A stretch of 64,000 nucleotides of DNA from Candidatus Bilamarchaeaceae archaeon. Lineage in GTDB: Archaea > Micrarchaeota > Micrarchaeia > Anstonellales > Bilamarchaeaceae. The stretch lies in assembly GCA_038851325.1 (NCBI GenBank), contig JAWCKZ010000002.1, positions 26,902 through 90,901 of the forward strand, given 5' to 3'. Below are positions 1-64,000 of this stretch, piece by piece; positions within the stretch are counted from its first letter, which is position 1, and the number at the start of each line of letters is the position of its first letter. The notes under the pieces were generated by a model. It was not told the DNA's origin, did not search any database, and saw nothing but the letters and a program-made list of their open reading frames with translations. Made by a program: the position numbers and the translations under genes.

Positions 1-124
1 TATCGTTTGTAGGGCTGGCGAGCATTTTCACTTAACGGCTCCAGCATAAAAGAAGTTCCGCCGAAGGCGAGAGCGCCGCAGGGCGTGGCAAAATTACGAA
101 GTAATTTTGAGTCGCGAGGGGTCG

Positions 125-685
125 CTACTCTAATTTTCTCTTTACCCACTCAACTGCTTTTTGGACATAATATTCTTTATCACTTTCAACATTTTTGATA
201 ATCTCTCTAATTTCATTTGTCAAACTTTTATCTTTCGTAAAATTAATTAATAGAACAATAGCAAATCTTCTTTCCCAGAGATTTTTAGATTTGACCAATT
301 TTTTAGAAATTCCAAATATTTCTTTTTGTTTTGTCTTTGTAATTCCTTTTATTCCTTGGGTTGCTAAGGTATCACAAGCAGCCCAGTCGACAATTTCCTT
401 CGCAAATTTTTCGATAAGCTGTAAAGTCTTTTCTGGATCTTTTTTACAAAGTTTCCCAAGTAATTTTGTTGCTAAAAGTTTTTCCTCAAATGACTTAGAT
501 TCCCATAGCTCTTCAACAAGGCCAAATCCGGCTGTTTTGTATTTTATAGCAAGTGAATTTAGTTCAGGAATTTTGACGCCATAAACTTTTTGAGAAGTTG
601 GAATAAATTTTTGAAAACTTGCTTTGACTTTTTCATTTGCTTTTGTTTGTAATATCTTTTTGATTTCTAGTAGCTCTTTTGGCAT
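125..685 (-). CDS. DNA alkylation repair protein (AlkD-like HEAT repeat); cassette gene
   Basis: YGVKIPEL, W..CD (DWAACD), W.RR (LWERRFAIV) and YVQKAVEW motifs of the AlkD family; very AT-rich. Confidence 0.85.
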   Translation of the reverse strand: MPKELLEIKKILQTKANEKVKASFQKFIPTSQKVYGVKIPELNSLAIKYKTAGFGLVEELWESKSFEEKLLATKLLGKLCKKDPEKTLQLIEKFAKEIVDWAACDTLATQGIKGITKTKQKEIFGISKKLVKSKNLWERRFAIVLLINFTKDKSLTNEIREIIKNVESDKEYYVQKAVEWVKRKLE

Positions 686-746
686 AATAGTCTAGTTGAA
701 GTGTCAGTATTTAATTATTTTTCCATTTGCGACCTCGAGCGATTAC

Positions 747-842
747 GCCTAACGTATGCACTTATACGCAATTTTCAGAAGAAAAAATTGGGGTGGAACC
801 GAGCGACAGAGCGAAGGCAGAACCGTATAAGCGCTGTTAGCA
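747..842. mobile_element. attC-like recombination hairpin 1
   Basis: GCCTAAC (747-753), arm GCACTTATACG (758-768), complementary arm CGTATAAGCGC (824-834), GTTAGCA (836-842). Confidence 0.65.
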
Positions 843-928
843 GATCAAAGTGCCCCGAGTGGGGCGTAGCGGAACGAGAGCGCAGCGTGGTTCGACGAAC
901 GAAGTGAGGAGAAAGTCCCGAGCCAGCC

Positions 929-1264
929 CTATGCAAGTTTTAGACCATTTTTAACCTTTCTTTCTGGAATGGCCAAAACAACATCTCCATTATCCAAAAC
1001 AAAACCAGTTGTAAGAACTTCGGAAATAAAATTTCCAATTTGTTTTGGCGGAAAATTAGTAACGCAAATAACTTGCTTACCTAACAATTCTTCCTTTTTA
1101 TACAAACTTGTAATTTGAGCACTTGATTTTTTGGTTCCATATTTACCAAAATCTATCAGTAATTTATATGCTGGTTTTTTAGCTTCTGGGAAGTCGTCTA
1201 CTTTGATAATTGTTCCAACTCTTATATCTACTTTTTCAAAATCGTCCCAAGTTATTTGTGTCAT
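929..1264 (-). CDS. csaA: CsaA / tRNA-binding protein (OB fold); cassette gene
   Basis: [38 protein letters not shown] motifs; start placed at MTQITW (alternative 1270). Confidence 0.9.
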
Positions 1265-1317
1265 AAACATTAATAAAATCGATTAAGTTATAAATCTTGG
1301 GGCTGGCGAGGGATTGC

Positions 1318-1408
1318 ACATAACATATGCGATTAAGAAAGTTTTTCGACGATGGAGCAAAATTTAGGGGGGAATTCGCAGGATTTTTCCTCTTAATCGC
1401 TGTTAGGC
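1318..1408. mobile_element. attC-like recombination hairpin 2
   Basis: ACATAAC (1318-1324), arm GCGATTAAGA (1329-1338), perfect complement TCTTAATCGC (1391-1400), GTTAGGC (1402-1408) matching GTTRRRY. Confidence 0.7.
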
Positions 1409-1419
1409 GGCACAAGCAA

Positions 1420-2757
1420 TTACAGCATCCTCTCGAGATCCTTCGAATCAAAAAGCAGGACATCAGGCTCTTTGAATTTTTCTTTAAAGCTTTTGGCAAA
1501 TATCGCATAAATCTGCTTTTCACTTTTCCATTGAACTAATGCAGCCTTTTCTTTTAGTTCAGCCAAGATAGTCCTAGCATCAACTCTATTCTGCCATTTG
1601 CACTCTGCGAATAAAATTTCTTTATTCCTTTCATTTAAGGCCACAATATCTATCTCTTTGTCTTTATGCCACCATTTTCCTATTTTCGTTGGCTTGAATA
1701 TTTTTGCCTCTAGTATGAATTCTTTGCATATATTCTCAAAAGCCTTGCCTACATAGGCATTAAGTTCTTGCTTAATTGAACCGAAAACTTCTTTCTGCAA
1801 GCCTTGCTCTATTGCAGACTTGTTTTTGAAAATAAACTTGAACCAAAAGCTATAGAAATTGTCTTTAATCTTGTATCTTGTTGTTTTTGCTTTTAACTTT
1901 CTAGCTATTACTGGAATTTCTTTTTCAATAAGACCTACTCTTTCCAAAACCGATAAATATTTCGGGAGTTTATAACTTTGTATTTTGCTAACCTCTGCTA
2001 TTTCGACAAATTTTATGTATCCGTCTGCTATAGCTGAAAGTATAGAAGTATATGGTGCAGGGGTTCTAAACTCCTCAAACAGAAGATTAAGAGGTTCATT
2101 GTATAAAAAAGATGTCTTATCCAAAATCTTCTTTTTTATGTTTTCATCTATACTTAATTTTGGGTCGAATTCCTCCAGATATCGCGGGACCCCCCCTAGA
2201 ATCGAATAGGCCTCTACAAGCTGTTCAATTTTATAATCTGGAAAGAAATCTTTGATAAACTTAAACTTCAGCGGCAAAATGTGCATCTCCATAGTCTTTC
2301 TGCCATAAAGAGCAGAGCCGTAGCCCATTGCAATCTTGTATATCGCGGATATTATCGAGCCACAGAGAATCAACTTTTTATCAGTACCTTTTAGCTTTTC
2401 CCACCATCTCTGCGCAATCGTGGGCCATGCCCTATTGACTTGGTAAAGATATTGGAATTCATCTATTATAATTATTTTGTGCCTGCTTTTGTAGAGAAAT
2501 TCAAAAAAGTCATCCCATGTGTTAAATTTTACAAATTCTTCCATGACCTGCTTTGAGAGGACATCAAGTATGTTCTCTGATATATCCGCCAGCAAGTAGA
2601 GCGCATCCGTCTTTTTTGCAAATTCGACCAGCAGTCTGCTCTTTCCGACTCTCCGCCTGCCATAAATCAGGGCTAGCTCTGCTCTCTTTGATCTTGCTAG
2701 CTCTAACAACCTGCCAAGCTCCTCAGCCCTGTTAATAAACATTATCATAATAATCAT
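1420..2757 (-). CDS. Archaeal AAA+ ATPase with wHTH and DUF234 / restriction-endonuclease-like C-terminus
   Basis: FINRAEEL, YGRRRVGKS Walker A, IIDEFQYL Walker B, GGVPRYL, EIDIVA...ECKW. Confidence 0.9.
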   Translation of the reverse strand: MIIMIMFINRAEELGRLLELARSKRAELALIYGRRRVGKSRLLVEFAKKTDALYLLADISENILDVLSKQVMEEFVKFNTWDDFFEFLYKSRHKIIIIDEFQYLYQVNRAWPTIAQRWWEKLKGTDKKLILCGSIISAIYKIAMGYGSALYGRKTMEMHILPLKFKFIKDFFPDYKIEQLVEAYSILGGVPRYLEEFDPKLSIDENIKKKILDKTSFLYNEPLNLLFEEFRTPAPYTSILSAIADGYIKFVEIAEVSKIQSYKLPKYLSVLERVGLIEKEIPVIARKLKAKTTRYKIKDNFYSFWFKFIFKNKSAIEQGLQKEVFGSIKQELNAYVGKAFENICKEFILEAKIFKPTKIGKWWHKDKEIDIVALNERNKEILFAECKWQNRVDARTILAELKEKAALVQWKSEKQIYAIFAKSFKEKFKEPDVLLFDSKDLERML

Positions 2758-2973
2758 TATTATAATCTTGTATTTAAAACTTTTGGTCTGGTGTTGTAAT
2801 TGTTTCTCCTGAATTAATGTTACCTCGCTGACTTACTTTCATTTTATTCAGCTTCTTCATAATCTGAAGAGTCCTTCCGAATTTATCAAGGTAACCTTAT
2901 TTCGGGATAATACAATATAAATTTTTATTGCGGGGCGGAGTGAATTACGCCTCACAACTATTAAGCGAGATTT

Positions 2974-3363
2974 TCATTGCGAAACAGCCCTTTTTGAAAG
3001 CTCATCCGCCTCTTCGTTTTGCTCGCGCGAGATATGCTCAACTTTCACATTCATGCCGAACATAAGGCCGTCCACCTTTGCCTTCAACGGCTTGAGCTTT
3101 CTGTCCTTCACCTTATACTCTCCACTCATCTGGCGGGCAAGCAGCTGACTGTCCGTCCTTATGTGAACCTCTTTTTCTCTCATTTTTTTCGCAATTTCAA
3201 GTGCTCTGATGAGCGCAAGATACTCTGCTATGTTATTAGTTCCCTCACCGACATATTCGCTTATTTCAAGTATCTTCTTTTTGTCCTTGTAGACAACCAG
3301 GCCTATGCCCATAGGCCCAGGATTTCCAAAGCATGCGCCATCTGTATAGATTATAAGCGCCAT
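2974..3363 (-). CDS. rnhA: Ribonuclease HI
   Basis: YTDGACFGNPG, TNNIAEY, TDSQL, REQNEEADELS. Confidence 0.95.
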   Translation of the reverse strand: MALIIYTDGACFGNPGPMGIGLVVYKDKKKILEISEYVGEGTNNIAEYLALIRALEIAKKMREKEVHIRTDSQLLARQMSGEYKVKDRKLKPLKAKVDGLMFGMNVKVEHISREQNEEADELSKRAVSQ

Positions 3364-3400
3364 AATTCATCCCACCTTCTTTATGAAAGTGTAAGTTTTA

Positions 3401-3466
3401 TTACTTCCGCTTTTTTATTAGAATCTCGGAAGTTACTTCCGCTTTTTATAAATCATATAGGAAGTA
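3401..3466. repeat. Two tandem 32-bp units, each ACTTCC-N19-GGAAGT
   Basis: TTACTTCCGCTTTTT at 3401 and 3433; GGAAGT at 3428 and 3460. Confidence 0.75.
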
Positions 3467-3572
3467 GGGCTGCTTGCTCCGCTCCGGCCCGAGCATGCAC
3501 CATCTGCGTATATAATGAGAGTAAGGATTTTTCTCTGCAAGCGATTTAAATCCTTCTTATGGCTAATTTATT

Positions 3573-4205
3573 TTATCGTGGCAACTTGTTCTCCTTTCCC
3601 CACGCAACGATAAGTGCGTGGTATTCGTTGAATGTACGGTAGTCCTTTCTCAGATTGCTCTCGAAAAATTTCCTATAATCTTCATAGCTTCCGCTGACCG
3701 GAAGGTCATGCGCTGCGCAGAATCGCCTTGTGTACGCATCGATGACAAAAATCGGCTTCTTAAAGGCATAGAGGATTATGGAATCGGTAGTTTCCGGTCC
3801 GAGCCCGCGGATGGAAAGCAGAAATTCTCTCATGGATTCTGTTCCCTCTTTATGATCAAGCGATGGCCAACGGACAGCCAACTCTTTAAGTCGCCTTGTT
3901 TTTTGGTTGTAGTAACCTGAAGGCCGGATAAGATTTGCAATCTGATAATCTGACGCAGATGCCAATTGTCTGGCATCAAGCTTGCCTTCTCTGTATAAAT
4001 TAAGAAGAGCCTTTTCTGCATTCTTCCAATTTGTGTTTTGTGTAAGTATCGCGCCAGCAGCTATCTGAAATCTTTGCTCCTCGTTTGTTGGTAAGGCGTA
4101 GTTTCCAGGATGATATCTGCATTTACCATCTTGAATGATCGGCCACCAGCCCTGCTTGCCATAGGTTTTGAGTAGTTTTCGATAAAGCTCACTAACCTTG
4201 CTCAT
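3573..4205 (-). CDS. Endonuclease III-related HhH-GPD DNA glycosylase without FeS motif
   Basis: GAILTQNTNW.NAEKA, IRPSGYYNQK, LLSIRGLGPETTDSIILYA, VIDAYTRR, EYHALIV. Confidence 0.9.
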   Translation of the reverse strand: MSKVSELYRKLLKTYGKQGWWPIIQDGKCRYHPGNYALPTNEEQRFQIAAGAILTQNTNWKNAEKALLNLYREGKLDARQLASASDYQIANLIRPSGYYNQKTRRLKELAVRWPSLDHKEGTESMREFLLSIRGLGPETTDSIILYAFKKPIFVIDAYTRRFCAAHDLPVSGSYEDYRKFFESNLRKDYRTFNEYHALIVAWGKENKLPR

Positions 4206-4396
4206 AATGGAGATTTGAATAAAAAAGATTTAAAGAATAATCCAGCAATCTTTAATCAGAGCCTGTTGCAAATTATCTAGTGGAATACCATTATTCTATA
4301 AGAGAGGACAAGTAGCAGCCTTGCTGCGTGATGAGCGCGCGGGGGAAATCTTTTAATTTGCAACACCGTATTTATCCGCATATCAAAGGGGTATTC

Positions 4397-6763
4397 ATGC
4401 AAAAATACTACGACCGAGAGATAGAAAAAAAATGGCAGAAATATTGGGAGGAGAACGGAACATACGGGTTTGATGAAGACGATGACGTCAAGCCTGTGTT
4501 TTCCATAGACACGCCACCACCGTTCACCAGCGGGGAGCTCCACATGGGGCATGTGCTGTCATACAGCTATTTTGATTTTGCAGCGCGCTACAAAAGGATG
4601 AGGGGCTTTAATGTCTACTACCCACAAGGATGGGACTGCCAAGGATTCCCAACAGAAGTGCGTGTTGAAAAGAAATACGGAAGACTTCCGTCAGTTGAAT
4701 TCAGACAAAAATGCGTGGAATGGACCGGAGAATTCATAGCACGAATGAAATCGCAGATGATAGAACTTGGCTTCAGCGCTGATTGGAGATACGAGTACAA
4801 GACTATGGATCCTGAGTATCACAGAAAGGTTCAACTCTCGCTTATTAAGATGTACCGCGACAAACTCATCTATCGTGCAAAATATCCGGTTTACTGGTGC
4901 CCAAAGTGCGTTTCAGCAATCGCAAAAGCAGAGCTTGACGATGTTGAAAAGCAGGGAACGCTGAATTACATAAAATTCAAAGGACCGGAAGATGAGGACC
5001 TGATTATTGCTACGACGCGACCGGAGCTGCTTCATGCATGCGTTGCAGTGCTTTTCCATCCTGATGACACGCGATACAGGCACTTGGAGGGAGAATGGAT
5101 AACAACGCCGCTGGGAAAGGATGTCGTTGTGTTGGCTGATCCTGAGGTCGACAAGGAGTTCGGTACTGGGCTTGTAATGGTATGCACCTTCGGCGACAAG
5201 ATGGATGTTGTGTGGGCGCACAGGTATAAACTGCCGGTGGTGGATGCTCTGGATAAGTACGGTAGACTTATGAACGCCGGCGAATTTGACGGCAAAAAAA
5301 CAGAGGAAGCAAAAAAGGCAATCATCGAAAAACTCGAAGCAGAGGGCAAGGTGGTAAAGAAGGAGCCTCTTCGGCAAACCGTTAAGGTCCATGACAGATG
5401 CGGGACTCCAGTGGAGCTTATCAATTCGATGCAATGGTTCGCTGACATAAAAACAACCGGGAAGCGCATAAAAGAGATGGCGCACAGGATAAAATGGATT
5501 CCTGATTTCGGCATAAGCTATCTCATCGACTGGGTCGAAGGAGCGGAATGGGACTGGGTTATCAGCAGACAACGGGCATTTGGAACTCCTCTTCCATTTT
5601 ACTACTGCGAAAAATGCGAAAGAACAGATGCTGCCGAAGAGCACGAACTTCCTTTCTACCCAGAAAGGGCAAAGCCAAAGGCGTGCGTGTGCGGGGCGGA
5701 GATGAAACCAGAAACAAGCGTGTGCGACTGCTGGGTAGATTCCTCTATAACCCCGCTCGTTATAAGTGGCTGGCCTGATGATGAAAAACGGTTTGCGCGG
5801 CTTTATCCAAATACATTAAGGCCACAGGGTGTCGAGATCGTTCGCACCTGGGCATTTTACACGATTTACAGAAGCGGGGTTGCGTTAACTGGTATTCCTC
5901 CATGGAGGGAGATATTGCTCAACGGGAATGTTCTCGCACCAGATGGGAAAAAAATGTCAAAATCCCTTGGAAATGTAATCTCACCCGCAGAGCTTCTTCA
6001 AAGCTATCCTGCCGACGCGATTCGCCAGTGGGCTGCGATGAGTGGCGCCATGGCAAAGGACAGGCCTTTCAGTTATGAAGATCTGAAATTTGCAAAATCG
6101 TTTTTGACGAAACTATGGAATGCAGCAAGTTTTATCCAACTCAACATAAAGGGATATAAAAGAGCAGACGAGGACGTGCGTATGATAACTATAATTGATA
6201 GATGGATTCTTCAAAAACTCAACGCCCTTATAGTAAGCTACACAACTCTAATGGAAGGATACGATTATCAAAAAGCGATATATGCCCTTCATGATTTCTT
6301 TTGGCATGATTTTTGTGATCATTATCTTGAGTACGTAAAGCATAGAGTATACGGTAGTGATGAAAGCGCGAAGAGGGGCGTTCTCTTCACATTGGTAACC
6401 GTGCTTGAGAACGTGCTTCTGTTACTCGCTCCGATAACTCCGCACATAACAGAAGAGCTTTATCATGAAGTTTTGGGAAGAAGGGAGAGCGTTCACAGCG
6501 CGAGATGGCCTGAAGTTGTGCACGGTGTGGAGGGGGATACAAGGCCAGCAGAGATATTAAAAGAAACGATAATACAGATAAGGCAGCATAAGGCAGCAGC
6601 GCGTCTTCCGCAAAACGCAGAATTAGAAAAAATTATTATAACGGACACGAAGGAAAATCTTGGTCTGTTTGGGCCGGAAATAATCAATGAGATAAAGAAT
6701 ATTGGGAAGATAAAGAGCGTGGAATTGAAAGAGGGGCCCGCCTTTCATGTTTCTGTTGTTTAA
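4397..6763 (+). CDS. valS: Valine--tRNA ligase
   Basis: IDTPPP..SGELHMGH, GTGLVMVCTFGD, DWVISRQR, KMSKS; start moved to MQKYY after GGGG RBS. Confidence 0.95.
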   Translation: MQKYYDREIEKKWQKYWEENGTYGFDEDDDVKPVFSIDTPPPFTSGELHMGHVLSYSYFDFAARYKRMRGFNVYYPQGWDCQGFPTEVRVEKKYGRLPSVEFRQKCVEWTGEFIARMKSQMIELGFSADWRYEYKTMDPEYHRKVQLSLIKMYRDKLIYRAKYPVYWCPKCVSAIAKAELDDVEKQGTLNYIKFKGPEDEDLIIATTRPELLHACVAVLFHPDDTRYRHLEGEWITTPLGKDVVVLADPEVDKEFGTGLVMVCTFGDKMDVVWAHRYKLPVVDALDKYGRLMNAGEFDGKKTEEAKKAIIEKLEAEGKVVKKEPLRQTVKVHDRCGTPVELINSMQWFADIKTTGKRIKEMAHRIKWIPDFGISYLIDWVEGAEWDWVISRQRAFGTPLPFYYCEKCERTDAAEEHELPFYPERAKPKACVCGAEMKPETSVCDCWVDSSITPLVISGWPDDEKRFARLYPNTLRPQGVEIVRTWAFYTIYRSGVALTGIPPWREILLNGNVLAPDGKKMSKSLGNVISPAELLQSYPADAIRQWAAMSGAMAKDRPFSYEDLKFAKSFLTKLWNAASFIQLNIKGYKRADEDVRMITIIDRWILQKLNALIVSYTTLMEGYDYQKAIYALHDFFWHDFCDHYLEYVKHRVYGSDESAKRGVLFTLVTVLENVLLLLAPITPHITEELYHEVLGRRESVHSARWPEVVHGVEGDTRPAEILKETIIQIRQHKAAARLPQNAELEKIIITDTKENLGLFGPEIINEIKNIGKIKSVELKEGPAFHVSVV

Positions 6764-6829
6764 CACGCGCTTTGGCAAGCCTACCACCTATCCAAAACCC
6801 TTTTAAACCAGAATCCGCAGTATGATATC

Positions 6830-6991
6830 ATGGCAGAAGAAAAGGTAACAATGCCAATGACATCGGCCGGTATTTTAGGTTTTTCACCAGATATAAGATT
6901 GAGCGGATTTGAGATAGATCCAAAGACAATAATAGTCGTGGTTTTTGCGTTAGTTCTGCTAATAAAATTCGCCGGTGTTATCATTCGCTGA
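6830..6991 (+). CDS. secG: Preprotein translocase subunit Sec61beta (53 aa, absent from ORF track)
   Basis: Own translation MAEEKVTMPMTSAGILGFSPDIRLSGFEIDPKTIIVVVFALVLLIKFAGVIIR; SAGI..F / IDP + TM helix signature. Confidence 0.9.
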   Translation: MAEEKVTMPMTSAGILGFSPDIRLSGFEIDPKTIIVVVFALVLLIKFAGVIIR

Positions 6992-6992
6992 A

Positions 6993-8126
6993 CTATTGCT
7001 CACTGAGCCCGGCGAGTGTCTTGGCTATCAAATCTCCGTATCTTTTTTTATCCTCTTCCTTCGCAAGAACTAAGATTTTTCTTCTTCTTTTTTCGGCATC
7101 CGCAAGAGAAGAAACTAAATCGGAAAGCTCTATGAGCGGAACCCTTTTACCATTCTTTAGGAGAACATTAAGACCAACAGATTTTGAGAATGGAGTAGGG
7201 TAATCAAATATTATATCACATCCAAACTTCTCACTCATTTCTTTTTCAATTGCTTTTGCTTTCTTTTCGCTCATGCTCTTTTCAGGAATTTCAGTTATTT
7301 CTTTGTATAACCTTCTTTTGAGCAGTCCTTCTGCGTATGGCCTTGCAGCCTTTGATTCGACCATTCGCCAATATCCAACATCATCGCCTATCCATATAAA
7401 ATCCTCAGGCGCCATGGCTCCCTCTTCTATAGCGCACTCTATCGCTCTCTGAAGCATTGCTGTGGCTATTCTAACAGTCTTGTGCAGATAGACAGTAGCA
7501 AACATCATAAATCGTGCGACAAGGAGGGATTCTGCAGCTTCCATTCCGCCCTCAGTGATGCAAAGTTCCTTCTCAAAGATTTTCATGGTATGCACTAATC
7601 TATCTATATCTATTATGCCGTAAGCAACACCAGTGTTGAGCGCATCTCTTTTTAAGTAATCCATTCTGTCTGCTCCGATGTCTGTCTCTACAATCATCCC
7701 TTTGCTGCTGCCAAACATATCTGCGATCTCCTTTGCTCTGTAATTTTCGTTCAAGATGTCTGCTACAGCGCTCCGTTGTATAAACTCTTTTCCTATTTTT
7801 TCATGATTTCCTATGTATCGCTTTAGGACGTCCTCGCCCTCGTGCGAAAAGGCCGGATGACCTATATCGTGAAGAAGACCGAACAACTTTATCTTCGCGC
7901 GTTCATCTCTGTCATTGACCAACTTATCTGCAATAACAGAAGCCAAATGCGCTGTTCCGAGCGCATGCTCAAAGCGGGTGTGGTTTGCTCCTGGATAAAC
8001 GAGATTTGTCACTGACATCTGTCTTATGCGTCTAAGCCGCTGGAACTCTGCAGTGTCTATTATTCTTTCTTCTATTTCGTTAAACTCTATTGTGCCGTAT
8101 ACCTCATCTTTTATTATTGCCATCAT
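6993..8126 (-). CDS. HD-domain phosphohydrolase (SAMHD1/dNTPase-like)
   Basis: FQRLRRIRQ, YPGANHTRFEH, LLHDIGH..FSH, ADRMDYLKRD. Confidence 0.9.
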   Translation of the reverse strand: MMAIIKDEVYGTIEFNEIEERIIDTAEFQRLRRIRQMSVTNLVYPGANHTRFEHALGTAHLASVIADKLVNDRDERAKIKLFGLLHDIGHPAFSHEGEDVLKRYIGNHEKIGKEFIQRSAVADILNENYRAKEIADMFGSSKGMIVETDIGADRMDYLKRDALNTGVAYGIIDIDRLVHTMKIFEKELCITEGGMEAAESLLVARFMMFATVYLHKTVRIATAMLQRAIECAIEEGAMAPEDFIWIGDDVGYWRMVESKAARPYAEGLLKRRLYKEITEIPEKSMSEKKAKAIEKEMSEKFGCDIIFDYPTPFSKSVGLNVLLKNGKRVPLIELSDLVSSLADAEKRRRKILVLAKEEDKKRYGDLIAKTLAGLSEQ

Positions 8127-8938
8127 ATCGCCGCGTACACGCCTTTTCTTTTCTCTATGACGTCTCCTGCCTCTGCAAGGATATGAAGCACCGTGCGAAC
8201 TGCATCTGGTTCAACTCTTAGGTTCGCGGCTATCTCTTCTATGTTTCTTTCCTTGTCCAGCTGTTTGAGTATAAGTGGGGACATCATTTCAAAATAGTCA
8301 GTTTTAGCGATGTAGAATTTACCATCAAAGCCCCTTAATCCCTTTATCTGACCTGCCTTTATCTCATTCTTGTGCCGATTTATTATTTCTTGAAGATCTT
8401 TTGAGGTTCCTATAACATATCCGTGTTGCTCAAGCGGGTCAACCATCTCTTTTTTTATCTCCTTTTTTCCAGTGTTGCTGGTGGCCACTGCTTCGATCCT
8501 ATTCTGAACATCGTGCTTGGCGCCTGCTGTTTCTTTTTTTAGTACCTCCTTCCCATAAAGAAGTCCATATATTTTATCATTTATATTGTACACGCCATTT
8601 GGATATTTCTTACTCTTAAACAAGTTTATAAATGCCTTTTTTTCAAGTTCTTTTAAAGTTTCTTTCTCTTCCTGGGAAAGTACCCTTTCCACATATGCTG
8701 GTGTTCTGTTTTGGAATCTTATTGAAAGGAGACGTTTGAGAACGCGTTTCTCTGCCTCATTTGGTACATGGAAGCCTTTCTCCGCTTTCTCTTCCCTGAG
8801 ATTTTCTGCCGTATTGCCAAGCGGAATGCTTAAAAGATAGTAGCCATCTCTAAGCTTGAAGACCTCTGCGTTTTCAAACAGTGAGAACTCCTCTGGAAGT
8901 TCTATATACGCCTTTCCCCCCTTTTTTATTATTCTCAT
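8123..8938 (-). CDS. Hypothetical protein, AbrB-like N-terminus and C-terminal winged helix
   Basis: MRIIKKGGKAYIELPEEF start; IEEIAANLRVEPDAVRTVLHILAEAGDV wHTH; directly downstream of cdc6. Confidence 0.6.
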   Translation of the reverse strand: MRIIKKGGKAYIELPEEFSLFENAEVFKLRDGYYLLSIPLGNTAENLREEKAEKGFHVPNEAEKRVLKRLLSIRFQNRTPAYVERVLSQEEKETLKELEKKAFINLFKSKKYPNGVYNINDKIYGLLYGKEVLKKETAGAKHDVQNRIEAVATSNTGKKEIKKEMVDPLEQHGYVIGTSKDLQEIINRHKNEIKAGQIKGLRGFDGKFYIAKTDYFEMMSPLILKQLDKERNIEEIAANLRVEPDAVRTVLHILAEAGDVIEKRKGVYAAI

Positions 8939-8939
8939 T

Positions 8940-10136
8940 CTATTCCCCAAACAAACTTTTTCTTGTGATTTCACAAACGTCCTGAGGATTTTGGCCAAGC
9001 CGCACAAGAGTAGTATGCCCCCTTATGCCTTTGCTGCTTGGAGTTGTTATTATGAGCCCGAGCATCTCAAGATCATTTAAGTATTCCTTGTACCATCTCA
9101 AGCTTCTTGGTTTCTTTTTTAGTTTTTTGCAGTTACGCTCATACTCCTCATATACCTCTCCAGACATTAAAAAACCATCTCCGATTTCTTCCCTTTCAAG
9201 TCTTGAGTACCGACTTCCGCTTAGCGAAAGAGTTGCGATTGAGTAGAGGACTATCTTGTGCATTTCTGGAAGAGTGCTAACAGTTTCTGCTATTAAGTCA
9301 ATCTCTACTCTTTTTCTTGCTTCATCGACATCCGCGTCGTCTACAGTTTGTTTTCTGTTTTGCTCTGCGATCTCCCCGGCGCGTAGAAGGAGTTTTAAGG
9401 CATAGCGTGCATCCCCGCTTTCTTGCGCGGTTACGGCGGCTGCAAGATTTATGGCAGATTGCTTAACCACGTTTGGCTGGAAGCCTTCCTCAACCCGTTG
9501 CTCAAGTATCTTCTGCAGCTGGTCCGATGTATACGGTGGGAAAACCATCTCCACTTCATGGAGGCTGGATTTACTTCTTGGATCGAGATTTTCTTTAAAA
9601 GAAAGTTTATTCGATATCCCTATTATAGTAGCACCACCACTACCTGCTCCTGTTTCGTCATTGGCGCGTGTAATCGTATAGATAAGTTCATCAAGATCAT
9701 GGATCATGTCTATCTCATCCAGAACAACAATTATCTGGTGCCCATTCCTCATAGTTTCAAGAAGTTTCTCGTAGAGAAACGGAAGGCCAAACCCAGCCTT
9801 CTCAAGCTCGGCGTAGTAACTTTTCATAATCTTTTGTAAAATTCTGTAGCGGGAGTTGTATATCCTACAATTAAGGTAATGCATTCTAGCTTTGCTCTCT
9901 ACGCTTTCGAACTCTTTCATAACTCTTTTTATGGTGCATGTTTTTCCGGTACCCGTTTTTCCGTAAATGACTAGATTTCTTGGCTTGATGCCTTTCAGTG
10001 CTGGTGCTACGAGCGCCATGATCTCCTCGATCTGCTTCTCCCTAAACGGAAGCGTTTGAGGAACATAATGTGGGGATAGCGCAGAGATATTTTTGAATAT
10101 TACACTTGTGCCCATAAACTTTTCAAAAGAAGTCAT
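8940..10136 (-). CDS. cdc6: Orc1/Cdc6 replication initiator
   Basis: LPFREKQI, YGKTGTGKT, VLDEID, GDARYAL, C-terminal wHTH. Confidence 0.95.
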   Translation of the reverse strand: MTSFEKFMGTSVIFKNISALSPHYVPQTLPFREKQIEEIMALVAPALKGIKPRNLVIYGKTGTGKTCTIKRVMKEFESVESKARMHYLNCRIYNSRYRILQKIMKSYYAELEKAGFGLPFLYEKLLETMRNGHQIIVVLDEIDMIHDLDELIYTITRANDETGAGSGGATIIGISNKLSFKENLDPRSKSSLHEVEMVFPPYTSDQLQKILEQRVEEGFQPNVVKQSAINLAAAVTAQESGDARYALKLLLRAGEIAEQNRKQTVDDADVDEARKRVEIDLIAETVSTLPEMHKIVLYSIATLSLSGSRYSRLEREEIGDGFLMSGEVYEEYERNCKKLKKKPRSLRWYKEYLNDLEMLGLIITTPSSKGIRGHTTLVRLGQNPQDVCEITRKSLFGE

Positions 10137-10229
10137 GAAATGCTAATGTTTAGAAGTGTTTAAAAAATAAACATCTCAACCAAATTAAGCCAAACGTTTT
10201 TAATTGTTTTTATTTGTAATATAAAATGT

Positions 10230-11633
10230 ATGTTCAATAATCGGTTTAGTGATAGAGGTAGGTCGCTCTATTATCAATCTTTAGCTCAGGGAAGGTCGCG
10301 TGGCAGCAGTCCAACAAACAATGATAAACCACACATACCAAATATGTCTAAACCACCGCAGGTAGAGGAGCTTCAAGACTCTCAAAAAGAAGTCCCAAAA
10401 GGTGCGAACGGCAAAAGCACAAACCCGCGGCTTAGTTCAAGCAGTGAAGAGGCGAGGAGACTTTTCAACCTCTGGGCACCGATCTATCATTGGTTCATGG
10501 CTTATACTAATCATTATGGTGCTATTGGAGAGATAATAAAGGCGTGCTTTAATAAAGGAGCGACCCCAGATCAAAAAATATTAAGAGGGAGGGGCCTTGA
10601 AATAGGAACAGGAACTGGTTTTGTGATTACCGAACTTGGGTACTGGGCTAAGACCGAAGCACTGCAGAAATTGAACATGGGATTTTTGGATTCGTATGCC
10701 AAAAGAAGAGAGATAGTAAAAAAATCCTTGGAAGACCCAAAAGATTTAAAGGATCCAGAAGTTCATTCGCTGTTGATGGGAATCAAAAAGTTGGTCGAAG
10801 ACGACAGCAAAAACGACTATCTTCAGAAAATTGATCAATTCTGTGAATTTCGAGAGCAGATCGAAAGTGTCAAGCAATTTAATAGTGAGACATGGGCTAA
10901 TTTTTTAAACCCTGAATTCAAATTTAGGAACATATTTATCCATTACCTTCATGATGTTGACCTGCGTATACAGTATGATACCCACCGCTTCATGAGATTG
11001 AAGTATGAAGGCAATCAACCTTTTAAAACAGATAAATTATCAGAAATGCGAAACAAAATGAAAGAGATTGTAGATATGACAGCTATAGACATTAGCCTTC
11101 CGATGCTCGGCGTAGCAAGAAAGAGAGCCGAACCAGTATACGGTGGGCTTGCGGTTGCGAGGTCTATGGACAAAGAAGATATGTTTCAGGAAATGGACGC
11201 TTTGGAACTCGAAACAAAGGCAAAAGAGCGTGGTTGGGTTGATGAGAGCGGCGAGGGCATTTTCGATTTTTGTGTGATGAGTCAAGTTGTCCGGTTTTTC
11301 TCTTTTGATGAATTAGAAAAGCTGACTCGAGGGATTGCCACTGTGCTAAAAAGAGATGGAAAACTTCTGTTAATAGATGAAAAAAATCTTGCATACAGTG
11401 GCGAGTTATTAACAACATCCGATCCAGAGGTAAAAGATGTTCTGGAAGAGATAGAAAGGCTATACTGGAAGTTAATTGGCACCAGAGGACCTAAGGAGAT
11501 GAGGACTATATTCAACTTCATCGGGCGTTATGGTGATCTGGAATATACGAACATACGCTTTTCATGCGAGGTAGATAGAAATAATAAAGAGCATATAATG
11601 TATGGTTATGTTTTCCAAAAAATGCAACGCTGA
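10230..11633 (+). CDS. Class I SAM-dependent methyltransferase-like protein with N-terminal extension and large insertion
   Basis: LEIGTGTG, AIDISLPML..AR, MDALEL, FDFCV, LKRDGKLLLID. Confidence 0.7.
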   Translation: MFNNRFSDRGRSLYYQSLAQGRSRGSSPTNNDKPHIPNMSKPPQVEELQDSQKEVPKGANGKSTNPRLSSSSEEARRLFNLWAPIYHWFMAYTNHYGAIGEIIKACFNKGATPDQKILRGRGLEIGTGTGFVITELGYWAKTEALQKLNMGFLDSYAKRREIVKKSLEDPKDLKDPEVHSLLMGIKKLVEDDSKNDYLQKIDQFCEFREQIESVKQFNSETWANFLNPEFKFRNIFIHYLHDVDLRIQYDTHRFMRLKYEGNQPFKTDKLSEMRNKMKEIVDMTAIDISLPMLGVARKRAEPVYGGLAVARSMDKEDMFQEMDALELETKAKERGWVDESGEGIFDFCVMSQVVRFFSFDELEKLTRGIATVLKRDGKLLLIDEKNLAYSGELLTTSDPEVKDVLEEIERLYWKLIGTRGPKEMRTIFNFIGRYGDLEYTNIRFSCEVDRNNKEHIMYGYVFQKMQR

Positions 11634-11646
11634 TTTGGTGTTTACT

Positions 11647-12108
11647 TTATATAAATGGGTTGTATTCATCTATATCCTTGTACTTTTCAAGCACAAGATA
11701 TGTTGTCGTCCTAAGGACACCAGGGGTTTTTTGTATTTCGCTGATCACGTGGGTTAGCTCGTCCATGTTTTTCACTTGAATTATAGCCACCGCATCGTAT
11801 GTTCCCGCAATCCCATAAAGCGTCACTACTTGGGGGAGCCTTGTGATTCTCTCAAAATCTTTTTTTGTCGTTATTTTTATTCCTTTTGTACGAAGCATCA
11901 CCACCGCACAGAATTCTAAACCTAGTTTCTTGTAATCTGCTTCTATGGAGTATTTTTTTATTATCTGATTTTTCTCTAATTTCTTTACACGCTGAATAAG
12001 TGTGTTTGGGTGGGTTCTAAGTCTTTTAGCGATTTCCTTGTACGAGAGTCTGGAGTTCTCTTTCAGTTCCTTCAAAATTTGTATATCTAATTTGTCTACT
12101 TTTAACAT
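11647..12108 (-). CDS. Lrp/AsnC family transcriptional regulator
   Basis: DKLDIQILKELKENSRLSYKEIAKRL HTH; GTYD RAM domain. Confidence 0.92.
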   Translation of the reverse strand: MLKVDKLDIQILKELKENSRLSYKEIAKRLRTHPNTLIQRVKKLEKNQIIKKYSIEADYKKLGLEFCAVVMLRTKGIKITTKKDFERITRLPQVVTLYGIAGTYDAVAIIQVKNMDELTHVISEIQKTPGVLRTTTYLVLEKYKDIDEYNPFI

Positions 12109-12170
12109 TGATACCCCATTGATCTATTTAAGCCGCAGGTTTTTTAAACAATGCATAACAATTACTCTTC

Positions 12171-12824
12171 ATGAGAGCGTTCGTTTTTTCGCTGGATGCA
12201 TTCGTTGGGTTTATTTTGGCGCTTATAGCAATTTACTCATTGATATTCTTTTCGAGCGTTCCCTCAGCTTACTACTACCTGCTCACGCAAGCACACTATC
12301 TCTCGCGCGATACTCTGTTTGCCCTTTCAACTGCGAACTGCTACACCGTCACATCTGGGATGTGCACGGGTTCGGTCCTAGATTACATCCTTTCAAAAGA
12401 GCTTTCGACAAGGGACGCGGTTAGAAAAAGTGTGATAAGCGATACTGTGGGGAAGATAGTTCCAACTCAATTCGGGTATACGTTTGAGGTAAGCTCTGAT
12501 GGGGGGAGGAGTTGGACAACATATTATGACACCCGTAGTCCTACTTTGAGGATAGGTGGCGATGGGCATGCTAAAGAGATGAAAAAACTTAAGGTTGCAA
12601 CAGAGCTGGTTAATTTTGGTTACAAAGCACCGGCTCAGAAGGCAATAGCATCTCCGTATAAGTACTTAACCTGTAATGGCAAAGGTATAGAAGAGAAGAG
12701 TGAGGGCATAGTGATAACATGTGGTGATTACAACCTCCACAACCCTGCAGAGGGGGTGGAAGGTAGTGATAGCGTTATACCGACACCAGAGGTAAAGATA
12801 GTGCGATTGACCATTTTTATATAA
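12171..12824 (+). CDS. Pilin-like protein, class III signal peptide
   Basis: MRA/FVFSLDA followed by hydrophobic helix. Confidence 0.65.
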   Translation: MRAFVFSLDAFVGFILALIAIYSLIFFSSVPSAYYYLLTQAHYLSRDTLFALSTANCYTVTSGMCTGSVLDYILSKELSTRDAVRKSVISDTVGKIVPTQFGYTFEVSSDGGRSWTTYYDTRSPTLRIGGDGHAKEMKKLKVATELVNFGYKAPAQKAIASPYKYLTCNGKGIEEKSEGIVITCGDYNLHNPAEGVEGSDSVIPTPEVKIVRLTIFI

Positions 12825-12833
12825 GGTGGTAGT

Positions 12834-14375
12834 TTGAAATCGAATGACAAGAAAGGTTTTTTGTTTGTTGTCTCAGTTTTTCTTATCTTAATGTACATTC
12901 TTATCTCGATAAGCGTATGGGTTAAGGGCCTGGAAGCGTCAGAGAGAACGTATTCAGAGCTCTATAGAGAATCTAATATAGAGCTTGCAGTTTCCCAGCT
13001 CACACCAGATAAACTCGATGAAATAACGAATAAAATCATGAGCAGAGCACTTTCAAAGATAGGAGACTTTTCGATATCTAACCCGCTAAAGCCAGGGGAT
13101 GAGGGAAGGGATGAGGAATACTACATTAGGCAAGCGGTATACGAATATTTTATAAACGGCTCCCCTTCACTAGCAAATTTTGAATATAACGAAGAATTCC
13201 CAGCAGAGCCACAAGCATCATTCACTGCGTGGGTAGAATCTCTTAACGCCTCTCTTGCTGGGGTAGGTGTCTACGTTTCAGAGGCAGAGGTCTCTGACTT
13301 TAAATTCAATCAAACAAGCATAAGAGATATAAATTACTCATTTAAGATACGCCTTGCCATTCGGGACGCAGCAGGCACTACCTCTCTTCGAAGGGAATAT
13401 AACATATCTAATGGTATTGATATAACCGGATTTGTTGACCCTGCGATAGCGAGGGAAACTAGAACGGATCAAACAATCTATAGAAGATTCTTCTTTCATG
13501 ACGATTACGAGACACCGCCAGACGTTGCACCGCGCAGGCTCGGTAATGTTAGAGAGGGACAAGGATGGTTTTATGGCTATCTTGTGGATGCAGCCGATGC
13601 TGCGTCTGTGCCGCACGATAAGAGATACTCTTACATTCTTGTAGGGGATTATTCTGAGATAATCCGTGTGGTAGGCTATGAGGAGTTTGGTGCTTACATT
13701 TTGACAAACGAGCCGCGTATCACAGAAACAACCTGTCGGGATGGAAGTAAAAGAGAAGAGGAGGATGAAACGTTTAATCCTATCTCCTATGATGAAACAA
13801 CATGCGTTCCGGAGCTGAGGTGGGACACCCGCTCGCCATTTGTTGTTTCACCTGGGTTTTCGAAAAACGATGGGGCAAATTGTCCAAATTTTATTAATGC
13901 AACAAGAGGGGATGTAAAGTGCGCGCTCATAATCGCGCATTCCTCTTATGACGAGATAAGCGCAAATCCACTGCTTAAACTTAGAAGCGAAGACACAGGA
14001 ATATTCGATATAGAAAAATTGCGTGATTATACGATGTGCGGCTATTACATTCATAATCCTAAGTCGCCATCATATTTACAAAGATTTTTTAAAGACGCTT
14101 ATTCGAGAAACAGTAGTGAGTTCGGAATAGAAACATTCTTGATTGGAGAGTATCTCAAGGAGACGAGGTGGTTCGATACTTTCAGTGCTCTTGATAGAGA
14201 GATGTTCAACGAAACAAGATACGACCAACATATTCGTGGGATGCCAGGATGTAGAAACGTAGGGTGGTGCAGTGATGATCCTTCAACAGGCAGGTTTGGA
14301 CTCACTGTTGACGGAATAAATGACTATTCTCTTGATGAAATAGATTGCGGTGAGGGCGCGAGGTGTGAGGAATGA
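12834..14375 (+). CDS. Large pilin-like / surface protein, class III signal peptide, Cys-rich C-terminus
   Basis: KKG/FLFVV then hydrophobic helix; GGTGG RBS before TTG. Confidence 0.6.
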   Translation: MKSNDKKGFLFVVSVFLILMYILISISVWVKGLEASERTYSELYRESNIELAVSQLTPDKLDEITNKIMSRALSKIGDFSISNPLKPGDEGRDEEYYIRQAVYEYFINGSPSLANFEYNEEFPAEPQASFTAWVESLNASLAGVGVYVSEAEVSDFKFNQTSIRDINYSFKIRLAIRDAAGTTSLRREYNISNGIDITGFVDPAIARETRTDQTIYRRFFFHDDYETPPDVAPRRLGNVREGQGWFYGYLVDAADAASVPHDKRYSYILVGDYSEIIRVVGYEEFGAYILTNEPRITETTCRDGSKREEEDETFNPISYDETTCVPELRWDTRSPFVVSPGFSKNDGANCPNFINATRGDVKCALIIAHSSYDEISANPLLKLRSEDTGIFDIEKLRDYTMCGYYIHNPKSPSYLQRFFKDAYSRNSSEFGIETFLIGEYLKETRWFDTFSALDREMFNETRYDQHIRGMPGCRNVGWCSDDPSTGRFGLTVDGINDYSLDEIDCGEGARCEE

Positions 14376-14794
14376 GAGGACAGGCGGCAGTAGAGTTGCT
14401 CATAACTATCGGAATAATACTAGCTTTTACCATCCCTGTGGTGCTCCTTCTTTTGTCCGTGAGCCAGATGGGTTATGAGGAAACAACCTTGGCACAGGCA
14501 GATGCGGCTGCCCGGACGCTTGCTGAGACTATCAATTTCGTTTACTCTCAGGGCGAGGGCGCGAAGCGCGTAATTCTTTTGAACACCCCGCCATCCACGC
14601 AGGAAGTTATTATCCGCCATGGAGAAGTCGTTGTTAGAATAAGGACAAGTAAAGGAATTTATGAGGGGACAGCGCCACTCTTTGCAGAAGTAAAGGAAAC
14701 AGAGTTAGAGCAGTCGGGAATGTTTCTTGCGACAGTCGAAAGTGTGAGGGATAGAACAGGAAAGGTGATAGTAGAGGTCGCAGGTGTAGGCTAA
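14372..14794 (+). CDS. Type IV pilin-like protein
   Basis: MRG/QAAVE class III signal. Confidence 0.8.
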   Translation: MRGQAAVELLITIGIILAFTIPVVLLLLSVSQMGYEETTLAQADAAARTLAETINFVYSQGEGAKRVILLNTPPSTQEVIIRHGEVVVRIRTSKGIYEGTAPLFAEVKETELEQSGMFLATVESVRDRTGKVIVEVAGVG

Positions 14795-15243
14795 TGAAAC
14801 GAGGGCAAGCAGCAACAGAATTTTTCCTTTACCTCACGGTTTTTTTATTTGTTGTGATAGTTGCGTTCGTGACGGTAAATTATATGCAATCCACAGAGAT
14901 ACCAATACAAAAAAACAAAGTCGCGAAAGAGACGGGCGCGGCCTTTGCAGATGTTTTGTCACTTGCGGTTCGTGCAGGTCCTGGTTTTACTTATAAATAC
15001 TACTTTCCAAGGACGATTTTTGGTAGCCCATATATAATGAAATTTTTTGCCGACCACATGACAATGGAATGGAAGAGCGAGTATGGCTCCTTTGACTATT
15101 ACTATTCGATTCCACCGTACAGCTATCAATACGGAAGCTGCTTGGAGGGCGGGGTCCTGCTTAGCAACACCACGTGCGGTAATGCTTTTGTTTTGAACCA
15201 CACAACTGAAGGCGTTTTAATTATTTCGGTGGAAAGATGGTAA
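14794..15243 (+). CDS. Type IV pilin-like protein
   Basis: KRG/QAATEF class III signal. Confidence 0.8.
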   Translation: MKRGQAATEFFLYLTVFLFVVIVAFVTVNYMQSTEIPIQKNKVAKETGAAFADVLSLAVRAGPGFTYKYYFPRTIFGSPYIMKFFADHMTMEWKSEYGSFDYYYSIPPYSYQYGSCLEGGVLLSNTTCGNAFVLNHTTEGVLIISVERW

Positions 15244-15728
15244 GTATGAAAGGTCAATATTTCAGTTTTGATGCAATAATCGCGTCCGTTATTTTTCTTC
15301 TAGCCATATTTATGCTTTTTGGTTATTGGCATTCAGTAAAGACGTTTCTTGAGTATCAATCAGGGCAAGTCTCACGAGAAGCGATGCGAGTTTCATCCGT
15401 TCTGTTCATGCCCGGTTTTCCACAAGGCGCAGACTGCACAAGAATGACAACCTTTGGGCTTGCAACTTCATGGGAGGATAAAAGGATACGTGAATCGACA
15501 TTACGGTGTGTAAAGAGCGCAGTGGACGCTGATAGCACATGGTTCCAGCAAAAATTAGGCAGTCCTTATAATATCACCATCAAGGTTATCTACGATAATA
15601 AGGAAATGATGATCGGAGGAGAGCCAAGCGGTTCGGAGATCGTTAAAATACGTCGAGCAGGTACTGTTGTTGTTGAAGACCGCGCTGCAGATTCGATTGG
15701 AATCTTCGATATATACCTTTACAGGTAG
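15237..15728 (+). CDS. Type IV pilin-like protein
   Basis: MKG/QYFSFDA class III signal. Confidence 0.75.
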   Translation: MVSMKGQYFSFDAIIASVIFLLAIFMLFGYWHSVKTFLEYQSGQVSREAMRVSSVLFMPGFPQGADCTRMTTFGLATSWEDKRIRESTLRCVKSAVDADSTWFQQKLGSPYNITIKVIYDNKEMMIGGEPSGSEIVKIRRAGTVVVEDRAADSIGIFDIYLYR

Positions 15729-15743
15729 TTTACAACTTAATTC

Positions 15744-16676
15744 TTATTTTGCATAATCTAATATATCCGCTAGCACATAAAACAAAGAGATGGCCATGAC
15801 CGCTGCTGCGATGCCAAGATACCATGGGAGGAAGCCGCCGCCGCCGATGATGAATATCAGTGGCCAGTACAGAAACAGATATTGCGCAACCCAGAGCGAA
15901 AGTGCATTCCTGCCCAGCACAGAGAGCATGCGGCTGGTCTTATGCTTTATTTCAACAATGAAATACACATCTGCAGCCAGAACAAAAGAGAAACCAGCTG
16001 CAAACAAAGTGTATGTCGGGCTGACAGCAAGCCTGTTGAACGGAGCCACGAAGCTGGCAAAGGTTGCAAGAGCAAGCAGAAGCACTCCAAAGCCTGCAAT
16101 CTCAATCAACTGTTTTTTCTTACTGCCATATAGCCATTCCGCTGCGACCGTGCCGAATACCGCCACCGTGCCATAGGAAAGCGCGCCGGCAAGTCCTCCA
16201 TGACGTGAGGAAAGGATAAAATCAGAGAAGCCAGGCATATAAAGCATGAGAGCCGAGTAGCAGAGCAGAATTGCAAATGCAACAGCCATCCTGGGCATCG
16301 GTTGCAGATCAATAAGCGCATAAGAAAGCAAAAGGCCGACAGCAAGGGATTGAAGGAATCCCCATCGCAGGGAGGAAAATCCTACAAGACTCGAATCTAG
16401 GAAAAAACCAAGCAACAGAAGAAGGGCGGCACGCTTGAGAACATGCATTGCTATATCTTTTTCTCCTTCTTTTTTCTTTCTTCTTGCAACTGAGGCAACC
16501 AACGACATGCCGAGAACGAACTGGAACAGGGGGGCTATAAGGTCACCAGGAAGCATCGTAGCCAGATTATGCTGAAGCGGCAAGGGCAGGTCATACGATA
16601 GATTCGTCATGAAATTTACAAATAGCATTGACAGGACTGCAATGCCGCGAAGCACATCCAGCGAAGGAATCCGCAT
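15744..16676 (-). CDS. Membrane acyltransferase-like protein (HGSNAT/DUF5009-like)
   Basis: RIPSLDVLRG, DLIAPLFQFVLGMS, SPTYTL, LGRNAL; multi-TM. Confidence 0.8.
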   Translation of the reverse strand: MRIPSLDVLRGIAVLSMLFVNFMTNLSYDLPLPLQHNLATMLPGDLIAPLFQFVLGMSLVASVARRKKKEGEKDIAMHVLKRAALLLLLGFFLDSSLVGFSSLRWGFLQSLAVGLLLSYALIDLQPMPRMAVAFAILLCYSALMLYMPGFSDFILSSRHGGLAGALSYGTVAVFGTVAAEWLYGSKKKQLIEIAGFGVLLLALATFASFVAPFNRLAVSPTYTLFAAGFSFVLAADVYFIVEIKHKTSRMLSVLGRNALSLWVAQYLFLYWPLIFIIGGGGFLPWYLGIAAAVMAISLFYVLADILDYAK

Positions 16677-16685
16677 AAGAATCGG

Positions 16686-17141
16686 CTATTTCACTCTTTC
16701 GATTCTTATTTTTCCAGTTCCCCCTTCATAAACGCTTGTTATCTTAAATCTCGCCCAACCATAGGATGGGGCCCTTGCAAGTTCTGCATCTGCAGTAAGA
16801 GGATATTTTACAACCTCTACAAGCTCGCTTTCACCCTGGTCTGTCTGTATCCTTAATTGAATCTCAGATCCTCTTGAACCAACATTACGCGCCGTAAGAA
16901 GCATAGTATTTTTTGGGATGTAGATATCCGTATAAACAGTTGTATCTGTGCCTAGACTTCCGACTGAGTTAGCGAGATACGCTAACCTAAAAACAACGAG
17001 CTGCGCCTGGTAAGCAGCCATCTCGTTTTGCGCCTCACCTGCTTTCATATAAACCATGGCAAGCAACGGTATGAAAACAACGAGCACAAGTCCTACGATG
17101 ACTAGTAATTCTGTGCTAATCTGCCCTCTCATATCACTCAC
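16686..17141 (-). CDS. Type IV pilin-like protein
   Basis: MRG/QISTE class III signal. Confidence 0.8.
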   Translation of the reverse strand: MSDMRGQISTELLVIVGLVLVVFIPLLAMVYMKAGEAQNEMAAYQAQLVVFRLAYLANSVGSLGTDTTVYTDIYIPKNTMLLTARNVGSRGSEIQLRIQTDQGESELVEVVKYPLTADAELARAPSYGWARFKITSVYEGGTGKIRIERVK

Positions 17142-18264
17142 CCTCTGCTCTATATTCTATGATACCTTTTCTTTTTATACTTTTTCTACTTTTCTCCCTA
17201 CCTTTCTTTCTGCTCAGGATTTTTTTAAGTTCCGAAACCGCCTCGTTTACGGTATCCTCGATAGAAGGTCCTTCGGAGGCCACCACAAACCGTTCATCGC
17301 CGTTTACATGTATCTTTACGGAAAAGAAAGATTTTATTCTTTTTACGTGCACTGCCACGCCCAGTATCCCAAAGGATTTCGCAAATTTCGTTGCTACTTC
17401 TGCAACCTCCTTTTTGATGTAGTTATAATGTATTCTTGTATCGTCATCCAGTCCGCTTATTTCAATTGGAATCTCTTCCTTTGCTTCCTCCTTTATCCAT
17501 CTAAATATATCGATCGCGGATATCACTCCGACTGGCTTTTTGTTTGCCAGAATCACGACGTGAGAAACTTCTTTCTCTATCATCTTCTGAGCGGCCTCGT
17601 CCACACTGGATTTTTCGTCCACAGTTACAATGTCAGGCCTATAAAACAACATCACTTGTCGGTCATCAATTGATGTTCTTTCGGGTAGGACTACCGGCAT
17701 CTTTTCCTTTTTTGTTGGTTTTAGCGCAACTCCTGCAAGATCAAGCGTTGAGAAGACCCCAACAGGCACACCATTTCTCGTTACGATAAGCCGTTTTGTC
17801 CCGTACTCTTTCATTCTCCTTTTCGCTTCCCCAACGCGTTCTCGTTCTTCTATCGTGTAGACAGGGCTCTTCATTATATTTGTGACAGATAACTTAGGAA
17901 GAATGCCAAGCGACTTAAGTTCCTTTAGCACCTCCACACGTGTTATGACCCCAAGCGGCTTTTCCTTCTCATCCACAACAGGCAATGCCTTGAATCGACC
18001 TAGAAGAAAAGCATCTGCTCTTTCCCAGATGCTGCTTTCCGGACTGATTACTGGTGGTTTGACAACAACTGTTTCACATTTCACCTTTAGAGGGTTGTCA
18101 CCAACCAATCTCACGCTTCGGTCATCTATTATACCGTAATACCTCCCTGATTTCGTTATTATGACTGCTGTTCCAGTATCCATAATCCCACCGAGCGCCT
18201 TGGAAAGCGGCTCGCTGCTATCCAAAACAAGCGTCTCCTTTATCTCCATCTTCTCACCAGCCAA
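17134..18264 (-). CDS. Four CBS domains fused to a C-terminal HPF/RaiA-like domain (probable ribosome hibernation factor)
   Basis: Four CBS repeats (LPVVD..KPLGVIT etc.); C-terminal IEISGL...VKIHV...ASEG.SIEDTVNEAVSELKKIL pattern. Confidence 0.7.
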   Translation of the reverse strand: MAGEKMEIKETLVLDSSEPLSKALGGIMDTGTAVIITKSGRYYGIIDDRSVRLVGDNPLKVKCETVVVKPPVISPESSIWERADAFLLGRFKALPVVDEKEKPLGVITRVEVLKELKSLGILPKLSVTNIMKSPVYTIEERERVGEAKRRMKEYGTKRLIVTRNGVPVGVFSTLDLAGVALKPTKKEKMPVVLPERTSIDDRQVMLFYRPDIVTVDEKSSVDEAAQKMIEKEVSHVVILANKKPVGVISAIDIFRWIKEEAKEEIPIEISGLDDDTRIHYNYIKKEVAEVATKFAKSFGILGVAVHVKRIKSFFSVKIHVNGDERFVVASEGPSIEDTVNEAVSELKKILSRKKGREKSRKSIKRKGIIEYRAEGE

Positions 18265-18332
18265 CTATCCAACTGAGTAGCAATTCCATAATCCATAAGA
18301 TATATAAAATAATTAGATTATTAAAGAGAAGC

Positions 18333-19121
18333 ATGGCGACCGCAGGCATGGCGTATATAGAGAAGATAGTAGTTAAACCCACATGGAAGCAGATACTTCT
18401 TGAGCTGATAGAGCAAAATAAGATAGACCCGTGGGATATCGACATTGTGCAGATTGCAGACGAGTTCATGGCGCGGGTAAAACAGATGCGCGCGCTTGAT
18501 CTCAGTATTCACGCTAATGTTATACTCGCAGCTGCCATACTTTTGAAATTCAAGAGTGATTATTTAAGATACTTTACCTGCCCTCCGGTTGAGCAACCAG
18601 TATCTGTTGTCGAGGATGTTCAAGAACCTTTTGAGCTTCCGCATCTTTCGCTTGTAAGCCGCATTCCTCCAAAGAGGCCAGTAACACTTGAGGAACTAAT
18701 AGCAGAGATGGAGCGTGTACTTAAATACGAATCGGCAGAAATAAAACGAATCCCTCGTGGTTCCATAACTGAAATAATCGATTTAAATGTTGAAGGGGAG
18801 GATATAGAGAAAAGAATGGCTGATGTTCTGGCGCGAGTAAGAAAAAATGTAGACGAGACTGGATTTGCAACATTTTCAAGTATATTGCATGAAAAAACGA
18901 ATGTAGAGATTATCTACACTCTTCTATCCATTCTTCATCTCGCTCAAAATAACATTATCGACATCTACCAAGAGAAGCTCTTTGGGGAGATACTGCTCTC
19001 CATCATCGATAGCAGCGCAAGCGTCACCGAGAAGGATAAAAAGGGAACGGAATCCGCAACGCTCAACCCAATAAAGAAAGAGAAACAAAAAATTAAGGCA
19101 GTAGTTGGTGGAAAACTATAG
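18333..19121 (+). CDS. scpA: Segregation and condensation protein ScpA (kleisin)
   Basis: IDPWDIDIVQIADEF, AAILLKFKS, LSILHL...QEKLFGEI. Confidence 0.9.
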   Translation: MATAGMAYIEKIVVKPTWKQILLELIEQNKIDPWDIDIVQIADEFMARVKQMRALDLSIHANVILAAAILLKFKSDYLRYFTCPPVEQPVSVVEDVQEPFELPHLSLVSRIPPKRPVTLEELIAEMERVLKYESAEIKRIPRGSITEIIDLNVEGEDIEKRMADVLARVRKNVDETGFATFSSILHEKTNVEIIYTLLSILHLAQNNIIDIYQEKLFGEILLSIIDSSASVTEKDKKGTESATLNPIKKEKQKIKAVVGGKL

Positions 19122-19125
19122 CAAG

Positions 19126-19494
19126 TTAGCTTGTAAGTCCGGCAGCCTTCTTTTTTGATTTTACAATCTTCACATTGGCAGGTGTAAGAAGTACCATTTC
19201 CGGGGTTAGGAGTGCAATATCGCCATTCGTCTTTGTCGTGTAATTCTTGAGTTTTGCTATTATAGATTTCAGTCTGTTTGGCTGCTTTGACAGGGGCGTG
19301 ACATTCATTATTATTATATTCTTTTCGCTCAGTTCCTTCACAACCAGATCGCTGTCACCCTCGTTTCTCAAATCAACCCTTTTAACATAAAAATCAGCCG
19401 GCGGATTAACTACATCGCCTTCTGCTGTCAAAAGCTCAGCCAAGTCTGGCACCTCTGTCTTTTCCTTTCCAAAAATTTTGTCAAAAAATCCCAT
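19126..19494 (-). CDS. sepF: Cell division protein SepF
   Basis: N-terminal amphipathic MGFFDKIFG; NIIIMNV, GDIA...LLTP.NVKI. Confidence 0.85.
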   Translation of the reverse strand: MGFFDKIFGKEKTEVPDLAELLTAEGDVVNPPADFYVKRVDLRNEGDSDLVVKELSEKNIIIMNVTPLSKQPNRLKSIIAKLKNYTTKTNGDIALLTPEMVLLTPANVKIVKSKKKAAGLTS

Positions 19495-19570
19495 GTGGTC
19501 ACCTTTGCTAAATATTTTTTCATTCAATATTAATCATATTGATTTTTAAATTCTTACCTTATTTCACATC

Positions 19571-20257
19571 TCAGAAAACTTTCTCACCAACATACACTTT
19601 TATCCCAGAAGGAGTAACTTTAAATGGTACAAGGTCGCGTGAGTGGTCTGTCCCTCGCATCTTGAATACTTCAAGCGCGCGTATTCTTCTATCCTCTCGG
19701 TCAAGATTGTAAAGGTTTATTATGCCGTCCATCACAAAGTGCTCTATATCATAATGCATCTCTGCTTTCACAGCGGTCGACGCCTCTACTGTGGTCATCG
19801 TTGTACAATCAAGGTTTCGCAACAACGAAAGAAATTCAAAGAGCGTTTGTCTGTATTCGAGGTCGGTACCAAAGGACATTCGTATCATGGTCGCAGAGTC
19901 TATGACGGCCCTTTTAACATCATTCTCAGTAATTCTCTCTTCTATGATGTTGGCTATTTCTTCAAGTTCGAACTTTTCTGGTTTTATAATCTCTATCTTT
20001 TTATCCTTTACCATCTTCGGCACGTCGGTGAGCATTGGAAATGTATTTTTCATATTTTCCATGATATCATCCGCTGTCTCCTCGAGTGTTATATAAATTC
20101 CATTTTCACCGTTCTGAGCCCCACGATAGACAAACTCAAATCCAAATGATGTTTTTCCACAACCAGGACCGCCATAGATAGCAATGTGTCGCCTTCTTGG
20201 TATTCCACCATTAATCATCTCATCCAAACCAGCTATGCCTGTCTTTACTCTTTCCAT
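19571..20257 (-). CDS. KaiC/RecA-superfamily single-domain ATPase
   Basis: KTGIAGLDEMINGGIP, GGPGCGKT, IDS, KMRGT. Confidence 0.9.
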   Translation of the reverse strand: MERVKTGIAGLDEMINGGIPRRRHIAIYGGPGCGKTSFGFEFVYRGAQNGENGIYITLEETADDIMENMKNTFPMLTDVPKMVKDKKIEIIKPEKFELEEIANIIEERITENDVKRAVIDSATMIRMSFGTDLEYRQTLFEFLSLLRNLDCTTMTTVEASTAVKAEMHYDIEHFVMDGIINLYNLDREDRRIRALEVFKMRGTDHSRDLVPFKVTPSGIKVYVGEKVF

Positions 20258-20322
20258 AGAATCCCTCTTTTATTGATATGCTCTCTTCTTTCTCCGCAAT
20301 TAATTTAATAGTATGTGTTATA

Positions 20323-20844
20323 ATGAAAACCATGAGAACCATGAAAGCCATGAGAACTATGAAGGGTCAGTCAACAGCGGAATATATCACAACTTACGGT
20401 TGGGCATTGTTTGCACTTGTGGTTGTTATTACTATTATATTGGGCAGCGGAATGCTTACGCCGAACTTTTTAATATCCGAGAGGTGTGAGCTTGGTACAA
20501 ATCTTCAATGCAGAGCCGCAGTTTATAATACTGATGACCAGACAAAAATATCCCTGGAACTCCTAAATGGCTTCGCCTATAGAATACGAATTGTTTCAGT
20601 CGAGGTATTTCGTTCAGATGGCACTACATCCTTTAATGGTCTAAGCAGAGAGGTAACAATCGAAAGCGGGGACAAAGAAACGTTTATTGGTAGTTTCTCT
20701 GAGGGGCAGCTACCCAGCAACGAATTAGAGCAATTTACAGTGAGGGTGAAGTACGCCTCCTGTGCGCCTGAACTTGGACCTGGCTGTGGCGATAATCATA
20801 CAATAACAGGTAGAATAATAGCAAGGGTTATACCATCAGGGTAA
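20323..20844 (+). CDS. Type IV pilin-like protein
   Basis: KG/QSTAEYITTYGWA class III signal; start is ambiguous among five in-frame ATGs at 20323-20359. Confidence 0.8.
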   Translation: MKTMRTMKAMRTMKGQSTAEYITTYGWALFALVVVITIILGSGMLTPNFLISERCELGTNLQCRAAVYNTDDQTKISLELLNGFAYRIRIVSVEVFRSDGTTSFNGLSREVTIESGDKETFIGSFSEGQLPSNELEQFTVRVKYASCAPELGPGCGDNHTITGRIIARVIPSG

Positions 20845-21384
20845 TCCACCTTCGATGACCTTCCCTCGCTCACTTGGTTTTATTCTCAATCTGCCCCCAA
20901 AGCGTTTGTCAAAATCACGCTCAAGCTGTTTGCCGCTTTTCAGTTTTTCGAGAAAGATAGCAAGTGCAGCAACTTCGCTGTGGGGCTGACTTGTTATTGC
21001 AATGTTAAAATCAGACACATCGTAAATCTCTTTTGGTACGCGCTCGCTCCCAACAATAATCAATAGATTTTCTGCTTTTTCGATGTTTTGAAACGCTTCT
21101 GGCAGAGGGACACCATACATTGTAAGATGAACGATAGTAAATCCTTTCTCTTTGTATCCTTTTATCGCATTTAGATATTTCTCTTTATACTCGATGAAAA
21201 AATCACCTCCCCAACGCTGCGCAAGTCTTGAGACACTTGATTCCAGGCCCGCATCGCGCTGGCCTGAGTAGTTCATCCCATCAGCACCGAATGCCCGTGC
21301 AACAAGAGCAACATGGGTTGTAATTCGCTCATCGCGCGGGAGCCTATGACTGAGTCGAAAGACAACAATCATCGCATCACTCAA
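20836..21384 (-). CDS. trm56: tRNA (cytidine56-2'-O)-methyltransferase
   Basis: RLSHR..RDERITTHVALVARAFGA, VHLTMYG, QPHSEVAALA. Confidence 0.95.
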   Translation of the reverse strand: MSDAMIVVFRLSHRLPRDERITTHVALVARAFGADGMNYSGQRDAGLESSVSRLAQRWGGDFFIEYKEKYLNAIKGYKEKGFTIVHLTMYGVPLPEAFQNIEKAENLLIIVGSERVPKEIYDVSDFNIAITSQPHSEVAALAIFLEKLKSGKQLERDFDKRFGGRLRIKPSERGKVIEGGLP

Positions 21385-22528
21385 CGTGAATATGTTTTTT
21401 TCCTTTTAACCAAACAATAAACGGGTAAGTTAATATAAGCAGCCCAAGCACCACGAACGGAATGAACATATTTGAGAACAAGATATAAAGACACAGCACT
21501 AGCACAATTCCTACCAATCTCCCGATGTTAAGTATCAATTCTCTAGCGAGCATGACTTTGTCAATGTCTCTCTTGTTGTCCAGCAATATTGCAGTTGTGA
21601 AAGGATTAAATAGATTTATAAAAAAGTTTCTGCCCGCATTCGCTGTGAACCACAATGCTGCATTGCTTGCAAATCCTGTAAAGATGGTTATGAGTCCGAG
21701 CGCACTTCCAAACAAGATTATATAGACTCTTCGTTTTCTTACCTTATCTGAAAGTTTGCTAACAAAGAAGGACGCTATGATAGAAAAGATGGTAGTAATG
21801 GCAATGAAACCACCAAGTTCGAGCGGTTTGGTAAAAAAGAGCAACGTTACGATCGTGATTGCTGCTGTTGTCCCGCCTCCGTAAACGCCCTCCGTAAATA
21901 TCAGCGTTCTAAAACCTTTTATTTCCTTTATACCATCCGCCGCACTGTAACTGTATCCACGTTTTTTGATCGCCTTCAGCTCAAGAAAGATGATTAAGAA
22001 CAGTAGCGCAGATAGGATGAAAAGTATTTGAAATCCAAAAACCTCTGCTACTACCGCACTTGCGACAGGTAGCAGAAGTCCAAGAAAAGGAGACATCGAA
22101 AAATAAATGCTGCTCGAGGTTGCGGCTTGTTCCACGCCTTGTTCAAAATACATGATATTAAACGGAACCCAAAAGAGAAGGCAAGTAAGTCCAAGAATAA
22201 AGGTGCTAAAAAATAGTAGCTCTTTTGTTGGTGGTAAAAGTGCAAGTGCGATATACGAGAGCGCCATGAGGAAAATTGCTATACCCATGTAGAATCTATG
22301 GTCGCCTTCCATTCTCTTATTTAAAAGAAGAACGAGAAAAATTGCTGCTGCAGGCCAAAAAATAAAGGAAGTGAGCAAGTCAAAATTACTCATTCCTGCA
22401 TGTTTGAAGTATAGATAAAGAAGGCTCCCAGAGAATACATTGGCACCAACCCACAGTGAATAGAGCAATAGCAGTCTTAGCAATTGTTCTTTTCCTCTCA
22501 GCATGACGAAGTGAATACAAAATTCCAA
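21377..22528 (-). CDS. MFS-type membrane transporter
   Basis: About 12 hydrophobic segments, KLSDKVRKRR loop; start uncertain. Confidence 0.7.
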   Translation of the reverse strand: MEFCIHFVMLRGKEQLLRLLLLYSLWVGANVFSGSLLYLYFKHAGMSNFDLLTSFIFWPAAAIFLVLLLNKRMEGDHRFYMGIAIFLMALSYIALALLPPTKELLFFSTFILGLTCLLFWVPFNIMYFEQGVEQAATSSSIYFSMSPFLGLLLPVASAVVAEVFGFQILFILSALLFLIIFLELKAIKKRGYSYSAADGIKEIKGFRTLIFTEGVYGGGTTAAITIVTLLFFTKPLELGGFIAITTIFSIIASFFVSKLSDKVRKRRVYIILFGSALGLITIFTGFASNAALWFTANAGRNFFINLFNPFTTAILLDNKRDIDKVMLARELILNIGRLVGIVLVLCLYILFSNMFIPFVVLGLLILTYPFIVWLKGKKHIHVE

Positions 22529-22558
22529 ATAAAAATCTTTTGCAACTAATCCAACGCT

Positions 22559-23746
22559 ATGCTAATAGGTATAGTTGGAAAGCCCTCTACAGGAAAGAGT
22601 ACTTTTTTTATGGCAGCCACGAGCGTTGTTGTCGAGCGCTCTCCACGACCGTTTACAACAATAAAACCAAATCATGCTATCGGATATGTAGAGGTTGAAT
22701 GCGTAGACAAGGATTTTGGCATAAGATGCAATCCGCGAAGCGGATACTGCATAAATTCAAGACGATTTGTTTCTGTTGATCTTCTTGATGTAGCTGGTCT
22801 GGTTCCTGGCGCGCATGAAGGGAGAGGGCTGGGTAATAAATTTCTCGATGACCTCAGACAGGCAGATGTGCTTATTCATATTGTGGATGCAAGTGGGTCT
22901 ACAAATGAGAACGGTGAAAAGGTTGCGCTCGGTAGTTATGATCCAGCCAATGACATTCGCTTTTTGGAAGAGGAGTTAGATTATTGGCTCAAGGGTATTC
23001 TAGACAATAACTGGCAAAGGCTTTTGAAAGAAAGCAAAAGAAAGAAAAACGAGGAACTTCTGTGTGATCAGTTTGCAGGGCTTGGAATACGCAAGGATGC
23101 AATAGTAAAAGCACTGGGTCAACTCAATCTGAGAGAGAAAACTCTGGACAGCTGGAGCGAAGAGGAGAAAATGGGATTTGCAAGAATAATGCGAAAGATA
23201 GGAAAGCCGTTAATTATTGTCGCAAACAAATGCGACCTTCCGGGTGCGTATGCAAACTACCAGCGTCTTCTAAAAGAGTTTCCGGAGCATCTTATTATCC
23301 CGTGTTCTTCAGAAGCGGAGATAGCTTTAAAGGAAGCTGCAAAGCATGGCTTTATAAAGTACCTTCCAGGAGATGCTGATTTTGAGATAGTAAGAGAACT
23401 TGATGAGCAGCAGAGAAGGGCAATGGAATTTCTTAAAGGTTATATCAAGAAAGCCGGTGGAACAGGCGTACAAAAAGCTCTGAACACAGCGGTGTTTAAC
23501 TTTTTGAATTACATCGCAGTTTTTCCTGTTGCGAACTCAGCAAAGCTTACTGATGATAAGGGGAATGTACTCCCGGATTGTTTTCTCATGAAGCCAGGCT
23601 CTACTGCGCTTGATCTGGCTGCCTCAATTCATAGCACAATGGCAGAGAAGTTTATTCGAGCTATAGATGTGAGGACCAAAAAGGCGCTTGGTGCTGATTA
23701 CAAACTAAGGCACAGAGATGTCATTGAGGTTGTTTTTGGTCGGTAG
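22559..23746 (+). CDS. ychF: YchF/Ygr210-type Obg-family NTPase with TGS domain
   Basis: GKPSTGKST, PFTTI.PN, DVAGLVPGAHEGRGLGNKFLDDLR, NKCD. Confidence 0.9.
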   Translation: MLIGIVGKPSTGKSTFFMAATSVVVERSPRPFTTIKPNHAIGYVEVECVDKDFGIRCNPRSGYCINSRRFVSVDLLDVAGLVPGAHEGRGLGNKFLDDLRQADVLIHIVDASGSTNENGEKVALGSYDPANDIRFLEEELDYWLKGILDNNWQRLLKESKRKKNEELLCDQFAGLGIRKDAIVKALGQLNLREKTLDSWSEEEKMGFARIMRKIGKPLIIVANKCDLPGAYANYQRLLKEFPEHLIIPCSSEAEIALKEAAKHGFIKYLPGDADFEIVRELDEQQRRAMEFLKGYIKKAGGTGVQKALNTAVFNFLNYIAVFPVANSAKLTDDKGNVLPDCFLMKPGSTALDLAASIHSTMAEKFIRAIDVRTKKALGADYKLRHRDVIEVVFGR

Positions 23747-24035
23747 CTCCAAGTTTGCGCATTATTCCGCTTGTTTTTAACGCGATTATCCGTGGGTGCT
23801 CTATCAGCGCAAGAAACCCTGGAATGAGATGTGCGTAGTCGCGGCTTACTGTTAGTATGCCCCGTCCTGTTTTTTCGTCGTACGCAGAAAGCCTGAATTG
23901 GGCGAACGACATACCATACTCCCCAAAGAATTTCAGCCCCTCTCGATAGAGAACTGATTTTGTTTCTTGTTCGCTCTGTGGAGGTGCTACTTCGAATAGT
24001 ATATGCCTTCTTTTTTTGGAGTACGCCCTAACCAT
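23721..24035 (-). CDS. rnp2: RNase P protein component 2 (Pop5/Rpp14)
   Basis: KRRHILFE, FFGEYG, TSGIMRKL; GGTG RBS. Confidence 0.8.
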   Translation of the reverse strand: MVRAYSKKRRHILFEVAPPQSEQETKSVLYREGLKFFGEYGMSFAQFRLSAYDEKTGRGILTVSRDYAHLIPGFLALIEHPRIIALKTSGIMRKLGATDQKQPQ

Positions 24036-24118
24036 AATCACACCTTTATGATTAAACGATGACAAAAAAGCATTTATAAGTGTTATTAATTTAAGTTGAA
24101 AAAATAAAAGGAAAAAAA

Positions 24119-25045
24119 TCATTGCTTTATCTCATAAATAGCGTATACATGGCTGCTCAGTGTAAGGTCTTGGGGGAATATCTCTGCAGATCTTCTCGCT
24201 CCATCTTCGATGGTTGGCATTTTTGACTCAACATAGCCGTAAGGATAATAGGGTGGGTAGTAATCTGTCTGTATTAAAACGATTCTGCCGAGAGACACAC
24301 CCAAACCTGTCGCGATACTTTCTGCTTTTTTCCTTGCCGCCTTTGCAGCATCTGCGATAAGTTCGTTTTCTATATCTATCCTGGTCTGCTCCTTCAGTGA
24401 GAAATAAAAGTAATCGAATCTCGTGCTGGTTACATCAGCTACTCCGTCAATTACACTGCCACCAACGCTGATGTTTTCGCTCTTTATCATTATTGAGTGC
24501 GTTGTTCTGTACCCGATTATCTCACGGTTACATTCGCATGGATAAGGCGGTGGAATAGGATACATCTCGCTTTCGACAGCAATGCCTTCGCCACCTGCGG
24601 TTTCGTATACCGGGCATACATCGCCCTTGCACGGCCATGGTGGGCACCAGCAACTGTCATTATATATCGGATACGTATAGTAAGAAGTGGTCTGTATTTC
24701 GCTTTCCTTTATACCACGTGCAAGAAGCGCTGCCTTGAGCGCAGCGGTTGCCTTTGCATTTGCTGCTTCTGCAAGTGAAGCGGTTTCGTTCTCTGTTTCT
24801 ATGGTTAAGCCTATAATAAGAAGGTCAGGTTTTACAACTCGCGCAGCTTCGCCGTTGACAGATATCTTCGGCACTTCCTCGCTTGTATTTGAGCAATTTT
24901 GGGCCGGCACAACTGCTGGAAAAATGTGCGCGCCACCAGCCTGCCAGAAAGTAATTATATACGTCGCTCCTGCGACAACAATCGCAGTGAGCAGAACCAT
25001 TAGGAACGCAGTGTTGCGTTCGACAACATATTTCGTTTCTACCAT
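24119..25045 (-). CDS. SIMPL (DUF541) domain membrane-anchored protein
   Basis: ISVNGEA...KPD, IQTTSY..YP.Y, ARKKAESIATGLGVSLGRI. Confidence 0.85.
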   Translation of the reverse strand: MVETKYVVERNTAFLMVLLTAIVVAGATYIITFWQAGGAHIFPAVVPAQNCSNTSEEVPKISVNGEAARVVKPDLLIIGLTIETENETASLAEAANAKATAALKAALLARGIKESEIQTTSYYTYPIYNDSCWCPPWPCKGDVCPVYETAGGEGIAVESEMYPIPPPYPCECNREIIGYRTTHSIMIKSENISVGGSVIDGVADVTSTRFDYFYFSLKEQTRIDIENELIADAAKAARKKAESIATGLGVSLGRIVLIQTDYYPPYYPYGYVESKMPTIEDGARRSAEIFPQDLTLSSHVYAIYEIKQ

Positions 25046-25344
25046 TATATCACCGATTCATTTAGAAGAAGCAATGCTTATAAGGTGCTTGAACTTGTAA
25101 GGAAAAAAGCTACCTTTTTCATCTCAAACTCTGTCATGCAAAGACGAGCAAAAAGCTGGAAAGTAGGATAACGCGCTGCTTAGTCTAAATCCCAACATCG
25201 TAAAAATTTCAAAAGGCAACCTACGCTGCCGGTTATACTTATGAACAACTGATAAATGAGATACTGGAGCATGCACTTAAGCGATATGGCAAAAAGTCGT
25301 ATCTTTAGTCAGTGTTTTTTAACTTATCCATCTATCTTTATTTC

Positions 25345-25779
25345 ATGGAGCGAGTTCTAATAATCTGCGGAAGCAAGAGTGATGAGGAGATAGCCAAAAA
25401 AGCGATCGATACACTTGACGAGTTTGGCGTTACTTATAGATACGAGATTGCATCTGCTCACAGAAACCCAGAGAAGGTTGATGCGCTTGTGAAAGGTACG
25501 AGTGCAGATGTAATTATAGCTATTGCAGGGCTGAGCGCGGCTCTTCCTGGTGTTGTTGCATCAAGGACAACAAAACCAGTTATCGGCGTACCTGTGAACG
25601 TGAAGCTTGACGGGCTTGATGCGCTGCTCTCCATGATGCAAATGCCATCTGGAGTACCTGTTGCAACGGTTGGGATAGATAATGGAAAGAACGCAGCCCT
25701 TCTTGCGATTGAAATACTTGCGCTGAAAGACGAACTACTTGCGGAAAAATTAAAAAATAAGGTTCGCGTTGCGAGGTGA
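25345..25779 (+). CDS. purE: N5-CAIR mutase
   Basis: [31 protein letters not shown]. Confidence 0.95.
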
Positions 25780-25785
25780 AGAACC

Positions 25786-26319
25786 GTGAAAAGAATTATG
25801 TATACGGAAAGGATATCAAACAAGCAACCATGCAGAGCATTTAAATCTAAGGAATGTCTTGTTGATTCATTTAGAGATTTAAGAAGCGGTATTGTTGTGA
25901 GTGCATTTGTCATGGGAATGTTATGTAACGCATGTGCGACAGCCATCCTCACAGCTGTAAGTGTTCAGTCAGATTGTAGTAAGAAAAAAATTGCAGCAGA
26001 TGTAATATGTGGTGTTGGTGTAGATGTTGGTGCAGCCGTGATGGGGCCCGTTTGCGGGCTTCCAGAGAAAGATAAAAATTCTAGAGTGATATCCGGCGGG
26101 CTAGGTGCGCTCGGCGGCGCCCTTGTCGGCGGCAGTCTTGCCTGTCTTCCTACGGTGTTTATAGATGATCCCTGCGAATCGTCTTCCCCAAGCTATCACC
26201 AACCTCCTCTGACTCCTCCACCTACGTCACCAGAGTCACCATTCTATAGGCCGCCATGGTCACCAGATTCACCTTCCTATACGCCGTCTCCCTCGCCTCC
26301 TCCTACATATCCTAGATGA
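25786..26319 (+). CDS. Orphan membrane protein with glycine zipper and Pro/Ser-rich tail
   Basis: GGLGALGGALVGG; SP-rich C-terminus. Confidence 0.5.
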   Translation: MKRIMYTERISNKQPCRAFKSKECLVDSFRDLRSGIVVSAFVMGMLCNACATAILTAVSVQSDCSKKKIAADVICGVGVDVGAAVMGPVCGLPEKDKNSRVISGGLGALGGALVGGSLACLPTVFIDDPCESSSPSYHQPPLTPPPTSPESPFYRPPWSPDSPSYTPSPSPPPTYPR

Positions 26320-26349
26320 AAAGCGCTTACAAATAATAAACGTGATGAA

Positions 26350-26925
26350 ATGAATAAACCGGATTTTCATTTTCCTAAAATGCTCGAGAATCTGAAACGC
26401 GGAGGTCCTGCGATTGTTCTTCCAAAGGATGCAGGCATTGTGATAGCTTACAGCGGCATAGGAAGGAACTCAAAGGTTGTAGAGCTTGGTACCGGTTCTG
26501 GTTTTATGACCGTTCAGCTTGCGAACATTGCAAAGGAAGTGATTACTTACGAAAAAAGAAAAGAGTTTGCAGAGCTTGCTAAACAGAATATAAAGAAAGC
26601 AGGATTGGAGAACGTAACTCTGAAAGAGGCAGATGCGCTTATTAACTTTGATGAAAGAGATGTAGACCTTGTTTTTTGTGATATCGCGGATGCTGAAAAT
26701 GTGGTGGAGCGTGCCTATGCAGCGCTTAAGAAAGATGGAACATTTGCAGCGCACTGCTTGAACATAGAGCAGGCAAAGGCGCTTGTGCTTGCGCTGAGAG
26801 CAAATTTTAGAGATGTTTTTATGACCGAGTGCATTGTTCGCGATTACGACATTCGCAGTTTTGGCACTAGGCCAAAGCATTTTGGGCTAATGCATACTGC
26901 CTATCTTGTTTTCGCTAGGAAATGA
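26350..26925 (+). CDS. trmI: tRNA (adenine57/58-N1)-methyltransferase, short form
   Basis: RGGPAIVLPKD, ELGTGSG, HTAYLVFARK. Confidence 0.85.
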   Translation: MNKPDFHFPKMLENLKRGGPAIVLPKDAGIVIAYSGIGRNSKVVELGTGSGFMTVQLANIAKEVITYEKRKEFAELAKQNIKKAGLENVTLKEADALINFDERDVDLVFCDIADAENVVERAYAALKKDGTFAAHCLNIEQAKALVLALRANFRDVFMTECIVRDYDIRSFGTRPKHFGLMHTAYLVFARK

Positions 26926-27303
26926 GAACCGTGGCGTCCACCGCTTGCAGAAACGATTTAATGATTTCTGTTTAAACCTTTCCATGATAGAGATTAAAGG
27001 TGCTCTTCGGCGCTGACTTCGTGCGCAAGTGCACTTGAGGGGGTAGCGTTAGCAACAAGTTCGCTTGCGCACTCTCTCGGCATGATTCCTTATATGCCTC
27101 AAGAAGTAATAACATCTATGAGCTCAAGCGCGGACAGCATGAGCAACGCTGCAGGTTTTATAATAGAGACAGCAGTATCAATGGAAACAACATTTACCTA
27201 ACTGCAAAAACAGGTTTGATACTTTTTACAATACTATTAATACTTGTATTTGTTTTGAACATTCTTTCTTTCTATAGACAACTGACGCAGTAATCACGCA
27301 GTT

Positions 27304-27786
27304 TTATCTTTTATATCCTATCTTCCTAAGAAACTCTTTTCTCCATTTTTTGTCTTCTTCTTTTTCTATATCAACTGGCCTACTGCCGTCTATTACACCA
27401 AGAACACCGCGACCACTTTCTGTTTCTGCTACAACAACCTGTAGAGGATTTGCAGTCGCGGCATATATATTGCAGACTTCGCTTACGTTCTTTATTCTAT
27501 TAAGAACGCTTATTGGATACCCGCCTCTTATGAATATTATAAATGAATGTCCGCATCCAAGTTTCAGCGCTTCTCTCTCCGCATGCGCAATCAACTCATC
27601 ATCATTTCCCTCGCTTCTTACAAGGCATTTGCCAGAACTTTCGCAGAATCCTATTCCAAACCTCAGTGCACTGCTACTTTCTGCGAGTGCTTCGTAAAGA
27701 TCCTCTACTGATTTTATAAAATGCGTTTGACCAAGTATAACATTGCAGTCAGCAGGAATCTCTATACCAACAACTTTGAGTTCCAT
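27304..27786 (-). CDS. Adenosine-specific kinase / DUF355 family
   Basis: NVILGQTHFIKSVEDLYE, ATANP, GRGVLGVIDG, FLRKIGYK. Confidence 0.9.
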   Translation of the reverse strand: MELKVVGIEIPADCNVILGQTHFIKSVEDLYEALAESSSALRFGIGFCESSGKCLVRSEGNDDELIAHAEREALKLGCGHSFIIFIRGGYPISVLNRIKNVSEVCNIYAATANPLQVVVAETESGRGVLGVIDGSRPVDIEKEEDKKWRKEFLRKIGYKR

Positions 27787-27804
27787 TCTATCACCCTGTT
27801 TGCC

Positions 27805-28197
27805 TTATATCCCAAGTCTTTTTATTATCTTACTTGTTTTAAGCGATTCTTTTTCGATGTATTTTCTTAGTTTTACTATCCGAACGCCCTTTGGTTTTAT
27901 AAAAGGCTTCTGGTCATAGCCGTAGACAATGACGTCGGGTTTTATTTTTTTAACAATTTTCTCTGGATTTTTTCCACCAAGGATAACCTTATCAACCGGC
28001 TTTAGCTCAGATACCATCATGGCACGATAACGCTGTGAATGAATCGGTTTTCGTCCTTTTTTCTTTATATGCCTATCCCCTGCGACTACAACAACAAGAT
28101 AATCGCCGTATTTTTTTGCCTGTCGAAGCGTGTAAAGATGACCTGCATGCAAGATATCAAAAACGCCACCTGTTAGAACGACTTTCTTTTTTCGCAT
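27805..28197 (-). CDS. ribL: FAD synthase / cytidylyltransferase family
   Basis: GGVFDILHAGH, KPDVIVYGYDQ, KTSKII. Confidence 0.8.
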   Translation of the reverse strand: MRKKKVVLTGGVFDILHAGHLYTLRQAKKYGDYLVVVVAGDRHIKKKGRKPIHSQRYRAMMVSELKPVDKVILGGKNPEKIVKKIKPDVIVYGYDQKPFIKPKGVRIVKLRKYIEKESLKTSKIIKRLGI

Positions 28198-28248
28198 GAA
28201 CTGGATTTACATAAAACCATTTAAAATGTTATTAACTATTAATCCATC

Positions 28249-28731
28249 ATGATTCTTCCGAGGCAACATCTTTTGCAGCATATAAGTGATGTAATATCCG
28301 ACTCGCAATTCCAGCCCGCAGGAGTTGATATAACACTCAGAGAAGTAAGGCAGTTTCATTCAGCAGGGCAGATAGATTTTGATAATTCAACAAGGCGAAT
28401 AAGCGAAACGATACCGATTGTATTTAAAGATGACCAGGTATCCCTCCCTGCAGGCTCCTACAAAGTGATCTTTAATGAGTATGTAAAGATACCGCATGAT
28501 GTAGCAGCTATTTGCCTTCCACGCTCATCGCTGTTGCGGTGTGGTGCGACGCTTAACTGCGCGCTTTGGGATCCTGGGTATGAAGGAAGGAGCGAGGCCC
28601 TTCTTGTTGTTTACAACCCACATGGCATAACGCTTAAAAAAAATGCAAAGATAGGTCAGCTTGTTTTTATACGGTTGACTGAGAAATCAGAAGCCCTTTA
28701 TGCTGGAATCTATAAAGGAGAGAATAGGTAG
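28249..28731 (+). CDS. dUTPase / dCTP deaminase family (archaeal)
   Basis: QPAGVD, PRSSLLR.G, WDPGYEGR. Confidence 0.88.
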   Translation: MILPRQHLLQHISDVISDSQFQPAGVDITLREVRQFHSAGQIDFDNSTRRISETIPIVFKDDQVSLPAGSYKVIFNEYVKIPHDVAAICLPRSSLLRCGATLNCALWDPGYEGRSEALLVVYNPHGITLKKNAKIGQLVFIRLTEKSEALYAGIYKGENR

Positions 28732-28733
28732 GG

Positions 28734-29156
28734 GTGGTCTTTTTGAACGATGACAACATGAATACAGAAACAGATGTTTGGTCTACGCCCTCTGATGTGG
28801 CAGCTAAGAAGGTTTTTAGATTAACCATGCTTGCGTTTGGAATGCCAGCTTTTATGTTGTTGGCTAACTCAATAGAGAAATGTAGGGCCAATGAGAATGT
28901 ACACAACCAAACTACTAAAGAAAAAGAAGCACGGCAAAAGAGTGGCGTTGGGGAAAAGATTGGCAACATTGAACACGCATTGTTAAAAACCGAAAAAAAT
29001 TCCGTTGCGGAGGTCAAGCAGATAACAAAACAAGAAGAGCGTTGGGACAAATATTACGATTTTCTAAACAATGTAGAACAGAGGAATAAGAAGAGAAAAG
29101 ACCAAATAGACAGAGTAACTACTATGCAACGGGCCCTTCAACTAAAAAATAGATGA
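28734..29156 (+). CDS. Hypothetical protein
   Basis: 140-aa ORF filling the gap; one hydrophobic stretch and a coiled C-terminus. Confidence 0.45.
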   Translation: MVFLNDDNMNTETDVWSTPSDVAAKKVFRLTMLAFGMPAFMLLANSIEKCRANENVHNQTTKEKEARQKSGVGEKIGNIEHALLKTEKNSVAEVKQITKQEERWDKYYDFLNNVEQRNKKRKDQIDRVTTMQRALQLKNR

Positions 29157-29193
29157 ACGAGGCAATAGGAACATTGAGTATCCGGCAACCACA

Positions 29194-30291
29194 CTAAGGC
29201 AGCCACTTCTTCTTTTTTATCTTTTCATTTATATAGTCCCCAACAAATGTAAGCCTTTGGCCTTGAAGAGCATCCTGTTCAATCTTCTTTTTTGTTTTAA
29301 GTACAAGCTTAAGTTCCTTAACCCATTCCTTGTGCCTATTTATCCATGGATACTCAAGCATTTCTTCTGCCCTTTTTATGTCTACTTCTTTTGTGTTTAT
29401 TGTTAGCTTCTTCAAGAAATCGAATTCCTCTATATCACTCATTGTAACGCCAATGAATTTTGCTTCTGGAACTGCGAAATTTCTACCCAGATATGCAAGG
29501 TTCATACTACCAGTTTTTATAGTCCAGTATATGTACCATCCCCAAGCATCACAGTCCATGAGGCAGTAGATTGGGAGTTTCATATCAGCAAGTTTTCTTA
29601 GCAGCCTTCTTGTGCCTCGTGTCGATTGTCCTTTTGGAGTAATCAGAAGGCAATTCTCCTTTTTCCAAAATTTATCTTCATTAAGTCTTTGCCAAAGCGC
29701 ATCCTTTTCAACTACGAGTACATATTCTGCATCAACCTTTTGTATCTCCATATCATTGTCTACATCACTTGGGATTGACCACCCGCTTCTTCCTTGTTTT
29801 GAGCAGTCTATGGTTGTTTCTTCGCCACCAAATTTATCCTTAAGCACCATACGTCCTGCGACGAATCCCTTTCTATCAGTAGTCAAGTGAAGGTCTTCCC
29901 GTTTTACATTTAGTGCGGCTTCTAAATCTTCCAGCATAGCATTCGATTCGGATTGTTCGGAGAAAAGTTCTTCATCCAGGTCCTCACCGAGCGAAAACTT
30001 CAACTGGTAGAATAGTCCTCTTATTGATGTGTGAAGGCCCTCTCTAATGAATTTTCTTGTTTTCGCCGCGATAGCAATAGTTTGCATAAATGTCCTTGCT
30101 TGCGCCATACTCAGGAATTTTCGTGTTTCTGTCTTTTCACCGAGTCTTAGGCAGCCTATGCCTTCGTCAAAGATAGTGTTCGCTCTTGTTCTCAGCGCAG
30201 TTTCAAAACTTGGACTTCTGCCACTCTCTATTTCTTTTGCGATTCTTTTTCCAAGTTCTTCAAGCTTTTTTAGTGCAGCATCATCACTCAT
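29194..30291 (-). CDS. top6A: DNA topoisomerase VI subunit A
   Basis: SIRGLFY catalytic Tyr, VVEKDA, DCDAWG TOPRIM. Confidence 0.95.
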   Translation of the reverse strand: MSDDAALKKLEELGKRIAKEIESGRSPSFETALRTRANTIFDEGIGCLRLGEKTETRKFLSMAQARTFMQTIAIAAKTRKFIREGLHTSIRGLFYQLKFSLGEDLDEELFSEQSESNAMLEDLEAALNVKREDLHLTTDRKGFVAGRMVLKDKFGGEETTIDCSKQGRSGWSIPSDVDNDMEIQKVDAEYVLVVEKDALWQRLNEDKFWKKENCLLITPKGQSTRGTRRLLRKLADMKLPIYCLMDCDAWGWYIYWTIKTGSMNLAYLGRNFAVPEAKFIGVTMSDIEEFDFLKKLTINTKEVDIKRAEEMLEYPWINRHKEWVKELKLVLKTKKKIEQDALQGQRLTFVGDYINEKIKKKKWLP

Positions 30292-31891
30292 TTAAATCTC
30301 CCTCGATTTCCTCTCTCTTCTCCTCAGCATCCTCTTCTTTCTCTTCCTCTGTTTCGTTGGAGTATTTTGCTTCTACTATCTCCATAAGTTTTTTTTCTAT
30401 CTTTTCCCTTTTTTCTCCAGTAAGTTCTGCTATATCTGAGGAAAGCTGTGGAACGTAGCGGAGAATAACTTTTTTCTTTGTAGCCAACTCCATACTCTTT
30501 CTCTTTCCGGAGATGTAGTGCTGCATTCCCCTAGCAGCTTCCATAACAGCATTTTTTATCTCGTCTACAACATCTTCCTCGCTTGATATTGCAAGCTTTC
30601 CTGCGCTCGTGTAGGGTACGTAAACACTTACAAAATTCACGAGAACAACAATCGGCTCCTCTTCGAAGTTCTTTAGATTATACCTTCCCCAGTCGATGCT
30701 TTTTACAGTTTCGGTTATTGCGCATCCAGACGTGTCAAATAAAAGCGGGACACGATTTGCGAATCGCATTATCTCGCCCTTCTTTTCAGCTGTTGCTATT
30801 CCACCTCCGTATGCAATGCCTGCTTCTACCATAAACGGAATACCTCCTCGATAAACCTTTGGACTTCTCTCTGTTACCACGAGGTATTCTGGATTGAAGA
30901 TGTTCTTGAATGAAAGTTCTATTTGTTCTTTTCCTATCGGTACAAGGGCATCTGTCGATGGCGAGATCCACTTTACTTTCTTAAACGCAGCTATTATCTT
31001 CTCAGCTTCCTCCCATGTAATCTCACCAGGGTTCTTATCAAAATTAACTTCTGGAACTAGCGCGCGCAGTTCTGCAACCTTTGCTGCGCTTACTCTGGAA
31101 AAAACCTCCTGTAGCATTGCAGATAGCTTTCTATAGTTTTTTGCATAATAGTGGGAAAACTCGAGGAGGTCGTGAGCACTTATGCCAAGCGGATGAGGTT
31201 TTATCTCAAACGGTCGCGGCGGATTTCTATCGATAGAGCGAGGAAAGGTGGTTACCTCGCCTGTTGGTTCTTTGAGCGTGATAGTCGCGTGTGGATTTGC
31301 AAGCGCAGTTCGCCTTAGATACTCGAAAGGACCTTTGTTACTTTTTTCATATTTTATTTCTTTATACTCGGATATCACAGTTAATCCGTGACCCTCTATT
31401 TTTTCTTCGCTGAGTTTATTTACAATCGGTTCATTTTTCTTTAAATCAATACCGATTTCGTATTCCTTGCGGACGCCCTCGTAGCAGGAAATTGCTTTGA
31501 CAGGTTTTCCGGTAGTTAAGTAGGAAAACATAACGCAGCCGCTTGCTCCGATTCCTTGTTGACCGCGTTGTTGGATGTACCGATGGAACTTTGTCCCAGC
31601 AAGCATCTTTCCAAGCGCCTTTCCTACATATTTTTCTGGAATACCTGGTCCGTTGTCCCTCACAGCGATCTGATAGTGCTCCTCTCCAAGTTGCTGTACT
31701 TCCACATAGATTTCTGGAAGTATTCCAGCCTCTTCGCATGCATCAAGAGAATTTGTTACAAATTCGTGGATAATCATAGTAAATGAACGAGTGGGGCCAG
31801 TAAAGCCGAGCATCTGTCGATTCTTCTTGAAGAATTCTGCTATTGAATGCTCTCTGAACTCCTTGAACATGCCATCGCTCATGGGGGACAC
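30284..31891 (-). CDS. top6B: DNA topoisomerase VI subunit B
   Basis: EFVTNSLDACEE, DNGPG, RGQQGIG, RFANRVPL. Confidence 0.95.
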   Translation of the reverse strand: MSPMSDGMFKEFREHSIAEFFKKNRQMLGFTGPTRSFTMIIHEFVTNSLDACEEAGILPEIYVEVQQLGEEHYQIAVRDNGPGIPEKYVGKALGKMLAGTKFHRYIQQRGQQGIGASGCVMFSYLTTGKPVKAISCYEGVRKEYEIGIDLKKNEPIVNKLSEEKIEGHGLTVISEYKEIKYEKSNKGPFEYLRRTALANPHATITLKEPTGEVTTFPRSIDRNPPRPFEIKPHPLGISAHDLLEFSHYYAKNYRKLSAMLQEVFSRVSAAKVAELRALVPEVNFDKNPGEITWEEAEKIIAAFKKVKWISPSTDALVPIGKEQIELSFKNIFNPEYLVVTERSPKVYRGGIPFMVEAGIAYGGGIATAEKKGEIMRFANRVPLLFDTSGCAITETVKSIDWGRYNLKNFEEEPIVVLVNFVSVYVPYTSAGKLAISSEEDVVDEIKNAVMEAARGMQHYISGKRKSMELATKKKVILRYVPQLSSDIAELTGEKREKIEKKLMEIVEAKYSNETEEEKEEDAEEKREEIEGDLNE

Positions 31892-32008
31892 CTAGGACAA
31901 TGTATTGTTAACACTGAATTATTCAAGCTAATTTTTATAGTTTTCTTTTCGACATGCGTGGCATGTGACGCGTTTCAGAATTTGTACATGTGGCACTTTA
32001 TTTTAAAT

Positions 32009-32656
32009 TTACATCTCGTTCTCCAGAATTTTTTCGAGCATATCCGAAGAGTATAAATTTTTTCTATTTTTCACCTTTTCTTCACGCGCCCCTACAAACT
32101 TTATTACATGAACTATCAGATCTTTCGGTGTCGTAACGAGATTGCATATAACTTTGTTCTCTTTCATTTCTTCTAAGGGAGTGATGCGCGTCAAAAATGG
32201 ATTTGCTTCGTATTCAGGTATTATTACTATTTTTCCCTCAGAAATGAGTTTTTTAGCTCTTTCCAGCGCTTTTTCTATATCTTTTGTCTCTTTAGAGTAG
32301 CACGCTACCAGACTACATGTTTTTTCATCAAGTTCCTCAATCATCTCTCCAAGTTTTTTGCATGCATGGTCAATAGAGTCATGATAAGGTGAAAATTTTA
32401 CGACTGCTGCCAACCAATACCGCTCTTTCAAAAGTGATAAGGCTATTCCCCGAACACTTTCTGATGGATGGTATGCCCCAAGAAACGCAAGCACCACCTG
32501 CGTATTCTTAAGAAGCGACAACGCTGTTACCTGCCCTTCTGGTTTTTCAAGCATCTCAATTATGCTTTTAATATTATAACTCTGACCGTTAGCGGATATA
32601 AAGCATTTGCCTCTTTTTCTACCCTCAATTGGGCTTAAGTAGTACATCCTCCTCAT
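32009..32656 (-). CDS. Hypothetical protein
   Basis: 215-aa ORF with GGGGG RBS; no recognised motif. Confidence 0.55.
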   Translation of the reverse strand: MRRMYYLSPIEGRKRGKCFISANGQSYNIKSIIEMLEKPEGQVTALSLLKNTQVVLAFLGAYHPSESVRGIALSLLKERYWLAAVVKFSPYHDSIDHACKKLGEMIEELDEKTCSLVACYSKETKDIEKALERAKKLISEGKIVIIPEYEANPFLTRITPLEEMKENKVICNLVTTPKDLIVHVIKFVGAREEKVKNRKNLYSSDMLEKILENEM

Positions 32657-33110
32657 TAAATACCCCCCATTTATCCATTTTATGCATCAAAATTATTTTA
32701 AATGGTAATGGTGATAAAATCACATCGATGATGACAAAGGTGATCGCTGAGCCTTATGGCGATGAAGATTGACGTGCGGTCTGAAATAGTGCTTTAGTTT
32801 GTCAGAGCTAGGACTTCATTTGCTCGAATACTTTCACCCATACGATATTCGCAGCAAGGACAAAACTTCATAAATTTTGGCCTGTTTGGAAATTCGATAG
32901 AATTTACAATACAGGGACAAACAGCGCAACCGCGGCCAAATCCAAACTCGGGTCAAAATAATGTATTCCTGCCAACGTGTTTCTAAGAAGGTTCGCAGGG
33001 GGTATGAGTTACTCACAGGGAGTATGAGTAACTTTTAATACCTTATTGCACGCCGAAACGAACAACGGACACCTTCTTCAGCACGTAGAACAACCGGGTT
33101 GCTTGACTTC

Positions 33111-33390
33111 TCATCCTATTTGCTTCGCAACCAAAAACGAGGCTTTTAATAATAGCGGATCGGCTAAATAATACTTATTATTCTTCTTTTCTAAAAACGA
33201 ACACCTTATGAGTTTGTTGAGTGCGAATGTAAACAGATTAGAATCGAGCTGTTCTTTGAGTTCCTTGCCTGCCCTTACCCTAAGTTCATTCCAGCTTACT
33301 CCCGTCGCATTCTGTAAAATGCTCAGATAAAGTTTCTTATTCCTTGCTTTTGTAATTTTGTCTTTTACTTCATTTAAATGAAGTTTAGCG
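33111..33390 (-). pseudogene. C-terminal wHTH fragment of an archaeal ATPase-like gene
   Basis: YLSIL...VSWNEL...ALNKLIRCSFLEKKNNKYYLADPLL resembles the C-terminus of archaeal ATPases; no ATPase domain upstream. Confidence 0.5.
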
Positions 33391-33721
33391 TGTTGCGTCC
33401 CTTGACGGTCTAGACCTTGGTGAGACCCTGCGCAAGGCCTCAAAATAGAGCGATACCGTTCTTCGAGGCACATTAAAGAAGAAAAACAGAATTTTGGAAG
33501 GCAAAACGGGACACCTCAGAACGCAAAACCAACGTCCATCTAAATGGGACGTTCAGAGGGCCATAGAACTAGAACGCCGTTCCCGTATGGACAGCTGCAA
33601 GGTCAGCTGCGGCAAACGCGAGATGCGCAGAACTGGAGATTGGAAACCATTCGTCGTTCCCGAGAGTTTATTAAATCTATTTCCATCCATATACTCGTCA
33701 TATGTTTGTTAGGGTGGTTTC

Positions 33722-34132
33722 CTGAAATCGCATACTGAGTATCTCACATTCAATACACGAAATCGCATCGAATTCGTTCGCATAACCGAAAAGATACAGG
33801 ACGCGATAAAGAGAAGCGGAGTGAAGGAAGGCATCGTGCTCGTGAATCCTATGCATATTACAGCAGCGGTAATCGTGAACGATGACGAGGAGGGGCTAAA
33901 ACGCGATTTTATCCGTGTTCTGCAAGGGCTCGTGCCTTACGAAGGTAGATACGAGCACAATGTAGGTGAAGACAACGCTGCTGCGCACATCTGGCGCCAG
34001 CTCATGGGCCATCAGGTTGTCATGCCCATAACAGATGGCAAGCTTGACCTCGGCCCGTGGGAGCAGATTTTTTACTGCGAGTTTGACGGTCAGCGAAGTA
34101 AGCGCGTTCTCGTAAAAATAATCGGTGAGTAA
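33722..34132 (+). CDS. yjbQ: YjbQ family (UPF0047) protein; probable CTG start
   Basis: [36 protein letters not shown]; family-like N-terminus extends to CTG at 33722. Confidence 0.9.
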
Positions 34133-34972
34133 ATGAACATTTTGAAGGAGATCGCAAGATTAACACGAATTGAACATGGGCTGATGTTTGCCGCGGCAGT
34201 CTTCATAGGTGAGATAATTACCGGCACCGTTCCGCCTTATGGCATTTTGTTGCTCTCCATTCTAATACCGGTGTTTAGCGAAATGGGTGCATTTGCGTTG
34301 AATGATTACGTGGATGTCGAAGCAGATAGAGCAAACAAACGGACCGATAGGCCTCTGGTTGCTGGAACACTTTCACCGCGATTTGCACTTTTACTCTCCA
34401 TCTCTATGTTGCTTCTTTCATCCTTTCTAGCTTATTTTATCAATGCTGTTGTATTTATCATAACTATTTCTCTTAACATCCTTGCTATTGCCTACAATTT
34501 CAAGTTAAAAGAGCTTCCACTTGTTGGGAACGGCTACATCGCCCTTACCATGGGAATACCATTCATCTTCGGCAATTTCGTTGTCTCTCAAGTTATCTTT
34601 CCACCTAACTTCGTTCTTTTTATCCTCGCTTTTATAGCAGGTTTGGCCAGAGAAATAATAAAATCTGTGGAGGACGTGTATGGTGATCTTGTAGCTAGAG
34701 GCGCTAAAACACTTCCAATCTTAATCGGAAGGAAGCAGTCGCTTGCTATTGCGTTTCTTCTTTATATGGCATTCATTCCACTTACCTACTTGCCATTTGT
34801 TTCTGGCTTGAGAGGCACGTTGTTGTCTTACTTTTTTGTAACGCTGGGAAATACTCTGATCGTTGCAAATGTCTTCTACGCATTGAAAGGGGAGTACAGA
34901 AAATCCCGTAGTCTCTCGCTTATTGCATTTTTCATGGGTCTACTTGGCTATCTCATTGCAGCAGTTTTGTGA
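34133..34972 (+). CDS. Digeranylgeranylglyceryl phosphate synthase (UbiA family)
   Basis: NDYVDVEADRANK..RPL, AREIIKSVEDVYGD..RGAKTLP. Confidence 0.9.
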   Translation: MNILKEIARLTRIEHGLMFAAAVFIGEIITGTVPPYGILLLSILIPVFSEMGAFALNDYVDVEADRANKRTDRPLVAGTLSPRFALLLSISMLLLSSFLAYFINAVVFIITISLNILAIAYNFKLKELPLVGNGYIALTMGIPFIFGNFVVSQVIFPPNFVLFILAFIAGLAREIIKSVEDVYGDLVARGAKTLPILIGRKQSLAIAFLLYMAFIPLTYLPFVSGLRGTLLSYFFVTLGNTLIVANVFYALKGEYRKSRSLSLIAFFMGLLGYLIAAVL

Positions 34973-35037
34973 CACTTCTGCTTTTCTAGCTTGCGTGCGA
35001 TTTATTAATCTTATTTTTTATACTTCTAACGATTGTT

Positions 35038-35829
35038 ATGGTGGGAAAAGAAGAGATTCTATTTTCGGGTAAGTACAAAGAATTTGAATACGGAGTTAGG
35101 TATGATCTGAGTAGAGCAACCGAGAGGGATGTTGCGTTCGCGCTCTGTGAGATAGTCAGCAGAGTAGAGCCGTACGCTTACAGGTTTTCAGGGGTAGATT
35201 GCGAGAAGGTAGAAAAATTGGTAGAAGGCGTGGGAGAAGGCCTTTTAGCGGTTGCAGCTTATTTACGCGAAAGCGATACGCAGAAACAGTTGGAGACAAC
35301 GGTTAAGGACAAATTATTGATGCCTGCTGCAGAGAGTTATTTTTTCAATAGAGCACTCACAAACGCTGGCGTTCCCCTCTTGCCGGAGGTCCAAGCAAGC
35401 CTCGAAGGAGAAAGCGAGCCCATCGAGGAGAAGATCGTCTTTATTGGAAAATACAAGGAATGGATTGCAATAAAAAAACTTGTTGTTGAGGGGGTTGAAG
35501 ATTGGGAAATTTCAGGGATTCTTTCCAGCATTGTGGAGACTGGAGTAAGAAAAGCATTTTACTTTTGCAACAAAACAGGAGAGATAGATGTCTGGAAAAA
35601 TAATGGAGATGCGAATAAAAAGAAGATCAGAAAGTCGTTCAAAAATGCTGCGGATTTGTTGATTAAGTTGGACGGGATGATGGGCAGCGATAAGACTACG
35701 AATGCTTATCTTGTTGTGAAAAGCTTAACAGCGCTTGGCTATAATCCGCACGCAAGCGTTGAAATGCTCACGGCTGCTCACCAAGAGCTTAAGGTCAGAA
35801 GACCAAGGGGAAGGCCATCAAAACAATGA
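35038..35829 (+). CDS. Conserved archaeal protein (DUF2666-like)
   Basis: Internally duplicated I.F.GKYKE motif; K..RPRGR tail. Confidence 0.6.
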   Translation: MVGKEEILFSGKYKEFEYGVRYDLSRATERDVAFALCEIVSRVEPYAYRFSGVDCEKVEKLVEGVGEGLLAVAAYLRESDTQKQLETTVKDKLLMPAAESYFFNRALTNAGVPLLPEVQASLEGESEPIEEKIVFIGKYKEWIAIKKLVVEGVEDWEISGILSSIVETGVRKAFYFCNKTGEIDVWKNNGDANKKKIRKSFKNAADLLIKLDGMMGSDKTTNAYLVVKSLTALGYNPHASVEMLTAAHQELKVRRPRGRPSKQ

Positions 35830-35891
35830 AATCTAAAAATTTAAGTAAGTGCATTGCGCACACAAAAAGCGCAAAATAAAGGAGGGTAGAC

Positions 35892-36785
35892 ATGGGAAAA
35901 GGTGTAGGAAGAGGAAAGGTTATTCTTTTTGGAGAGCATTTTGTTGTTCACAGCGTGCCTGCAATAGCGGCAGGAATAGATAACTCTGCGATTGTTGAAG
36001 TTAAAAAAGCTGAAAAAAATAGGATAATAACAAAACAGAATATCGTACCTGAGTTAAGTCTTGAGGGCATACAACTGGTGTTGGACGCCATGGGCATAAA
36101 AGATAAATACGATGTTTATCTAGACGGAGACCTTCCAACATTTGGAGGGCTTGGTTCATCAGCTGCCTTTTGCGTTGCGCTGGTGCGGGCAGTGGCCGAG
36201 GATAAAGGTATCGTTCTGACGGATGAGGAAGTGAACAGATACGCGTACGAGGGCGAAAAGGCGTTTCATGGCAGCCCTTCTGGTATTGATAACTTGATGG
36301 CCACGTATGGTGGAATAATAATCTTCAGAAAGGGACGCGGGGAGAGCTATTTCGAAAAAATAAACGCAGGAAAAAAGATGGACATAGTTGTTGGATTTAC
36401 AGGAAAGCTTAGCCAAACGAAAAAGATGGTTGAGTTGGTGAGAAAATTTAAAGAGGAGGACCCCGATCATTGGGTGCAACTTGCTGTTCAGGCTGCCGAT
36501 GTTGTTTACAGAGGAAAGAATGCGATTGAGAAGGGGAAGCTCGAGGAAATAGGAAAGCTGATGAATGAGAATCAGGTGCTGCTGTCCGAAATTGGTGTTT
36601 CTGACGAATTGAATGAGAAAATGGTAAAAATAATGCTTGATGCTGGTGCGTTGGGCGCTAAGCTTACAGGTGGCGGTGGGGGAGGATGCTGTATCGCGCT
36701 TGCGCGCGACAAAGTGGCGGCTATAGGGATAACGATGGCTCTAAAAAAGGAGAAGTTTGAGTCGTTTATAACAAGAATAGGATAA
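35892..36785 (+). CDS. mvk: Mevalonate kinase
   Basis: GKVILFGEHFVV, GLGSSAA, HGSPSGID, GAKLTGGGGGG. Confidence 0.93.
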   Translation: MGKGVGRGKVILFGEHFVVHSVPAIAAGIDNSAIVEVKKAEKNRIITKQNIVPELSLEGIQLVLDAMGIKDKYDVYLDGDLPTFGGLGSSAAFCVALVRAVAEDKGIVLTDEEVNRYAYEGEKAFHGSPSGIDNLMATYGGIIIFRKGRGESYFEKINAGKKMDIVVGFTGKLSQTKKMVELVRKFKEEDPDHWVQLAVQAADVVYRGKNAIEKGKLEEIGKLMNENQVLLSEIGVSDELNEKMVKIMLDAGALGAKLTGGGGGGCCIALARDKVAAIGITMALKKEKFESFITRIG

Positions 36786-36956
36786 AAACACGCAAACTGA
36801 AAATTTTTGGATACAAAGAAAATGTCACGGCCGAGAAAGCAGAAAAAAGCTTTCCCATGTGTCCTTAAGTCCTGAGACGCTAAACAGAAAGCTCAAAACT
36901 GAAAACTGACTTAAGGCCACAGCCGAGAAATTCATAAGAGAATTTTTCGGGCGTGC

Positions 36957-36973
36957 CTTGAACGAAGTTCAAG
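36957..36973. repeat. 17-bp palindrome CTTGAACGAAGTTCAAG, copy 1
   Basis: Identical to 37304-37320; abuts the tRNA discriminator base. Confidence 0.9.
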
Positions 36974-37281
36974 GGCCACGGCCGAGATTCGAACTCGGGT
37001 CTAGGGCTATCAGCAGGGTTTTTGCCCTCAGAAACACCGAAGACAAAAAGCCCAACACACCCAGAGGAGAAACCTCAGGGCTTTTTCCAGGGTTTTTGCC
37101 CTCAGAAACACCGAAGAAACCTCAGGGCTTTTTCCAAACGGTATTTAGCTCCTGAGACAGTCCTTAGGTCATAAGCACCTGCTTAGGAGCCAAATACCGT
37201 TTCCAGGGTTTTTGCCCTCAGAAACACCGAAGACAAAAAGCCTCCACAGGCCCCCATGCTAACCACTACACCACCGTGGCC
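36974..37281 (-). tRNA. tRNA-His(GTG) with encoded G-1 and 235-nt insert at 37/38 (exons 37281-37244 and 37008-36974)
   Basis: G-GCCACGG/CCGTGGC-C acceptor, D arm GTGT-AGTGGTTA-GCAT, anticodon stem GGGGC/GCCCT with CT-GTG-GA loop, T arm CCGAG-TTCGAAT-CTCGG. Confidence 0.92.
37009..37243 (-). other. tRNA intron / insert made of repeated hairpin modules
   Basis: 39-bp direct repeat at 37014-37052 and 37204-37242 (partial 37088-37117); 22-bp repeat at 37068-37089 and 37115-37136; long hairpin 37136-37202. Confidence 0.8.
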
Positions 37282-37303
37282 ATGAGCGAAGCGAATGGCC
37301 AGA

Positions 37304-37320
37304 CTTGAACGAAGTTCAAG
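37304..37320. repeat. 17-bp palindrome CTTGAACGAAGTTCAAG, copy 2
   Basis: Identical to 36957-36973. Confidence 0.9.
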
Positions 37321-37443
37321 AAGATGGTCATAAGGCCGCGGGCATTGTCCAAATAGTTGGTCAATCCAACCGCGGCCATAATGGGAAAGTTTAAAGATAT
37401 TGTATTAGAAGTATTTAAATAAGTTAAACAAAGGGGGATTTGA

Positions 37444-38139
37444 ATGACGACGCTTGATAAAGCGATCATCGCTTCTTATGAGAAAGAGGGAAAGCGATTC
37501 GAGCTTTACGTAGATCCTGAGGCTGCGTATGCCTACAAGGAAGGACGGAAGCCAGACCTAAAGAATATACTTGTTGCAGAGGAGGTATACGAGAACGCAA
37601 AGAAGGGCGAGCGAGCAAAGGTATCAGATATCCAAAAGGTCTTCGGGACCACTGACATAATGAAGATTCTTGAGTTGGTGCTTAAGGAGGGAGAAGTACA
37701 GCTTACAACAGAGCAGAGAAGAAAAAAACAGGAGGAAAAGAGAAAACAGATAATTGCAATATTGGCAAGGGAGGCGATAGACCCGCGAACGAAGGCGCCC
37801 CATCCTCCACAAAGAATAGAGAGCGCGCTTGAGCAGGTGCGTATTCAGATAGACCCGTTTAAGGATGCAAGGGAGCAGATACCTGCGATAGTCAAAGAAC
37901 TCATGCTTATACTTCCAATGAAGTTTGAGAAGGTAAAGGTGGCCGTGAAAATACCGCCGCAATATGCGCACCGGTGCTATGGAACAATAAAAAGCTATGG
38001 TATACAGAAAGAGCAGTGGCAGTCAGATGGCAGCCTTATTGTCGTTGTTGAAATCTTCGCAGGTGCGCAGGGAGAATTCTACGACAAGCTGAACAAGATG
38101 ACTGCCGGCAGCGTCGAAACAAGGGTGCTTGAAGAGTGA
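37444..38139 (+). CDS. Ribosome maturation protein SBDS/SDO1
   Basis: GKRFELYVDP, FGTTD, GEVQLTTEQRR, PHPPQRIE. Confidence 0.95.
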   Translation: MTTLDKAIIASYEKEGKRFELYVDPEAAYAYKEGRKPDLKNILVAEEVYENAKKGERAKVSDIQKVFGTTDIMKILELVLKEGEVQLTTEQRRKKQEEKRKQIIAILAREAIDPRTKAPHPPQRIESALEQVRIQIDPFKDAREQIPAIVKELMLILPMKFEKVKVAVKIPPQYAHRCYGTIKSYGIQKEQWQSDGSLIVVVEIFAGAQGEFYDKLNKMTAGSVETRVLEE

Positions 38140-38789
38140 GAGAAATATTTTCTGGTGTTTGGGAAGAGGACCATGAGTTATTAACACAGAATCTTGTTCC
38201 AGGCAAAAAGGTGTATAATGAGCGATTACGCCGTGTCAGCGATAGGGAGTACAGAACATGGAATCCATACAGGAGCAAGCTCGCCGCTGCGCTGAAAAAA
38301 GGGCTGAGGACTTTTCCATTTGCAAAGAATGTAAAGGTCCTTTATCTTGGTGCGTCTACAGGAACTACTGTTTCCCATCTTTCAGATATAATAATCGAAG
38401 GAGAGGTATACGCTGTAGAGATTTCGCCTCAGGCAATGAAAAGCTTGCTTGCAGTAGCTGAGCACAGGGGAAATATAATTCCCATCCATGGAGACGCAAG
38501 AAAACCGCATGAATATAAAGAAGTCGGAAAGGTTGACGTGATTTATCAGGATGTCGCTCAGCCAGATCAAGATGAGATACTGATTGCAAATGCGAAGATG
38601 TTTCTGAAGAAAGACGGAATAGCAATGATTGCAATAAAGAGCCAGAGCATAGATGTTACGCTTGAGCCGAAGAAAGTTTTCGAACGCGTGTTAAAGAAGC
38701 TGGCTGAGCATTTCGAAATCCTTGAAATGATAAAACTTGAGCCCTTTGACAAGGACCATCTTTTCGTTGTGCTGAGGTTTAAGGGCTGA
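38136..38789 (+). CDS. flpA: Fibrillarin-like rRNA/tRNA 2'-O-methyltransferase
   Basis: WNPYRSKLAA, VLYLGASTGTTVSHLSD, YQDVAQPDQ, LEPFDKDH. Confidence 0.95.
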   Translation: MREIFSGVWEEDHELLTQNLVPGKKVYNERLRRVSDREYRTWNPYRSKLAAALKKGLRTFPFAKNVKVLYLGASTGTTVSHLSDIIIEGEVYAVEISPQAMKSLLAVAEHRGNIIPIHGDARKPHEYKEVGKVDVIYQDVAQPDQDEILIANAKMFLKKDGIAMIAIKSQSIDVTLEPKKVFERVLKKLAEHFEILEMIKLEPFDKDHLFVVLRFKG

Positions 38790-38798
38790 TGATCTGAT

Positions 38799-39467
38799 AT
38801 GCAGCAATGGAATGAGGTTTTCAAAAAAGAGGGGAAGTACTTTACAAAAATTCGGGAAGAAATCCCTGGAGTTTTAAAACTATTCAAAGATCGCGATGTG
38901 AAAAGGATCTTAGATTTGGGCTGCGGTTCAGGCAGGCATACTGTATATTTTGCCAAAAAGGGATTTGTTGTTTATGGCATTGATATCGCAAAGCAGGGTA
39001 TCAAGATTACAAAATCTTGGTTGAAAAAAGAAAATGTCAAAGCGAATCTAAAAATCGGCTCAATTTATCGCAAACTTCCTTATCCAAATGATTTTTTTGA
39101 TGCAGTAATCAGCACTCAGACGATCCACCATGCCAGGATTGGAAATGTCAGGAAGGCGATCAGAGAAATTGAACGGGTATTAAAACAACATGGCTTGATT
39201 TTCGTAACAGTTGCAAGGAAGATCAAAAGACGCTATAAGCAAATTGCGCCCAGGACGTATGTCCCTACCGAGGGTGTTGAAAAAGGGCTGCCACACTATA
39301 TTTTTAACAAAAAATTGCTCAAAAAAGAATTCAAGAATTTCAGGATTTTTAGGATCTGGGTCGATTCGTACAAAGGGCAGTATTGCCTGCTTGGTGAATT
39401 AAAAAGAAAGAGCAACTCTCACACCGCTCACACCAGTTCCTCAGCCCTGAATAGTCTCTCGCAGTAG
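38799..39467 (+). CDS. Class I SAM-dependent methyltransferase
   Basis: ILDLGCGSGRH, GIDI, LPYPNDFFDAVI, RVLKQHG. Confidence 0.85.
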   Translation: MQQWNEVFKKEGKYFTKIREEIPGVLKLFKDRDVKRILDLGCGSGRHTVYFAKKGFVVYGIDIAKQGIKITKSWLKKENVKANLKIGSIYRKLPYPNDFFDAVISTQTIHHARIGNVRKAIREIERVLKQHGLIFVTVARKIKRRYKQIAPRTYVPTEGVEKGLPHYIFNKKLLKKEFKNFRIFRIWVDSYKGQYCLLGELKRKSNSHTAHTSSSALNSLSQ

Positions 39468-39871
39468 TGGCACCTGTACCCGCTGTCTTCTTTTTTAAAT
39501 ATCTTCAGAACGTTGCTTTCGCTGTTCGTAATACAGTTGGGATTCGGGCATATACCGTTGCCTTCTAGTTTTTCAGGCAGCTCCACAGTATATTTCTTCT
39601 CTACCTTGCTATTCCTGATGATATTCACGGTTGCGCCAGGTGATACAAGCGCTATTATGTTAGCCTCATCCTCTGTTATTATTTTCTCTGCGATTTTTAC
39701 GATGTCTTTTTTCCCCATCTTTTTGCTCGGCGCATTGACCACAAGCGCAACATTATACGGATAAGTTTCTGTTATACCCATTATTCTCAGCACCCTCGCG
39801 CCCATCCCGGCCTTAATGTGGTCCACAACAGTTCCTTTTTCAATTGGCTCGACAGTTAGCATACACCTCAC
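39428..39871 (-). CDS. pyrI: Aspartate carbamoyltransferase regulatory chain
   Basis: GTVVDHI, KKDIVKI, CPNPNCITN, CHYCE. Confidence 0.95.
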   Translation of the reverse strand: MRCMLTVEPIEKGTVVDHIKAGMGARVLRIMGITETYPYNVALVVNAPSKKMGKKDIVKIAEKIITEDEANIIALVSPGATVNIIRNSKVEKKYTVELPEKLEGNGICPNPNCITNSESNVLKIFKKEDSGYRCHYCERLFRAEELV

Positions 39872-40767
39872 CCGTTCCTTCTTAAAACATAATCTATTAC
39901 AGCCATTCTTAGCGGAACACCATAATGTGCCTGCTCAAAGTATCTTGCCTGTGGCATTTTGTCTATCTCTGGATCTATCTCCCCAACCTTTGGCAGTGGA
40001 TGGAGTATGACCAAATCTTTCTTCGCTTCAGCAAGGTCTTCCCTTTTTATCCTGAACTTCTTCATTATCGATTGTGCTTCATACGGATCAGCAAACCTCT
40101 CTGCCTGTATTCGACAGACATAGAGAACGTCTGCGTCCTTAAACTCAGGTTCGCTCTTAGTTTTTACCTCAATTCCAAATCTCCTTTCTACCTCTCTGAG
40201 ATAATCTGTGTCCATCTCAAGTCCCTTTGGTGAGATCAGCGTGACGTTCGCGTCAAACATGCCAAGACCATAAACGAGTGACCGCATGGTCCTCGCATGC
40301 TTCAAATCGCCAAGAAGTGTCACGTTCAATCCAGCTATTTTTCCTTTCATCCTTCTTATAGAAAACAGGTCGATGAGTGTCTGCGTAGGATGCTGGTTTC
40401 CTCCGTCTCCCCCATTTACGACCGGCTTTTCACTCATGTCTGCAGCAAGCCTTGCAGAGCCTTCCTTCGCATGCCTTACCACAAGAACATCCGCATATCC
40501 CTCGACAGTTTTTATTGTGTCTGTAAAGCTCTCCCCCTTCTTCAGAGAACTTAGCTCGGGAAGGAAATCAACGTAGGTCATACCAAGCCGCATGGCGGCA
40601 GACTGGAATGAAAGCTTCGTTCTTGTTGATGGTTCAAAAAAAAGCGTGGCAAGTATCTTTCCCTTCAAATCAATTTTCTTTTTTCCGTCAGCAATCTTTG
40701 CTGCGGACTCAAGAATATCATCTACAACATCTTTTGTCATGTCCCGTATGGAGATAAGGTCCACCAT
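39868..40767 (-). CDS. pyrB: Aspartate carbamoyltransferase catalytic chain
   Basis: FFEPSTRT, HPTQTL.D, GDLKHART, HPLP. Confidence 0.95.
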   Translation of the reverse strand: MVDLISIRDMTKDVVDDILESAAKIADGKKKIDLKGKILATLFFEPSTRTKLSFQSAAMRLGMTYVDFLPELSSLKKGESFTDTIKTVEGYADVLVVRHAKEGSARLAADMSEKPVVNGGDGGNQHPTQTLIDLFSIRRMKGKIAGLNVTLLGDLKHARTMRSLVYGLGMFDANVTLISPKGLEMDTDYLREVERRFGIEVKTKSEPEFKDADVLYVCRIQAERFADPYEAQSIMKKFRIKREDLAEAKKDLVILHPLPKVGEIDPEIDKMPQARYFEQAHYGVPLRMAVIDYVLRRNG

Positions 40768-40953
40768 CCCAACACCATAGGGTATTTAAGATCAATATTT
40801 ATATTTATTCTCTTTGAGGGCGGTGGGGCGAGCTCGTTCAGGCGCCATTCCTTCTGTGCACAGAAAAGCGCCTACAGGGTGACCGTGATGAAGACGAACA
40901 ATGCTATTGAAGTTAGCGGAAGCTATAAGGAGGCGAGCATGATGGGTTTAAAT

Positions 40954-41895
40954 TTACAACAACCTACTTTCTTCTCTTGTGGATGGCAGCTTTATTATTT
41001 TTGCAGATTCGCTGCAGATTTTTCTTTTAGAGTGATTTCTTTCTCCCTTTTCGTCTTTTTTTGTTTTAATCTGGAATTTTTCTTCAATTATTTTTATAGC
41101 TTCCTCATATTTTTTCTCTCCCAATAATTCGGCAACTTTGTTGCTGGCTTCGATAAGGTCGTTAACCAAGATAGAGCTGATCGCAGGTGTTCGCGCTCCC
41201 CTTTCCATAGCCTCTGAGATCACCCCATCAATCGTGTCAAACAGTCGCAGAATTGTGTTGGCTTTTTTGTAGCTGTAGTCTCCGCCAAGCGCAGCCAAGG
41301 GTCTGCTTATATATTTTTTTATCAATCCTTCTCGTGCGGTATGGACGCGTACGACGTTTCCTTCTTTTTCATAGATTCCATACCTATCAAGTTGTGAAAT
41401 CATCGAATTAATCCTGTCTATAGAATTAGTCAGAATCCAAAGCTTTATCTCCATTTCTTCTTTATTTTTGAGTTCAAAACCGTTTATTGTTTCAAGCGAG
41501 GCGGAAAGAGCAGGAGGGATATTGACCTTGGTTTTTATCTTAACTATCGATTCTATGTTTTCAACATAGCTATCAATAATATGTGCCTTCTGATTGCATC
41601 TGATTAGCCTCTCTAATATATCAAGAGAATCGATCGCGCACATCTTAACTTTTTGTCTTATTTCTTCGTGGGGCTTTTGCTTGACTGGCTTCTTAAGTAT
41701 GTCCAATTCGGAAAATCCAGAAAGTAGTAATCTGCCATTTTTAACAGCCAGTTTAACAGCCAACTTAGACGGGCATCTATCTAAAAGCTCTTTGTATCTG
41801 TCAAGTATTTCCTTTGGCAGTTTTTTTGCTTCTTCTGGCACAGCGCCTTTATAGCATCTCCTTTTTGTGGTGCCTGGCAAAACCATCTTGTCCAT
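40954..41895 (-). CDS. Hypothetical protein (orphan)
   Basis: 313-aa ORF with TATA-like TTTTAAA upstream; no recognised motif. Confidence 0.6.
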   Translation of the reverse strand: MDKMVLPGTTKRRCYKGAVPEEAKKLPKEILDRYKELLDRCPSKLAVKLAVKNGRLLLSGFSELDILKKPVKQKPHEEIRQKVKMCAIDSLDILERLIRCNQKAHIIDSYVENIESIVKIKTKVNIPPALSASLETINGFELKNKEEMEIKLWILTNSIDRINSMISQLDRYGIYEKEGNVVRVHTAREGLIKKYISRPLAALGGDYSYKKANTILRLFDTIDGVISEAMERGARTPAISSILVNDLIEASNKVAELLGEKKYEEAIKIIEEKFQIKTKKDEKGERNHSKRKICSESAKIIKLPSTREESRLL

Positions 41896-41955
41896 GTGTT
41901 TACTCTGTGCTAAACAATTTAAAATAGTATGCTATGAGGCCGTAGAGTCATTTTG

Positions 41956-43182
41956 TTAACGAAACTGCTGAGCAGTTTTATATCTAAGAAAAGCACCAAC
42001 CCCTCCAAAACCGTGAAGAAATTGTGCACCCTCTGATGTGTCGGTTGAAATTATCTCAACAGGGATATTATTCGCGCGTGCTAGGTCCTCGAGGTCGTCG
42101 ATTAAATCTTTTACTGTTATAATCTTTGCGTCTCCACCGCACGTGCACTTTATATGCTCCTCTGGCTTTGTCCTTGTAAGTCTATACGTCTCTGCGCCGC
42201 ACGCTGCGCACTTATACCAAACAATCTTATAGTCCAAACCTTCTGAAAGAAGCACACGCTCCGCTTGTTTCGTAGTTATCGCTTCGCGGACCTCTTTTTC
42301 ACCGTAGGTTGCAAGGCCTTCGTGAACAACATCTTTTATGAAGTTGTTAATAAGCGTCTTTTCCTTTACAAGCTCCTGTTGTGCAAGAAGCGCCTCGCTC
42401 TTTCCGATAACTTCCTGTACCCCATATTCATCAGTATAACCTGTGTCAACGACTCCGAGTACTTTAATCTGATAATTAAATGGCCTGTCTCTCACAAATA
42501 TATCTTTGACCGGACCAGGTCCGCCTATAACGATACCTTTAACTCGTTCAAGAAAATGTTCATCTATTTTTTCTCCTACTTTCTTGTAGTAGTACTCGAT
42601 ACTTTCCTCGCGCAACCGCTCAAATCTACGGGCGCTCTGACCTCCCTTTCTTATTTTGGCATGAGCCATGGAGTGCACACGGTCAACGATTTTTGTTTCT
42701 GTTCCCCTCACTATTGCAAGGGTTGCCTCCCTACCGTCCATCACTACAACGCCATAAGTATCGCGCGTCTCAAGAATCCGTTCTAGAGGTTCGAGAAAAA
42801 AGCGGCTATCACATCTGTATATTCCAACCTTAAGCGGCTCTGGCGGTTCCAAAGAAAAAAGCTGGATGTCAACCTTCGCAGGATTGTCCGATATGTTGCC
42901 GGCGAAAACAGCGAGCCCGTTAGGAGGGGTTTCTCTAAAGAGTTTGAGATGATTTATTATTCGTTCAAGAGCACCGAGCACATTCGTTCGTGTCGTTTTT
43001 GATTTTATATTGCTTGCCTGGCTCATCTCCTGCCGAAGACGATTTCCCATTTCATGTACTGGTGAGCCAGCCGGAATATACACTGATATGAGTTCTGTGC
43101 CGCTGCCTGAAAAAGAAGAAAGCATTTTTAACCATCGCTTCAGCTCAAAGAGCTTTTCGCTTTTTGTTTTTTCTTCAGCCAT
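41956..43182 (-). CDS. prf1: Peptide chain release factor aRF1
   Basis: GTELISVYIP, ASNIKS, YRCD, GGQSARRF, FGGVGAFLRY. Confidence 0.97.
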   Translation of the reverse strand: MAEEKTKSEKLFELKRWLKMLSSFSGSGTELISVYIPAGSPVHEMGNRLRQEMSQASNIKSKTTRTNVLGALERIINHLKLFRETPPNGLAVFAGNISDNPAKVDIQLFSLEPPEPLKVGIYRCDSRFFLEPLERILETRDTYGVVVMDGREATLAIVRGTETKIVDRVHSMAHAKIRKGGQSARRFERLREESIEYYYKKVGEKIDEHFLERVKGIVIGGPGPVKDIFVRDRPFNYQIKVLGVVDTGYTDEYGVQEVIGKSEALLAQQELVKEKTLINNFIKDVVHEGLATYGEKEVREAITTKQAERVLLSEGLDYKIVWYKCAACGAETYRLTRTKPEEHIKCTCGGDAKIITVKDLIDDLEDLARANNIPVEIISTDTSEGAQFLHGFGGVGAFLRYKTAQQFR

Positions 43183-43213
43183 TTCTGTATCCCACCATTT
43201 TGTTATTTCACGT

Positions 43214-43774
43214 TTACTCCAGCAATCTTACTTCCATTGTTTCAAGATCATATTTCATAGCTACGATTCGCAACTTTCCTTCCTCAGCCGCTTTTCTCAC
43301 TATCTCACTCTTTCTTAACAATTCATCGATTACCATTTTTGCGTTTATATCTATTGCCTTATCCACGTTATTTTCAGCTTTTTTTGCAGCCGGTTTTATT
43401 TTCTTTATTACTGCTGCAAGGTTGCCCTCCGCATGTCCTTCACTACATGCTGCAGTTACAGCCCCGCATTTTGTGTGCGCAAGGACAACAAGGAGCGGTG
43501 TATGAAGATGACCTACACCGTATTCTATGCTACCGATGCATACCTTGTCGAGTATGTTCCCGGCCGTTTCTACCTTAAAAATATCTCCTATATTAGCATC
43601 GAATATATACGATGGAATAACTCTCGAATCAGAGCACGTCAGCATGGTAACAAACGGGTGTTGTCCGTTTAGAAGTTCTCTGTTTTTTTCAGGTAAATTC
43701 TTCTGTTCCATCCTACCTTCCACATATCTTCTATTTCCTTCCAAAAGTCGTTCTATCTCCTTTTCACCTACCAT
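43214..43774 (-). CDS. Beta-class carbonic anhydrase
   Basis: LLEGNRRY, CSDSR, AGN, HTKCGAV; start set at ATG after GGGTGG RBS (ORF stays open to 43927). Confidence 0.92.
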   Translation of the reverse strand: MVGEKEIERLLEGNRRYVEGRMEQKNLPEKNRELLNGQHPFVTMLTCSDSRVIPSYIFDANIGDIFKVETAGNILDKVCIGSIEYGVGHLHTPLLVVLAHTKCGAVTAACSEGHAEGNLAAVIKKIKPAAKKAENNVDKAIDINAKMVIDELLRKSEIVRKAAEEGKLRIVAMKYDLETMEVRLLE

Positions 43775-43984
43775 ACTTTCCACCCTTGAACTCAGCGGTT
43801 CCAGCCTCTCAATGCCTGTTTTCCTTTTTGTTGGTTGTACTGGTTGTACCGCTTTTTCTTCAGGCTTTTTTTGAATTTTTTGTCTCACATTCTCACCAAA
43901 GAATTTATCACAAAAAGCGATTCGCAACTAATTTGTTCATAATTTGTTCATAATGTTTAAATACCATATCTACGAGAACTCTTC

Positions 43985-44974
43985 ATGGATTTCTGTGCTG
44001 TAGTCAAGGATGAACTGAAAGAAATAGAGGATCAAATCGAGATGTACTTAGCCAACAAGGACGCACGGGTCTACGGTCCGCTTCTTCCATTCATAAAGCG
44101 CGGCGGAAAAAGAATAAGACCCATTATTGCGGTTGTATTCTTTAGAGCGTTTGGCGGCAAAAACTTTAGCGATGTAAAGAAAATCGCAGCTCTTATAGAG
44201 TTGTTCCATAATTTCACACTAATTCACGATGATATTGAAGATGACTCAAAATACAGAAGAGGGGAGCCAACGCTTCACGTTCAATACGGAATTCCAATAG
44301 CACTTAATTCTGCGGATGCGCTCTATACCTTAGTATGGCGTGAACTTATCTCTGTCAATATGGACAGAAAAAAACTTTATTGCACTGTAGAGGCATGCGC
44401 AAAGGCTTTTACTGAAGTTACAGAAGGACAGGGGCTAGAGCTTTATTGGGAAAAAAACGGCATCTACGACATTACTGAAGAGGACTATCTCTCTATGATA
44501 GATAAAAAGACAGCGGCCCTTTTGGGGCTGTCGGCTTGGGTTGGAGCCTACCTTGGAGGTGCATCGCGCAAAGAGCGGATCGAAGCAGAAAAATTTGGAA
44601 GAACAGTTGGTATCGCATTTCAGATACAGGACGATGTTCTGAACGTCTCCGGGGATTTTAAGAAGTATCAGAAAAAAATAGGGGACGATATAACAGAAGG
44701 AAAGAGAACCCTGATGGTTATAAAGGCGCTACAAGATGGAGAGCCCGCAGACAAAGAAAGGTTAAAAACATTACTTGCAAGCCATACTACTGATCCTGCT
44801 CAAATAACCGAAGCCATAGACATATTGAAAAAATATGGCGCGATAGAGTACGCAAAGGAGCGAGCAAATGTGCTCGTGGAAGACGCTTTAGACCATATAA
44901 GCCACATGAAAGATTCGAATTATAAAAAAGCTTTGTGCGAGATCGCAAATTTTGCGATTACACGAGAAAGATAA
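43985..44974 (+). CDS. idsA: Geranylgeranyl diphosphate synthase
   Basis: GGKRIRP, HDDIED..RRG, GQ, KTA, FQIQDD, DITEGKRT. Confidence 0.93.
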   Translation: MDFCAVVKDELKEIEDQIEMYLANKDARVYGPLLPFIKRGGKRIRPIIAVVFFRAFGGKNFSDVKKIAALIELFHNFTLIHDDIEDDSKYRRGEPTLHVQYGIPIALNSADALYTLVWRELISVNMDRKKLYCTVEACAKAFTEVTEGQGLELYWEKNGIYDITEEDYLSMIDKKTAALLGLSAWVGAYLGGASRKERIEAEKFGRTVGIAFQIQDDVLNVSGDFKKYQKKIGDDITEGKRTLMVIKALQDGEPADKERLKTLLASHTTDPAQITEAIDILKKYGAIEYAKERANVLVEDALDHISHMKDSNYKKALCEIANFAITRER

Positions 44975-45030
44975 CGTTTTAAACTCTTTTTCCCATATAC
45001 TGTAAACAACAAGCAAATACCGAACGCTTA

Positions 45031-46386
45031 GTGAAGAGTATGAAATATTTCAAAACATTTATGGTGGATGCTGCAAAGCAGAAGAGTAAAGGCCCTACTG
45101 CTAACCATAAACTAAACAAATTGTATGTTCAGCACGAAGGGTTGCTTACCACTCAAAACAACGTACAACCATCGCCAAGGGGGCGTAATGTAACCGTACA
45201 TGGTCCACTAAAAATTGCTTTGGAGGAGTTTGCGCCAGACGCCGAAAGCTACGACTCTCTACGATGTATAACCAGGTTCGCAAGCGAGGACTTTAGTAGT
45301 CTTTCGGAGTACCTATTTACAGTGCTCAAAAAAGCCTTTGAAGGCGTGGTGAGATGCTCCATCTATCTTGCCGAAGAGGTAGGAACCAGGAGCAGTTTCA
45401 AAACAATCCTCTCGCATTATCTGACTATTAACATGAATGGAAATGTAAGAACAAGTTCGTTGGACAAGGGAAGCAGAATATCAGATAAGAGCGATCCTAT
45501 TTTGAAGGCTTATCTGGATAAAAAACCCAGGTTTATAGATTATCGCGCGGGCATGGACCTGATTTTCAAGAATCTTAATTATGAAAACAAAGACTGTGAT
45601 GTGTACGTAAGAGAACCTAACATCCTTAAAGATGATGTTGCGTTGATACCATTTTATTACAGGGAAAGGGATAAACTTCGCGGTGTGATGGTACTGGAAG
45701 GAAACCTCAAGTGTAAAAATTCGGCAAAATGTGGTTTTGGGAAAGCATTCTATTTTATGATGGCAGCTACAGCACTCGGCGCCCAAGTTGGTTTTATATC
45801 AATGCAAAAATACGATCACACAACCGCGCTGTATAAAAAAAGCGATTTTGAGATAGACCTAAAAACATTAATTCGCAGATTGTTAAAAGCACAAAAGCGT
45901 GGTGCGCAAAAGAACGCTATTATCCTTCTCGTAGACCTTGATAATTTTAAGGCGGTCAATGAGCATTATGGATATTTAGCTGGGGACGCTCTTCTTAGTA
46001 ATATAGCAAAAGCGATAAAGAACTCCGTGCGCAGGCCCACACAAAACAGAAAATCAGACATTATAGCCAGATGGGGCGGGGAGGAGTTCGCTATTCTTCT
46101 TGAGGATATAGATGAAGAAAATGCAATCAAAATAGCCAACCGAATCAGGGACGAGGTGGCCAAGGCAAAGATAAAAGTTGACGAAAAAGAGATAAGAGTA
46201 ACATGCAGCATAGGCCTTCTTAATATCGAGAAAGCTTTGGCGACAGATAAGAGAACAGGTGTGGATGAAGCAGCAAAAAATGTTTTTAATAAATGCAACA
46301 CCCTTCTCAAATCTGTTAAAAGCAACGGAAAGAATGGAATAGCGTTTGTTTCAGAGGGCAATGGTGTGGAGCTGATACGCGGATAG
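45031..46386 (+). CDS. GAF-like + GGDEF diguanylate cyclase
   Basis: DLDNFKAVNEHYGYLAGD, RKSD I-site, ARWGGEEF, VTCSIG, KSNGKN. Confidence 0.88.
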   Translation: MKSMKYFKTFMVDAAKQKSKGPTANHKLNKLYVQHEGLLTTQNNVQPSPRGRNVTVHGPLKIALEEFAPDAESYDSLRCITRFASEDFSSLSEYLFTVLKKAFEGVVRCSIYLAEEVGTRSSFKTILSHYLTINMNGNVRTSSLDKGSRISDKSDPILKAYLDKKPRFIDYRAGMDLIFKNLNYENKDCDVYVREPNILKDDVALIPFYYRERDKLRGVMVLEGNLKCKNSAKCGFGKAFYFMMAATALGAQVGFISMQKYDHTTALYKKSDFEIDLKTLIRRLLKAQKRGAQKNAIILLVDLDNFKAVNEHYGYLAGDALLSNIAKAIKNSVRRPTQNRKSDIIARWGGEEFAILLEDIDEENAIKIANRIRDEVAKAKIKVDEKEIRVTCSIGLLNIEKALATDKRTGVDEAAKNVFNKCNTLLKSVKSNGKNGIAFVSEGNGVELIRG

Positions 46387-46431
46387 CGTAGAGTTTTTAA
46401 ATTATCTTTCTATAGTTTTTTTGGTAATCGT

Positions 46432-47244
46432 ATGCCGAGAAATTTCTTTATAACCGGTTTGCCAAAATCCGGGAAAACAACAATTCTGAGGAAGCTTATA
46501 GAGGAATTTAAGAAGAGGGGACTTAAGGTCGGCGGGTTTATCTCCCCAGAAGAGAGAGAGCACGGCACTAGAGAAGGTTTTTATGTTCAGGATATAGACA
46601 CAGGCCGGATCGGCAGGTTGGCATCCACAAAAGGTGACGGTCCAAAGGTGAGCAAGTATCACGTAGATATAAAATCCTTTGAGAGTATTGCGGTGCCGAT
46701 CATGAAAAAAGTTGACGAGTATGACGTTCTAATCATAGATGAGATAGGACGAATGGAGATGAAAAGCAAAAGGTTTGTGGAGCTCCTTGATGAAGTATTC
46801 GAGTCCCAAACACCAGTCATCGCATCTATTCATCAAGACTACGTGCTGACGTACGCCGTAAATGGTGAGATATTTGTTGTCACACCGACGACTCGCGAGG
46901 CCGTGTTTATTGATCTCCTTAATAAAGCAACTCAGGAATACTCACGGGTTCCACCCGAGGAGAAAATAAGGAAAAAGGAAAAGCCACCCAGAAAAGAGAA
47001 GAAGAGAAAAAAGGAAAAAAGGAAAGGAAAGGAGAAGACAAAGAAGGGAAAAGGGTTGAAAGAAGAAAAGAAAACGGAGGAAAGAAAGGAGCTGAAGGAA
47101 GAACGAGAAAGGGCAAAGGAAGAGGAAAGGAAAGAGGAAGAGGAAAGGAAAGAAGAGGAAAAGGATAAAAAAGAGGAAAGAAGTGCTGAAAAACCAGCGC
47201 AAAGAGGAATAATAAGAAAATTTCGTGAGCTACTTGGTTTTTAG
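46432..47244 (+). CDS. Nucleoside-triphosphatase (THEP1 family) with K/E-rich tail
   Basis: TGLPKSGKTT, VGGF, REGF, IDEIGRME. Confidence 0.9.
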   Translation: MPRNFFITGLPKSGKTTILRKLIEEFKKRGLKVGGFISPEEREHGTREGFYVQDIDTGRIGRLASTKGDGPKVSKYHVDIKSFESIAVPIMKKVDEYDVLIIDEIGRMEMKSKRFVELLDEVFESQTPVIASIHQDYVLTYAVNGEIFVVTPTTREAVFIDLLNKATQEYSRVPPEEKIRKKEKPPRKEKKRKKEKRKGKEKTKKGKGLKEEKKTEERKELKEERERAKEEERKEEEERKEEEKDKKEERSAEKPAQRGIIRKFRELLGF

Positions 47245-47320
47245 TATATCTTACGACGTAGATTTTCAATTAACTCTTACTATCAAATCTGCTTCATTCG
47301 GCCTACCACACTTTAGCTAT

Positions 47321-49027
47321 TCAGCTGCTCTCTTCCCACAGCTTCTTTATCAATTTCTTTAGCTCTTCTCGCTTTCTTAGGAATTCCATCTCTTCTTCTT
47401 TCGTTAGTCTCATCTGCTCTTTTATATATGCTTCTTTTTCCTTGATCTCTTCTTTTTCCTTCACCTTTCCCTCACCTATCCTGAGTTCAAGAAGTTTTGC
47501 TTGGTGCGAGAGCAGAGTAAGACGCTTGTTCAGGCCATCTGACATTTCTGAAAGTCGCGAGAGCGAGTTGTTTATCTCATCTAAAAGTTTCTTTTTTTCC
47601 TTTATTTCCTTTGCGGCCTCAAGTGCTTTTTTGAGTTCGCTTTCACCAACTTTCTCTGCGAATTTTTTTGCCTCTTTTTTGATTTCTGTTTCCTGCGCTG
47701 CAGCAATCCCCCTCATTCTTTCGAGCTCCTTCTCTATCTTATCTATTTCGGCATTATATCCTTTAAGCGACGGTACAATACGCTCTTTTATTTGCTGGAA
47801 TGTGACATATCTGTTTTTATCCTCTTCGAGCGCTTCTGAAATCTTCAGTGATTCTTCTTTCAACTCTGCAAGTTTATCCTCTATGTTTTTGGCAAGCTCC
47901 TCTGCCTCAACTGCTGTGGTTCGTCTTCCGCCAGCAACTTCGAGCAGCCTTTTTAGCGCGCTCACCTTCTCTTCTATTTCCCTCTCTCGTCTTTCAAGTT
48001 CTTTCATTTCTTCATGGAGTTTGGCTTGAGATGGAAATCTTGTTACTATACCTTTTGCAACTTCCAGAGAATCCGAAAAGCGCTCTATGGTGTCAAAATT
48101 CTCCTTTAGTTTTTCATCTACTCTCTTTATGTTCTCAAAGAGTTTGTCTGCCTCTTTAGTGAGCTCCTTTAATTCTTGTTTAAGCGTTGCGGATGTTTTT
48201 TCATATTCTTTTAGAGATCCTCCAACTGCTGAGACTATTTCGGCTCCTTCTTTAATGCTTACTATATCCTCCCTAAGTATTGCATTTCTTTTCTTCATCT
48301 CGTTGAAATCTCTTACAAGGGAATCAAATTTCTTGCGCATTTCCGCAGCAGACGGTATCTCAATCCCTGTTGGAACTTCTTCCTTAAGTTTTCTTTTTGT
48401 TTCCTTCAGTTCACTCATTAGACCAAAAATCTCATTTTGAAGAGTCTTAAACCGCTCAAACGCCTTTTCGCTTTCAGGTTTGGATATCTGTGAGCTTAAC
48501 GTGCTTACCTCTTTTTGGAGCTCTTTTATTTCATTCCTAATTCTGTTTATTTCAGAAACGGCGTTCGACAAGATCTTTAAACTATCATCAAATCTTTTCT
48601 CCGAGAGCTCCTTCTCAGCTATAACTGGTGCGATATTCCGTTCTATATCGTCCAGACGCTTGTATATTCTTGCGTAAACCTCTGAGAATGATTCTTTAAG
48701 TTTTTCGATCTTTTCCATCTCAGGTAAAAGAGCTTCCCTTGTTTTTTCTATCTCTTTAGTAAGCTCTGCCTTTTCTTTTTCAAACGAGAGACGTTCCTCC
48801 TCTATCTGTTCGGCTGCTGGTTGAACCCATACAAGGTATATCTTGGCAAGTTTATACTCTACACGAATTATTCCTTCTTCCTCAAGAACTCGCGCCCACT
48901 CTTCGATGGTGTCAGAAGGAATGTTTAGGGTTGCAGCGCATTCATCCACTTCTATTTTTCCTTTTTGCTTCACAAGTTTAACGAGAGCATCAACTCCTGT
49001 TGTGATCAGTAATTCATCAAATTCCAT
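47321..49027 (-). CDS. Long coiled-coil protein with N-terminal winged helix
   Basis: TGVDALV...IEEWARVLEEEGII.VEY followed by about 500 aa of heptad-rich sequence. Confidence 0.7.
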   Translation of the reverse strand: MEFDELLITTGVDALVKLVKQKGKIEVDECAATLNIPSDTIEEWARVLEEEGIIRVEYKLAKIYLVWVQPAAEQIEEERLSFEKEKAELTKEIEKTREALLPEMEKIEKLKESFSEVYARIYKRLDDIERNIAPVIAEKELSEKRFDDSLKILSNAVSEINRIRNEIKELQKEVSTLSSQISKPESEKAFERFKTLQNEIFGLMSELKETKRKLKEEVPTGIEIPSAAEMRKKFDSLVRDFNEMKKRNAILREDIVSIKEGAEIVSAVGGSLKEYEKTSATLKQELKELTKEADKLFENIKRVDEKLKENFDTIERFSDSLEVAKGIVTRFPSQAKLHEEMKELERREREIEEKVSALKRLLEVAGGRRTTAVEAEELAKNIEDKLAELKEESLKISEALEEDKNRYVTFQQIKERIVPSLKGYNAEIDKIEKELERMRGIAAAQETEIKKEAKKFAEKVGESELKKALEAAKEIKEKKKLLDEINNSLSRLSEMSDGLNKRLTLLSHQAKLLELRIGEGKVKEKEEIKEKEAYIKEQMRLTKEEEMEFLRKREELKKLIKKLWEESS

Positions 49028-49080
49028 GGCAGAGTATTAAAAACATAAGATTTAAATATGGAATTCAGGATAATCACTCC

Positions 49081-51171
49081 ATGCGATCCCATGCAATACT
49101 TTTTCTGGCTTTGATGGCAGGCCTGTTGTCAGCGTTTGTGCCATCGGATTATTTCTACGCCAACGAGGGAAATGTTACGGTTACATATACTAACTTCACA
49201 CTCAATGGAACTCATTATTCCATAGTTTATTTTAATGACCAGGAAACATTTCTTATTAGAGAAGGAGAAATCGTGAATGATAGTGAGATAATAAAAAACG
49301 TAGTACGGTCATATTATAGAAGTGCGTTCTTACCTTCGGAATCTGAACTTGATGAAATACGCTCTTTGGTAACGGCATACAACGCAAGCAGAAATGACGG
49401 CTACGGCTACTACAAAAATAAAGAAGAGTACGAATGCAGAGGCGCACTACTAACTGATAAAAGAATAGAGATTTATATTAATGGAACAAGACAAAAATTG
49501 TGGTGTCATGACGATGCAAGTTGTGAAATAAACGCCATGTTATTGTACCAGGCTTATGGCGAAGGGCTTGGGTGGTCAAGTTACAGAGTGATACTTCAGC
49601 CGTTGAAGGATTTCGCATATTCAAGTTACGGCACTGACGAAATTTTAGAAAACTTTACACGGATGCTAAACACCGACGATGCAACCGAGCTCTATAACGC
49701 TCTTAATTATATGAAGAATTCGATACCAACTTTGGAGTCTTACGCCACTAAGATAGAATCTACCATCTTTAGGTTGCCTCGTCCGGATGATGCCGCGGAC
49801 AAAGAAAGTTGCCATTTGATATGCTACTCAATATGTCCGCCTTTTGATCTTAATACAACTATCCTTGACAGGCTTGAGACAAGGATAGATAGCATAAAGG
49901 CTAAGATACAGCCACTTGCTGAATACAATACCGTTGCAGAACACATAATCACGAGGACAAATGAGCGGGCGGCGTATAGATATACTTCAATGACAAGATC
50001 GCATTATAACAACATCTTTTCTCCTCTCGAGACAGAAGGAAGAGAAGTGGAAGAGTATGCTGCAAATGCCTATGGCCTTGTTGGGAATACCTCTTTGATG
50101 ATAAAGACAGAACAGCTAAAAGCCCTTCGTGAATCCATAAGAGGAAAAATAACCAACGCCTCATTTACCGGTTTGGATGACGAGATAAGAATCTATAGAG
50201 CGATGCTTTCTTCTGTAAGGGAAGGCGCTGACTCCACATATTCGCTCTACAACGAGACTATGGATGCTAAGCGGAGAGTGGATGCTGTTCTATTTGAGCT
50301 TGGTACGAAAGATCTCTCTGATCCCGACCGAAGAGAGTACAACGAAATTAGGGAGCATGTTAATGAATTAAATCTTCAGTTTACTAAAGGCATAACGCCT
50401 GAAAAGTGTATAGAGTTAAAAAATGGTTACGATGCAGCAGAGAAGGATGCGCAGGGCCTTTTGAATAGGGTCACGATGAGTGCTGGGACAACTGCTGTTG
50501 ATGCCTTTCGAATGTTTTCCATAAGGATGAACAACGGAATCGCAGACATCCTTAGGGCGACAAAAATGGCCGAGGTGAAATCAGTACCGCACAACAAGCT
50601 TACTTTCTTCGGTGGTTTTAGCATTCTCGTGTTTATTTCATTTATGTCCATAGCATTTCTTTTGTTCCTGTATTCTGTTGGAGTGAACAGAGACTCGCAC
50701 CTTAAGTATATTCTAAGCGCTGGCCTTATGTTGGTCGCTATCCTTGCTGCTGTTTTTTCCGGTTTACTCTATTATTACATGGACAAGACAGCTACCGAAG
50801 CTACTATGGATGAGTTTCTTTTTGACCTAAACAAGAAAAGCACGGTTGCACTGGTAGCCAAGATAGACCTAGCAACTCCAGGGGAAGCCGAAAGCATAAA
50901 GCGGTGCATGGGTATAGTGGCAAATACAATCAGAGAAAAAAACAAGACGGTTGATGTTTATTATTTAGAATCAGGAAATGTTTGTAAAAAGAATAACGCA
51001 ACCTACGAAAACTGCGCAGCTGATATAGAAAGCCACAATACCGCAATAATTTTCAGTCCCTCGACCACAGTGGAACCACCAACACTGTCTACGATATTCG
51101 TAAGCAAAGCGGAGATAAGAGGGCCAGCAGATTATTACGAAACATGCCCGCTTTCAGTTGTCTTTAAATAG
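49081..51171 (+). CDS. Secreted/membrane glycoprotein-like hypothetical protein
   Basis: Signal peptide, many N-x-S/T sequons, two late TM helices. Confidence 0.7.
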   Translation: MRSHAILFLALMAGLLSAFVPSDYFYANEGNVTVTYTNFTLNGTHYSIVYFNDQETFLIREGEIVNDSEIIKNVVRSYYRSAFLPSESELDEIRSLVTAYNASRNDGYGYYKNKEEYECRGALLTDKRIEIYINGTRQKLWCHDDASCEINAMLLYQAYGEGLGWSSYRVILQPLKDFAYSSYGTDEILENFTRMLNTDDATELYNALNYMKNSIPTLESYATKIESTIFRLPRPDDAADKESCHLICYSICPPFDLNTTILDRLETRIDSIKAKIQPLAEYNTVAEHIITRTNERAAYRYTSMTRSHYNNIFSPLETEGREVEEYAANAYGLVGNTSLMIKTEQLKALRESIRGKITNASFTGLDDEIRIYRAMLSSVREGADSTYSLYNETMDAKRRVDAVLFELGTKDLSDPDRREYNEIREHVNELNLQFTKGITPEKCIELKNGYDAAEKDAQGLLNRVTMSAGTTAVDAFRMFSIRMNNGIADILRATKMAEVKSVPHNKLTFFGGFSILVFISFMSIAFLLFLYSVGVNRDSHLKYILSAGLMLVAILAAVFSGLLYYYMDKTATEATMDEFLFDLNKKSTVALVAKIDLATPGEAESIKRCMGIVANTIREKNKTVDVYYLESGNVCKKNNATYENCAADIESHNTAIIFSPSTTVEPPTLSTIFVSKAEIRGPADYYETCPLSVVFK

Positions 51172-51251
51172 TTTTCCTGAGTTTTAGATAAAGGTTCTTT
51201 TCAAGGGTTGAGCCACTGTAATGATCGAAGAACGCACAGGGTGAAACGCTA

Positions 51252-51743
51252 ATGAAAGGAGAAAATACATGGTTGGCCTTTTTAGTGATAGGGATAATCA
51301 TCCTAGGGGTGGCGATAGTTTATCTCTATCAAGCAACGCCAAAGGAATTTAGAAAAGGGGTTAAGGTAAACGCTGAGACCTTTTCCGCAATTATCTCAGA
51401 TGCAGATCAAGTTTACATTGTTATGGATGTTAGAGAGGTCTCAAACGAACTTACAAAAAGAAACATTCTTCAGTGCGGAGTTGATTTTGCTGGAAGCGCA
51501 GGGCTTATTGGGAGAAATGTTACTTATGTGTCCTTGGACAATCACGGTTGTACCGTTGCCTCGCTCGAAGGGCTCAATCAGAGCAGGAGTACAGGAGATT
51601 GCATCGAAATGTTAAATTCAGATGGAGTATCGTTATACATTCATGAAGGAACAGAAACCGAGTACTACACGCGTGCTGCTATTATTGGGGTCAGCGATAC
51701 CTACGTTCTTGGAACATGCAGTGTAAACAGAAAGGTGCGATAG
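51252..51743 (+). CDS. Membrane-anchored hypothetical protein
   Basis: N-terminal TM; Cys pattern loosely resembles the C-terminal domain of the upstream gene. Confidence 0.6.
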   Translation: MKGENTWLAFLVIGIIILGVAIVYLYQATPKEFRKGVKVNAETFSAIISDADQVYIVMDVREVSNELTKRNILQCGVDFAGSAGLIGRNVTYVSLDNHGCTVASLEGLNQSRSTGDCIEMLNSDGVSLYIHEGTETEYYTRAAIIGVSDTYVLGTCSVNRKVR

Positions 51744-51791
51744 GTTTGAGCAATTAAAGAAAACGCAATAATAGGCGCTCAATGTGGTTGA

Positions 51792-52352
51792 ATGTTTGTC
51801 GTCCTTGAAGGAATAGACGGGTGCGGAAAGGATACGCAGATACAGTTGCTTAGGAATAATTTGCAGTTTGAGTATTTTAAATACCCTACATCAAAATTTA
51901 CTATCCTTAACGATTACTTAAACGGAAAGGTGTCTCTCGATAAAAAAGGTCTATTTCTACTTTTTCTGGCTGATATTGCAGATGAACAGGAAAAGATTGC
52001 AAATGCAAACTTTGCTATAGCAGACAGATATGTATACTCCACGATAGCTTATGAACTTGGCGCATTGAGTTTTGAAAAGTCAAAGGAGATAGTTGAAGCG
52101 ATAGGCTTTATCAAGCCGGACCTTGTGCTTCTTCTTGACATCTCGCCAGAGACCGCACAAAAAAGAAAGGCAAAACAAAAAAAACCTGATATCTACGAAA
52201 GCAACACGAAGTATCTCAAAGAGGTTCGAGAGCGCTTCCTACGACTTGCAAAGGATTCCTTCCATGCAAGAAGGTGGATTGTGATAAATGCAGACGCACC
52301 GATTGATCAGGTTAATAAAGAGATAACAAAAGAAATTTCAAAATTATTATAA
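51792..52352 (+). CDS. tmk: Thymidylate kinase
   Basis: EGIDGCGKDTQ, DRYVYSTIAY, PDLVLLLD. Confidence 0.93.
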   Translation: MFVVLEGIDGCGKDTQIQLLRNNLQFEYFKYPTSKFTILNDYLNGKVSLDKKGLFLLFLADIADEQEKIANANFAIADRYVYSTIAYELGALSFEKSKEIVEAIGFIKPDLVLLLDISPETAQKRKAKQKKPDIYESNTKYLKEVRERFLRLAKDSFHARRWIVINADAPIDQVNKEITKEISKLL

Positions 52353-52386
52353 ACGCTTATAAATTTCCTTATGCTTAGGTTTATCC

Positions 52387-52911
52387 ATGGAAGAGAGTAA
52401 AAAGTTGAAGCTTTATTTGTTAATCCTCAACAGATACAAAGAACTCATAAATGAGAAGGAGACAAGAACGATAGGTGAGATAAAGGAGAGGATAAAACCT
52501 CATCATCCGTTCATAGAAAACATGAAGAGTAGCCTTATCCCTAAGGACTACAAGTGTGATTTCGCAGTTGTGTTGAGTAAACTTCTTTCTTTTATGAGCA
52601 GAATAGAAACAGTGGAACTGGCGATAAATTTTTGGTTTGAGTTTGAGGAGATTGTAGAGATCGAAGCCGCTGACGCTGCTAATAAAGCCATTCTCTTCGT
52701 TTCTTTATTGAGGAGTCTAGGCTCCGACAGCGCCAAGGTAATTATAACAAAAAGCGGCGAGTATTATGCGAGTTTTGTCCACTCCGGGAAGACACACCTG
52801 TTCTCTCCTAAGACGAACTCTCTCTTAGTTGATGAGGATGCCTTGAGAGTCCTCTCTTCAGACCCGCCAAGACATGTATTTAACGATGTAGAATACGAGA
52901 ATCTGGAATAA
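52387..52911 (+). CDS. Hypothetical protein, possibly degenerate transglutaminase-like fold
   Basis: FW..EE....AD...KAILFVSLLRSLG pattern with no catalytic Cys. Confidence 0.5.
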   Translation: MEESKKLKLYLLILNRYKELINEKETRTIGEIKERIKPHHPFIENMKSSLIPKDYKCDFAVVLSKLLSFMSRIETVELAINFWFEFEEIVEIEAADAANKAILFVSLLRSLGSDSAKVIITKSGEYYASFVHSGKTHLFSPKTNSLLVDEDALRVLSSDPPRHVFNDVEYENLE

Positions 52912-52923
52912 CCTAAAACTTCT

Positions 52924-53226
52924 CTACAATCTTTTTTCAAATCCACATTTACGGCATTTTATTCTTAAACAATTATGCATCCTGTCGAACTTAACCGTAG
53001 CAGTTTCGCCAGGTATCCATGGTGTTAAGCATTTTCTACAGAACGCGTTTCTGTACTCCTTTGGCAAGCGCGTCTTATTTTTTTTCAACAGTTCCCAAGC
53101 CATTCTTATATAACGCGCCGCTCTTTCGATCTTCCCCGTTAGATACGCATCATGCGACTCGTCTATTAGATTTATAACTGATTGCGAAGCTACTCTTTTT
53201 ATAAGCCTTTTCCGTTTAAACTTCAT
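52924..53226 (-). CDS. rnp4: RNase P protein component 4 (Rpp21)
   Basis: RAARYI, FCRKC...IPG, C..CG..KR. Confidence 0.88.
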   Translation of the reverse strand: MKFKRKRLIKRVASQSVINLIDESHDAYLTGKIERAARYIRMAWELLKKNKTRLPKEYRNAFCRKCLTPWIPGETATVKFDRMHNCLRIKCRKCGFEKRL

Positions 53227-53238
53227 GTAGTTGGTTCA

Positions 53239-54078
53239 ATGAAAAAATTTATATACGATTACTTTATCGATCCCATATGGTCAAGGACAGGATACAATCT
53301 CGTTAATACTTCTGTTTATGTGGTAATGGCACTCGCTGCGGTCTACGCCATCTTTAAACTTTTCAAAAAAATTGATATAACCATTGACAGGCGCTTCATG
53401 TTCGCCCTCCTGCCCTTTATCCTTTTTGGCTCGACCGTTAGGGTGATAACAGATTCTATAGACAGTGATGTTTTCAAACCGATAACTCCAGTGCATGCTT
53501 TCGTGCTTCAGAGTCACATCTACGATTATGGCTATCTTACAGTAACTCCGGGTATATACATCGTGACTGCCCTGATCTTTCTCTTATCTGTGTTGTTGCT
53601 CCGTTTTTTGGGCAGGATGGAGGATCTTTGGAAAGTTGGTGCAGCGCTGTGGCTGCCTCACCTTCTGCTTCTGCTGCCATTTATGGGTTATTGGTACCTT
53701 GCCTTCGTACCAATAGTCCTCGCAATCGTTCCGTGGGCTGTTGCAAAGAAAATTCTGAAAGATGATATTCTAGCCGGTATTGTGTTCGCGCATGCGCTTG
53801 ATGGCTCCGCAACATTTTTTGCGTTGAGCGGCATATTCGAAAAACTTACGGGTATACGCTATTTTGAGCAGCATGTTGTCTCGAGTGCGCTAATAAACAT
53901 CACGGGTGACCCGATTGCATTTTATTTCTTGAAAATTCTGCTCTCATTTGCTGCAGCGTATGCTCTAGCGCATGAAAAAATGCCAGAGGATGAGAAGGTT
54001 TATATTTCCGTTGTTTTAATAACGGTGGGGCTTGCACCAGGGATAAGAGACACTGCGCGGATAATGGTGGGTGCGTAA
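53239..54078 (+). CDS. DUF63 family membrane protein
   Basis: GYNLVNT, RVITD, HALDGSAT, Y.EQHV, GLAPGIRD. Confidence 0.85.
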   Translation: MKKFIYDYFIDPIWSRTGYNLVNTSVYVVMALAAVYAIFKLFKKIDITIDRRFMFALLPFILFGSTVRVITDSIDSDVFKPITPVHAFVLQSHIYDYGYLTVTPGIYIVTALIFLLSVLLLRFLGRMEDLWKVGAALWLPHLLLLLPFMGYWYLAFVPIVLAIVPWAVAKKILKDDILAGIVFAHALDGSATFFALSGIFEKLTGIRYFEQHVVSSALINITGDPIAFYFLKILLSFAAAYALAHEKMPEDEKVYISVVLITVGLAPGIRDTARIMVGA

Positions 54079-54558
54079 ATGGATGAACATTCTCTTGAGA
54101 TTGGGTTAGGGTTTGGGGTTACGTCTGCAGTGATAACAACGGTTGGACTTATTGTGGGATTAGATTCAAGTACACATTCGCAGGCAACTGTACTCGGCGG
54201 TATCATTGTAATCGCAATAGCAGATGCGCTCTCAGATGCTCTTGGTATTCACACATCAGAGGAATTCGAAGGTGTCCATACCACTAGGGAAATATGGGAG
54301 TCAACAGTTATGACATTCATAGCTAAATTCATATTTGCCCTAACCTTTGCGATACCAATCATACTTCTTCCACTTTCTCAAGCGGTAGTGGTTGATGTGG
54401 TATGGGGACTGCTTTTACTTGTACTTCTGGGCCACCTCATAGCAAAAAAGGAAAAGGAAAGTCGTATAAAAGTTATCGGCGAACATCTTGTAGTTGCAAT
54501 AGTTGTTATTGCGGCAGCGCGTTACCTAGGCAGTTGGGTGTCAGTAACTTTTGGGTGA
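54079..54558 (+). CDS. VIT1/CCC1-like membrane protein
   Basis: FGVTSAVITTVGLIVG, IADALSDALGIH.SEE. Confidence 0.75.
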   Translation: MDEHSLEIGLGFGVTSAVITTVGLIVGLDSSTHSQATVLGGIIVIAIADALSDALGIHTSEEFEGVHTTREIWESTVMTFIAKFIFALTFAIPIILLPLSQAVVVDVVWGLLLLVLLGHLIAKKEKESRIKVIGEHLVVAIVVIAAARYLGSWVSVTFG

Positions 54559-54600
54559 CGATACAGAAAAGTTTTTTAAATTTCTTTTACTTATACACTT

Positions 54601-55488
54601 ATGCTAGATGCACCTCCCAAAAGCGAGAGACAACTTATTTTGGAGGCAGCAGTGGAGGTCATCAAAAAACAAGGACTTAGATCGGAATTGATAGGGAGCA
54701 AGAAATTTTCAGAATACTTTTTTAAGGGTGTTATGCTATTCAATGTTCTTGGTGACGGATGCACAAGAAACTGCAGGTTCTGCGTTATAAAGTACAAAAA
54801 AAAGCCTGATAAGCCTTCGCTTGATGAAGGAAAAAGAATAGCCGCTGTTTCTCAAAAACTTGGATTAAGGTATATTGTTCTTTCGCCCGTAGCAAGGGAC
54901 GACCTTGCAGATGGCGGTGCATCCTACCTTGCATCCTACATAAGAGATATAAAAAAGATAAATCCGAATGTGAAGGTTGAGACGTTTATTCCAGATTACG
55001 GTAAAAAACACCTTATAAAAATGGTGGTCGACGCTGGGCCAGACGTAATATCATACAGTCTAGACACGATCAAGCGGCTATATTCTGTCGTGAAGGGAAG
55101 CGAGTTTGATTTTGAGAGGAGCATAAGGACAGTCCGCACGATTAGAGAGTTGAGCAAGGACATACCCATCAGGGCAACCATAATGGTTGGGTTTAGAGAA
55201 AGTTGGTTTGAGGTAATAGGCGCATTAAGACGATTGCGTAAGGCGGGCGTGGATATGATAACGATAAGCCAATACTATAGGCCAACAAAGAACCATATTC
55301 AGGTTCTTGAGTATGTACCGGTGGAAAGGTTCGAGTTGTATGAAAGAGAGGCATATCAACTTGGTTATAAACATGTTAAGATTCAATCTGGCAAGCCTAT
55401 TGAGTATAGCGATTATATCCTACCAGAATTTATTTCTTCTGTACAACGAAAGCCTCTAGGACCTTTTCGTAAGGAGCATCAGTTTTAA
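54601..55488 (+). CDS. Lipoyl-synthase-like radical SAM protein lacking auxiliary cluster ligands
   Basis: GDGCTRNCRFC, RDDLADGGA, IMVGFRE, TISQYYRP; no CX4CX5C and no RSS motif. Confidence 0.8.
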   Translation: MLDAPPKSERQLILEAAVEVIKKQGLRSELIGSKKFSEYFFKGVMLFNVLGDGCTRNCRFCVIKYKKKPDKPSLDEGKRIAAVSQKLGLRYIVLSPVARDDLADGGASYLASYIRDIKKINPNVKVETFIPDYGKKHLIKMVVDAGPDVISYSLDTIKRLYSVVKGSEFDFERSIRTVRTIRELSKDIPIRATIMVGFRESWFEVIGALRRLRKAGVDMITISQYYRPTKNHIQVLEYVPVERFELYEREAYQLGYKHVKIQSGKPIEYSDYILPEFISSVQRKPLGPFRKEHQF

Positions 55489-56518
55489 CAGCAGTTGGAG
55501 AAAAATGGGTTCTTGCGGCTTTGTAGCCAATCGAATTTAAGAAATCAAGAACATCGTTCATCTTCGGCACGCTTCCTCGCGAAATAAACTTTGAGATTCT
55601 ATGAAGATCATAAAAATATGGTGGCATCCCAATCTCTTGTTCCATAAGCTCTAATTTATTATGTATCTCTTCTCTGTGACCGTACCCTCTCTTTTCATTT
55701 AATTTTTTCATTTCTCTGAGAATATTTATATCGTGGAGCTCTCCGAGCCAAAGCGGTCCTGCGTACTCAATATTTTTATTGCAGACCTTGCACCACTCCG
55801 TTGGAAAGCGCACTGCTCTCCTGAAGCCACAATGTGGGCAGTACTCGACATAACCAAGACGTGCAAGCGCGTTGTTTGCTTTCTCTGCCCCCCTTGTTAC
55901 CTTTACTACAGTTTTTAAATAATGTCTATCAGAGATCGAAAGAAGAGGTATCGTTCCCATGTTAAATTCGGCACCTACTTCGGCTATCTTTTTTATCAAA
56001 ATCCTGAGACCGTTTTCGTGCGTGCATTCATTGTTCAGCGGCTTTGCATGATAGTTTTTCATACACGGCTTTGTTTTTCCGCCGCACAGAACAGCAGTGT
56101 CTGTTGCTGTGACTGAAAGATATCCCTGCTTAAGGGGATTAAAGATTCTGAAAACATCATAGAGATACGGAGATGGTGTCCCAAACGGGTCAACCTCGAC
56201 AAAATCAGCGGTTATGTCGAAAACAAGTCTTGAGATGTTCCCATGGAGTACAGAGAATTTTATTTTGTTTTTCCTTGCATTTTTTCTTGCACATGCCACG
56301 GCCGCTTTATTCACATCAACAAATATAGTGCGCCTTACATTATCATTTTCGATGGCATATCGTATGCCCCGTATGCCAGTTGCTGCAAATCCGTCGCACA
56401 CAATGATTTTTTCCGCCAATGCACCGATCAAAAGCGAAACAATGCTGCGACAGAACGTCATTTCTTTATTGTAAAAAACCCCCTTCGGTGCGTTAAACAC
56501 CACTCCCTCCTCCATCAT
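55430..56518 (-). CDS. trm1: tRNA (guanine26-N2)-dimethyltransferase
   Basis: VFYN..M, ATGIRGIRY, DPFGTP, TATD, GPLWLG.L, RTHF....KTDA. Confidence 0.93.
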   Translation of the reverse strand: MMEEGVVFNAPKGVFYNKEMTFCRSIVSLLIGALAEKIIVCDGFAATGIRGIRYAIENDNVRRTIFVDVNKAAVACARKNARKNKIKFSVLHGNISRLVFDITADFVEVDPFGTPSPYLYDVFRIFNPLKQGYLSVTATDTAVLCGGKTKPCMKNYHAKPLNNECTHENGLRILIKKIAEVGAEFNMGTIPLLSISDRHYLKTVVKVTRGAEKANNALARLGYVEYCPHCGFRRAVRFPTEWCKVCNKNIEYAGPLWLGELHDINILREMKKLNEKRGYGHREEIHNKLELMEQEIGMPPYFYDLHRISKFISRGSVPKMNDVLDFLNSIGYKAARTHFSPTAVKTDAPYEKVLEAFVVQKK

Positions 56519-57740
56519 TTTTATCCCTATCCAAAAATTCTCTAAGAGCCGCGGTTGCATAGGCCCCTGATTGGAGCGAGAATGTGAATGTGTTGTTATA
56601 AAATGAGAAGTCTTTTAATGGTGAGAGCAGCGTACGGTGTGTTCCTTTTGAGGATATCTCTGGTATGGCCTTTATTTTGAAATCACGCGGTTTTATATCA
56701 AACATCTCAAGAATTCTTTTTTCACGCTCGTTCACCTTTGTTTCATACCCTATCATCTTTCCTGCAATCCATCTTGAATGACTTTCCTGCTTCTTTATGT
56801 CAGGAAAGCCACCCGTCTCTCCGCAATAGTATTCTCCTTCTTCGAGTTTGTTGAGCGCTCCTTCAGCAATTCTTTCTGATAGGGCAAGGTTGAAGATGTG
56901 CGACTGGAATGCGTGAACGAACAAAAGAAGGATGCGTCTCGGTAGTTTTCTAAGAGCACCAGCATAGTCCCTTGGATAGACAGCAAGATGTGTAAGAAGC
57001 GCTCTCTCAAGGTGCAAATACTTTGGAAACTCCTTAAGTGCTTTCTTAAAGTCCCCTGTTTCTCGTAGATTTTTTCTTGCTAATATTGCTAGTTCGTTTG
57101 TTTCCCCTTTGCATTCACAGAGAAATTCAAGTGCCGCCAAATCGTGCCTCCCCTTTGCAAGGTACTCTCCGAGTTTGTGAGTATTTCGCCTGCTTGAACC
57201 AAACCTTTGAGGCCCAAAATAGTTAGGGAAGACGCCATTCAATTCTTTATAAATCACTTCCACAGCGTTTTTTTCGTTAGGATTCTGTCCATGTACAACT
57301 ATCTTGAAACGGTTTCCCAGAAGACTGCCCAATCTCGTTTTATCAGATGAGCTCCACGCGCCGAGTATCTTTATATCCTTGAGATTAAGCGAGAGCAATT
57401 TCTCCTTGCTAATTCCGAAAACAGAAACAAGTTGAGTAGAAATAGCATTCTTATCCTTCGTACCTGCATAACTGAATCGCTTTGCACTGATGCGAAGTTC
57501 ATCCGCTATTCTCCTTATTGCCCCCTCGCTTGTCCATTCCCTCTTTTGAAGTATGAAATGCGTGAAATTTCCTTCTGTCCCAGCGCGTGTGAAGGTCTTG
57601 TCCTTCTCCAGTATTGTTCCGTCTTCAAGTATTTCCTCAACTATGAAATCATCCGGTGTTTTCTTTATTCTTCCACCAATTCCAGGGGTCTTTGAAAGGT
57701 AAGAAAGAAAATGGTCTTTCTCTGGCAAATCCTCACTCAT
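56493..57740 (-). CDS. truD: tRNA pseudouridine(13) synthase
   Basis: DFIVEE, AGTKDKNAISTQ, GNRF, NYFGPQRFG, GAYAT..LRE. Confidence 0.95.
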   Translation of the reverse strand: MSEDLPEKDHFLSYLSKTPGIGGRIKKTPDDFIVEEILEDGTILEKDKTFTRAGTEGNFTHFILQKREWTSEGAIRRIADELRISAKRFSYAGTKDKNAISTQLVSVFGISKEKLLSLNLKDIKILGAWSSSDKTRLGSLLGNRFKIVVHGQNPNEKNAVEVIYKELNGVFPNYFGPQRFGSSRRNTHKLGEYLAKGRHDLAALEFLCECKGETNELAILARKNLRETGDFKKALKEFPKYLHLERALLTHLAVYPRDYAGALRKLPRRILLLFVHAFQSHIFNLALSERIAEGALNKLEEGEYYCGETGGFPDIKKQESHSRWIAGKMIGYETKVNEREKRILEMFDIKPRDFKIKAIPEISSKGTHRTLLSPLKDFSFYNNTFTFSLQSGAYATAALREFLDRDKNDGGGSGV

Positions 57741-57858
57741 GACTGTTCACCGTACTGTAGTCTTATAGTACGGGCGTTATAATATTTAAATTACTATGAA
57801 AAATATGAAAACGCAATTAAAGATGGTCTCTCACAGTTCTGGACTTGCTATGGAGTTG

Positions 57859-59259
57859 CTATGACCCCATTTTTTCTGTCTTTGTTTTTCTGTCTTTGTT
57901 GCGGACCATGTGGATGATCGATTTATAAGACTGGAAGAGTGAATTAACAAGGGTTTGATTTCCGCCCAGATAGTAATGATGCGCCGCACCCCCCTCCTCA
58001 GCTATCTGATGCCACTCCTTTGTTTTCAGCTGCACTTCAAATCGCAGCAATCTCGAGGTGAGAACATCCTCGGGTTCGGTGTCGTAATGGAACGCCTTAT
58101 AACCATTTTCAGGTTTGACTTTGAACTCTGGAGTGCATTTTTTGTAAAGCACGCCAGGGGTTGTATTTAGTCCGCATAAATTTGATTCTATTACTGCCTT
58201 TGCCAATTCCAGAGCTCTCCCCTTTGCGTCTTCTTCCATCTTGTCTACCTCAATCCCATGTAGTTTGTTGATGATAACGCGGAGCGCTACAAGGTCATTA
58301 AGTTTTGCAATGTCGTAGTATTGAATAATCGATCTTATATATTTGTTTAGTTTTTCTTCATTTTCCTCAGAACTCTCGTTATGACCAACATGTAGACGCT
58401 TAAACTCATCCACCAATCTTCTATATATCTTGCGCATTATTTTCCCTTCATGTTTTTTCATTCTTGGTGCAACAATCGCATCTGTGAAGCCTTGGACTCT
58501 TAACGTTTGCCTGATCCGTCTTGCAAGATCTTTGACAATGTTTTGCGTTGTATGCAGGCGTTCCGTAAGCCCGGTTTCATTCATTTTTTCCATTACATAT
58601 TCGTATATCTCTCTGTGGTTTATCTTAAATGCGTGGAGAAGAATATCTCCTGCTAGGGATGGATATCCAAAAAATTCTGCCAGCGGGGCGTAGATTTTCT
58701 CCCCTGCTGTTGCGTCCCTTTTTAGAGAGTTTTCTGCATCCGATTGAGAATCGTAAAGCCTGAATATAGAACAACCATTGTTGTTAATGACATCATTTGT
58801 TCTTTGGCTTGTTGTGTGCGTGACAGCGACATCAACTATTCGCGGCAGCAAAGCCAATGGAGCTGGTTTGTTATCATTAAGTAAAGGAATATAACTCTCC
58901 AGCGGAGCACCAGCGCGATCAAGATTTCTCAACTGACAGAATATTCTGAGTTCGTCGACTATTGCTCTTTCTTCTAGCATTTGAAGGATGGAAGGGTCCA
59001 AGCATTTAACCTTATCATAATCTATCATGTGATAAAGTACAATCTCTGTAATCCGGTGATTCAGTTCAGCCCTTTCTGGATCTTTTTTGTAGTGTTTTAT
59101 TGCACTTCCATTCACCATCTTTACTTCTTCAGCCTTTTTCATGACTTCAAGGCAGTGTTGGTAGAGCTGCATAGCATTTTTTTTGAAATAAAAATTCCTA
59201 GCTGTTAGTATACTGGATTGAAGGGATGGTAATTTTTTTCTAGTTCGTATAAATTCCAT
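57859..59259 (-). CDS. RelA/SpoT homologue: degenerate HD region plus (p)ppGpp synthetase domain, no TGS/ACT
   Basis: IYAPLAEFFG, PRMK...IMRK, NDLVALRVI, KPENGYKAFH, FEVQLKT..WH..AEEGGAAHHYY. Confidence 0.82.
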   Translation of the reverse strand: MEFIRTRKKLPSLQSSILTARNFYFKKNAMQLYQHCLEVMKKAEEVKMVNGSAIKHYKKDPERAELNHRITEIVLYHMIDYDKVKCLDPSILQMLEERAIVDELRIFCQLRNLDRAGAPLESYIPLLNDNKPAPLALLPRIVDVAVTHTTSQRTNDVINNNGCSIFRLYDSQSDAENSLKRDATAGEKIYAPLAEFFGYPSLAGDILLHAFKINHREIYEYVMEKMNETGLTERLHTTQNIVKDLARRIRQTLRVQGFTDAIVAPRMKKHEGKIMRKIYRRLVDEFKRLHVGHNESSEENEEKLNKYIRSIIQYYDIAKLNDLVALRVIINKLHGIEVDKMEEDAKGRALELAKAVIESNLCGLNTTPGVLYKKCTPEFKVKPENGYKAFHYDTEPEDVLTSRLLRFEVQLKTKEWHQIAEEGGAAHHYYLGGNQTLVNSLFQSYKSIIHMVRNKDRKTKTEKMGS

Positions 59260-59316
59260 AATGATACATCGTTTAAAACATTTTAAAAAGATATCGGAAT
59301 GTGCTGCGAAAGAGTA

Positions 59317-60321
59317 TTAATAGATAATACAACGCGCAGCCTTTAATTGCTCTATATTCCTACTTCCTGTGAGAAAGGCAGCTATGGCAAGTTGTTTTTT
59401 CCATTTCTCAATTTCTTCTTCAAGACATTTTTTTGTGAGGGCGATAAGAAACGGTTGTGCAGCGCCCCCCATCTCCGCACCAAGCGCTATTGCCTTTGCA
59501 ACGTCTACTCCGCTTCTTACTCCGCCGCTGGCAATAAGCGGTAGAATTCCTTTACACATAAGAATGGAGTCTACAGTTTTTATCCCCCAATTTTCAAATC
59601 CCGGCACTCCTCCTTTTCGCATGTACTCTATTTTACTCCACGAAGTTCCTCCAGCGCCAGAAACATCCAACCATGAAACGCCGACACCCTTAAGCTTCTC
59701 TGCTACCTCTGTGCTCATTCCGGCTCCTGTTTCCTTTGCAATAACAGGCACGCCAATTCTTTCTACTGTCTTTTCTATTGCTGCCAGGATACCTGAAAAA
59801 TCGGTATCCCCTTCTGGTTGGATGACTTCTTGCAGAGGATTTAGGTGAATAGCGAGAGCGTCTGCCTCAACGGATGCTACGAGTGATTCTATCTTCTCTA
59901 TTGGGTATTTATTCAATTGGGCTGCCCCTATATTTGCGAGTAGAGGTATATCAGGCGCGACATCTCGCACTTTAAATGTATCCGCAGTGGCTGGATTCTC
60001 TATCATAGCGCGCTGCGAACCAAGTCCAAAGGCTATGCCTGCATTCTGCGCAGCAGCAGCAAGCATCCTGTTTATTTTTTTTGCCTTTGGATAGCCGCCG
60101 GTCAACGCGCATATCAAAAGAGGCGCGGATATTTTTTTACCTAAAAAATCTGTTGAAAGATCAACATCAGACAATGCGCATTCCGGCAAGGAATTGTGGA
60201 TTAGCAGAATGCGCTCAAAACCTGCGGAAAAGGAATACTGGCTCTCTTTTTTTATGGAAAGAGCGATATGGTCTTGTTTTCTCTTATAGATGCTCACAAA
60301 TTCACCCGTTCGTGTCAACAA
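59317..60321 (-). CDS. fni: Type 2 isopentenyl-diphosphate isomerase
   Basis: RKQDHI, LTGG, GSQR, HLNPLQE..QPEGD, KETGAG, GAGGTSW. Confidence 0.95.
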   Translation of the reverse strand: MLTRTGEFVSIYKRKQDHIALSIKKESQYSFSAGFERILLIHNSLPECALSDVDLSTDFLGKKISAPLLICALTGGYPKAKKINRMLAAAAQNAGIAFGLGSQRAMIENPATADTFKVRDVAPDIPLLANIGAAQLNKYPIEKIESLVASVEADALAIHLNPLQEVIQPEGDTDFSGILAAIEKTVERIGVPVIAKETGAGMSTEVAEKLKGVGVSWLDVSGAGGTSWSKIEYMRKGGVPGFENWGIKTVDSILMCKGILPLIASGGVRSGVDVAKAIALGAEMGGAAQPFLIALTKKCLEEEIEKWKKQLAIAAFLTGSRNIEQLKAARCIIY

Positions 60322-60336
60322 TTTTACTCTATGATC

Positions 60337-61074
60337 TCACCTTGCCAACGGATACTTTTCCATGTACATCTGAGTCTGGAGAATAATGAGAAATGGAAGA
60401 AGAACGATCGAGTTGACCAGCAAAGCAAAGTACTGCGAAAATACCCCCGAGAATAGAAAATCGCCCGATATCTTTGAAAGCACCAAAGTTAACGCGCCAA
60501 TGGCCAGCCAGGAGATACAAAGGAGCGGTTTTCGTAGTGCAAGATCACCTGAGCGAATGATCGCGGTTCCTACATCTGAATCGTCTATAACAATGGCCGG
60601 GGGAACGAATAACAGGAGATAAGAAAGGACAAAGGAAAATAGAGGGTAGATGACTGTTTGGCCATAGATATCGTGAAGAAGCAATTGTGCTATGAGGTGA
60701 AGTATAAATACAATAGTAAGAACGCAGAATATCCTTGTTGCATGCTTCGGGACTGCCGAAATCATCTCCTGCGTTGTTTCGGTTAGAGTACGTTTTGAGC
60801 GTACTATTATATTGATGTTCACAATCGTATCAGCTATTATAAACATTGCTATTAGATACGCAATGACGATTATGGATATGTCAAGAATGGAGAAATCCGG
60901 AAGGCTTCCTGTTCTTGCAAATAGTGCCCCTGCTGCTAGATAGGTGGGTAGAGGAACAAGCACGGGAACGAGAGACGCAGCAAAGAATGGAATAGAAAAG
61001 AGAGCCAGAAGTGCTATCTTCTTAAAGTAAAATTCCAGAGAATACGCAACAACCCTGTTCAATTCTTCCATCAT
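60337..61074 (-). CDS. Multi-pass membrane hypothetical protein
   Basis: About 6 TM segments. Confidence 0.65.
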   Translation of the reverse strand: MMEELNRVVAYSLEFYFKKIALLALFSIPFFAASLVPVLVPLPTYLAAGALFARTGSLPDFSILDISIIVIAYLIAMFIIADTIVNINIIVRSKRTLTETTQEMISAVPKHATRIFCVLTIVFILHLIAQLLLHDIYGQTVIYPLFSFVLSYLLLFVPPAIVIDDSDVGTAIIRSGDLALRKPLLCISWLAIGALTLVLSKISGDFLFSGVFSQYFALLVNSIVLLPFLIILQTQMYMEKYPLAR

Positions 61075-61080
61075 TGTTAT

Positions 61081-61659
61081 TCACCTTTCTTTTTCGATCT
61101 TTGTTACAGTAACCTTGTTGTCCTTTAAAATTTCAACTACGTAATAATAACTTGCATTCGGCGAATCCCACACGACTCGCCATCCTACCTTCGTTTCGCT
61201 TACTGAGTGCAATGTATTTGGATTATTTGAGATGTACCCGCTTACTAGCTCTGTCCCTGGAAATGTATGTGAGGCTATCACCGCTTCCTCAGGAAATATA
61301 AGAACACAGCCTGGCTCGTAGCAGACCGTACAATTTGAGGTTATGATTTCCTGAGGTTGAGGGACAAAGTTCTGAACTGGGTAGTTATAGAATATATGCA
61401 CCCTTTCTGGGCATGGGGTATGCGGTGACTTAGTCACTTTTGCCTTTATCTCAAAATACCTATTCCCCAACTCGTTCGTGAGTTCCTTGGTTGATATTAT
61501 CTCTATATCTGCGTTTGGGTATCTAGAACGCAGATCCTCCAAGACAAACTTTGTTGCATCTCCTTCGACGATATTTATCTTGAAGAGTTCCGCTCCCTTT
61601 ACAAGCGTAAATATAACAATAAGAAGTACGAATAGCAGCACCAACCCTTTTTTAAGCAT
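61081..61659 (-). CDS. Membrane-anchored/secreted hypothetical protein
   Basis: N-terminal hydrophobic helix; in operon with nac. Confidence 0.65.
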   Translation of the reverse strand: MLKKGLVLLFVLLIVIFTLVKGAELFKINIVEGDATKFVLEDLRSRYPNADIEIISTKELTNELGNRYFEIKAKVTKSPHTPCPERVHIFYNYPVQNFVPQPQEIITSNCTVCYEPGCVLIFPEEAVIASHTFPGTELVSGYISNNPNTLHSVSETKVGWRVVWDSPNASYYYVVEILKDNKVTVTKIEKER

Positions 61660-61686
61660 GATAACACAACTGCAGAAATTTTTATA

Positions 61687-62016
61687 TTACTTCCCCTTTA
61701 GCAGAAGGATGGCCTGGGCTATATCTCCTTTGGTTTTTTTTAGCGCGGTCCTTGCCTCTTCTTCTGAGCAGCCAGCTTGCTCCGCGACCATCTTGGTATC
61801 CTCTTCGCTTATGTTATCTTCGAATACCATAGCGCCTGTTATTTGAAGAGATTTTTGGCCTTGCATATCTATCTCTATAACTTCAGGATTTTGCAGAATA
61901 TAGCTACCTTCTTCTGTTTCTATCACGACTCGTTTTGCCTCTATCCTCTTTGATTTTATTCCCAGTTGACGCATCATCTGTTCCATCTTTCTCGGGTCGA
62001 TACCACCAGGCAACAT
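61687..62016 (-). CDS. nac: Nascent polypeptide-associated complex protein
   Basis: DPRKMEQMMRQLGI, QGQKSLQI.G, UBA tail GDIAQAIL. Confidence 0.95.
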   Translation of the reverse strand: MLPGGIDPRKMEQMMRQLGIKSKRIEAKRVVIETEEGSYILQNPEVIEIDMQGQKSLQITGAMVFEDNISEEDTKMVAEQAGCSEEEARTALKKTKGDIAQAILLLKGK

Positions 62017-62073
62017 ACGATCACAACTAAGCTTAAGGTAGGTATTTAAACGCGGTGGTGCGTTTTACAAAAT

Positions 62074-62670
62074 CTACTTAAACAGTTCCATCCGCTCCGA
62101 TTTTCTTACTTCGACGCGTTTCATCATCGTTATCTGTTTTAAGCGATTAAACAACTTAGACGAAAAGCGACCATATACAAGGTCTTGCATAAGTTCATCA
62201 AAGTTAGCTCCTTCTGCGTTTTTCTTTGTCTCCTCTGCGATTGCTTTTCTCAAATTCTTTCTTGTATTTTCACTCACCTTCGCACCAGTAACAGCGATTA
62301 TCTTTATTCTTATACTCTCGCCGTCTTTTGTCTTTGTATCCATAACTTGATGAATGAGGGACTTTCCTCTTCTTGCGAATGTTTTAATATATGCGGGCGA
62401 TATTTCATGGCCTATAAGTTTTGTGTAGGCATTTGTGCCCTTTACGTCAACTATCCTAAAATAAAGGTTCGTGAACATCGCAAGCTGAGAAGATGGATTA
62501 AGTCCAAGTTCCGTAAGGCTTCTGGTTATGATTCTGTTGAGAAGATTTTTCTCGTCACTCGATACAACTTCACCGAGTTCCCGATTGTCAAACGATGCTG
62601 GTGCGAGTACGGTGTACCATTTTTTTGATTTCCACTTATCAACTACCTTCATTGCCCTTTTTCCGGCCAT
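62074..62670 (-). CDS. rps3ae: 30S ribosomal protein S3Ae (eS1)
   Basis: DKWKSKKWYTVLAP, YI....RR..S.I, VEVRKSE. Confidence 0.93.
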   Translation of the reverse strand: MAGKRAMKVVDKWKSKKWYTVLAPASFDNRELGEVVSSDEKNLLNRIITRSLTELGLNPSSQLAMFTNLYFRIVDVKGTNAYTKLIGHEISPAYIKTFARRGKSLIHQVMDTKTKDGESIRIKIIAVTGAKVSENTRKNLRKAIAEETKKNAEGANFDELMQDLVYGRFSSKLFNRLKQITMMKRVEVRKSERMELFK

Positions 62671-62678
62671 TATACCCC

Positions 62679-63134
62679 TCACTTAACTAGTAACTCGGCT
62701 TGCTCAGGGTCGTATTTCCAATCCTCCGGAAGAATCCCCTTTGCCTTCAAATACTTTGCAAGCCTATTTATTTTAGATATTATATGAGCATACTTCGTTT
62801 TGTTATGGACATCCTTTTTGGCATTTTTTAGGTGTCTGTTCATTCTTACCGCTCGTTTTAAAAGAGCGAGGAAATCATCAGGATAGACAGCGCCCACTTT
62901 GTTATTTCTCAAAAATACAGATAGCTTTGTACCAAGAAAAGGCTTTATTTCTGGTATTCCATGTTTATCTCTAAGAATAATTCCTATTTTCGAGGGAGAT
63001 GTTCCTTCCTTCGCGAGTTTTATTATCTCTTCCTCTATATATTTTTTATCGGCCTTGACCCATTCTGGCACGAGCTTGCTTTTTGGAGTTTTTCTCCCAG
63101 ATTTTCCCTTCTTTTTCGAGTGAAGCCTTGCCAT
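62679..63134 (-). CDS. rps15: 30S ribosomal protein S15 (uS15)
   Basis: MARLHSKKKGKSG, SKIGIILRD.HGIP, SKINRLAKY, LP.DWKY. Confidence 0.95.
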   Translation of the reverse strand: MARLHSKKKGKSGRKTPKSKLVPEWVKADKKYIEEEIIKLAKEGTSPSKIGIILRDKHGIPEIKPFLGTKLSVFLRNNKVGAVYPDDFLALLKRAVRMNRHLKNAKKDVHNKTKYAHIISKINRLAKYLKAKGILPEDWKYDPEQAELLVK

Positions 63135-63147
63135 ACGCACACCTTTA

Positions 63148-63735
63148 TTATACCTTTCGTGTTGTGTAGTCATGCATCTTCTGGTTATTTTTTAAATAAT
63201 CGATAAGCAACGAGATAGCTTTATATCTATGAGAGAGTTTGTTTTTTAATTCTATGTTTTCAGCAAATGTCGTATCGTGCGCCTCTGGTATGAAGATGGG
63301 GTCATATCCAAAACCGCTTTTGCCACGTTCGGTTTCGGCTATTCTTCCCTCGCAGATGCCTTTAAATAACAAAATGCTGCTGCCGTTATGAAAGGCTATG
63401 CATGCCTCAAAACGTGCGGCTCTATTTTCTACGCCTTCAAGTAGTTTTAGTATGCCTTTACGTCCAATTTTTTCTTGCACCCATGCTGAGTAAGTTCCAG
63501 GAAAGCCATTAAGTGCATCCACAAAAAGCCCGGTGTCTTCTGTAAAAACTGGTTTTTGAAGTCGCCTGAAAGCTGCTTCGGTTGCCTCAGTTGCAATCTC
63601 CTCAAGACTGTCTGAACGAATTTCGCGATGCGTAAACTGAAAATGTTTCAGGGTAATGCGTGGCGCATTGACTACAAACACCTCTTGCGCCTCTCTAAAT
63701 TTGTTTGTGTTGCTTGTGGCAAAATAAATCTCCAT
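63148..63735 (-). CDS. rdgB: Non-canonical purine NTP pyrophosphatase (RdgB/HAM1)
   Basis: ATSN.NK, EDTGL..DALNGFPG.YS, GFGYDPIF, KN.LSHR. Confidence 0.95.
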   Translation of the reverse strand: MEIYFATSNTNKFREAQEVFVVNAPRITLKHFQFTHREIRSDSLEEIATEATEAAFRRLQKPVFTEDTGLFVDALNGFPGTYSAWVQEKIGRKGILKLLEGVENRAARFEACIAFHNGSSILLFKGICEGRIAETERGKSGFGYDPIFIPEAHDTTFAENIELKNKLSHRYKAISLLIDYLKNNQKMHDYTTRKV

Positions 63736-63867
63736 AAAGCGTGAATGTTAACTGTTATTAAAAAGACTTCCGATGTATTTTTAAATATATTCACACGTAT
63801 ATATAACATACAACATTAGCATATATAACATATAACAATAACATATAACATTAATGGAGAGATTAAC

Positions 63868-64000
63868 ATGAATGACCAAAAAAAGATTGGAGAGAAATTC
63901 GTAGTCTTACAGGGCGGTGGTAAGAACAGGAAAAATTTATTCGATGGAGAGCTACCTGTTGTGGAAACAAGGCCGGATAACGAAGTCAACAAAATGCTCA
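63868..64000 (+). CDS. 5' end of a hypothetical protein, truncated by the window edge
   Basis: ATG after GGAG; frame open to the end (MNDQKKIGEKFVVLQGGGKNR...). Confidence 0.45.
   Translation, partial: MNDQKKIGEKFVVLQGGGKNRKNLFDGELPVVETRPDNEVNKML

Follow-up and report, generated by a model that had tools for sequence, protein, structure and literature searches.

Complementary arms around the genes of an archaeal integron-like cassette array are probably the halves of a split recombination-site stem

The first 3 kb of the window, by which we mean the whole 64,000-nucleotide stretch analysed from a Candidatus Bilamarchaeaceae archaeon (assembly GCA_038851325.1, contig JAWCKZ010000002.1), are an integron-like gene cassette array, in which inverted repeats clamp individual genes (Table 1). 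These repeats are probably the two halves of one unusually long stem, which belongs to the cassette's own recombination site and is split when the cassette is inserted in the array. This reading draws on the cassette-specific complementarity of the arms, the way in which they carry on the R box, the places where sequence identity breaks off, a strand bias and the presence of a nearby recombinase gene, all of them observed.

On the + strand, a cassette is ordered as C, hairpin core and GTTA, five variable nucleotides, a conserved spacer of ~40-75 nt, A-G-T and the left arm, the gene (on either strand), the right arm and A-T-T, and finally five variable nucleotides and TAA. In a free circle, where TAA would be joined to C, the + strand could fold as one long site, with TAAC pairing to GTTA, the two 5-nt stretches pairing to each other, the spacer standing out as a bulged branch, ATT pairing to AGT (A-T, G·T, T-A) and the arms contributing 10-16 bp more. 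Recombination at TAA↓C (the arrow marks the predicted crossover; in A↓GT and AT↓T, further below, it marks a seam), either with the dif-like platform site or with another cassette site, would cut through this stem and, as its outer 5′ half would then land beyond the gene, each gene looks clamped. The 11 nt composed of ATT, five nucleotides and TAA would constitute a putative binding arm for a XerA-type recombinase, and the outer helix, bridging the spacer branch, may keep the last three base pairs of this arm joined. In this way the folded site would be complete in free cassettes, and incomplete in an array, where the flanks are mismatched.

Table 1. Features of the cassette array (positions are those of the window)
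Feature	Position	Strand	Description
Scaffold gap	directly left of window		ten N
Right arm, cassette cut by the scaffold gap	12-26	+	GGGCTGGC-GA-GCATT; partner beyond the gap; homologous L140 cassette has both arms
Xer-arm-like stretch up to TAA↓C	25-36	+	TTTTCACTTAAC
Degenerate hairpin core after the 25-36 stretch	37-75
Conserved spacer module	76-110	+	hairpin AAAATTAC-GAA-GTAATTTT inside; last base is the A preceding GT
Left arm, cassette 1	111-125	+	GTCGC-GA-GGGGTCGC; full stretch GTCGCGAGGGGTCGC
Cassette 1 gene	125-685	-	186 aa, DNA_alkylation family (PF08713); stop is CTA at 125-127
Right arm, cassette 1	729-743	+	GCGACCTC-GA-GCGAT; full stretch GCGACCTCGAGCGAT
11-nt Xer-arm-like stretch, then C	742-753	+	ATTACGCCTAA↓C; predicted crossover between 752 and 753
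Hairpin core attC2	750-839	+	TAAC, 3-nt bulge, L box, two terminal hairpins, CGCT-GTTA; 61 bits, E 3e-12
GTTA-adjacent 5 nt and conserved cassette 2 spacer	840-914	+	5 nt are GCAGA; ends in A914
Left arm, cassette 2	915-929	+	GTCCC-GA-GCCAGCCC; full stretch GTCCCGAGCCAGCCC
Cassette 2 gene	929-1270	-	113 aa, tRNA_bind domain (PF01588); stop is CTA at 929-931
Right arm, cassette 2	1300-1314	+	GGGCTGGC-GA-GGGAT; full stretch GGGCTGGCGAGGGAT
Xer-arm-like stretch and predicted crossover	1313-1324	+	ATTGCACATAA↓C
Hairpin core attC3	1321-1405	+	66.6 bits
Innermost cassette gene	1420-2757	-	445 aa, ATPase_2 and DUF234; without spacer
dif-like 11-6-11 site, attI-like inner end of the array	2944-2971	+	ATTACGCCTCA CAACTA TTAAGCGAGAT

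Arms, spacers and hairpin cores of the array

A re-reading of the window sequence places both arm pairs where the first-pass annotation had located them, each composed of 5 bp, a tandem GA/GA and 8 bp, with two G·T pairs in cassette 1 and one in cassette 2. As also annotated, exactly 11 nt separate the GA of all three right arms (20-21, 737-738 and 1308-1309) from the TAAC on their right (33-36, 750-753 and 1321-1324). The annotated overlap between stop codon and arm is present in both window cassettes, whose minus-strand ORFs end in CTA, so that the stop overlaps the last C of the left arm, but it does not extend to a general rule. The same applies to the tandem GA/GA, which is limited to some arm families: it occurs in window cassettes 1 and 2, in L177, in L140 (twice) and in L179 (L numbers designate loci with sites of the same family), and related purine loops take its place in L055 and L023.

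At the left end of the array, the core at 37-75 is degenerate, and cassettes 0 and 1 are therefore fused. The upstream arm predicted by the annotation, (A/G)ATGC-GA-GCCAGCCC, has no convincing match anywhere in the assembly, in which the scaffold gap hides its expected place; the homologous cassette in L140, where GTTGC-GA-GCCAGCC stands opposite GGCTGGC-GA-GCAAT, agrees with the prediction. The best match of the predicted arm in the assembly, which comprises 18 contigs of a 0.9-Mb genome, is found at C1:75347, with 2 mismatches. A near-identical copy of attC3 lies directly left of the scaffold gap, and ARAGORN detected zero tRNAs in the 6.9 kb left of the window, a result with no bearing on the arms. 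The spacer at 76-110 recurs with 89-100% identity in L001, L233, L081, L207, L204 and L158, and with 84-88% identity in L205 and L236, the identity ending at position 112 in most of these copies, and the 840-914 spacer has copies in L137, L099, L148, L141, L179 and L235. All three window cassette ORFs are encoded on the minus strand. Outer arms were also looked for around the innermost cassette gene, and none was detectable there; its box-adjacent 5 nt still pair in 4/5 positions (GGCGG, 1406-1410, with ACGCC, 2947-2951).

The hairpin core is a structured element. In an alignment of 70 sites, TAAC and GTTA are invariant (70/70), the L box forms an 11-bp helix in which 6 of the 11 pairs covary through changes on both sides and 98.3-98.8% of the cells are paired, and the observed score was reached by 0 of 500 shuffles. 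In the consensus structure, TAT forms a 3-nt bulge that separates the R box from the L box on the 5′ arm, neither the 3′ arm nor the L box contains extrahelical bases, and the pair next to TAAC is G·T in 40 of the 70 sites. The + strand of the core folds with lower energy than the - strand (-16.3 vs -14.7 kcal/mol, n = 141, p = 3e-22), and C-GNA-G motifs number 468 on the + strand vs 20 on the - strand, GNA three-nucleotide loops closed by C-G being a DNA hairpin motif. Within the arms, there are 9 G·T vs 2 C·A and 7 G·A/A·G vs 0 C·T mispairs; for the arms alone, the + strand is favoured over the - strand by little energy (-17.7 vs -17.0 kcal/mol, n = 20, p = 0.015). These strand-specific wobbles and C-GNA-G loops point to a + strand that would fold as single-stranded DNA (ssDNA). 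An RNA motif of the kink-turn or bulge-helix-bulge kind was discarded, since the required form of the bulge is absent and the motif is on the strand antisense to the genes.

Pairing across the gene and continuity with the R box

The pairing of the arms was analysed in a set of 31 complete cassettes, free of redundancy and drawn from metagenomes and other genomes, which carry the same attC-like site family and were chosen by their hairpin core, ignoring the arms; site pairs <150 nt or >4000 nt apart, cassettes containing N and exact duplicates were excluded. After an L-box pairing check, and with copies of the window sites removed, the sites accepted as real in the 120 genome_contigs loci amounted to about 28, and a covariance model found more second sites than nhmmer. 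The median duplex energy of cognate ends was -14.6 kcal/mol, as compared to -8.9 kcal/mol for 930 non-cognate combinations (Mann-Whitney p = 8e-13), with 14 of the 31 cognate pairs beyond the 1st percentile of the non-cognate ones and 20 beyond the 5th. In the other 11 of the 31 cassettes, which do not pass the 5th percentile, the pairing of the arms is indistinguishable from non-cognate. Chance was rejected as the source of the arm pairing on this comparison; a preliminary energy test that used only the upstream flank had given a mixed result (~7 of 15 sites with a good partner) and was superseded by the complete-cassette test. Related arm pairs also differ by compensatory double changes (2 between L131 and L023, 3 between L137 and L182, 2 between window cassette 2 and L140), and selection for pairing is therefore indicated. 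Together with the duplex energies, these changes bear out the description of the arms in the first-pass annotation as cassette-specific and covarying.

At the base of the 20 arms that could be anchored in register, the A/T pair is present in 20/20, G·T in 19/20 and T-A in 19/20. Near-identical arm pairs surround unrelated genes in 7 of 14 cases, and the arm pair of cassette 1 is also found around an unrelated methyltransferase-like gene in L177. In the window's own genome, arm partners were found for only three cassettes (the first two of the window and a third on contig C11), and none was found, with up to 3-4 mismatches allowed, for the four arm-like stretches at C2:26738-26754, window 2930-2945, C8:560 and C8:3853. 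A pattern search of 60 relatives recovered a single other genome, G047.

The complementarity extends to the R box. The 5 nt before TAAC form 3.97/5 Watson-Crick pairs with the 5 nt after GTTA at the other side of the gene (n = 31), against 2.07/5 with the GTTA flank of the adjacent hairpin (n = 27) and 2.20 in random combinations (Wilcoxon p = 1.2e-4); in window cassette 2, these stretches pair in only 1/5. Among 94 compared site pairs with cores at least 95% identical, 17 have identity that breaks off leftward no more than 8 nt before the C of TAAC and continues rightward for 43-397 nt; in 9 further pairs it reaches the end of the shorter locus, and the reverse pattern was seen in none. In 163 pairs with similar cores, the arm to the left of the core is 28% identical, which is the level expected by chance, and the spacer to its right 71%. 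Copies of one gene in different neighbourhoods have their left breakpoint at TAAC. These breakpoints, taken with the 5-nt complementarity across the gene, indicate therefore that the arms continue the R box of their own site, with a crossover that would fall at TAA↓C. Identity between sites may also stop exactly at A↓GT, as it does in L169 vs L109 and in L247 vs L171 vs L183.

Topology of the pairing

In the standard attC model, the bottom strand is cleaved at AA↓C within its 5′ R box, and the bases past the crossover belong to the neighbouring cassette (PMC5027507, PMC3518468). The clamp had been annotated as foreign to this model, a claim that is not supported as worded, since the model already makes the beginning of a circular cassette part of the R box that belongs to its own attC. 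Circular junctions could be simulated for only 8 cassettes, because a strict upstream TAAC motif was used. The fold of the circular junction was more stable than that of the in-array context in 7 of the 8 (mean -44.2 vs -33.4 kcal/mol), with L132 showing the opposite, and in the same 7 cassettes it also exceeded all 7 non-cognate chimeras. Contigs from the four runs with this stretch contain no excised circle or deletion joint, contigs being blind to rare forms. These run contigs include one joint that goes back from 1409 to 76, which is accounted for by the C11-type locus.

By looping out its gene, a cassette in the array could adopt the same base pairs, and this counts against a split stem. 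In such a clamp, the arms would pair on the + strand as ssDNA, the flanking hairpin sites would approach each other and precise excision would be favoured. Its base pairs are identical to those of the split stem, the strand bias suits ssDNA, and the right-hand TAA↓C site would gain a binding arm paired along its whole length, something that the flank of its own hairpin does not provide. However, two complete sites are required for excision and the pairing yields one; the L box would have to be formed from the halves of two cores that are often unlike, as attC2 and attC3 of the window; a helix of 10-16 bp must close loops of 0.4-1.6 kb; and the known circular intermediate suffices for everything described here, all of which makes the in-array clamp unlikely. 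The looping out of the gene, as worded in the first-pass annotation, is the same pairing in another topology, and sequence alone cannot choose which state is the relevant one. The annotation had also left the choice between ssDNA and RNA. Its assignment of the stabilising features to the + strand is confirmed by the G·T, G·A and C-GNA-G biases, and of the two molecules ssDNA is the better fit and RNA the poorer, because ORFs occur in both orientations (minus in 19 of 31 cassettes, plus in 12). A role at the RNA level, with the ends of the cassette transcript pairing for stability, processing or termination, seems very improbable: in the three window cassettes, whose genes are on the minus strand, the arms do fall within the 5′ leader and on the stop codon, and tandem G·A is also stable in RNA, but the stabilising features are on the strand antisense to the window genes, the geometry of the arms does not change with the orientation of the ORF, an ORF-less 147-nt cassette in L140 keeps its arms, C-G-closed GNA loops belong to DNA hairpins and Rfam yields no family for positions 1-3200 with E up to 1.

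Recombination at TAA↓C explains neither the seams at A↓GT nor the arms shared by unrelated genes, two features that also count against the split stem and would be expected if the arms were a scar of cassette formation, left at the junction of a gene with a hairpin module that already existed, and devoid of present function. Stop codons that abut or overlap the arm ends in many cassettes would fit this origin too. Such a scar is nevertheless improbable, as the compensatory double changes in three pairs indicate selection for pairing and the conserved basal G·T would be left unexplained. The conserved GT...AT borders, where the variable part begins exactly, could also suggest that the arms are the terminal inverted repeats of a separate transposable unit (arm, gene, arm) inserting between hairpin modules. 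Against it, a gene found in other neighbourhoods has its left breakpoint at TAAC and not at the arm, the arm sequences vary among cassettes, a poor fit to recognition by one transposase, and no transposase accompanies the units, so that this origin can be given hardly any credence. The stem split at insertion is the reading we prefer, with further points against it in the 11 of 31 cassettes whose arms do not pair beyond the 5th percentile of non-cognate ones, the four partnerless stretches, the 1/5 pairing of window cassette 2, the small energy gain of the + strand within the arms and the bulge on the 5′ arm.

Recombinase, dif-like site and known systems

Elsewhere, the dif-like site of the window is found next to a XerA-like gene (contig C11, L152, L189, L049); in the window itself, no recombinase gene adjoins it. 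The best profile match of the 269-aa recombinase on C11 is NF040815 XerA_Arch (208.9 bits, for a cut-off of 220), and its best solved relatives are the XerA structures 5hxy and 4a8e, with nearly full-length alignments. TIGR02249 is matched in two stretches with 179 bits (cut-off 265), and residues 176-191 (16) are found where IntI4 (2a3v) has 61 (179-239), so the protein, judged by its alignments, is devoid of the integron-specific domain. Its gene is one of only two for tyrosine recombinases found in this genome. Relatives or fragments of the recombinase are present in 11 of 159 site-bearing loci (393 kb in total), 8 of them downstream of the array and on the same strand. From this gene neighbourhood, the XerA-type recombinase beside the dif-like site is likely the enzyme for these sites. 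In seven loci, the dif-like site is composed of arm 1, CAACTA and TTAAGCGAGAT, and an eighth regular-expression match (L034) looks like chance; arm 2 and the centre are identical in L001, L152, L189 and the window and near-identical in the other three. Arm 1, which is part of the inserted cassette, matches the inverted arm 2 in 4-8 of 11 positions in the seven loci, and no empty site was seen among the loci carrying it. The ATT+5+TAA stretch resembles the arm ATTGGATATAA of the Pyrococcus abyssi dif, given in PMC2958812 as ATTGGATATAA TCGGCC TTATATCTAAA.

Several features of the array recall integrons and their attC sites: single-gene arrays, imperfect hairpins with a TAAC...GTTA R box, a covarying L box and a variable terminal structure, a crossover that would map to AA↓C, with the start of the cassette completing the R box of its own site in the circle, a strand-biased folding with G·T pairs, and a tyrosine recombinase gene placed at one end of the array and reading away from it. 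Unlike canonical attC sites, as these are described in published work, the present ones have an extra cassette-specific helix of 10-16 bp outside the R box, set off on one strand by the conserved 40-75 nt spacer and closed by AGT/ATT, and their sequence conservation is far greater. The extrahelical bases of attC are located on the 3′ (L″) arm in the account of PMC5027507 cited above, whereas here the TAT bulge is on the 5′ arm. A complete integron has ORFs in one orientation and a platform promoter, in contrast to the two orientations of the longest ORFs here, and an integrase with the IntI-specific domain, absent from the neighbouring recombinase. Clusters of attC type in archaeal metagenome-assembled genomes, DPANN included, mostly have no integrase nearby, and the IntI-specific domain is present in the IntIs of archaea (Ghaly et al. 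2022, PMC9668308); the Results of that paper, unlike the present arrays, feature neither gene-flanking complementarity nor a spacer module or XerA-type neighbours.

The 11-6-11 layout of the platform site and the XerA proteins as nearest relatives of the recombinase would bring the system close to Xer/dif. The latter relies on a single site at the replication terminus for the resolution of chromosome dimers, and differs from the many small cassettes arrayed here, each with its own hairpin. CTX-phage type elements, which integrate at dif as folded single strands, may offer another likeness. The dif-module sites of Acinetobacter are ordinary double-stranded 28-bp sites in alternating orientation, as opposed to the folded hairpins in direct orientation with cassette-specific outer helices found here. 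Xer-type sites also bound single genes in these Acinetobacter plasmid modules, which are thought to be mobile as such, according to PMC7399989, and XerCD are referred to in PMC5027507 as the only other tyrosine recombinases that use both single- and double-stranded substrates. Among the titles and abstracts searched outside subscription journals, none dealt with gene-flanking complementarity beyond the R box or with XerA-linked hairpin cassettes.

Tentatively, and with considerable reserve, it may be proposed that in DPANN archaea and CPR bacteria a XerA-type recombinase devoid of the integron domain runs integron-like cassettes at a dif-like site, its folded ssDNA substrate being a branched site in which an 11-bp Xer arm is completed by the cassette-specific outer helix across a conserved spacer branch. 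If true, Xer/dif and integrons would be linked by a living intermediate and, should the XerA-like neighbour be the enzyme, recombination of folded sites would need no integron-specific domain, a point that bears on the evolution of integron integrases from Xer proteins, the subject of PMC4792948. The outer helix bears on two open questions about integrons, the origin of cassettes and the folding of the site in free cassettes, which are predicted to be better substrates than array sites. It also makes both ends of every cassette recognisable, and sequence comparison places the crossover. The seams between site module, arm and gene are exposed here and, if the sharp ones at A↓GT and AT↓T mark the joining of genes to site modules, the formation of cassettes would become testable. 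The loci with this site family include records titled Woesearchaeota, Aenigmatarchaeota and Iainarchaeum, and also Patescibacteria.

Cassettes and attC-like sites at the start of the window

Three minus-strand genes lie within the first 3 kb of the window, which belongs to a genome of 0.9 Mb in 18 contigs and is directly preceded, on contig C2, by a scaffold gap of ten N. The stretches between the three genes are GC-rich, while the surrounding region is AT-rich. On re-reading the window, the inverted repeats (arms) that the first-pass annotation had placed around the genes of cassettes 1 and 2, with 5 bp + GA/GA + 8 bp, were found to be correct in sequence and coordinates. The same holds for the stop codon (CTA on the + strand), which shares the final C of each left arm, and for the three positions at which 11 nt separate GA from TAAC.

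Features at the start of the window
Feature	Position	Strand	Description
Cassette 1 arms	111-125 / 729-743		5 bp + GA/GA + 8 bp
Cassette 1 gene	125-685	-	DNA_alkylation family
Hairpin core	750-839	+	imperfect hairpin, same family as 1321-1405
Cassette 2 arms	915-929 / 1300-1314		5 bp + GA/GA + 8 bp
Cassette 2 gene	929-1270	-	tRNA_bind
Hairpin core	1321-1405	+	imperfect hairpin, same family as 750-839
Third gene	1420-2757	-	ATPase_2 + DUF234

The hairpin cores are attC-like sites, with the order TAAC, R-TAT, GCG + L box, two small terminal hairpins separated by a conserved ATTTGGG, L box' + CGC, T and GTTA. Further copies occur on contigs C11 and C8, and the family was found in one other genome among 60 relatives scanned. 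Exact-pattern scans of public genomes and metagenomes, followed by an L-box pairing filter, yielded 110 distinct sites in records titled Woesearchaeota, Aenigmatarchaeota, Iainarchaeum, Methanocellales, Patescibacteria and others. In the well-aligned subset (70 of the 110 sites) the L-box helix covaries, with both sides changed in 6 of 11 pairs, 98.8% of cells paired and an observed score reached by none of 500 shuffles. A covariance model of the core gave 152 matches in 100 sources, and window 1-3200 matched no Rfam family (E up to 1). Compared with canonical attC sites, these cores are much more conserved, carry a 3-nt bulge on the 5' arm and have no extrahelical bases in the L box.

Following TTCACTTAAC, window 33-75 has no hairpin core or only a degenerate one, while the spacer module next to it (76-110) has stayed intact; cassettes 0 and 1 have probably fused into a unit that no longer separates. 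Immediately left of the gap, C2:26738-26891 nearly duplicates window 1312-1450: it has ATTGCACATAAC, a hairpin core that differs at 1 nt, GTTAGGCGG and the terminal 3' part of the ATPase gene. Ahead of it stand a methylase-like gene and an arm-like stretch of another sequence. Either the population is mixed, some arrays having cassettes 0-2 and others lacking them, or the assembly was joined at the repeat. The window stretch is present as contigs in four sequencing runs, among which no excised form was observed, and in one of them (X1) the contig over cassette 1 (window 83-753) has 14 differences from the window and a depth of 30.8, as compared to 9.3 and 8.5 for those over cassette 2 (737-1323) and the ATPase gene (1599-3200), which indicates that this variant is commoner in the community than its window neighbours. 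Both arms are altered in it, without compensation (G121A on the left; T to C and an inserted T on the right). A further array segment, C8:1-4100, shows a hairpin core at C8:3915-4015, a long minus-strand ORF, arms without partners and an apparent inserted IS with a transposase-like ORF, and ends at another ATTACGCCTAAC (C8:560).

Pairing of the arms across cassettes

Arm pairing is general for this site family. Complete cassettes were defined by the hairpin core, independently of the arms, as N-free stretches between two same-strand sites 150-4000 nt apart, which gave 31 after removal of duplicates. For all 31 x 31 combinations, the duplex energy of the first 170 nt with the final 30 nt ahead of ATT was calculated with DNA parameters; the median was -14.6 kcal/mol for cognate and -8.9 kcal/mol for non-cognate ends (p = 8e-13). 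Cognate ends fell below the 1st percentile of the non-cognate values in 14 of the 31 cassettes and below the 5th in 20, and the cognate partner ranked top of 31 in 14 rows and 19 columns; clear arms were absent in 11 cassettes. Partners for four arm-like stretches were sought in the window's own genome and none was found.

Arm geometry is constant: the left arm starts with GT, usually 43-76 nt past GTTA (5 nt in one case, locus L054), and the right arm ends with AT immediately before T/G + 4 nt + TAAC. In 20 arms anchored in register, the foot pairs are A-T (20/20), G·T (19/20) and T-A (19/20). The mean ungapped helix is 13 bp, and beyond this conserved foot the arms show no sequence kinship between cassettes. 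Related arms carry compensatory double changes (two in L131/L023, three in L137/L182, two in window cassette 2/L140), which, together with the energies of the 31 cassettes, upholds the proposal that the pairing is cassette-specific and covarying. The tandem GA/GA that had been assigned to every cassette holds for window cassettes 1 and 2 but is restricted to some arm families (also L177, L140 and L179), with related loops in L055 (GGA/GGA) and L023 (GGAA/GAA). An ORF-less 147-nt 'cassette' between two hairpin cores (L140:313-460) retains spacer and arms, the latter with GA/GA (GTTTTTTCC-GA-G / C-GA-GGAAAAAAT).

The irregularities that stabilise folding, the G·T of the arm foot among them, sit on the + strand. 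Inside the arms there are 9 G·T against 2 C·A on this strand, and 7 G·A or A·G mismatches against no C·T, the strand energy difference being small within the arms alone. A G·T pair stands beside TAAC in 40 of 70 sites, and the + strand folds better than the - strand in both cores (p = 3e-22) and spacers (p = 2e-14; n = 141). Three-nucleotide GNA loops closed by C-G form very stable DNA mini-hairpins, and C-GNA-G motifs number 468 on the + strand against 20 on the -. The + strand had been suggested to fold as either ssDNA or RNA: these strand biases favour ssDNA. Arm geometry does not change with the strand of the ORF (19 minus, 12 plus relative to the site), which argues against a function in the mRNA.

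The arms as a probable split outer stem of the cassette's own site

A classical relation, known from early work on 59-base elements, is that the first bases of a cassette pair with its own inverse core site. Here, the 5 nt before TAAC pair across the gene with the 5 nt after GTTA at 3.97 of 5 positions, as compared to 2.07 with the corresponding 5 nt of the adjoining hairpin and 2.20 at random (p = 1.2e-4, n = 27); window cassette 2 pairs poorly (1/5). Moreover, where nearly identical cores lie in different neighbourhoods, identity ends leftward at TAAC and runs rightward through the spacer, often reaching arm and gene, in 17 of 94 pairs (9 further pairs run off the shorter locus, and none shows the reverse), and across 163 pairs identity averages 28% for the left arm region and 71% for the right spacer, these pairs being non-independent as several loci are copies of one another. 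In the standard integron model, as outlined in PMC5027507 and PMC3518468, the bottom strand is cut at the A-C step of 5'-RYYYAAC-3', near the 5' end of that strand, and in an array the bases beyond the crossover derive from the neighbouring cassette. Taken together, the 5-nt pairing, the identity breakpoints and this model define the cassette unit as C-core-...-TAA.

Read along the + strand, this unit consists of C-core-GTTA, 5 nt, the spacer, AGT with the left arm, the gene, the right arm with ATT, another 5 nt and TAA. Joining of TAA to C in the circle would make one contiguous folded site from the right arm through the left arm, with the arms as its outermost helix. The most plausible reading of the pairing is an outer stem, split in two, that belongs to the recombination site of the cassette itself; the gene would then look clamped because the crossover sits mid-way in a long stem. 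The arms had been regarded as foreign to the standard attC model; the 5-nt continuity, the TAAC breakpoints and the published crossover position make them instead an extension of it, longer than the classical pairing by 13-20 bp and with an added branch. Simulated circular junctions were 6-25 kcal/mol more stable than the in-array context in 7 of the 8 cassettes that could be built, and in those 7 also beat every non-cognate chimera.

The conserved spacers belong to sequence families common to distant loci (e.g. window 76-112 and 848-916). One family (L038, L032, L074 and L080, among others) contains (G)ATTGAATTTTAGTGCAAC, similar to the ATTG + 4 nt + TAAC of the site, which from its sequence may be a second, degenerate recombinase-binding element. 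Identity between modules sometimes ends exactly at A|GT, and near-identical arm pairs surround unrelated genes in 7 of 14 cases; window cassette 1 shares both its arm pair and the same 5-nt stretch with a methyltransferase-like gene at L177. Recombination at TAA|C cannot make such seams and shared-arm mosaics, which may reflect homologous exchange or the mode of cassette building.

A XerA-like recombinase and a dif-like platform

The site family adds an outer helix, a spacer branch and a conserved G·T foot to an attC-like core and is associated with a dif-like platform and a XerA-type recombinase; a literature search, largely of titles and abstracts, gave no account of any of these added features or of this linkage. 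The single cassette on C11 has the arms AGTTCAGAATTCGGC / GCCGAATTCTGAATT and a second 10-bp helix; it is flanked by a hairpin site and the platform sequence ATTACGCCTAA|CAACTA|TTAAGCGAGAT, after which the gene of a 269-aa tyrosine recombinase reads away from the cassette. Archaeal XerA is the best-scoring family for this protein (209 bits against a cut-off of 220), and alignments with solved XerA structures run from one end to the other. It lacks the stretch marking integron integrases (16 residues against 61 in IntI4). Of 159 site-bearing loci (393 kb), 11 carry relatives or fragments of the XerA-like gene, in 8 cases downstream and on the strand of the array, and the gene follows the same 11-6-11 site in C11, L152, L189 and L049; this site is also present at window 2944-2971, without a recombinase gene. 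Gene neighbourhood thus makes a XerA-type protein the likely candidate enzyme of these sites. The only other tyrosine recombinase gene in the genome (C1:99255-100208, 317 aa) adjoins an ATPase-like gene (384 aa) far from any hairpin site, and probably belongs to another integrated element.

The 11-nt stretch ATT + 5 + TAA resembles the P. abyssi dif arm ATTGGATATAA, as given in PMC2958812, and a cut after TAA coincides with the boundary between dif arm and centre. All 11 nt would be paired once the circular site is folded: TAA with TTA, the 5-nt stretch with its counterpart (the fifth pair covaries) and ATT with AGT, which lies beyond the spacer branch. The outer helix would then serve to hold these last three pairs in place, and free cassettes would offer a complete site where those in arrays offer an incomplete one. 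At window 2944-2990 the second half of the platform palindrome is not conserved; on C11 and at L152:1488-1535 the platform is a perfect 12-bp palindrome with a 7-9 nt loop (ACTATTAAGCGA ... TCGCTTAATAGT), which could form a minimal hairpin similar to the L box in cassette sites.

Follow-up and report, generated by a model that had tools for sequence, protein, structure and literature searches.

In integrons, cassettes are recombined through one strand exchange on a folded strand, and the reaction is then resolved by replication. The insertion carried by the integron integrase IntI is described as necessary for integron recombination in the relevant parts of two papers (PMC9668308 and PMC8138268); the sections of Smyshlyaev et al. 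2021 (PMC8138268) that treat this domain report that it is incompletely conserved in an "integron-like" subgroup, yet essential for integron function. Surveys filter on the IntI insertion and on a model of the attC site. Using standard criteria, Ghaly et al. 2022 (PMC9668308) described archaeal integrons whose IntIs carry the additional domain, and, as far as the main parts of that paper go, canonical attC sites and CALINs have been reported from Nanoarchaeota and Aenigmatarchaeota; the full list comprises 539 sites, and the nine tested archaeal attC sequences given in Data S9 look canonical by eye. CALINs in phages were likewise found with canonical finders (the pertinent sections of Qi et al. 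2023, PMC9892861). No cassette system is given for insertion-less members in those sections of PMC8138268 or in the entry for the recombinase family NF040815, and the pertinent sections of Qi et al. 2023, Ghaly et al. 2021 (PMC8618304), PMC7468147, and PMC3414803 contain no description of the cassette system reported here. Six contig prefixes from the loci studied are absent from the supplement text and from parts of Data S1, S3, and S8 to S10 of PMC9668308, whose selection may have filtered these genomes out. Our literature searches, with subscription journals outside their coverage, found no paper on this system.

The window analyzed here is a stretch of 64,000 nucleotides from a Candidatus Bilamarchaeaceae archaeon (JAWCKZ010000002.1:26902-90901; contig C2 of its genome). 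The genome measures 0.9 Mb, is 91% complete, and encodes an archaeal-type ValRS scoring over its cut-off as well as Nre; the host is an archaeon, and we infer that it belongs to the DPANN group. We read the structured spacers at the left end of the window as cassette recombination sites of an integron-like platform that uses a short tyrosine recombinase of the NF040815 neighborhood, a reading to which we give a probability of roughly 80%, with the activity of the platform presumed from comparison. The window itself holds a decayed orphan block, rather than the active platform, and its order across an adjoining scaffold gap is insecure.

A preliminary description of this DNA had proposed a cassette array at 1..1408 in which AT-rich genes alternate with GC-rich spacers, and the composition agrees (GC content of 0.23-0.38 in genes and 0.44-0.60 in spacers). 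The two genes that it named, encoding AlkD-like and CsaA proteins, are present on the minus strand and match their family profiles. The right limit was set too early, as the array reaches 2971 and includes a third cassette, encoding an ATPase, and an attI-like fragment. A cassette was also said to run off the left edge; its leader is indeed found at 1..33 (minus strand), where the 5' end of a cassette resembling the csaA leader stops at the crossover core of site A, and the edge itself is a 10-N scaffold gap (C2:26892-26901), in which the gene of that cassette has been lost. When contigs from sequencing run X1 were compared, a different leader, ending in ATT-N6-AAC, was found ahead of site A.

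Site A is represented by its left half (34..69, plus strand), comprising AAC, an arm, and an AAGTT stem, with the right half deleted. The alkD cassette follows, with a 3' structured module of small stem-loops (76..124, plus strand), 37 nt of which are identical to a module adjoining a site on contig C11, then the alkD-like DNA alkylation repair gene (125..685, minus strand; 186 aa; PF08713, E 1.4e-33), and an AT-rich, promoter-like leader (686..750, minus strand) that forms a short inverted repeat with the 3' side of the gene and may act as its promoter. Site B, a folded cassette site running from AAC to GTT (751..838, plus strand), scores 64 bits (E 4e-12) with R1, a covariance model built from 28 sites of which site B is one, and has a 90% identical copy on contig C8. 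The csaA cassette consists of a 3' module (839..928, plus strand), whose first 6 nt pair with its own 5' end at 2 of 6 positions, the gene for the tRNA-binding chaperone CsaA (929..1270, minus strand; 113 aa; TIGR02222, 156 bits against a cut-off of 119.65), and a leader (1271..1321, minus strand) with ATT-N6 just ahead of AAC. Site C, of the same AAC-to-GTT form (1322..1404, plus strand), is also a training member of R1 (75 bits, E 1e-14) and recurs both left of the scaffold gap (139 of 140 nt identical) and on contig C11. The third cassette gene (1420..2757, minus strand; 445 aa; PF01637 and PF03008) encodes an ATPase with a DUF234 domain, a 64% homologue of which ends next to the same type of site in locus L228. 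Beyond it lies a fragment of an attI-like site (2953..2971, plus strand) in which CAC replaces AAC and which is 97% identical over 31 nt to the site ahead of the recombinase gene on C11. An 11-nt direct repeat (right copy 2967..2977, minus strand; left copy C2:26547-26557) brackets the whole 3.3-kb block, and the chromosomal flank begins with rnhA, encoding RNase HI (2974..3363, minus strand). Around each of the two smaller genes, leader and 3' module share a short inverted repeat (100-125/700-745 and 905-932/1285-1320), which would close a larger stem in a circular cassette. A sigma-70 promoter scan, a model not apt for archaea, returned 9 promoters against 7.9 expected.

The geometry that the preliminary description attributed to two hairpins was recovered at both: site B has AAC at 751, 4 nt, an arm with 9 of its first 10 pairs intact, T, and a GTT ending at 838, while site C has AAC at 1322, 4 nt, an arm with 10 of 10 pairs, T, and a GTT ending at 1404. 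What had been called a 4/1 spacer asymmetry is actually a single base pair, A-T or G-T, next to which 2-3 bases bulge out. A third TAAC (AAC at 34-36) had been described as lacking a partner arm, which is correct within the window; it is nevertheless a site, since contigs of X1 run on from position 69 with GAATTTGGG, the inner stem of the site family, and site A is therefore an internally deleted copy. It gives no match to R1. A scan of the whole genome (899,799 bases) for the AAC-arm-arm-GTT geometry gave 13 matches, among which the 1/4 spacing occurs only in B, C, and one copy just left of the window. Folding z-scores are modest (-0.8/-1.4 for site B and -2.3/-2.5 for site C), and an Rfam search returned nothing below E 1 for positions 1-1600 and only a weak tRNA-like match in the 20 kb to the left of the window. 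Hairpins B and C are unimpressive by themselves; the case rests on the family to which they belong.

To characterize that family, R1 was searched against 80 loci encoding relatives of the C11 recombinase, giving 57 matches, of which 26 are training sites and two weak ones are the attachment site itself; all 57 lie on one strand, upstream of the recombinase gene. By pattern matching, 166,566 upstream bases yielded 48 sites and 468,726 downstream bases 5, with none on the upstream reverse strand. In the R1 alignment, the arm helix is 97.7% paired and 9 of 11 pairs show changes on both sides; covariation amounts to 0.392, compared with 0.130 for shuffled and at most 0.180 for slid alignments, a value inflated by the relatedness of the sequences. 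In the common fold, AAC is paired to GTT and followed by a single A-T or G-T pair; 35 of 39 sites then bulge by 2-3 bases on the 5' arm, and beyond the arm helix lies a branched interior, with AAGT/ATTTG in 37 of 39. The bottom strand is the better-folding one in 40/40 sites. The G-T wobbles lie on this strand: an inner pair is G-T in 26 of 28 sites, and the first pair is G-T in 12 cases and never A-C. Copies of the site adjoin many unrelated genes, and synteny varies among relatives. A 17-mer pattern search of 301 genomes of the phylum gave matches in 29, with control matches similarly many.

Several further arrangements were observed on contig C8 of the host. One cassette-like unit there has a DUF1761 gene behind an GAATTACGCC-TAAC end (L003:55-560), and another has an AIPR gene pair next to a site B-like copy whose core is mutated, the unit being split by an IS66 remnant (L003:2174-3851). 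At a cassette-leader position (L003:3900-4400) lies an IS-like end (TTAAACGAAGG...AATTGCA), part of a broken transposase-like frame on the same contig. The same end is found upstream of the attI-like site in L030, L041, L054-L056, L063, and L092-L094, possibly reflecting an insertion sequence that mimics or targets cassette ends.

In agreement with the preliminary description, no recombinase is encoded in the window: PF00589 matches two genes genome-wide, neither on C2. One of them, on contig C1 (99563-100129; PF00589, E 2e-20), is a second, more distant tyrosine recombinase. The other, on C11, encodes a protein of 269 aa whose start is preceded, at a distance of about 100 nt, by the intact form of the site found as a fragment at 2953. 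The order on C11 is recombinase, attI-like site, one gene, and a site of the family, the latter 1.1 kb from the recombinase, and the ends of this cassette pair with each other at 5 of 6 positions. The best family for the recombinase is NF040815, at 208.9 bits just below the cut-off of 220; against TIGR02249 (IntI) it scores 179 bits with a cut-off of 265, and no gene of the host genome exceeds that cut-off. When aligned to VchIntIA, residues 175-192 of the C11 protein stand for residues 178-240, and the IntI insertion is therefore absent. The predicted fold (pLDDT 90) finds its best structural matches in XerA and VchIntIA. All six catalytic residues (R-K-H-R-H-Y) are intact and are kept in 72-73 of 73 relatives, in every one of which the catalytic K and the box II H are separated by 59-62 residues, compared with 106 in IntI1 and 70-71 in XerC/D. 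The C11 copy (L004:5391-6200) is unique among 74 sequences in having R at residue 223, next to the catalytic arginine, where all 73 relatives carry H; it may thus be impaired.

A scan of species genomes returned 224 relatives of this recombinase, the best 80 of which are 56-92% identical, all archaeal, and drawn from Woese-, Pace-, Aenigm-, Iain-, and Altiarchaea, Methanosarcinales, and Thermoplasmata; a whole reading frame is present in 73 of these 80. In a tree of 27 rows, which includes 17 of the 73 archaeal proteins and leaves aside the second recombinase on C1, the 18 archaeal rows form a clade with support of 99/99, whose position relative to IntI1 or a Bacteroidota group is not given by this tree, the branches being long. 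Among 60 relatives of the host, the recombinase occurs in 5 (at E 1e-30), sites occur in 8, and both occur in 4; counting against the association, 4 of the 8 site-bearing relatives lack a recombinase match and 1 of the 5 with a match lacks a site, these genomes being incomplete. The recombinase gene has internal stops in two of the 5. Viral contigs yielded 48 loci, all encoding distant phage integrases (25-41% identity), and matches in named phages were below 40% identity. On plasmids, 7 matches were obtained at E 1e-40, all from Bacteroidota and 34-41% identical. Two of these plasmid loci have co-oriented arrays behind the recombinase gene, with weak R1 matches (best E 0.0026), and encode recombinases without the insertion. 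One of the two, on a marine Flagellimonas plasmid (NZ_CP092416.1, L127:3880-5990), has erm(F) and a dihydrofolate reductase gene between Bacteroidota-type sites, adjoining an NF040815 recombinase. In another Bacteroidota array (NZ_CP111070.1, L177:6390-8425), a group II intron interrupts the cassette site just after a GNAT gene.

The attachment site was examined in 77 of the 80 loci, with L076, L082, and L086 dropped for partial or no upstream DNA; from a separate tabulation, the rows of L083, in which the attachment site lies at a contig edge and was mis-sorted, were dropped. An attI-like site precedes the recombinase gene in 72 of 77 loci, with a different gene beyond it, as judged from a motif list partly fitted after viewing. 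Of these 72 sites, 71-72 retain AAC and all have T at +9. Conservation stops at AAC: the right side is kept, and on the left side only ATT at -9 to -7. The gene beyond begins at a median distance of 68 nt (24 minus-strand genes), and 24 array genes comprise 16 with Pfam matches, in 14 families, and 8 without a match. In 31 of the 77 loci the assembly breaks within 400 bases upstream of the recombinase gene, as expected next to a variable region. The loci are related, and these counts are therefore of non-independent events. Within the attI-like sites (L016-L095), an inner inverted repeat has at least 8 of 10 pairs in 52 of 72, a count made with no control run, and a further AAAAGCGA motif about 50 nt on overlaps the likely recombinase promoter. 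The inner repeat and AAAAGCGA may provide additional binding sites through which the gene regulates itself.

For cassettes that move as circles, the two ends of one cassette should pair with each other rather than with the ends of array neighbors. We therefore compared the 6 bases past the GTT of a site with the 6 that precede the AAC at the cassette's opposite end, using array neighbors as the reference. Own ends paired at 5.0 of 6 positions, compared with 2.8 for neighbors, and did better in 28 of 32 cassettes and worse in none; the best of 5,000 permutations reached 3.5. This count left out 8 of 40 sites, 7 because the next site was more than 2,500 nt away and 1 at a contig edge. In a second set of 120 metagenome loci, picked by a site 22-mer independently of the enzyme, the values were 4.1 and 2.5, the permutation maximum being 3.7; own ends did better in 15 of 23 cassettes and worse in 1, and the 22-mer was found behind 95 different 12-nt left flanks. 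In the two Bacteroidota plasmid arrays, with sites picked by eye, own ends paired better in 9 of 9 cassettes. Within the window, the ATPase cassette passes (5 of 6), the csaA cassette fails (2 of 6, compared with 3 of 6 for neighbors), and the half needed for alkD is gone. Since the base before AAC tracks the next cassette and the base after it tracks the hairpin, the crossover is placed inside AAC/GTT. At the level of sequence, own-end pairing implies circular cassettes.

In 4 of 6 same-genus genomes, rnhA and a methyltransferase gene are in direct contact, and the other two have a nucleotidyltransferase-HEPN-like pair (named by eye) between them. In the host, the whole 3.3-kb block sits in this junction, flanked by the 11-nt direct repeats; it is therefore an orphan block that arrived by a route other than cassette insertion. 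Three genomes of the genus carry foreign inserts bracketed by short direct repeats at this junction (L157 and L156/L162): the array here, and pairs resembling toxin-antitoxin systems in G002 and G004. Elsewhere in the chromosome of one same-genus genome lie three sites, beside different genes. In G001 (contig C12, L151:9000-9130), the first array site joins chromosomal DNA after iscU at a noncanonical core, AAT, a junction like that of secondary-site integration.

The order of the window was compared with contigs from four runs of one study (X1-X4), one of which may be the source sample. Directly left of the gap lie the site C copy and the last 40 bases of the ATPase gene, together a 140-nt duplication that reflects either two alleles or a mis-join; before this copy we read a truncated cassette gene and then a DNA methyltransferase gene. 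No contig of the four runs spans the block. In X1 and X2, the csaA contig departs from the reference at AAC, and the ATPase gene follows the site variant found left of the gap; with no spanning contig, the window order may thus be one allele or a scaffolding chimera formed through the repeated site C. In the latter case, the alkD-csaA segment would come from another array of the host or of a co-occurring genome. The depth of alkD in X1 (30.8, about 3-fold that of the flanks at 8.5-9.3) and its 14 differences (a 98% variant) show that alkD is also present elsewhere in the X1 community, and they fit a chimera; against it, the csaA contig of X3 reaches 17 nt into site C, and the csaA depth in X1 (9.3) equals that of the flanks. 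We regard a chimeric order of gap, alkD, csaA, and ATPase as a serious prospect that falls short of even odds; it concerns this window only and is compatible with the integron-like reading. In a related strain (X4), the flanks are joined without alkD and csaA. Circle junctions were sought in the contigs of the four runs and none was seen. One candidate, a joint going back from window position 1409 to 76 with 19 other letters at a depth of 52, is better read as other community copies of site and module. Contig ends at AAC were excluded as proof of crossover, as they also arise where repeats converge.

Turning from the window to the system, an HUH enzyme might move the hairpins as nonautonomous repeats of a MITE- or REP-like kind, which would insert next to genes and give rise to arrays as a by-product. 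Copies are spread over three contigs, some adjoining IS remnants, and extra stem-loop modules flank the sites. Against this, PF01797 (Y1_Tnp) has no match in the 91% complete genome, whereas the profile does match 6 of 14 controls. Relative to the recombinase, the sites keep to one side and one strand, and cassette ends a gene apart co-vary, which is unexpected for insertion of a lone hairpin; own-end pairing largely refutes the mobile-repeat reading, which we consider very improbable. Slightly less credible still is that the structures act as RNA, as terminators or 3' stability elements of independently acquired genes. They do follow stop codons, and two terminator-like stems lie on the minus strand (4 overall, compared with 2.1 expected), but the better-folding, wobble-bearing strand is opposite to most genes, 7 of 22 cassette genes are reversed with the site unchanged, and Rfam gives no match below E 1. 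The sites could also be a CALIN of divergent but canonical attC sites, on which an ordinary IntI encoded elsewhere acts. They share the AAC/GTT core, a similar core (TTAAG), and the same strand logic, and the published archaeal attC sites and CALINs cited above lend this some plausibility. We compared the archaeal sites with 10 canonical attC sites from class 1 integrons, using the same script: the extrahelical base is absent in 39/39 archaeal sites and present in 10/10 canonical ones, and GTT lies 6 bases from the L core, compared with 7 in attC and attI1. All 14 matches of a rough, home-made model of the 10 attC sites fell in class 1 loci, and six archaeal loci returned none at E 5; with R1, one canonical attC site scored E 2.5. 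The host genome has no IntI over the cut-off, and the archaeal attC sequences of Data S9 look canonical by eye; we place this reading at the same low level as the RNA one.

The alternative with most to recommend it retains the same system and enzyme and supposes that sites recombine as duplex inverted repeats, or as cruciforms of either strand, in the manner of Xer/dif or Cre/lox. The enzyme is XerA-like in sequence and fold and lacks the insertion, the attI-like sites have the inner inverted repeat described above, and compensatory changes, taken by themselves, are consistent as well with inverted repeats that act in duplex form. In duplex form, however, AAC would have its partner core at 8-9 bases on one side, with the AAC and GTT cores 70-200 bases apart, and the 6-base register of the attI-like site appears only in the folded strand, on which the wobbles are also one-sided. 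The core there is TA or TT in 36/39 cassette sites and in all 72 attachment sites; with this shared register and core, the fold recreates the attachment site in its duplex form, and the bulge absorbs the spare bases. Recombination as duplex therefore strikes us as improbable.

We accordingly favor recombination on folded strands by an integron-like platform, with the following putative mechanism. As comparison among loci shows, the platform consists of a recombinase gene, a fixed attachment site about 90-130 nt ahead of its start, and cassettes beyond, facing away. A cassette comprises a single gene, the leader of that gene, and a folded 3' site. Own-end pairing indicates that a cassette leaves and enters as a circle, with the crossover inside AAC/GTT, at a bond that may be the one used in integrons. 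Most likely, the recombinase acts on the bottom strand in its folded form: the geometry is observed, and single-strand use is probable. In the folded site, AAC is paired with GTT, 2-3 bases are looped out, and the 10-11 bp arm sets a T-A/T-T core 6 bases from AAC; as this is the distance in the double-stranded attachment site, the fold copies that site. One strand exchange would be followed by replication finishing the reaction, as in integrons. The block in the window, three cassettes and a fragment of an attachment site, would have landed in the rnhA-methyltransferase junction between the 11-nt direct repeats, and the C11 recombinase could act on it in trans.

Whether these loci amount to a second, parallel integron lineage undescribed in print, in which an insertion-less recombinase acts on folded single strands and a bulge beside the crossover replaces the extrahelical bases, is a narrower question, and we lean only slightly toward that view. 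If true, the lineage spans DPANN archaea, Methanosarcinales, and Thermoplasmata, with a sister form in Bacteroidota that adjoins erm(F) on one plasmid. Standard finders would not detect such a lineage, which could reveal the form that the ancestor of IntI had. Given a platform that works without the insertion and outside the attC model, cassette capture would be far more common in archaea and Bacteroidota than has been counted. For tiny archaea, it would offer a route to sample accessory and defense genes (HNH, TIR-NTPase, SIR2, and methyltransferase genes were seen). The system would also make a clean test case for the recombination of folded single strands by a plain Xer-type enzyme, and a structure-reading recombinase of 269 residues with a defined pair of sites is a candidate tool. 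The value lies in the system and its testable geometry, and less in the decayed copy in the window.

Set against known systems, the archaeal recombinase has its closest solved structures, by sequence and fold, in XerA and XerC/D (PDB entries 5hxy, 4a8e, and 1a0p), which likewise lack the insertion. Unlike Xer with its dif site, it is patchy (5 of 60 relatives), often broken, and near-identical across distant archaeal groups, and it is tied to cassette arrays rather than to one terminus site. NF040815 (recomb_XerA_Arch), whose NCBIfam product name is "site-specific tyrosine recombinase/integron integrase", is the nearest family, and its Bacteroidota members, annotated as xerA, head arrays with the same site logic; the archaeal proteins differ in forming a clade of their own (99/99), in a short N-terminal part, and in scoring below the family cut-off, and the Bacteroidota arrays differ in lying downstream of the recombinase gene and being co-oriented with it.

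With integrons, both class 1 and sedentary chromosomal, and with the archaeal integrons and CALINs as presented in the main parts of PMC9668308, the system shares an attachment site adjoining the recombinase gene, cassettes facing away, an AAC/GTT crossover, a bottom-strand fold, ends that pair in a circle, small accessory cargo, and orphan arrays; like them, the array consists of same-strand sites between unrelated genes. It differs in a recombinase without the IntI-specific domain and in cassettes that appear to carry their own leaders. Compared with attC, the sites lack the extrahelical base of the L arm and have instead a one-sided bulge of 2-3 bases beside R on the 5' arm, a paired central spacer, a 6-base rather than a 7-base register, and a conserved branched interior with AAGT/ATTTG; standard integron finders would probably miss them. 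The tests together support the original proposal of a cassette-capture system related to, and distinct from, classical integrons: the array works like an integron and is, by two defining features, not a member of that group.

Follow-up and report, generated by a model that had tools for sequence, protein, structure and literature searches.

The DNA analysed here, a window of 64 kb in all, carries on its minus strand (37281-36974) a complete tRNA-His(GUG) gene, the cloverleaf of which can be drawn from the exons alone and which encodes its own G-1. In intron mode ARAGORN reports exactly one gene in the window, tRNA-His(gtg) at c[36973,37280] with a 235-nt intron at 37-38, and this is still the sole tRNA when introns of up to 3000 nt are allowed. 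With positions assigned by reading the sequence, G-1 falls at 37281, G1 at 37280 and G37 at 37244, whereupon the intron (37243-37009) intervenes between nucleotides 37 and 38, A38 being at 37008 and C73 at 36974. The acceptor stem has 7 bp, the D stem 4 bp, and the anticodon and T stems 5 bp each; the anticodon loop is CUGUGG/A (the stroke marks the intron), the variable loop has 4 nt, the T loop is standard, the discriminator is C, and the 3′ end as read from the sequence lacks an encoded CCA. An earlier note on this DNA had described intact tRNA-His halves parted at 37/38, a description with which both the ARAGORN intron-mode call and the identity of the exons to those of a related gene (L008, see below; 37/37 and 35/35 nt) agree. 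Further, it had expected tRNA scanners to miss the gene: default ARAGORN calls no tRNA in the 64-kb window, and Rfam yields no hit for the locus at the gathering score and none over the whole window at E≤0.05, while the 16 sub-threshold matches obtained at E≤10 across 36600-37700 do not include the tRNA family. The features of the locus are collected in Table 1.

Table 1. Features of the tRNA-His gene, its intron and its immediate flanks, in the order of transcription
Feature	Position	Strand	Details
24-nt repeat, leader copy	37297..37320	-	With 17-nt palindromic hairpin; 16 nt upstream of G-1; repeat family D3
tRNA-His 5′ exon	37244..37281	-	G-1, then G1 to G37, anticodon GUG; ARAGORN intron mode; all 37 nt compared identical to L008
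BHB central helix, exon side	37246..37249	-	C32 U33 G34 U35
Intron	37009..37243	-	235 nt between nt 37 and 38; ARAGORN intron mode; MFE -104.8 kcal/mol
Single base of insert	37243		1 nt
Unit 1 (39-mer copy 1)	37204..37242	-	39 nt, first in the RNA; 13-bp hairpin, 3 of its pairs G-U; 5′ arm next to the 5′ splice site; read on the + strand, core plus first 9 of the 27 nt
Hairpin-bearing insertion	37135..37203	-	69 nt holding the 67-nt palindromic hairpin (37136-37202); TTTCCA on each side (37131-37136 and 37200-37205); inverted repeat I1
Unit 2	37088..37134	-	47 nt; 30-nt core (37088-37117) plus 17-nt tail, the same 17 nt as in unit 3 (+ strand reading); 22-mer copies 47 nt apart
Unit 3	37014..37087	-	74 nt; 39-mer copy (37014-37052), 15 nt (37053-37067), 20 nt of the 22-mer; read on the + strand, 30-nt core + 27 + 17
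Further hairpin inside unit 3	37059..37081	-
BHB central helix, intron side	37011..37014	-	GCUG, pairs with CUGU save U33:U; followed by 3′ bulge AU/A
Last segment of insert	37009..37013		5 nt, ATCAG (+ strand reading)
tRNA-His 3′ exon	36974..37008	-	A38 to discriminator C73, 4-nt variable loop, without CCA; ARAGORN intron mode; 35 nt identical to L008
24-nt repeat, trailer copy	36950..36973	-	With 17-nt palindromic hairpin; begins directly after C73; repeat family D3

The flanks of the gene are themselves structured. The whole tRNA-His gene is bracketed by a 24-nt direct repeat with 88% identical copies, each of which encloses an identical 17-nt palindromic hairpin; the latter has two matches in the window, a number reached in none of 100 shuffles. 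The bracketing repeat might act as a signal for processing, belong to a repeat element or be the scar of a duplication. Further upstream, between a TATA-like TTTAAA (about 37390-37395) and the tRNA, lies a GC-clamped hairpin (37334-37377, minus strand) in which an 8-bp GC stem surrounds a smaller hairpin. The region 37297-37380, which includes the leader palindrome, folds at -33.9 kcal/mol in the tRNA sense (z -5.6), and the GC-clamped hairpin, which has no Rfam match, may belong to a long leader or constitute a small RNA of its own. Downstream, partial copies of the tRNA-His 3′ end, comprising the 3′ strands of the T stem and the acceptor, occur at 36913-36930 and 36821-36838, each with its own hairpin ahead of it, and the loop of a hairpin in this region holds four tandem copies of the 7-nt repeat AAACTGA (36882-36909; Tandem Repeats Finder). 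Comparable copies accompany two of the related genes introduced below: in L008 at least four units of tRNA-His 3′-end copies form a 69-nt tandem array (8943-9318, partly masked as N), and in L001 a single additional copy lies 93 nt downstream (6424-6453 and 6517-6546). No integrase was found near the tRNA-His of L008 or of the window, and the downstream 3′-end copies look like a recurrent trait of Micrarchaeota tRNA-His loci.

The protein-coding neighbours of the gene are archaeal, and include SBDS, fibrillarin, topoisomerase VI, aRF1, Cdc6 and RNase P proteins. The best named relatives of the aRF1 belong to Candidatus Bilamarchaeaceae (78% identity) and to Micrarchaeota, which identifies the host as a DPANN archaeon. 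Elsewhere in the window, one encoded protein has a GGDEF domain and another a RelA/SpoT-like region (45031-46386 and 57859-59259); these nucleotide-signalling domains are not known to be common in archaea. Two further stretches, 55489-56242 (754 nt) and 32657-33110 (454 nt), are devoid of ORFs of 70 aa or more and of Rfam hits.

Genomes were scanned with a pattern spanning nucleotides 8-37 of the tRNA-His with positions 25-30 left free. This recovered 18 loci, mostly from DPANN MAGs (each denoted here by L and a number), which have nucleotides 8-24 and 31-37 of the 5′ half in common with the window. None of them comes from the same genome, and none is closely related to it beyond the tRNA; protein synteny with them amounts to five weak matches, none near the tRNA-His. 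Nine of these loci (L001, L004, L007, L008, L011, L012, L013, L015 and L018) are interrupted at 37/38 by introns of 19, 21, 25, 30, 42, 45, 49, 55 and 55 nt, those of L011 and L013 having been placed by eye and then confirmed, and the other nine have no intron there. The window intron is hence about four times longer than those of the related genomes, and the longest intron that ARAGORN finds in any tRNA of the 18 loci is 84 nt. The earlier statement that archaeal tRNA introns are usually far shorter than this one therefore holds for the relatives and also for the published record, in which the main text of a 2014 review (PMC4090602) gives a range of 11-129 nt and medians of 12-25 nt, though its supplements might list longer ones, and a passage of another review speaks of 'less than 100 nt' (PMC4033280).

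The closest counterpart is L008, a locus from a Bilamarchaeaceae MAG, where exons identical to those of the window flank an intron of 25 nt with similar ends. At the 5′ intron end both have GG, a run of U and one further U, and at the 3′ end a run of A followed by CC..GC.GA. Beyond the exons, nothing in L008 aligns to the window at the DNA or protein level, so the exons have been kept constant across species. In L004 and L015 an arm of the intron is duplicated on a small scale.

Several observations on these loci stand apart from the intron. Six of the 18 related genes (L002, L007, L012, L013, L015 and L017) have an insertion in the T loop, which in four of the six accompanies a 37/38 intron and which in L017 measures roughly 90 nt by eye. 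In L008 an LSM (Sm-like) gene adjoins the tRNA-His and a Pab1020-type RNA ligase is encoded about 2.5 kb off (5270-6349 and 8512-8760), so that two genes with RNA-handling functions lie near the tRNA. Finally, an archaeal-type tRNA-His with the same D arm is present at 798-871 of L016, a 2.2-kb contig labelled as a Saccharibacteria (bacterial) MAG, which may reflect a binning error or a transfer.

The long intron of the window can be dissected without remainder. Its parts (5+74+47+69+39+1 = 235) amount to three tandem units of 74, 47 and 39 nt built on a common 30-nt core, together with one palindromic insertion of 69 nt, the removal of which restores the core junction as it appears at 37080-37095. 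The repeats on which this dissection rests had largely been picked out before: the two copies of the 39-mer (37014-37052 and 37204-37242) are indeed 100% identical, the partial third copy at 37088-37117 matches over 30/30 nt, or 34/34 with its flank, the 22-bp repeat recurs at 37068-37089 and 37115-37136, and the 67-nt hairpin (37136-37202) has 31-nt arms that are 81% complementary. In the separate searches for the 39-mer and the 22-mer, none of 100 shuffles reached the number observed in the window. The insert is also non-coding, as claimed, its internal ORFs all being of 65 aa or less, with the longest starting at TTG and running into the exons. The earlier note had further read the recurrence of the 5′ junction sequence UGG/A (TCCA on the plus strand) at 37086, 37133 and 37202 as marking internal module boundaries; the three occurrences are there, but all lie within the repeated TTTCCA, so that they represent one repeated junction as opposed to separate boundaries arising from independent events. 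Tandem Repeats Finder calls no array within the intron, likely because there are fewer than two uninterrupted periods and a 27-nt indel separates the units. That three tandem units and a single palindromic insertion account for the entire insert speaks for duplication in place, and the 100% identity of all repeat copies argues that the events were recent.

Such tightly packed perfect repeats immediately raise the question of whether the assembly is faithful. An artefact, in which strain variants or repeat loops were stitched together via the 30-39-nt repeats and the true intron is shorter, could account for perfect 22-39-nt repeats crowded into 235 nt, and the source is probably a metagenome assembly given that the close relatives are all MAGs. 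However, the flanks differ for each repeat copy, and two short reads of typical length exceed the repeated stretch in its entirety, so that the assembly should be resolvable. Additionally, the unique segments, namely the hairpin and the 15-nt spacer, must adjoin the repeats in some real molecule, and smaller versions of the arm duplication occur in relatives. On balance we consider misassembly very unlikely.

A group I or II intron or a homing-endonuclease intron was rejected since there is neither an Rfam intron family nor a credible ORF, and an element integrated at the tRNA gene was rejected since the insert ends show no exon duplication and no integrase family features among the window ORFs scanned. 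A resemblance of the 67-nt hairpin to the hairpin region downstream of the gene (36815-36975) proved not significant: scores as high or higher came from 103 of 988 random genomic windows and from 34 of 500 shuffles.

At the RNA level the intron is predicted to fold very stably, its minimum free energy of -104.8 kcal/mol corresponding to a z-score of -7.7 and being matched by none of 200 shuffles. The 39-mer folds in the tRNA sense at -17.5 kcal/mol (z -4.9; 0/200 shuffles) as against -7.1 kcal/mol on the opposite strand (z -0.8; 36/200 shuffles), which bears out the proposal that it forms a hairpin with G-U pairs on the transcribed strand; such specificity for the tRNA-sense RNA is expected if the 39-mer is the intron's own stem-loop. 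The same asymmetry is seen over 37014-37089 (-32.8 kcal/mol with z -5.4 in the tRNA sense versus -20.5 kcal/mol antisense). The 67-nt hairpin, at -35.6 kcal/mol, is again equalled by none of 200 shuffles, and it folds on both strands (-35.6 and -33.1 kcal/mol) in the manner of a DNA palindrome. Two global arrangements are iso-energetic, one made of local hairpins (-93.2 kcal/mol) and the other with the first 39-mer paired to the last (-93.5 kcal/mol); when the exon helices are held fixed, the ensemble assigns a probability of ~0.77 to the long-range closing helix.

The strength of this fold (z -7.7) and the confinement of the G-U pairs and strand-specific hairpins to the tRNA sense would also suit an enlarged intron kept for a functional stable RNA, such as a circular hairpin array that binds a protein or acts as a guide, and functional RNAs nested in a tRNA intron have a precedent described in the main text of PMC4090602. 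Yet no Rfam family was recovered, the best match, to a plant miRNA hairpin, reaching 29.5 bits where the gathering score is 59, and the inner modules are conserved in no relative among the 18 loci. Inspection by eye of the RNA-sense intron revealed neither a C-box nor an ACA box, and the specific candidate of an intron-hosted box C/D or H/ACA guide RNA was rejected on the same ground and because no such Rfam hit appeared at E≤10. As the strand-specific fold is already accounted for by the intron's own stem-loop, a retained functional RNA seems to us quite unlikely.

The splice signal was judged against the hBHBh′ yardstick, that is, two 3-nt bulges with a 4-bp helix between them and helices flanking both. 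The outer helix is provided by the 5-bp anticodon stem and the bulges are GGA (G36 G37 A) and AUA, between which the central helix retains C32:G, G34:C and U35:G and has a U33:U mismatch, leaving it 3/4 paired. The inner helix comes into register only when an extra U, opposite the 5′ bulge, is left unpaired, or when this U pairs with the first base of the intron and the 5′ bulge shrinks to 2 nt. The outer junction is accordingly a relaxed BHB with a single U-U mismatch in CUGU/GCUG, much as the earlier note had drawn it. In eight of the nine intron-bearing relatives the central helix is fully paired; the exception is L008, the U:C mismatch of which occupies the same position as the U:U of the window. 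RNAfold assigns the canonical central helix a probability of just 0.03-0.07 with the exon helices fixed, but this measure was dropped as a grade of BHB quality because relatives with textbook BHBs also score low (0.00-0.34), and it consequently does not discriminate. The first and last 39-mer copies furnish the arms beside the splice sites, so that the BHB context outlasts the expansion. Passages of PMC5829648 and PMC12397907 describe cleavage of relaxed BHB and BHL substrates by the epsilon2 endonuclease of ARMAN-2, a member of Micrarchaeota. No splicing endonuclease or ligase gene is encoded within the 64-kb window.

The weakening of the BHB relative to eight of the nine relatives invites the reading that this is a tRNA-His copy recently inactivated by repeat expansion and a MITE-like palindromic insertion, with another tRNA-His serving the cell. 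The 67-nt hairpin, folding alike on both strands and bounded by a 6-nt direct repeat, would be the inserted element, and the perfection of all repeats would place the change too recently for decay of the exons to be visible. Against this, the exons and G-1 are intact and identical to those of L008, both bulges and 3/4 of the central pairs are retained, and no further copy of the 67-nt hairpin turned up in the 64-kb window or among the 18 loci. In small DPANN genomes each tRNA is usually encoded by a single gene. A related genome is indeed small, at 1.27 Mbp according to a passage of PMC8561730, and we regard inactivation as unlikely. The hairpin does share with MITE/REP-like elements its terminal inverted repeats, its two-strand fold and the 6-nt direct repeat at its borders; unlike them, it is very short and occurs once in the window. 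The 6-nt direct repeat moreover overlaps the hairpin ends, and may be coincidental.

The modular interior had earlier been explained by serial or nested insertion of introns, or by a proliferating small element hidden in the anticodon loop, with removal by stepwise splicing. In its most explicit form, this scenario would have paired 39-mers direct the excision of 190 nt, after which a canonical intron of 45 nt would be cut second. A scan for BHB motifs does lend it something: 39-mer copies 1 and 3 can form a two-fold symmetric motif in which a 4-bp helix lies between two 3-nt bulges, with 12 bp beyond each of them; cuts there would take out 190 nt and leave a single 39-mer. Other motifs from the scan of the pre-tRNA are very many but weak, with 2-bp flanks, and were set aside as chance-level. 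A possible parallel is furnished by Thermoproteales, where like intron sequences in different tRNA species have been read as intron transposition (a passage of PMC4033280, citing Fujishima 2010). Nevertheless, the 4-bp helix of the symmetric motif, the sole well-formed internal BHB-like one, consists of four consecutive G-U pairs, a self-complementary 4-mer in a loop has by our estimate a chance of about 1 in 7, and the fold as a whole, at -79.3 kcal/mol against -93.2 and -93.5 kcal/mol, is 14 kcal/mol worse than the arrangements noted above. The internal UGG/A, being one repeated junction, has no BHB around it, and the insert resolves into tandem units and one insertion, which tells against nesting. 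As for proliferation, a search for the 39-mer beyond its own intron found no further copies in the window or the 18 tRNA-His loci, the same being true of the 22-mer and the 67-nt hairpin, and the region 36786-37443 has no match in phage and plasmid collections, although an element of low copy number could have escaped these searches. Nested or spreading introns removed stepwise are thus, in our view, highly improbable.

A related and more speculative conception, to which we likewise attach very little probability, is that the intron serves as a safe harbour for selfish hairpin DNA within a streamlined DPANN genome, where a palindromic mini-element and the stem-loop native to the intron proliferate, possibly as a mobile protein-spliced intron. 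The copying would be free of cost because whatever sits between both bulges is cut out. Here the paired stem-loops might act as a second symmetric endonuclease site, releasing a 190-nt circular RNA able to reinsert elsewhere.

The reading that we find reasonably probable is that the locus is a working tRNA-His(GUG) gene with a BHB intron at the canonical site, which was recently enlarged in place and is removed in one step at a relaxed BHB. While the anatomy of the gene, its repeats, the strand-specific hairpins, the introns of relatives at this site and the taxon are shown above, the duplication history, single-step splicing and circularisation that follow are inferred. The ancestral intron would have been akin to those short introns, of 19-55 nt, that interrupt tRNA-His in related lineages, and probably of about 45 nt, consisting of one base, the 39-nt stem-loop and CUGAU, a length that falls within the range of the relatives. 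The 39-mer has the make-up usual for a short intron, namely a stem-loop with its base against both bulges. Tandem duplication of a unit based on the stem-loop would have given rise to the units of 74, 47 and 39 nt, with an indel of 27 nt between units, and the 69-nt palindromic hairpin would have been inserted or made by fold-back. The resulting RNA would be a string of hairpins, in which an alternative pairing of the 5′ arm of the first 39-mer with the 3′ arm of the last could close the intron beside the splice sites. The endonuclease would then cut once per bulge, at G36 G37/A and A U/A, the exons would be sealed by an RtcB-type ligase, and all 235 nt of the intron would be released together, probably as a circle. 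This history does not account for the 35-nt spacer between core copies, which counts against it, as do the imperfect BHB, the lack of a Tandem Repeats Finder call and the lack of endonuclease and ligase genes in the window.

Viewed against known systems, the site, the exon context, the layout of bulges and central helix, and the stem-loop core are those of canonical archaeal 37/38 BHB introns, including those of related DPANN tRNA-His genes; what sets the window intron apart from the short DPANN tRNA-His introns is its 235 nt as against 19-55 nt, its U:U mismatch and its interior of perfect repeats. The site and layout of the intron are therefore standard, as presumably is its enzymology, while its length is well outside the published ranges. 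In Nanoarchaeum equitans, another DPANN archaeon, a split tRNA-His, reportedly described by Randau and colleagues in 2005, is likewise said to be broken after nucleotide 37; there, however, two separate pieces are said to be joined in trans, whereas that of the window is a single gene with a cis intron. The archaeal tRNA-Trp introns with a box C/D small RNA inside them, as presented in the main text of PMC4090602, offer another example of an unusually long 37/38 intron with structured content, but the window intron has no C/D box pair, no K-turn and no Rfam match. With the transposed introns of Thermoproteales, as treated in a passage of PMC4033280, it has in common the idea that BHB intron sequences multiply; in that case like introns are found across different tRNA genes, whereas here the copies lie inside one intron, with none elsewhere in the sequence searched. 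In the literature searched no description of long tRNA-His introns in DPANN was found, and the word 'intron' appears nowhere in the Bilamarchaeum paper.

As the gene escapes tRNA finders run with default settings, genomes of this kind can wrongly be scored as lacking tRNA-His, both in completeness estimates and in tRNA tallies. If the intron is real and spliced, it would be nearly twice as long as the upper limit given for archaeal tRNA introns (129 nt in the main text of PMC4090602), and would imply that the archaeal splicing machinery copes with a 235-nt multi-hairpin insert behind a weakened BHB. Growth of an intron via stem-loop duplication would here have been caught with the copies still identical, and this would bear on how DPANN archaea come to have longer and more varied tRNA introns.
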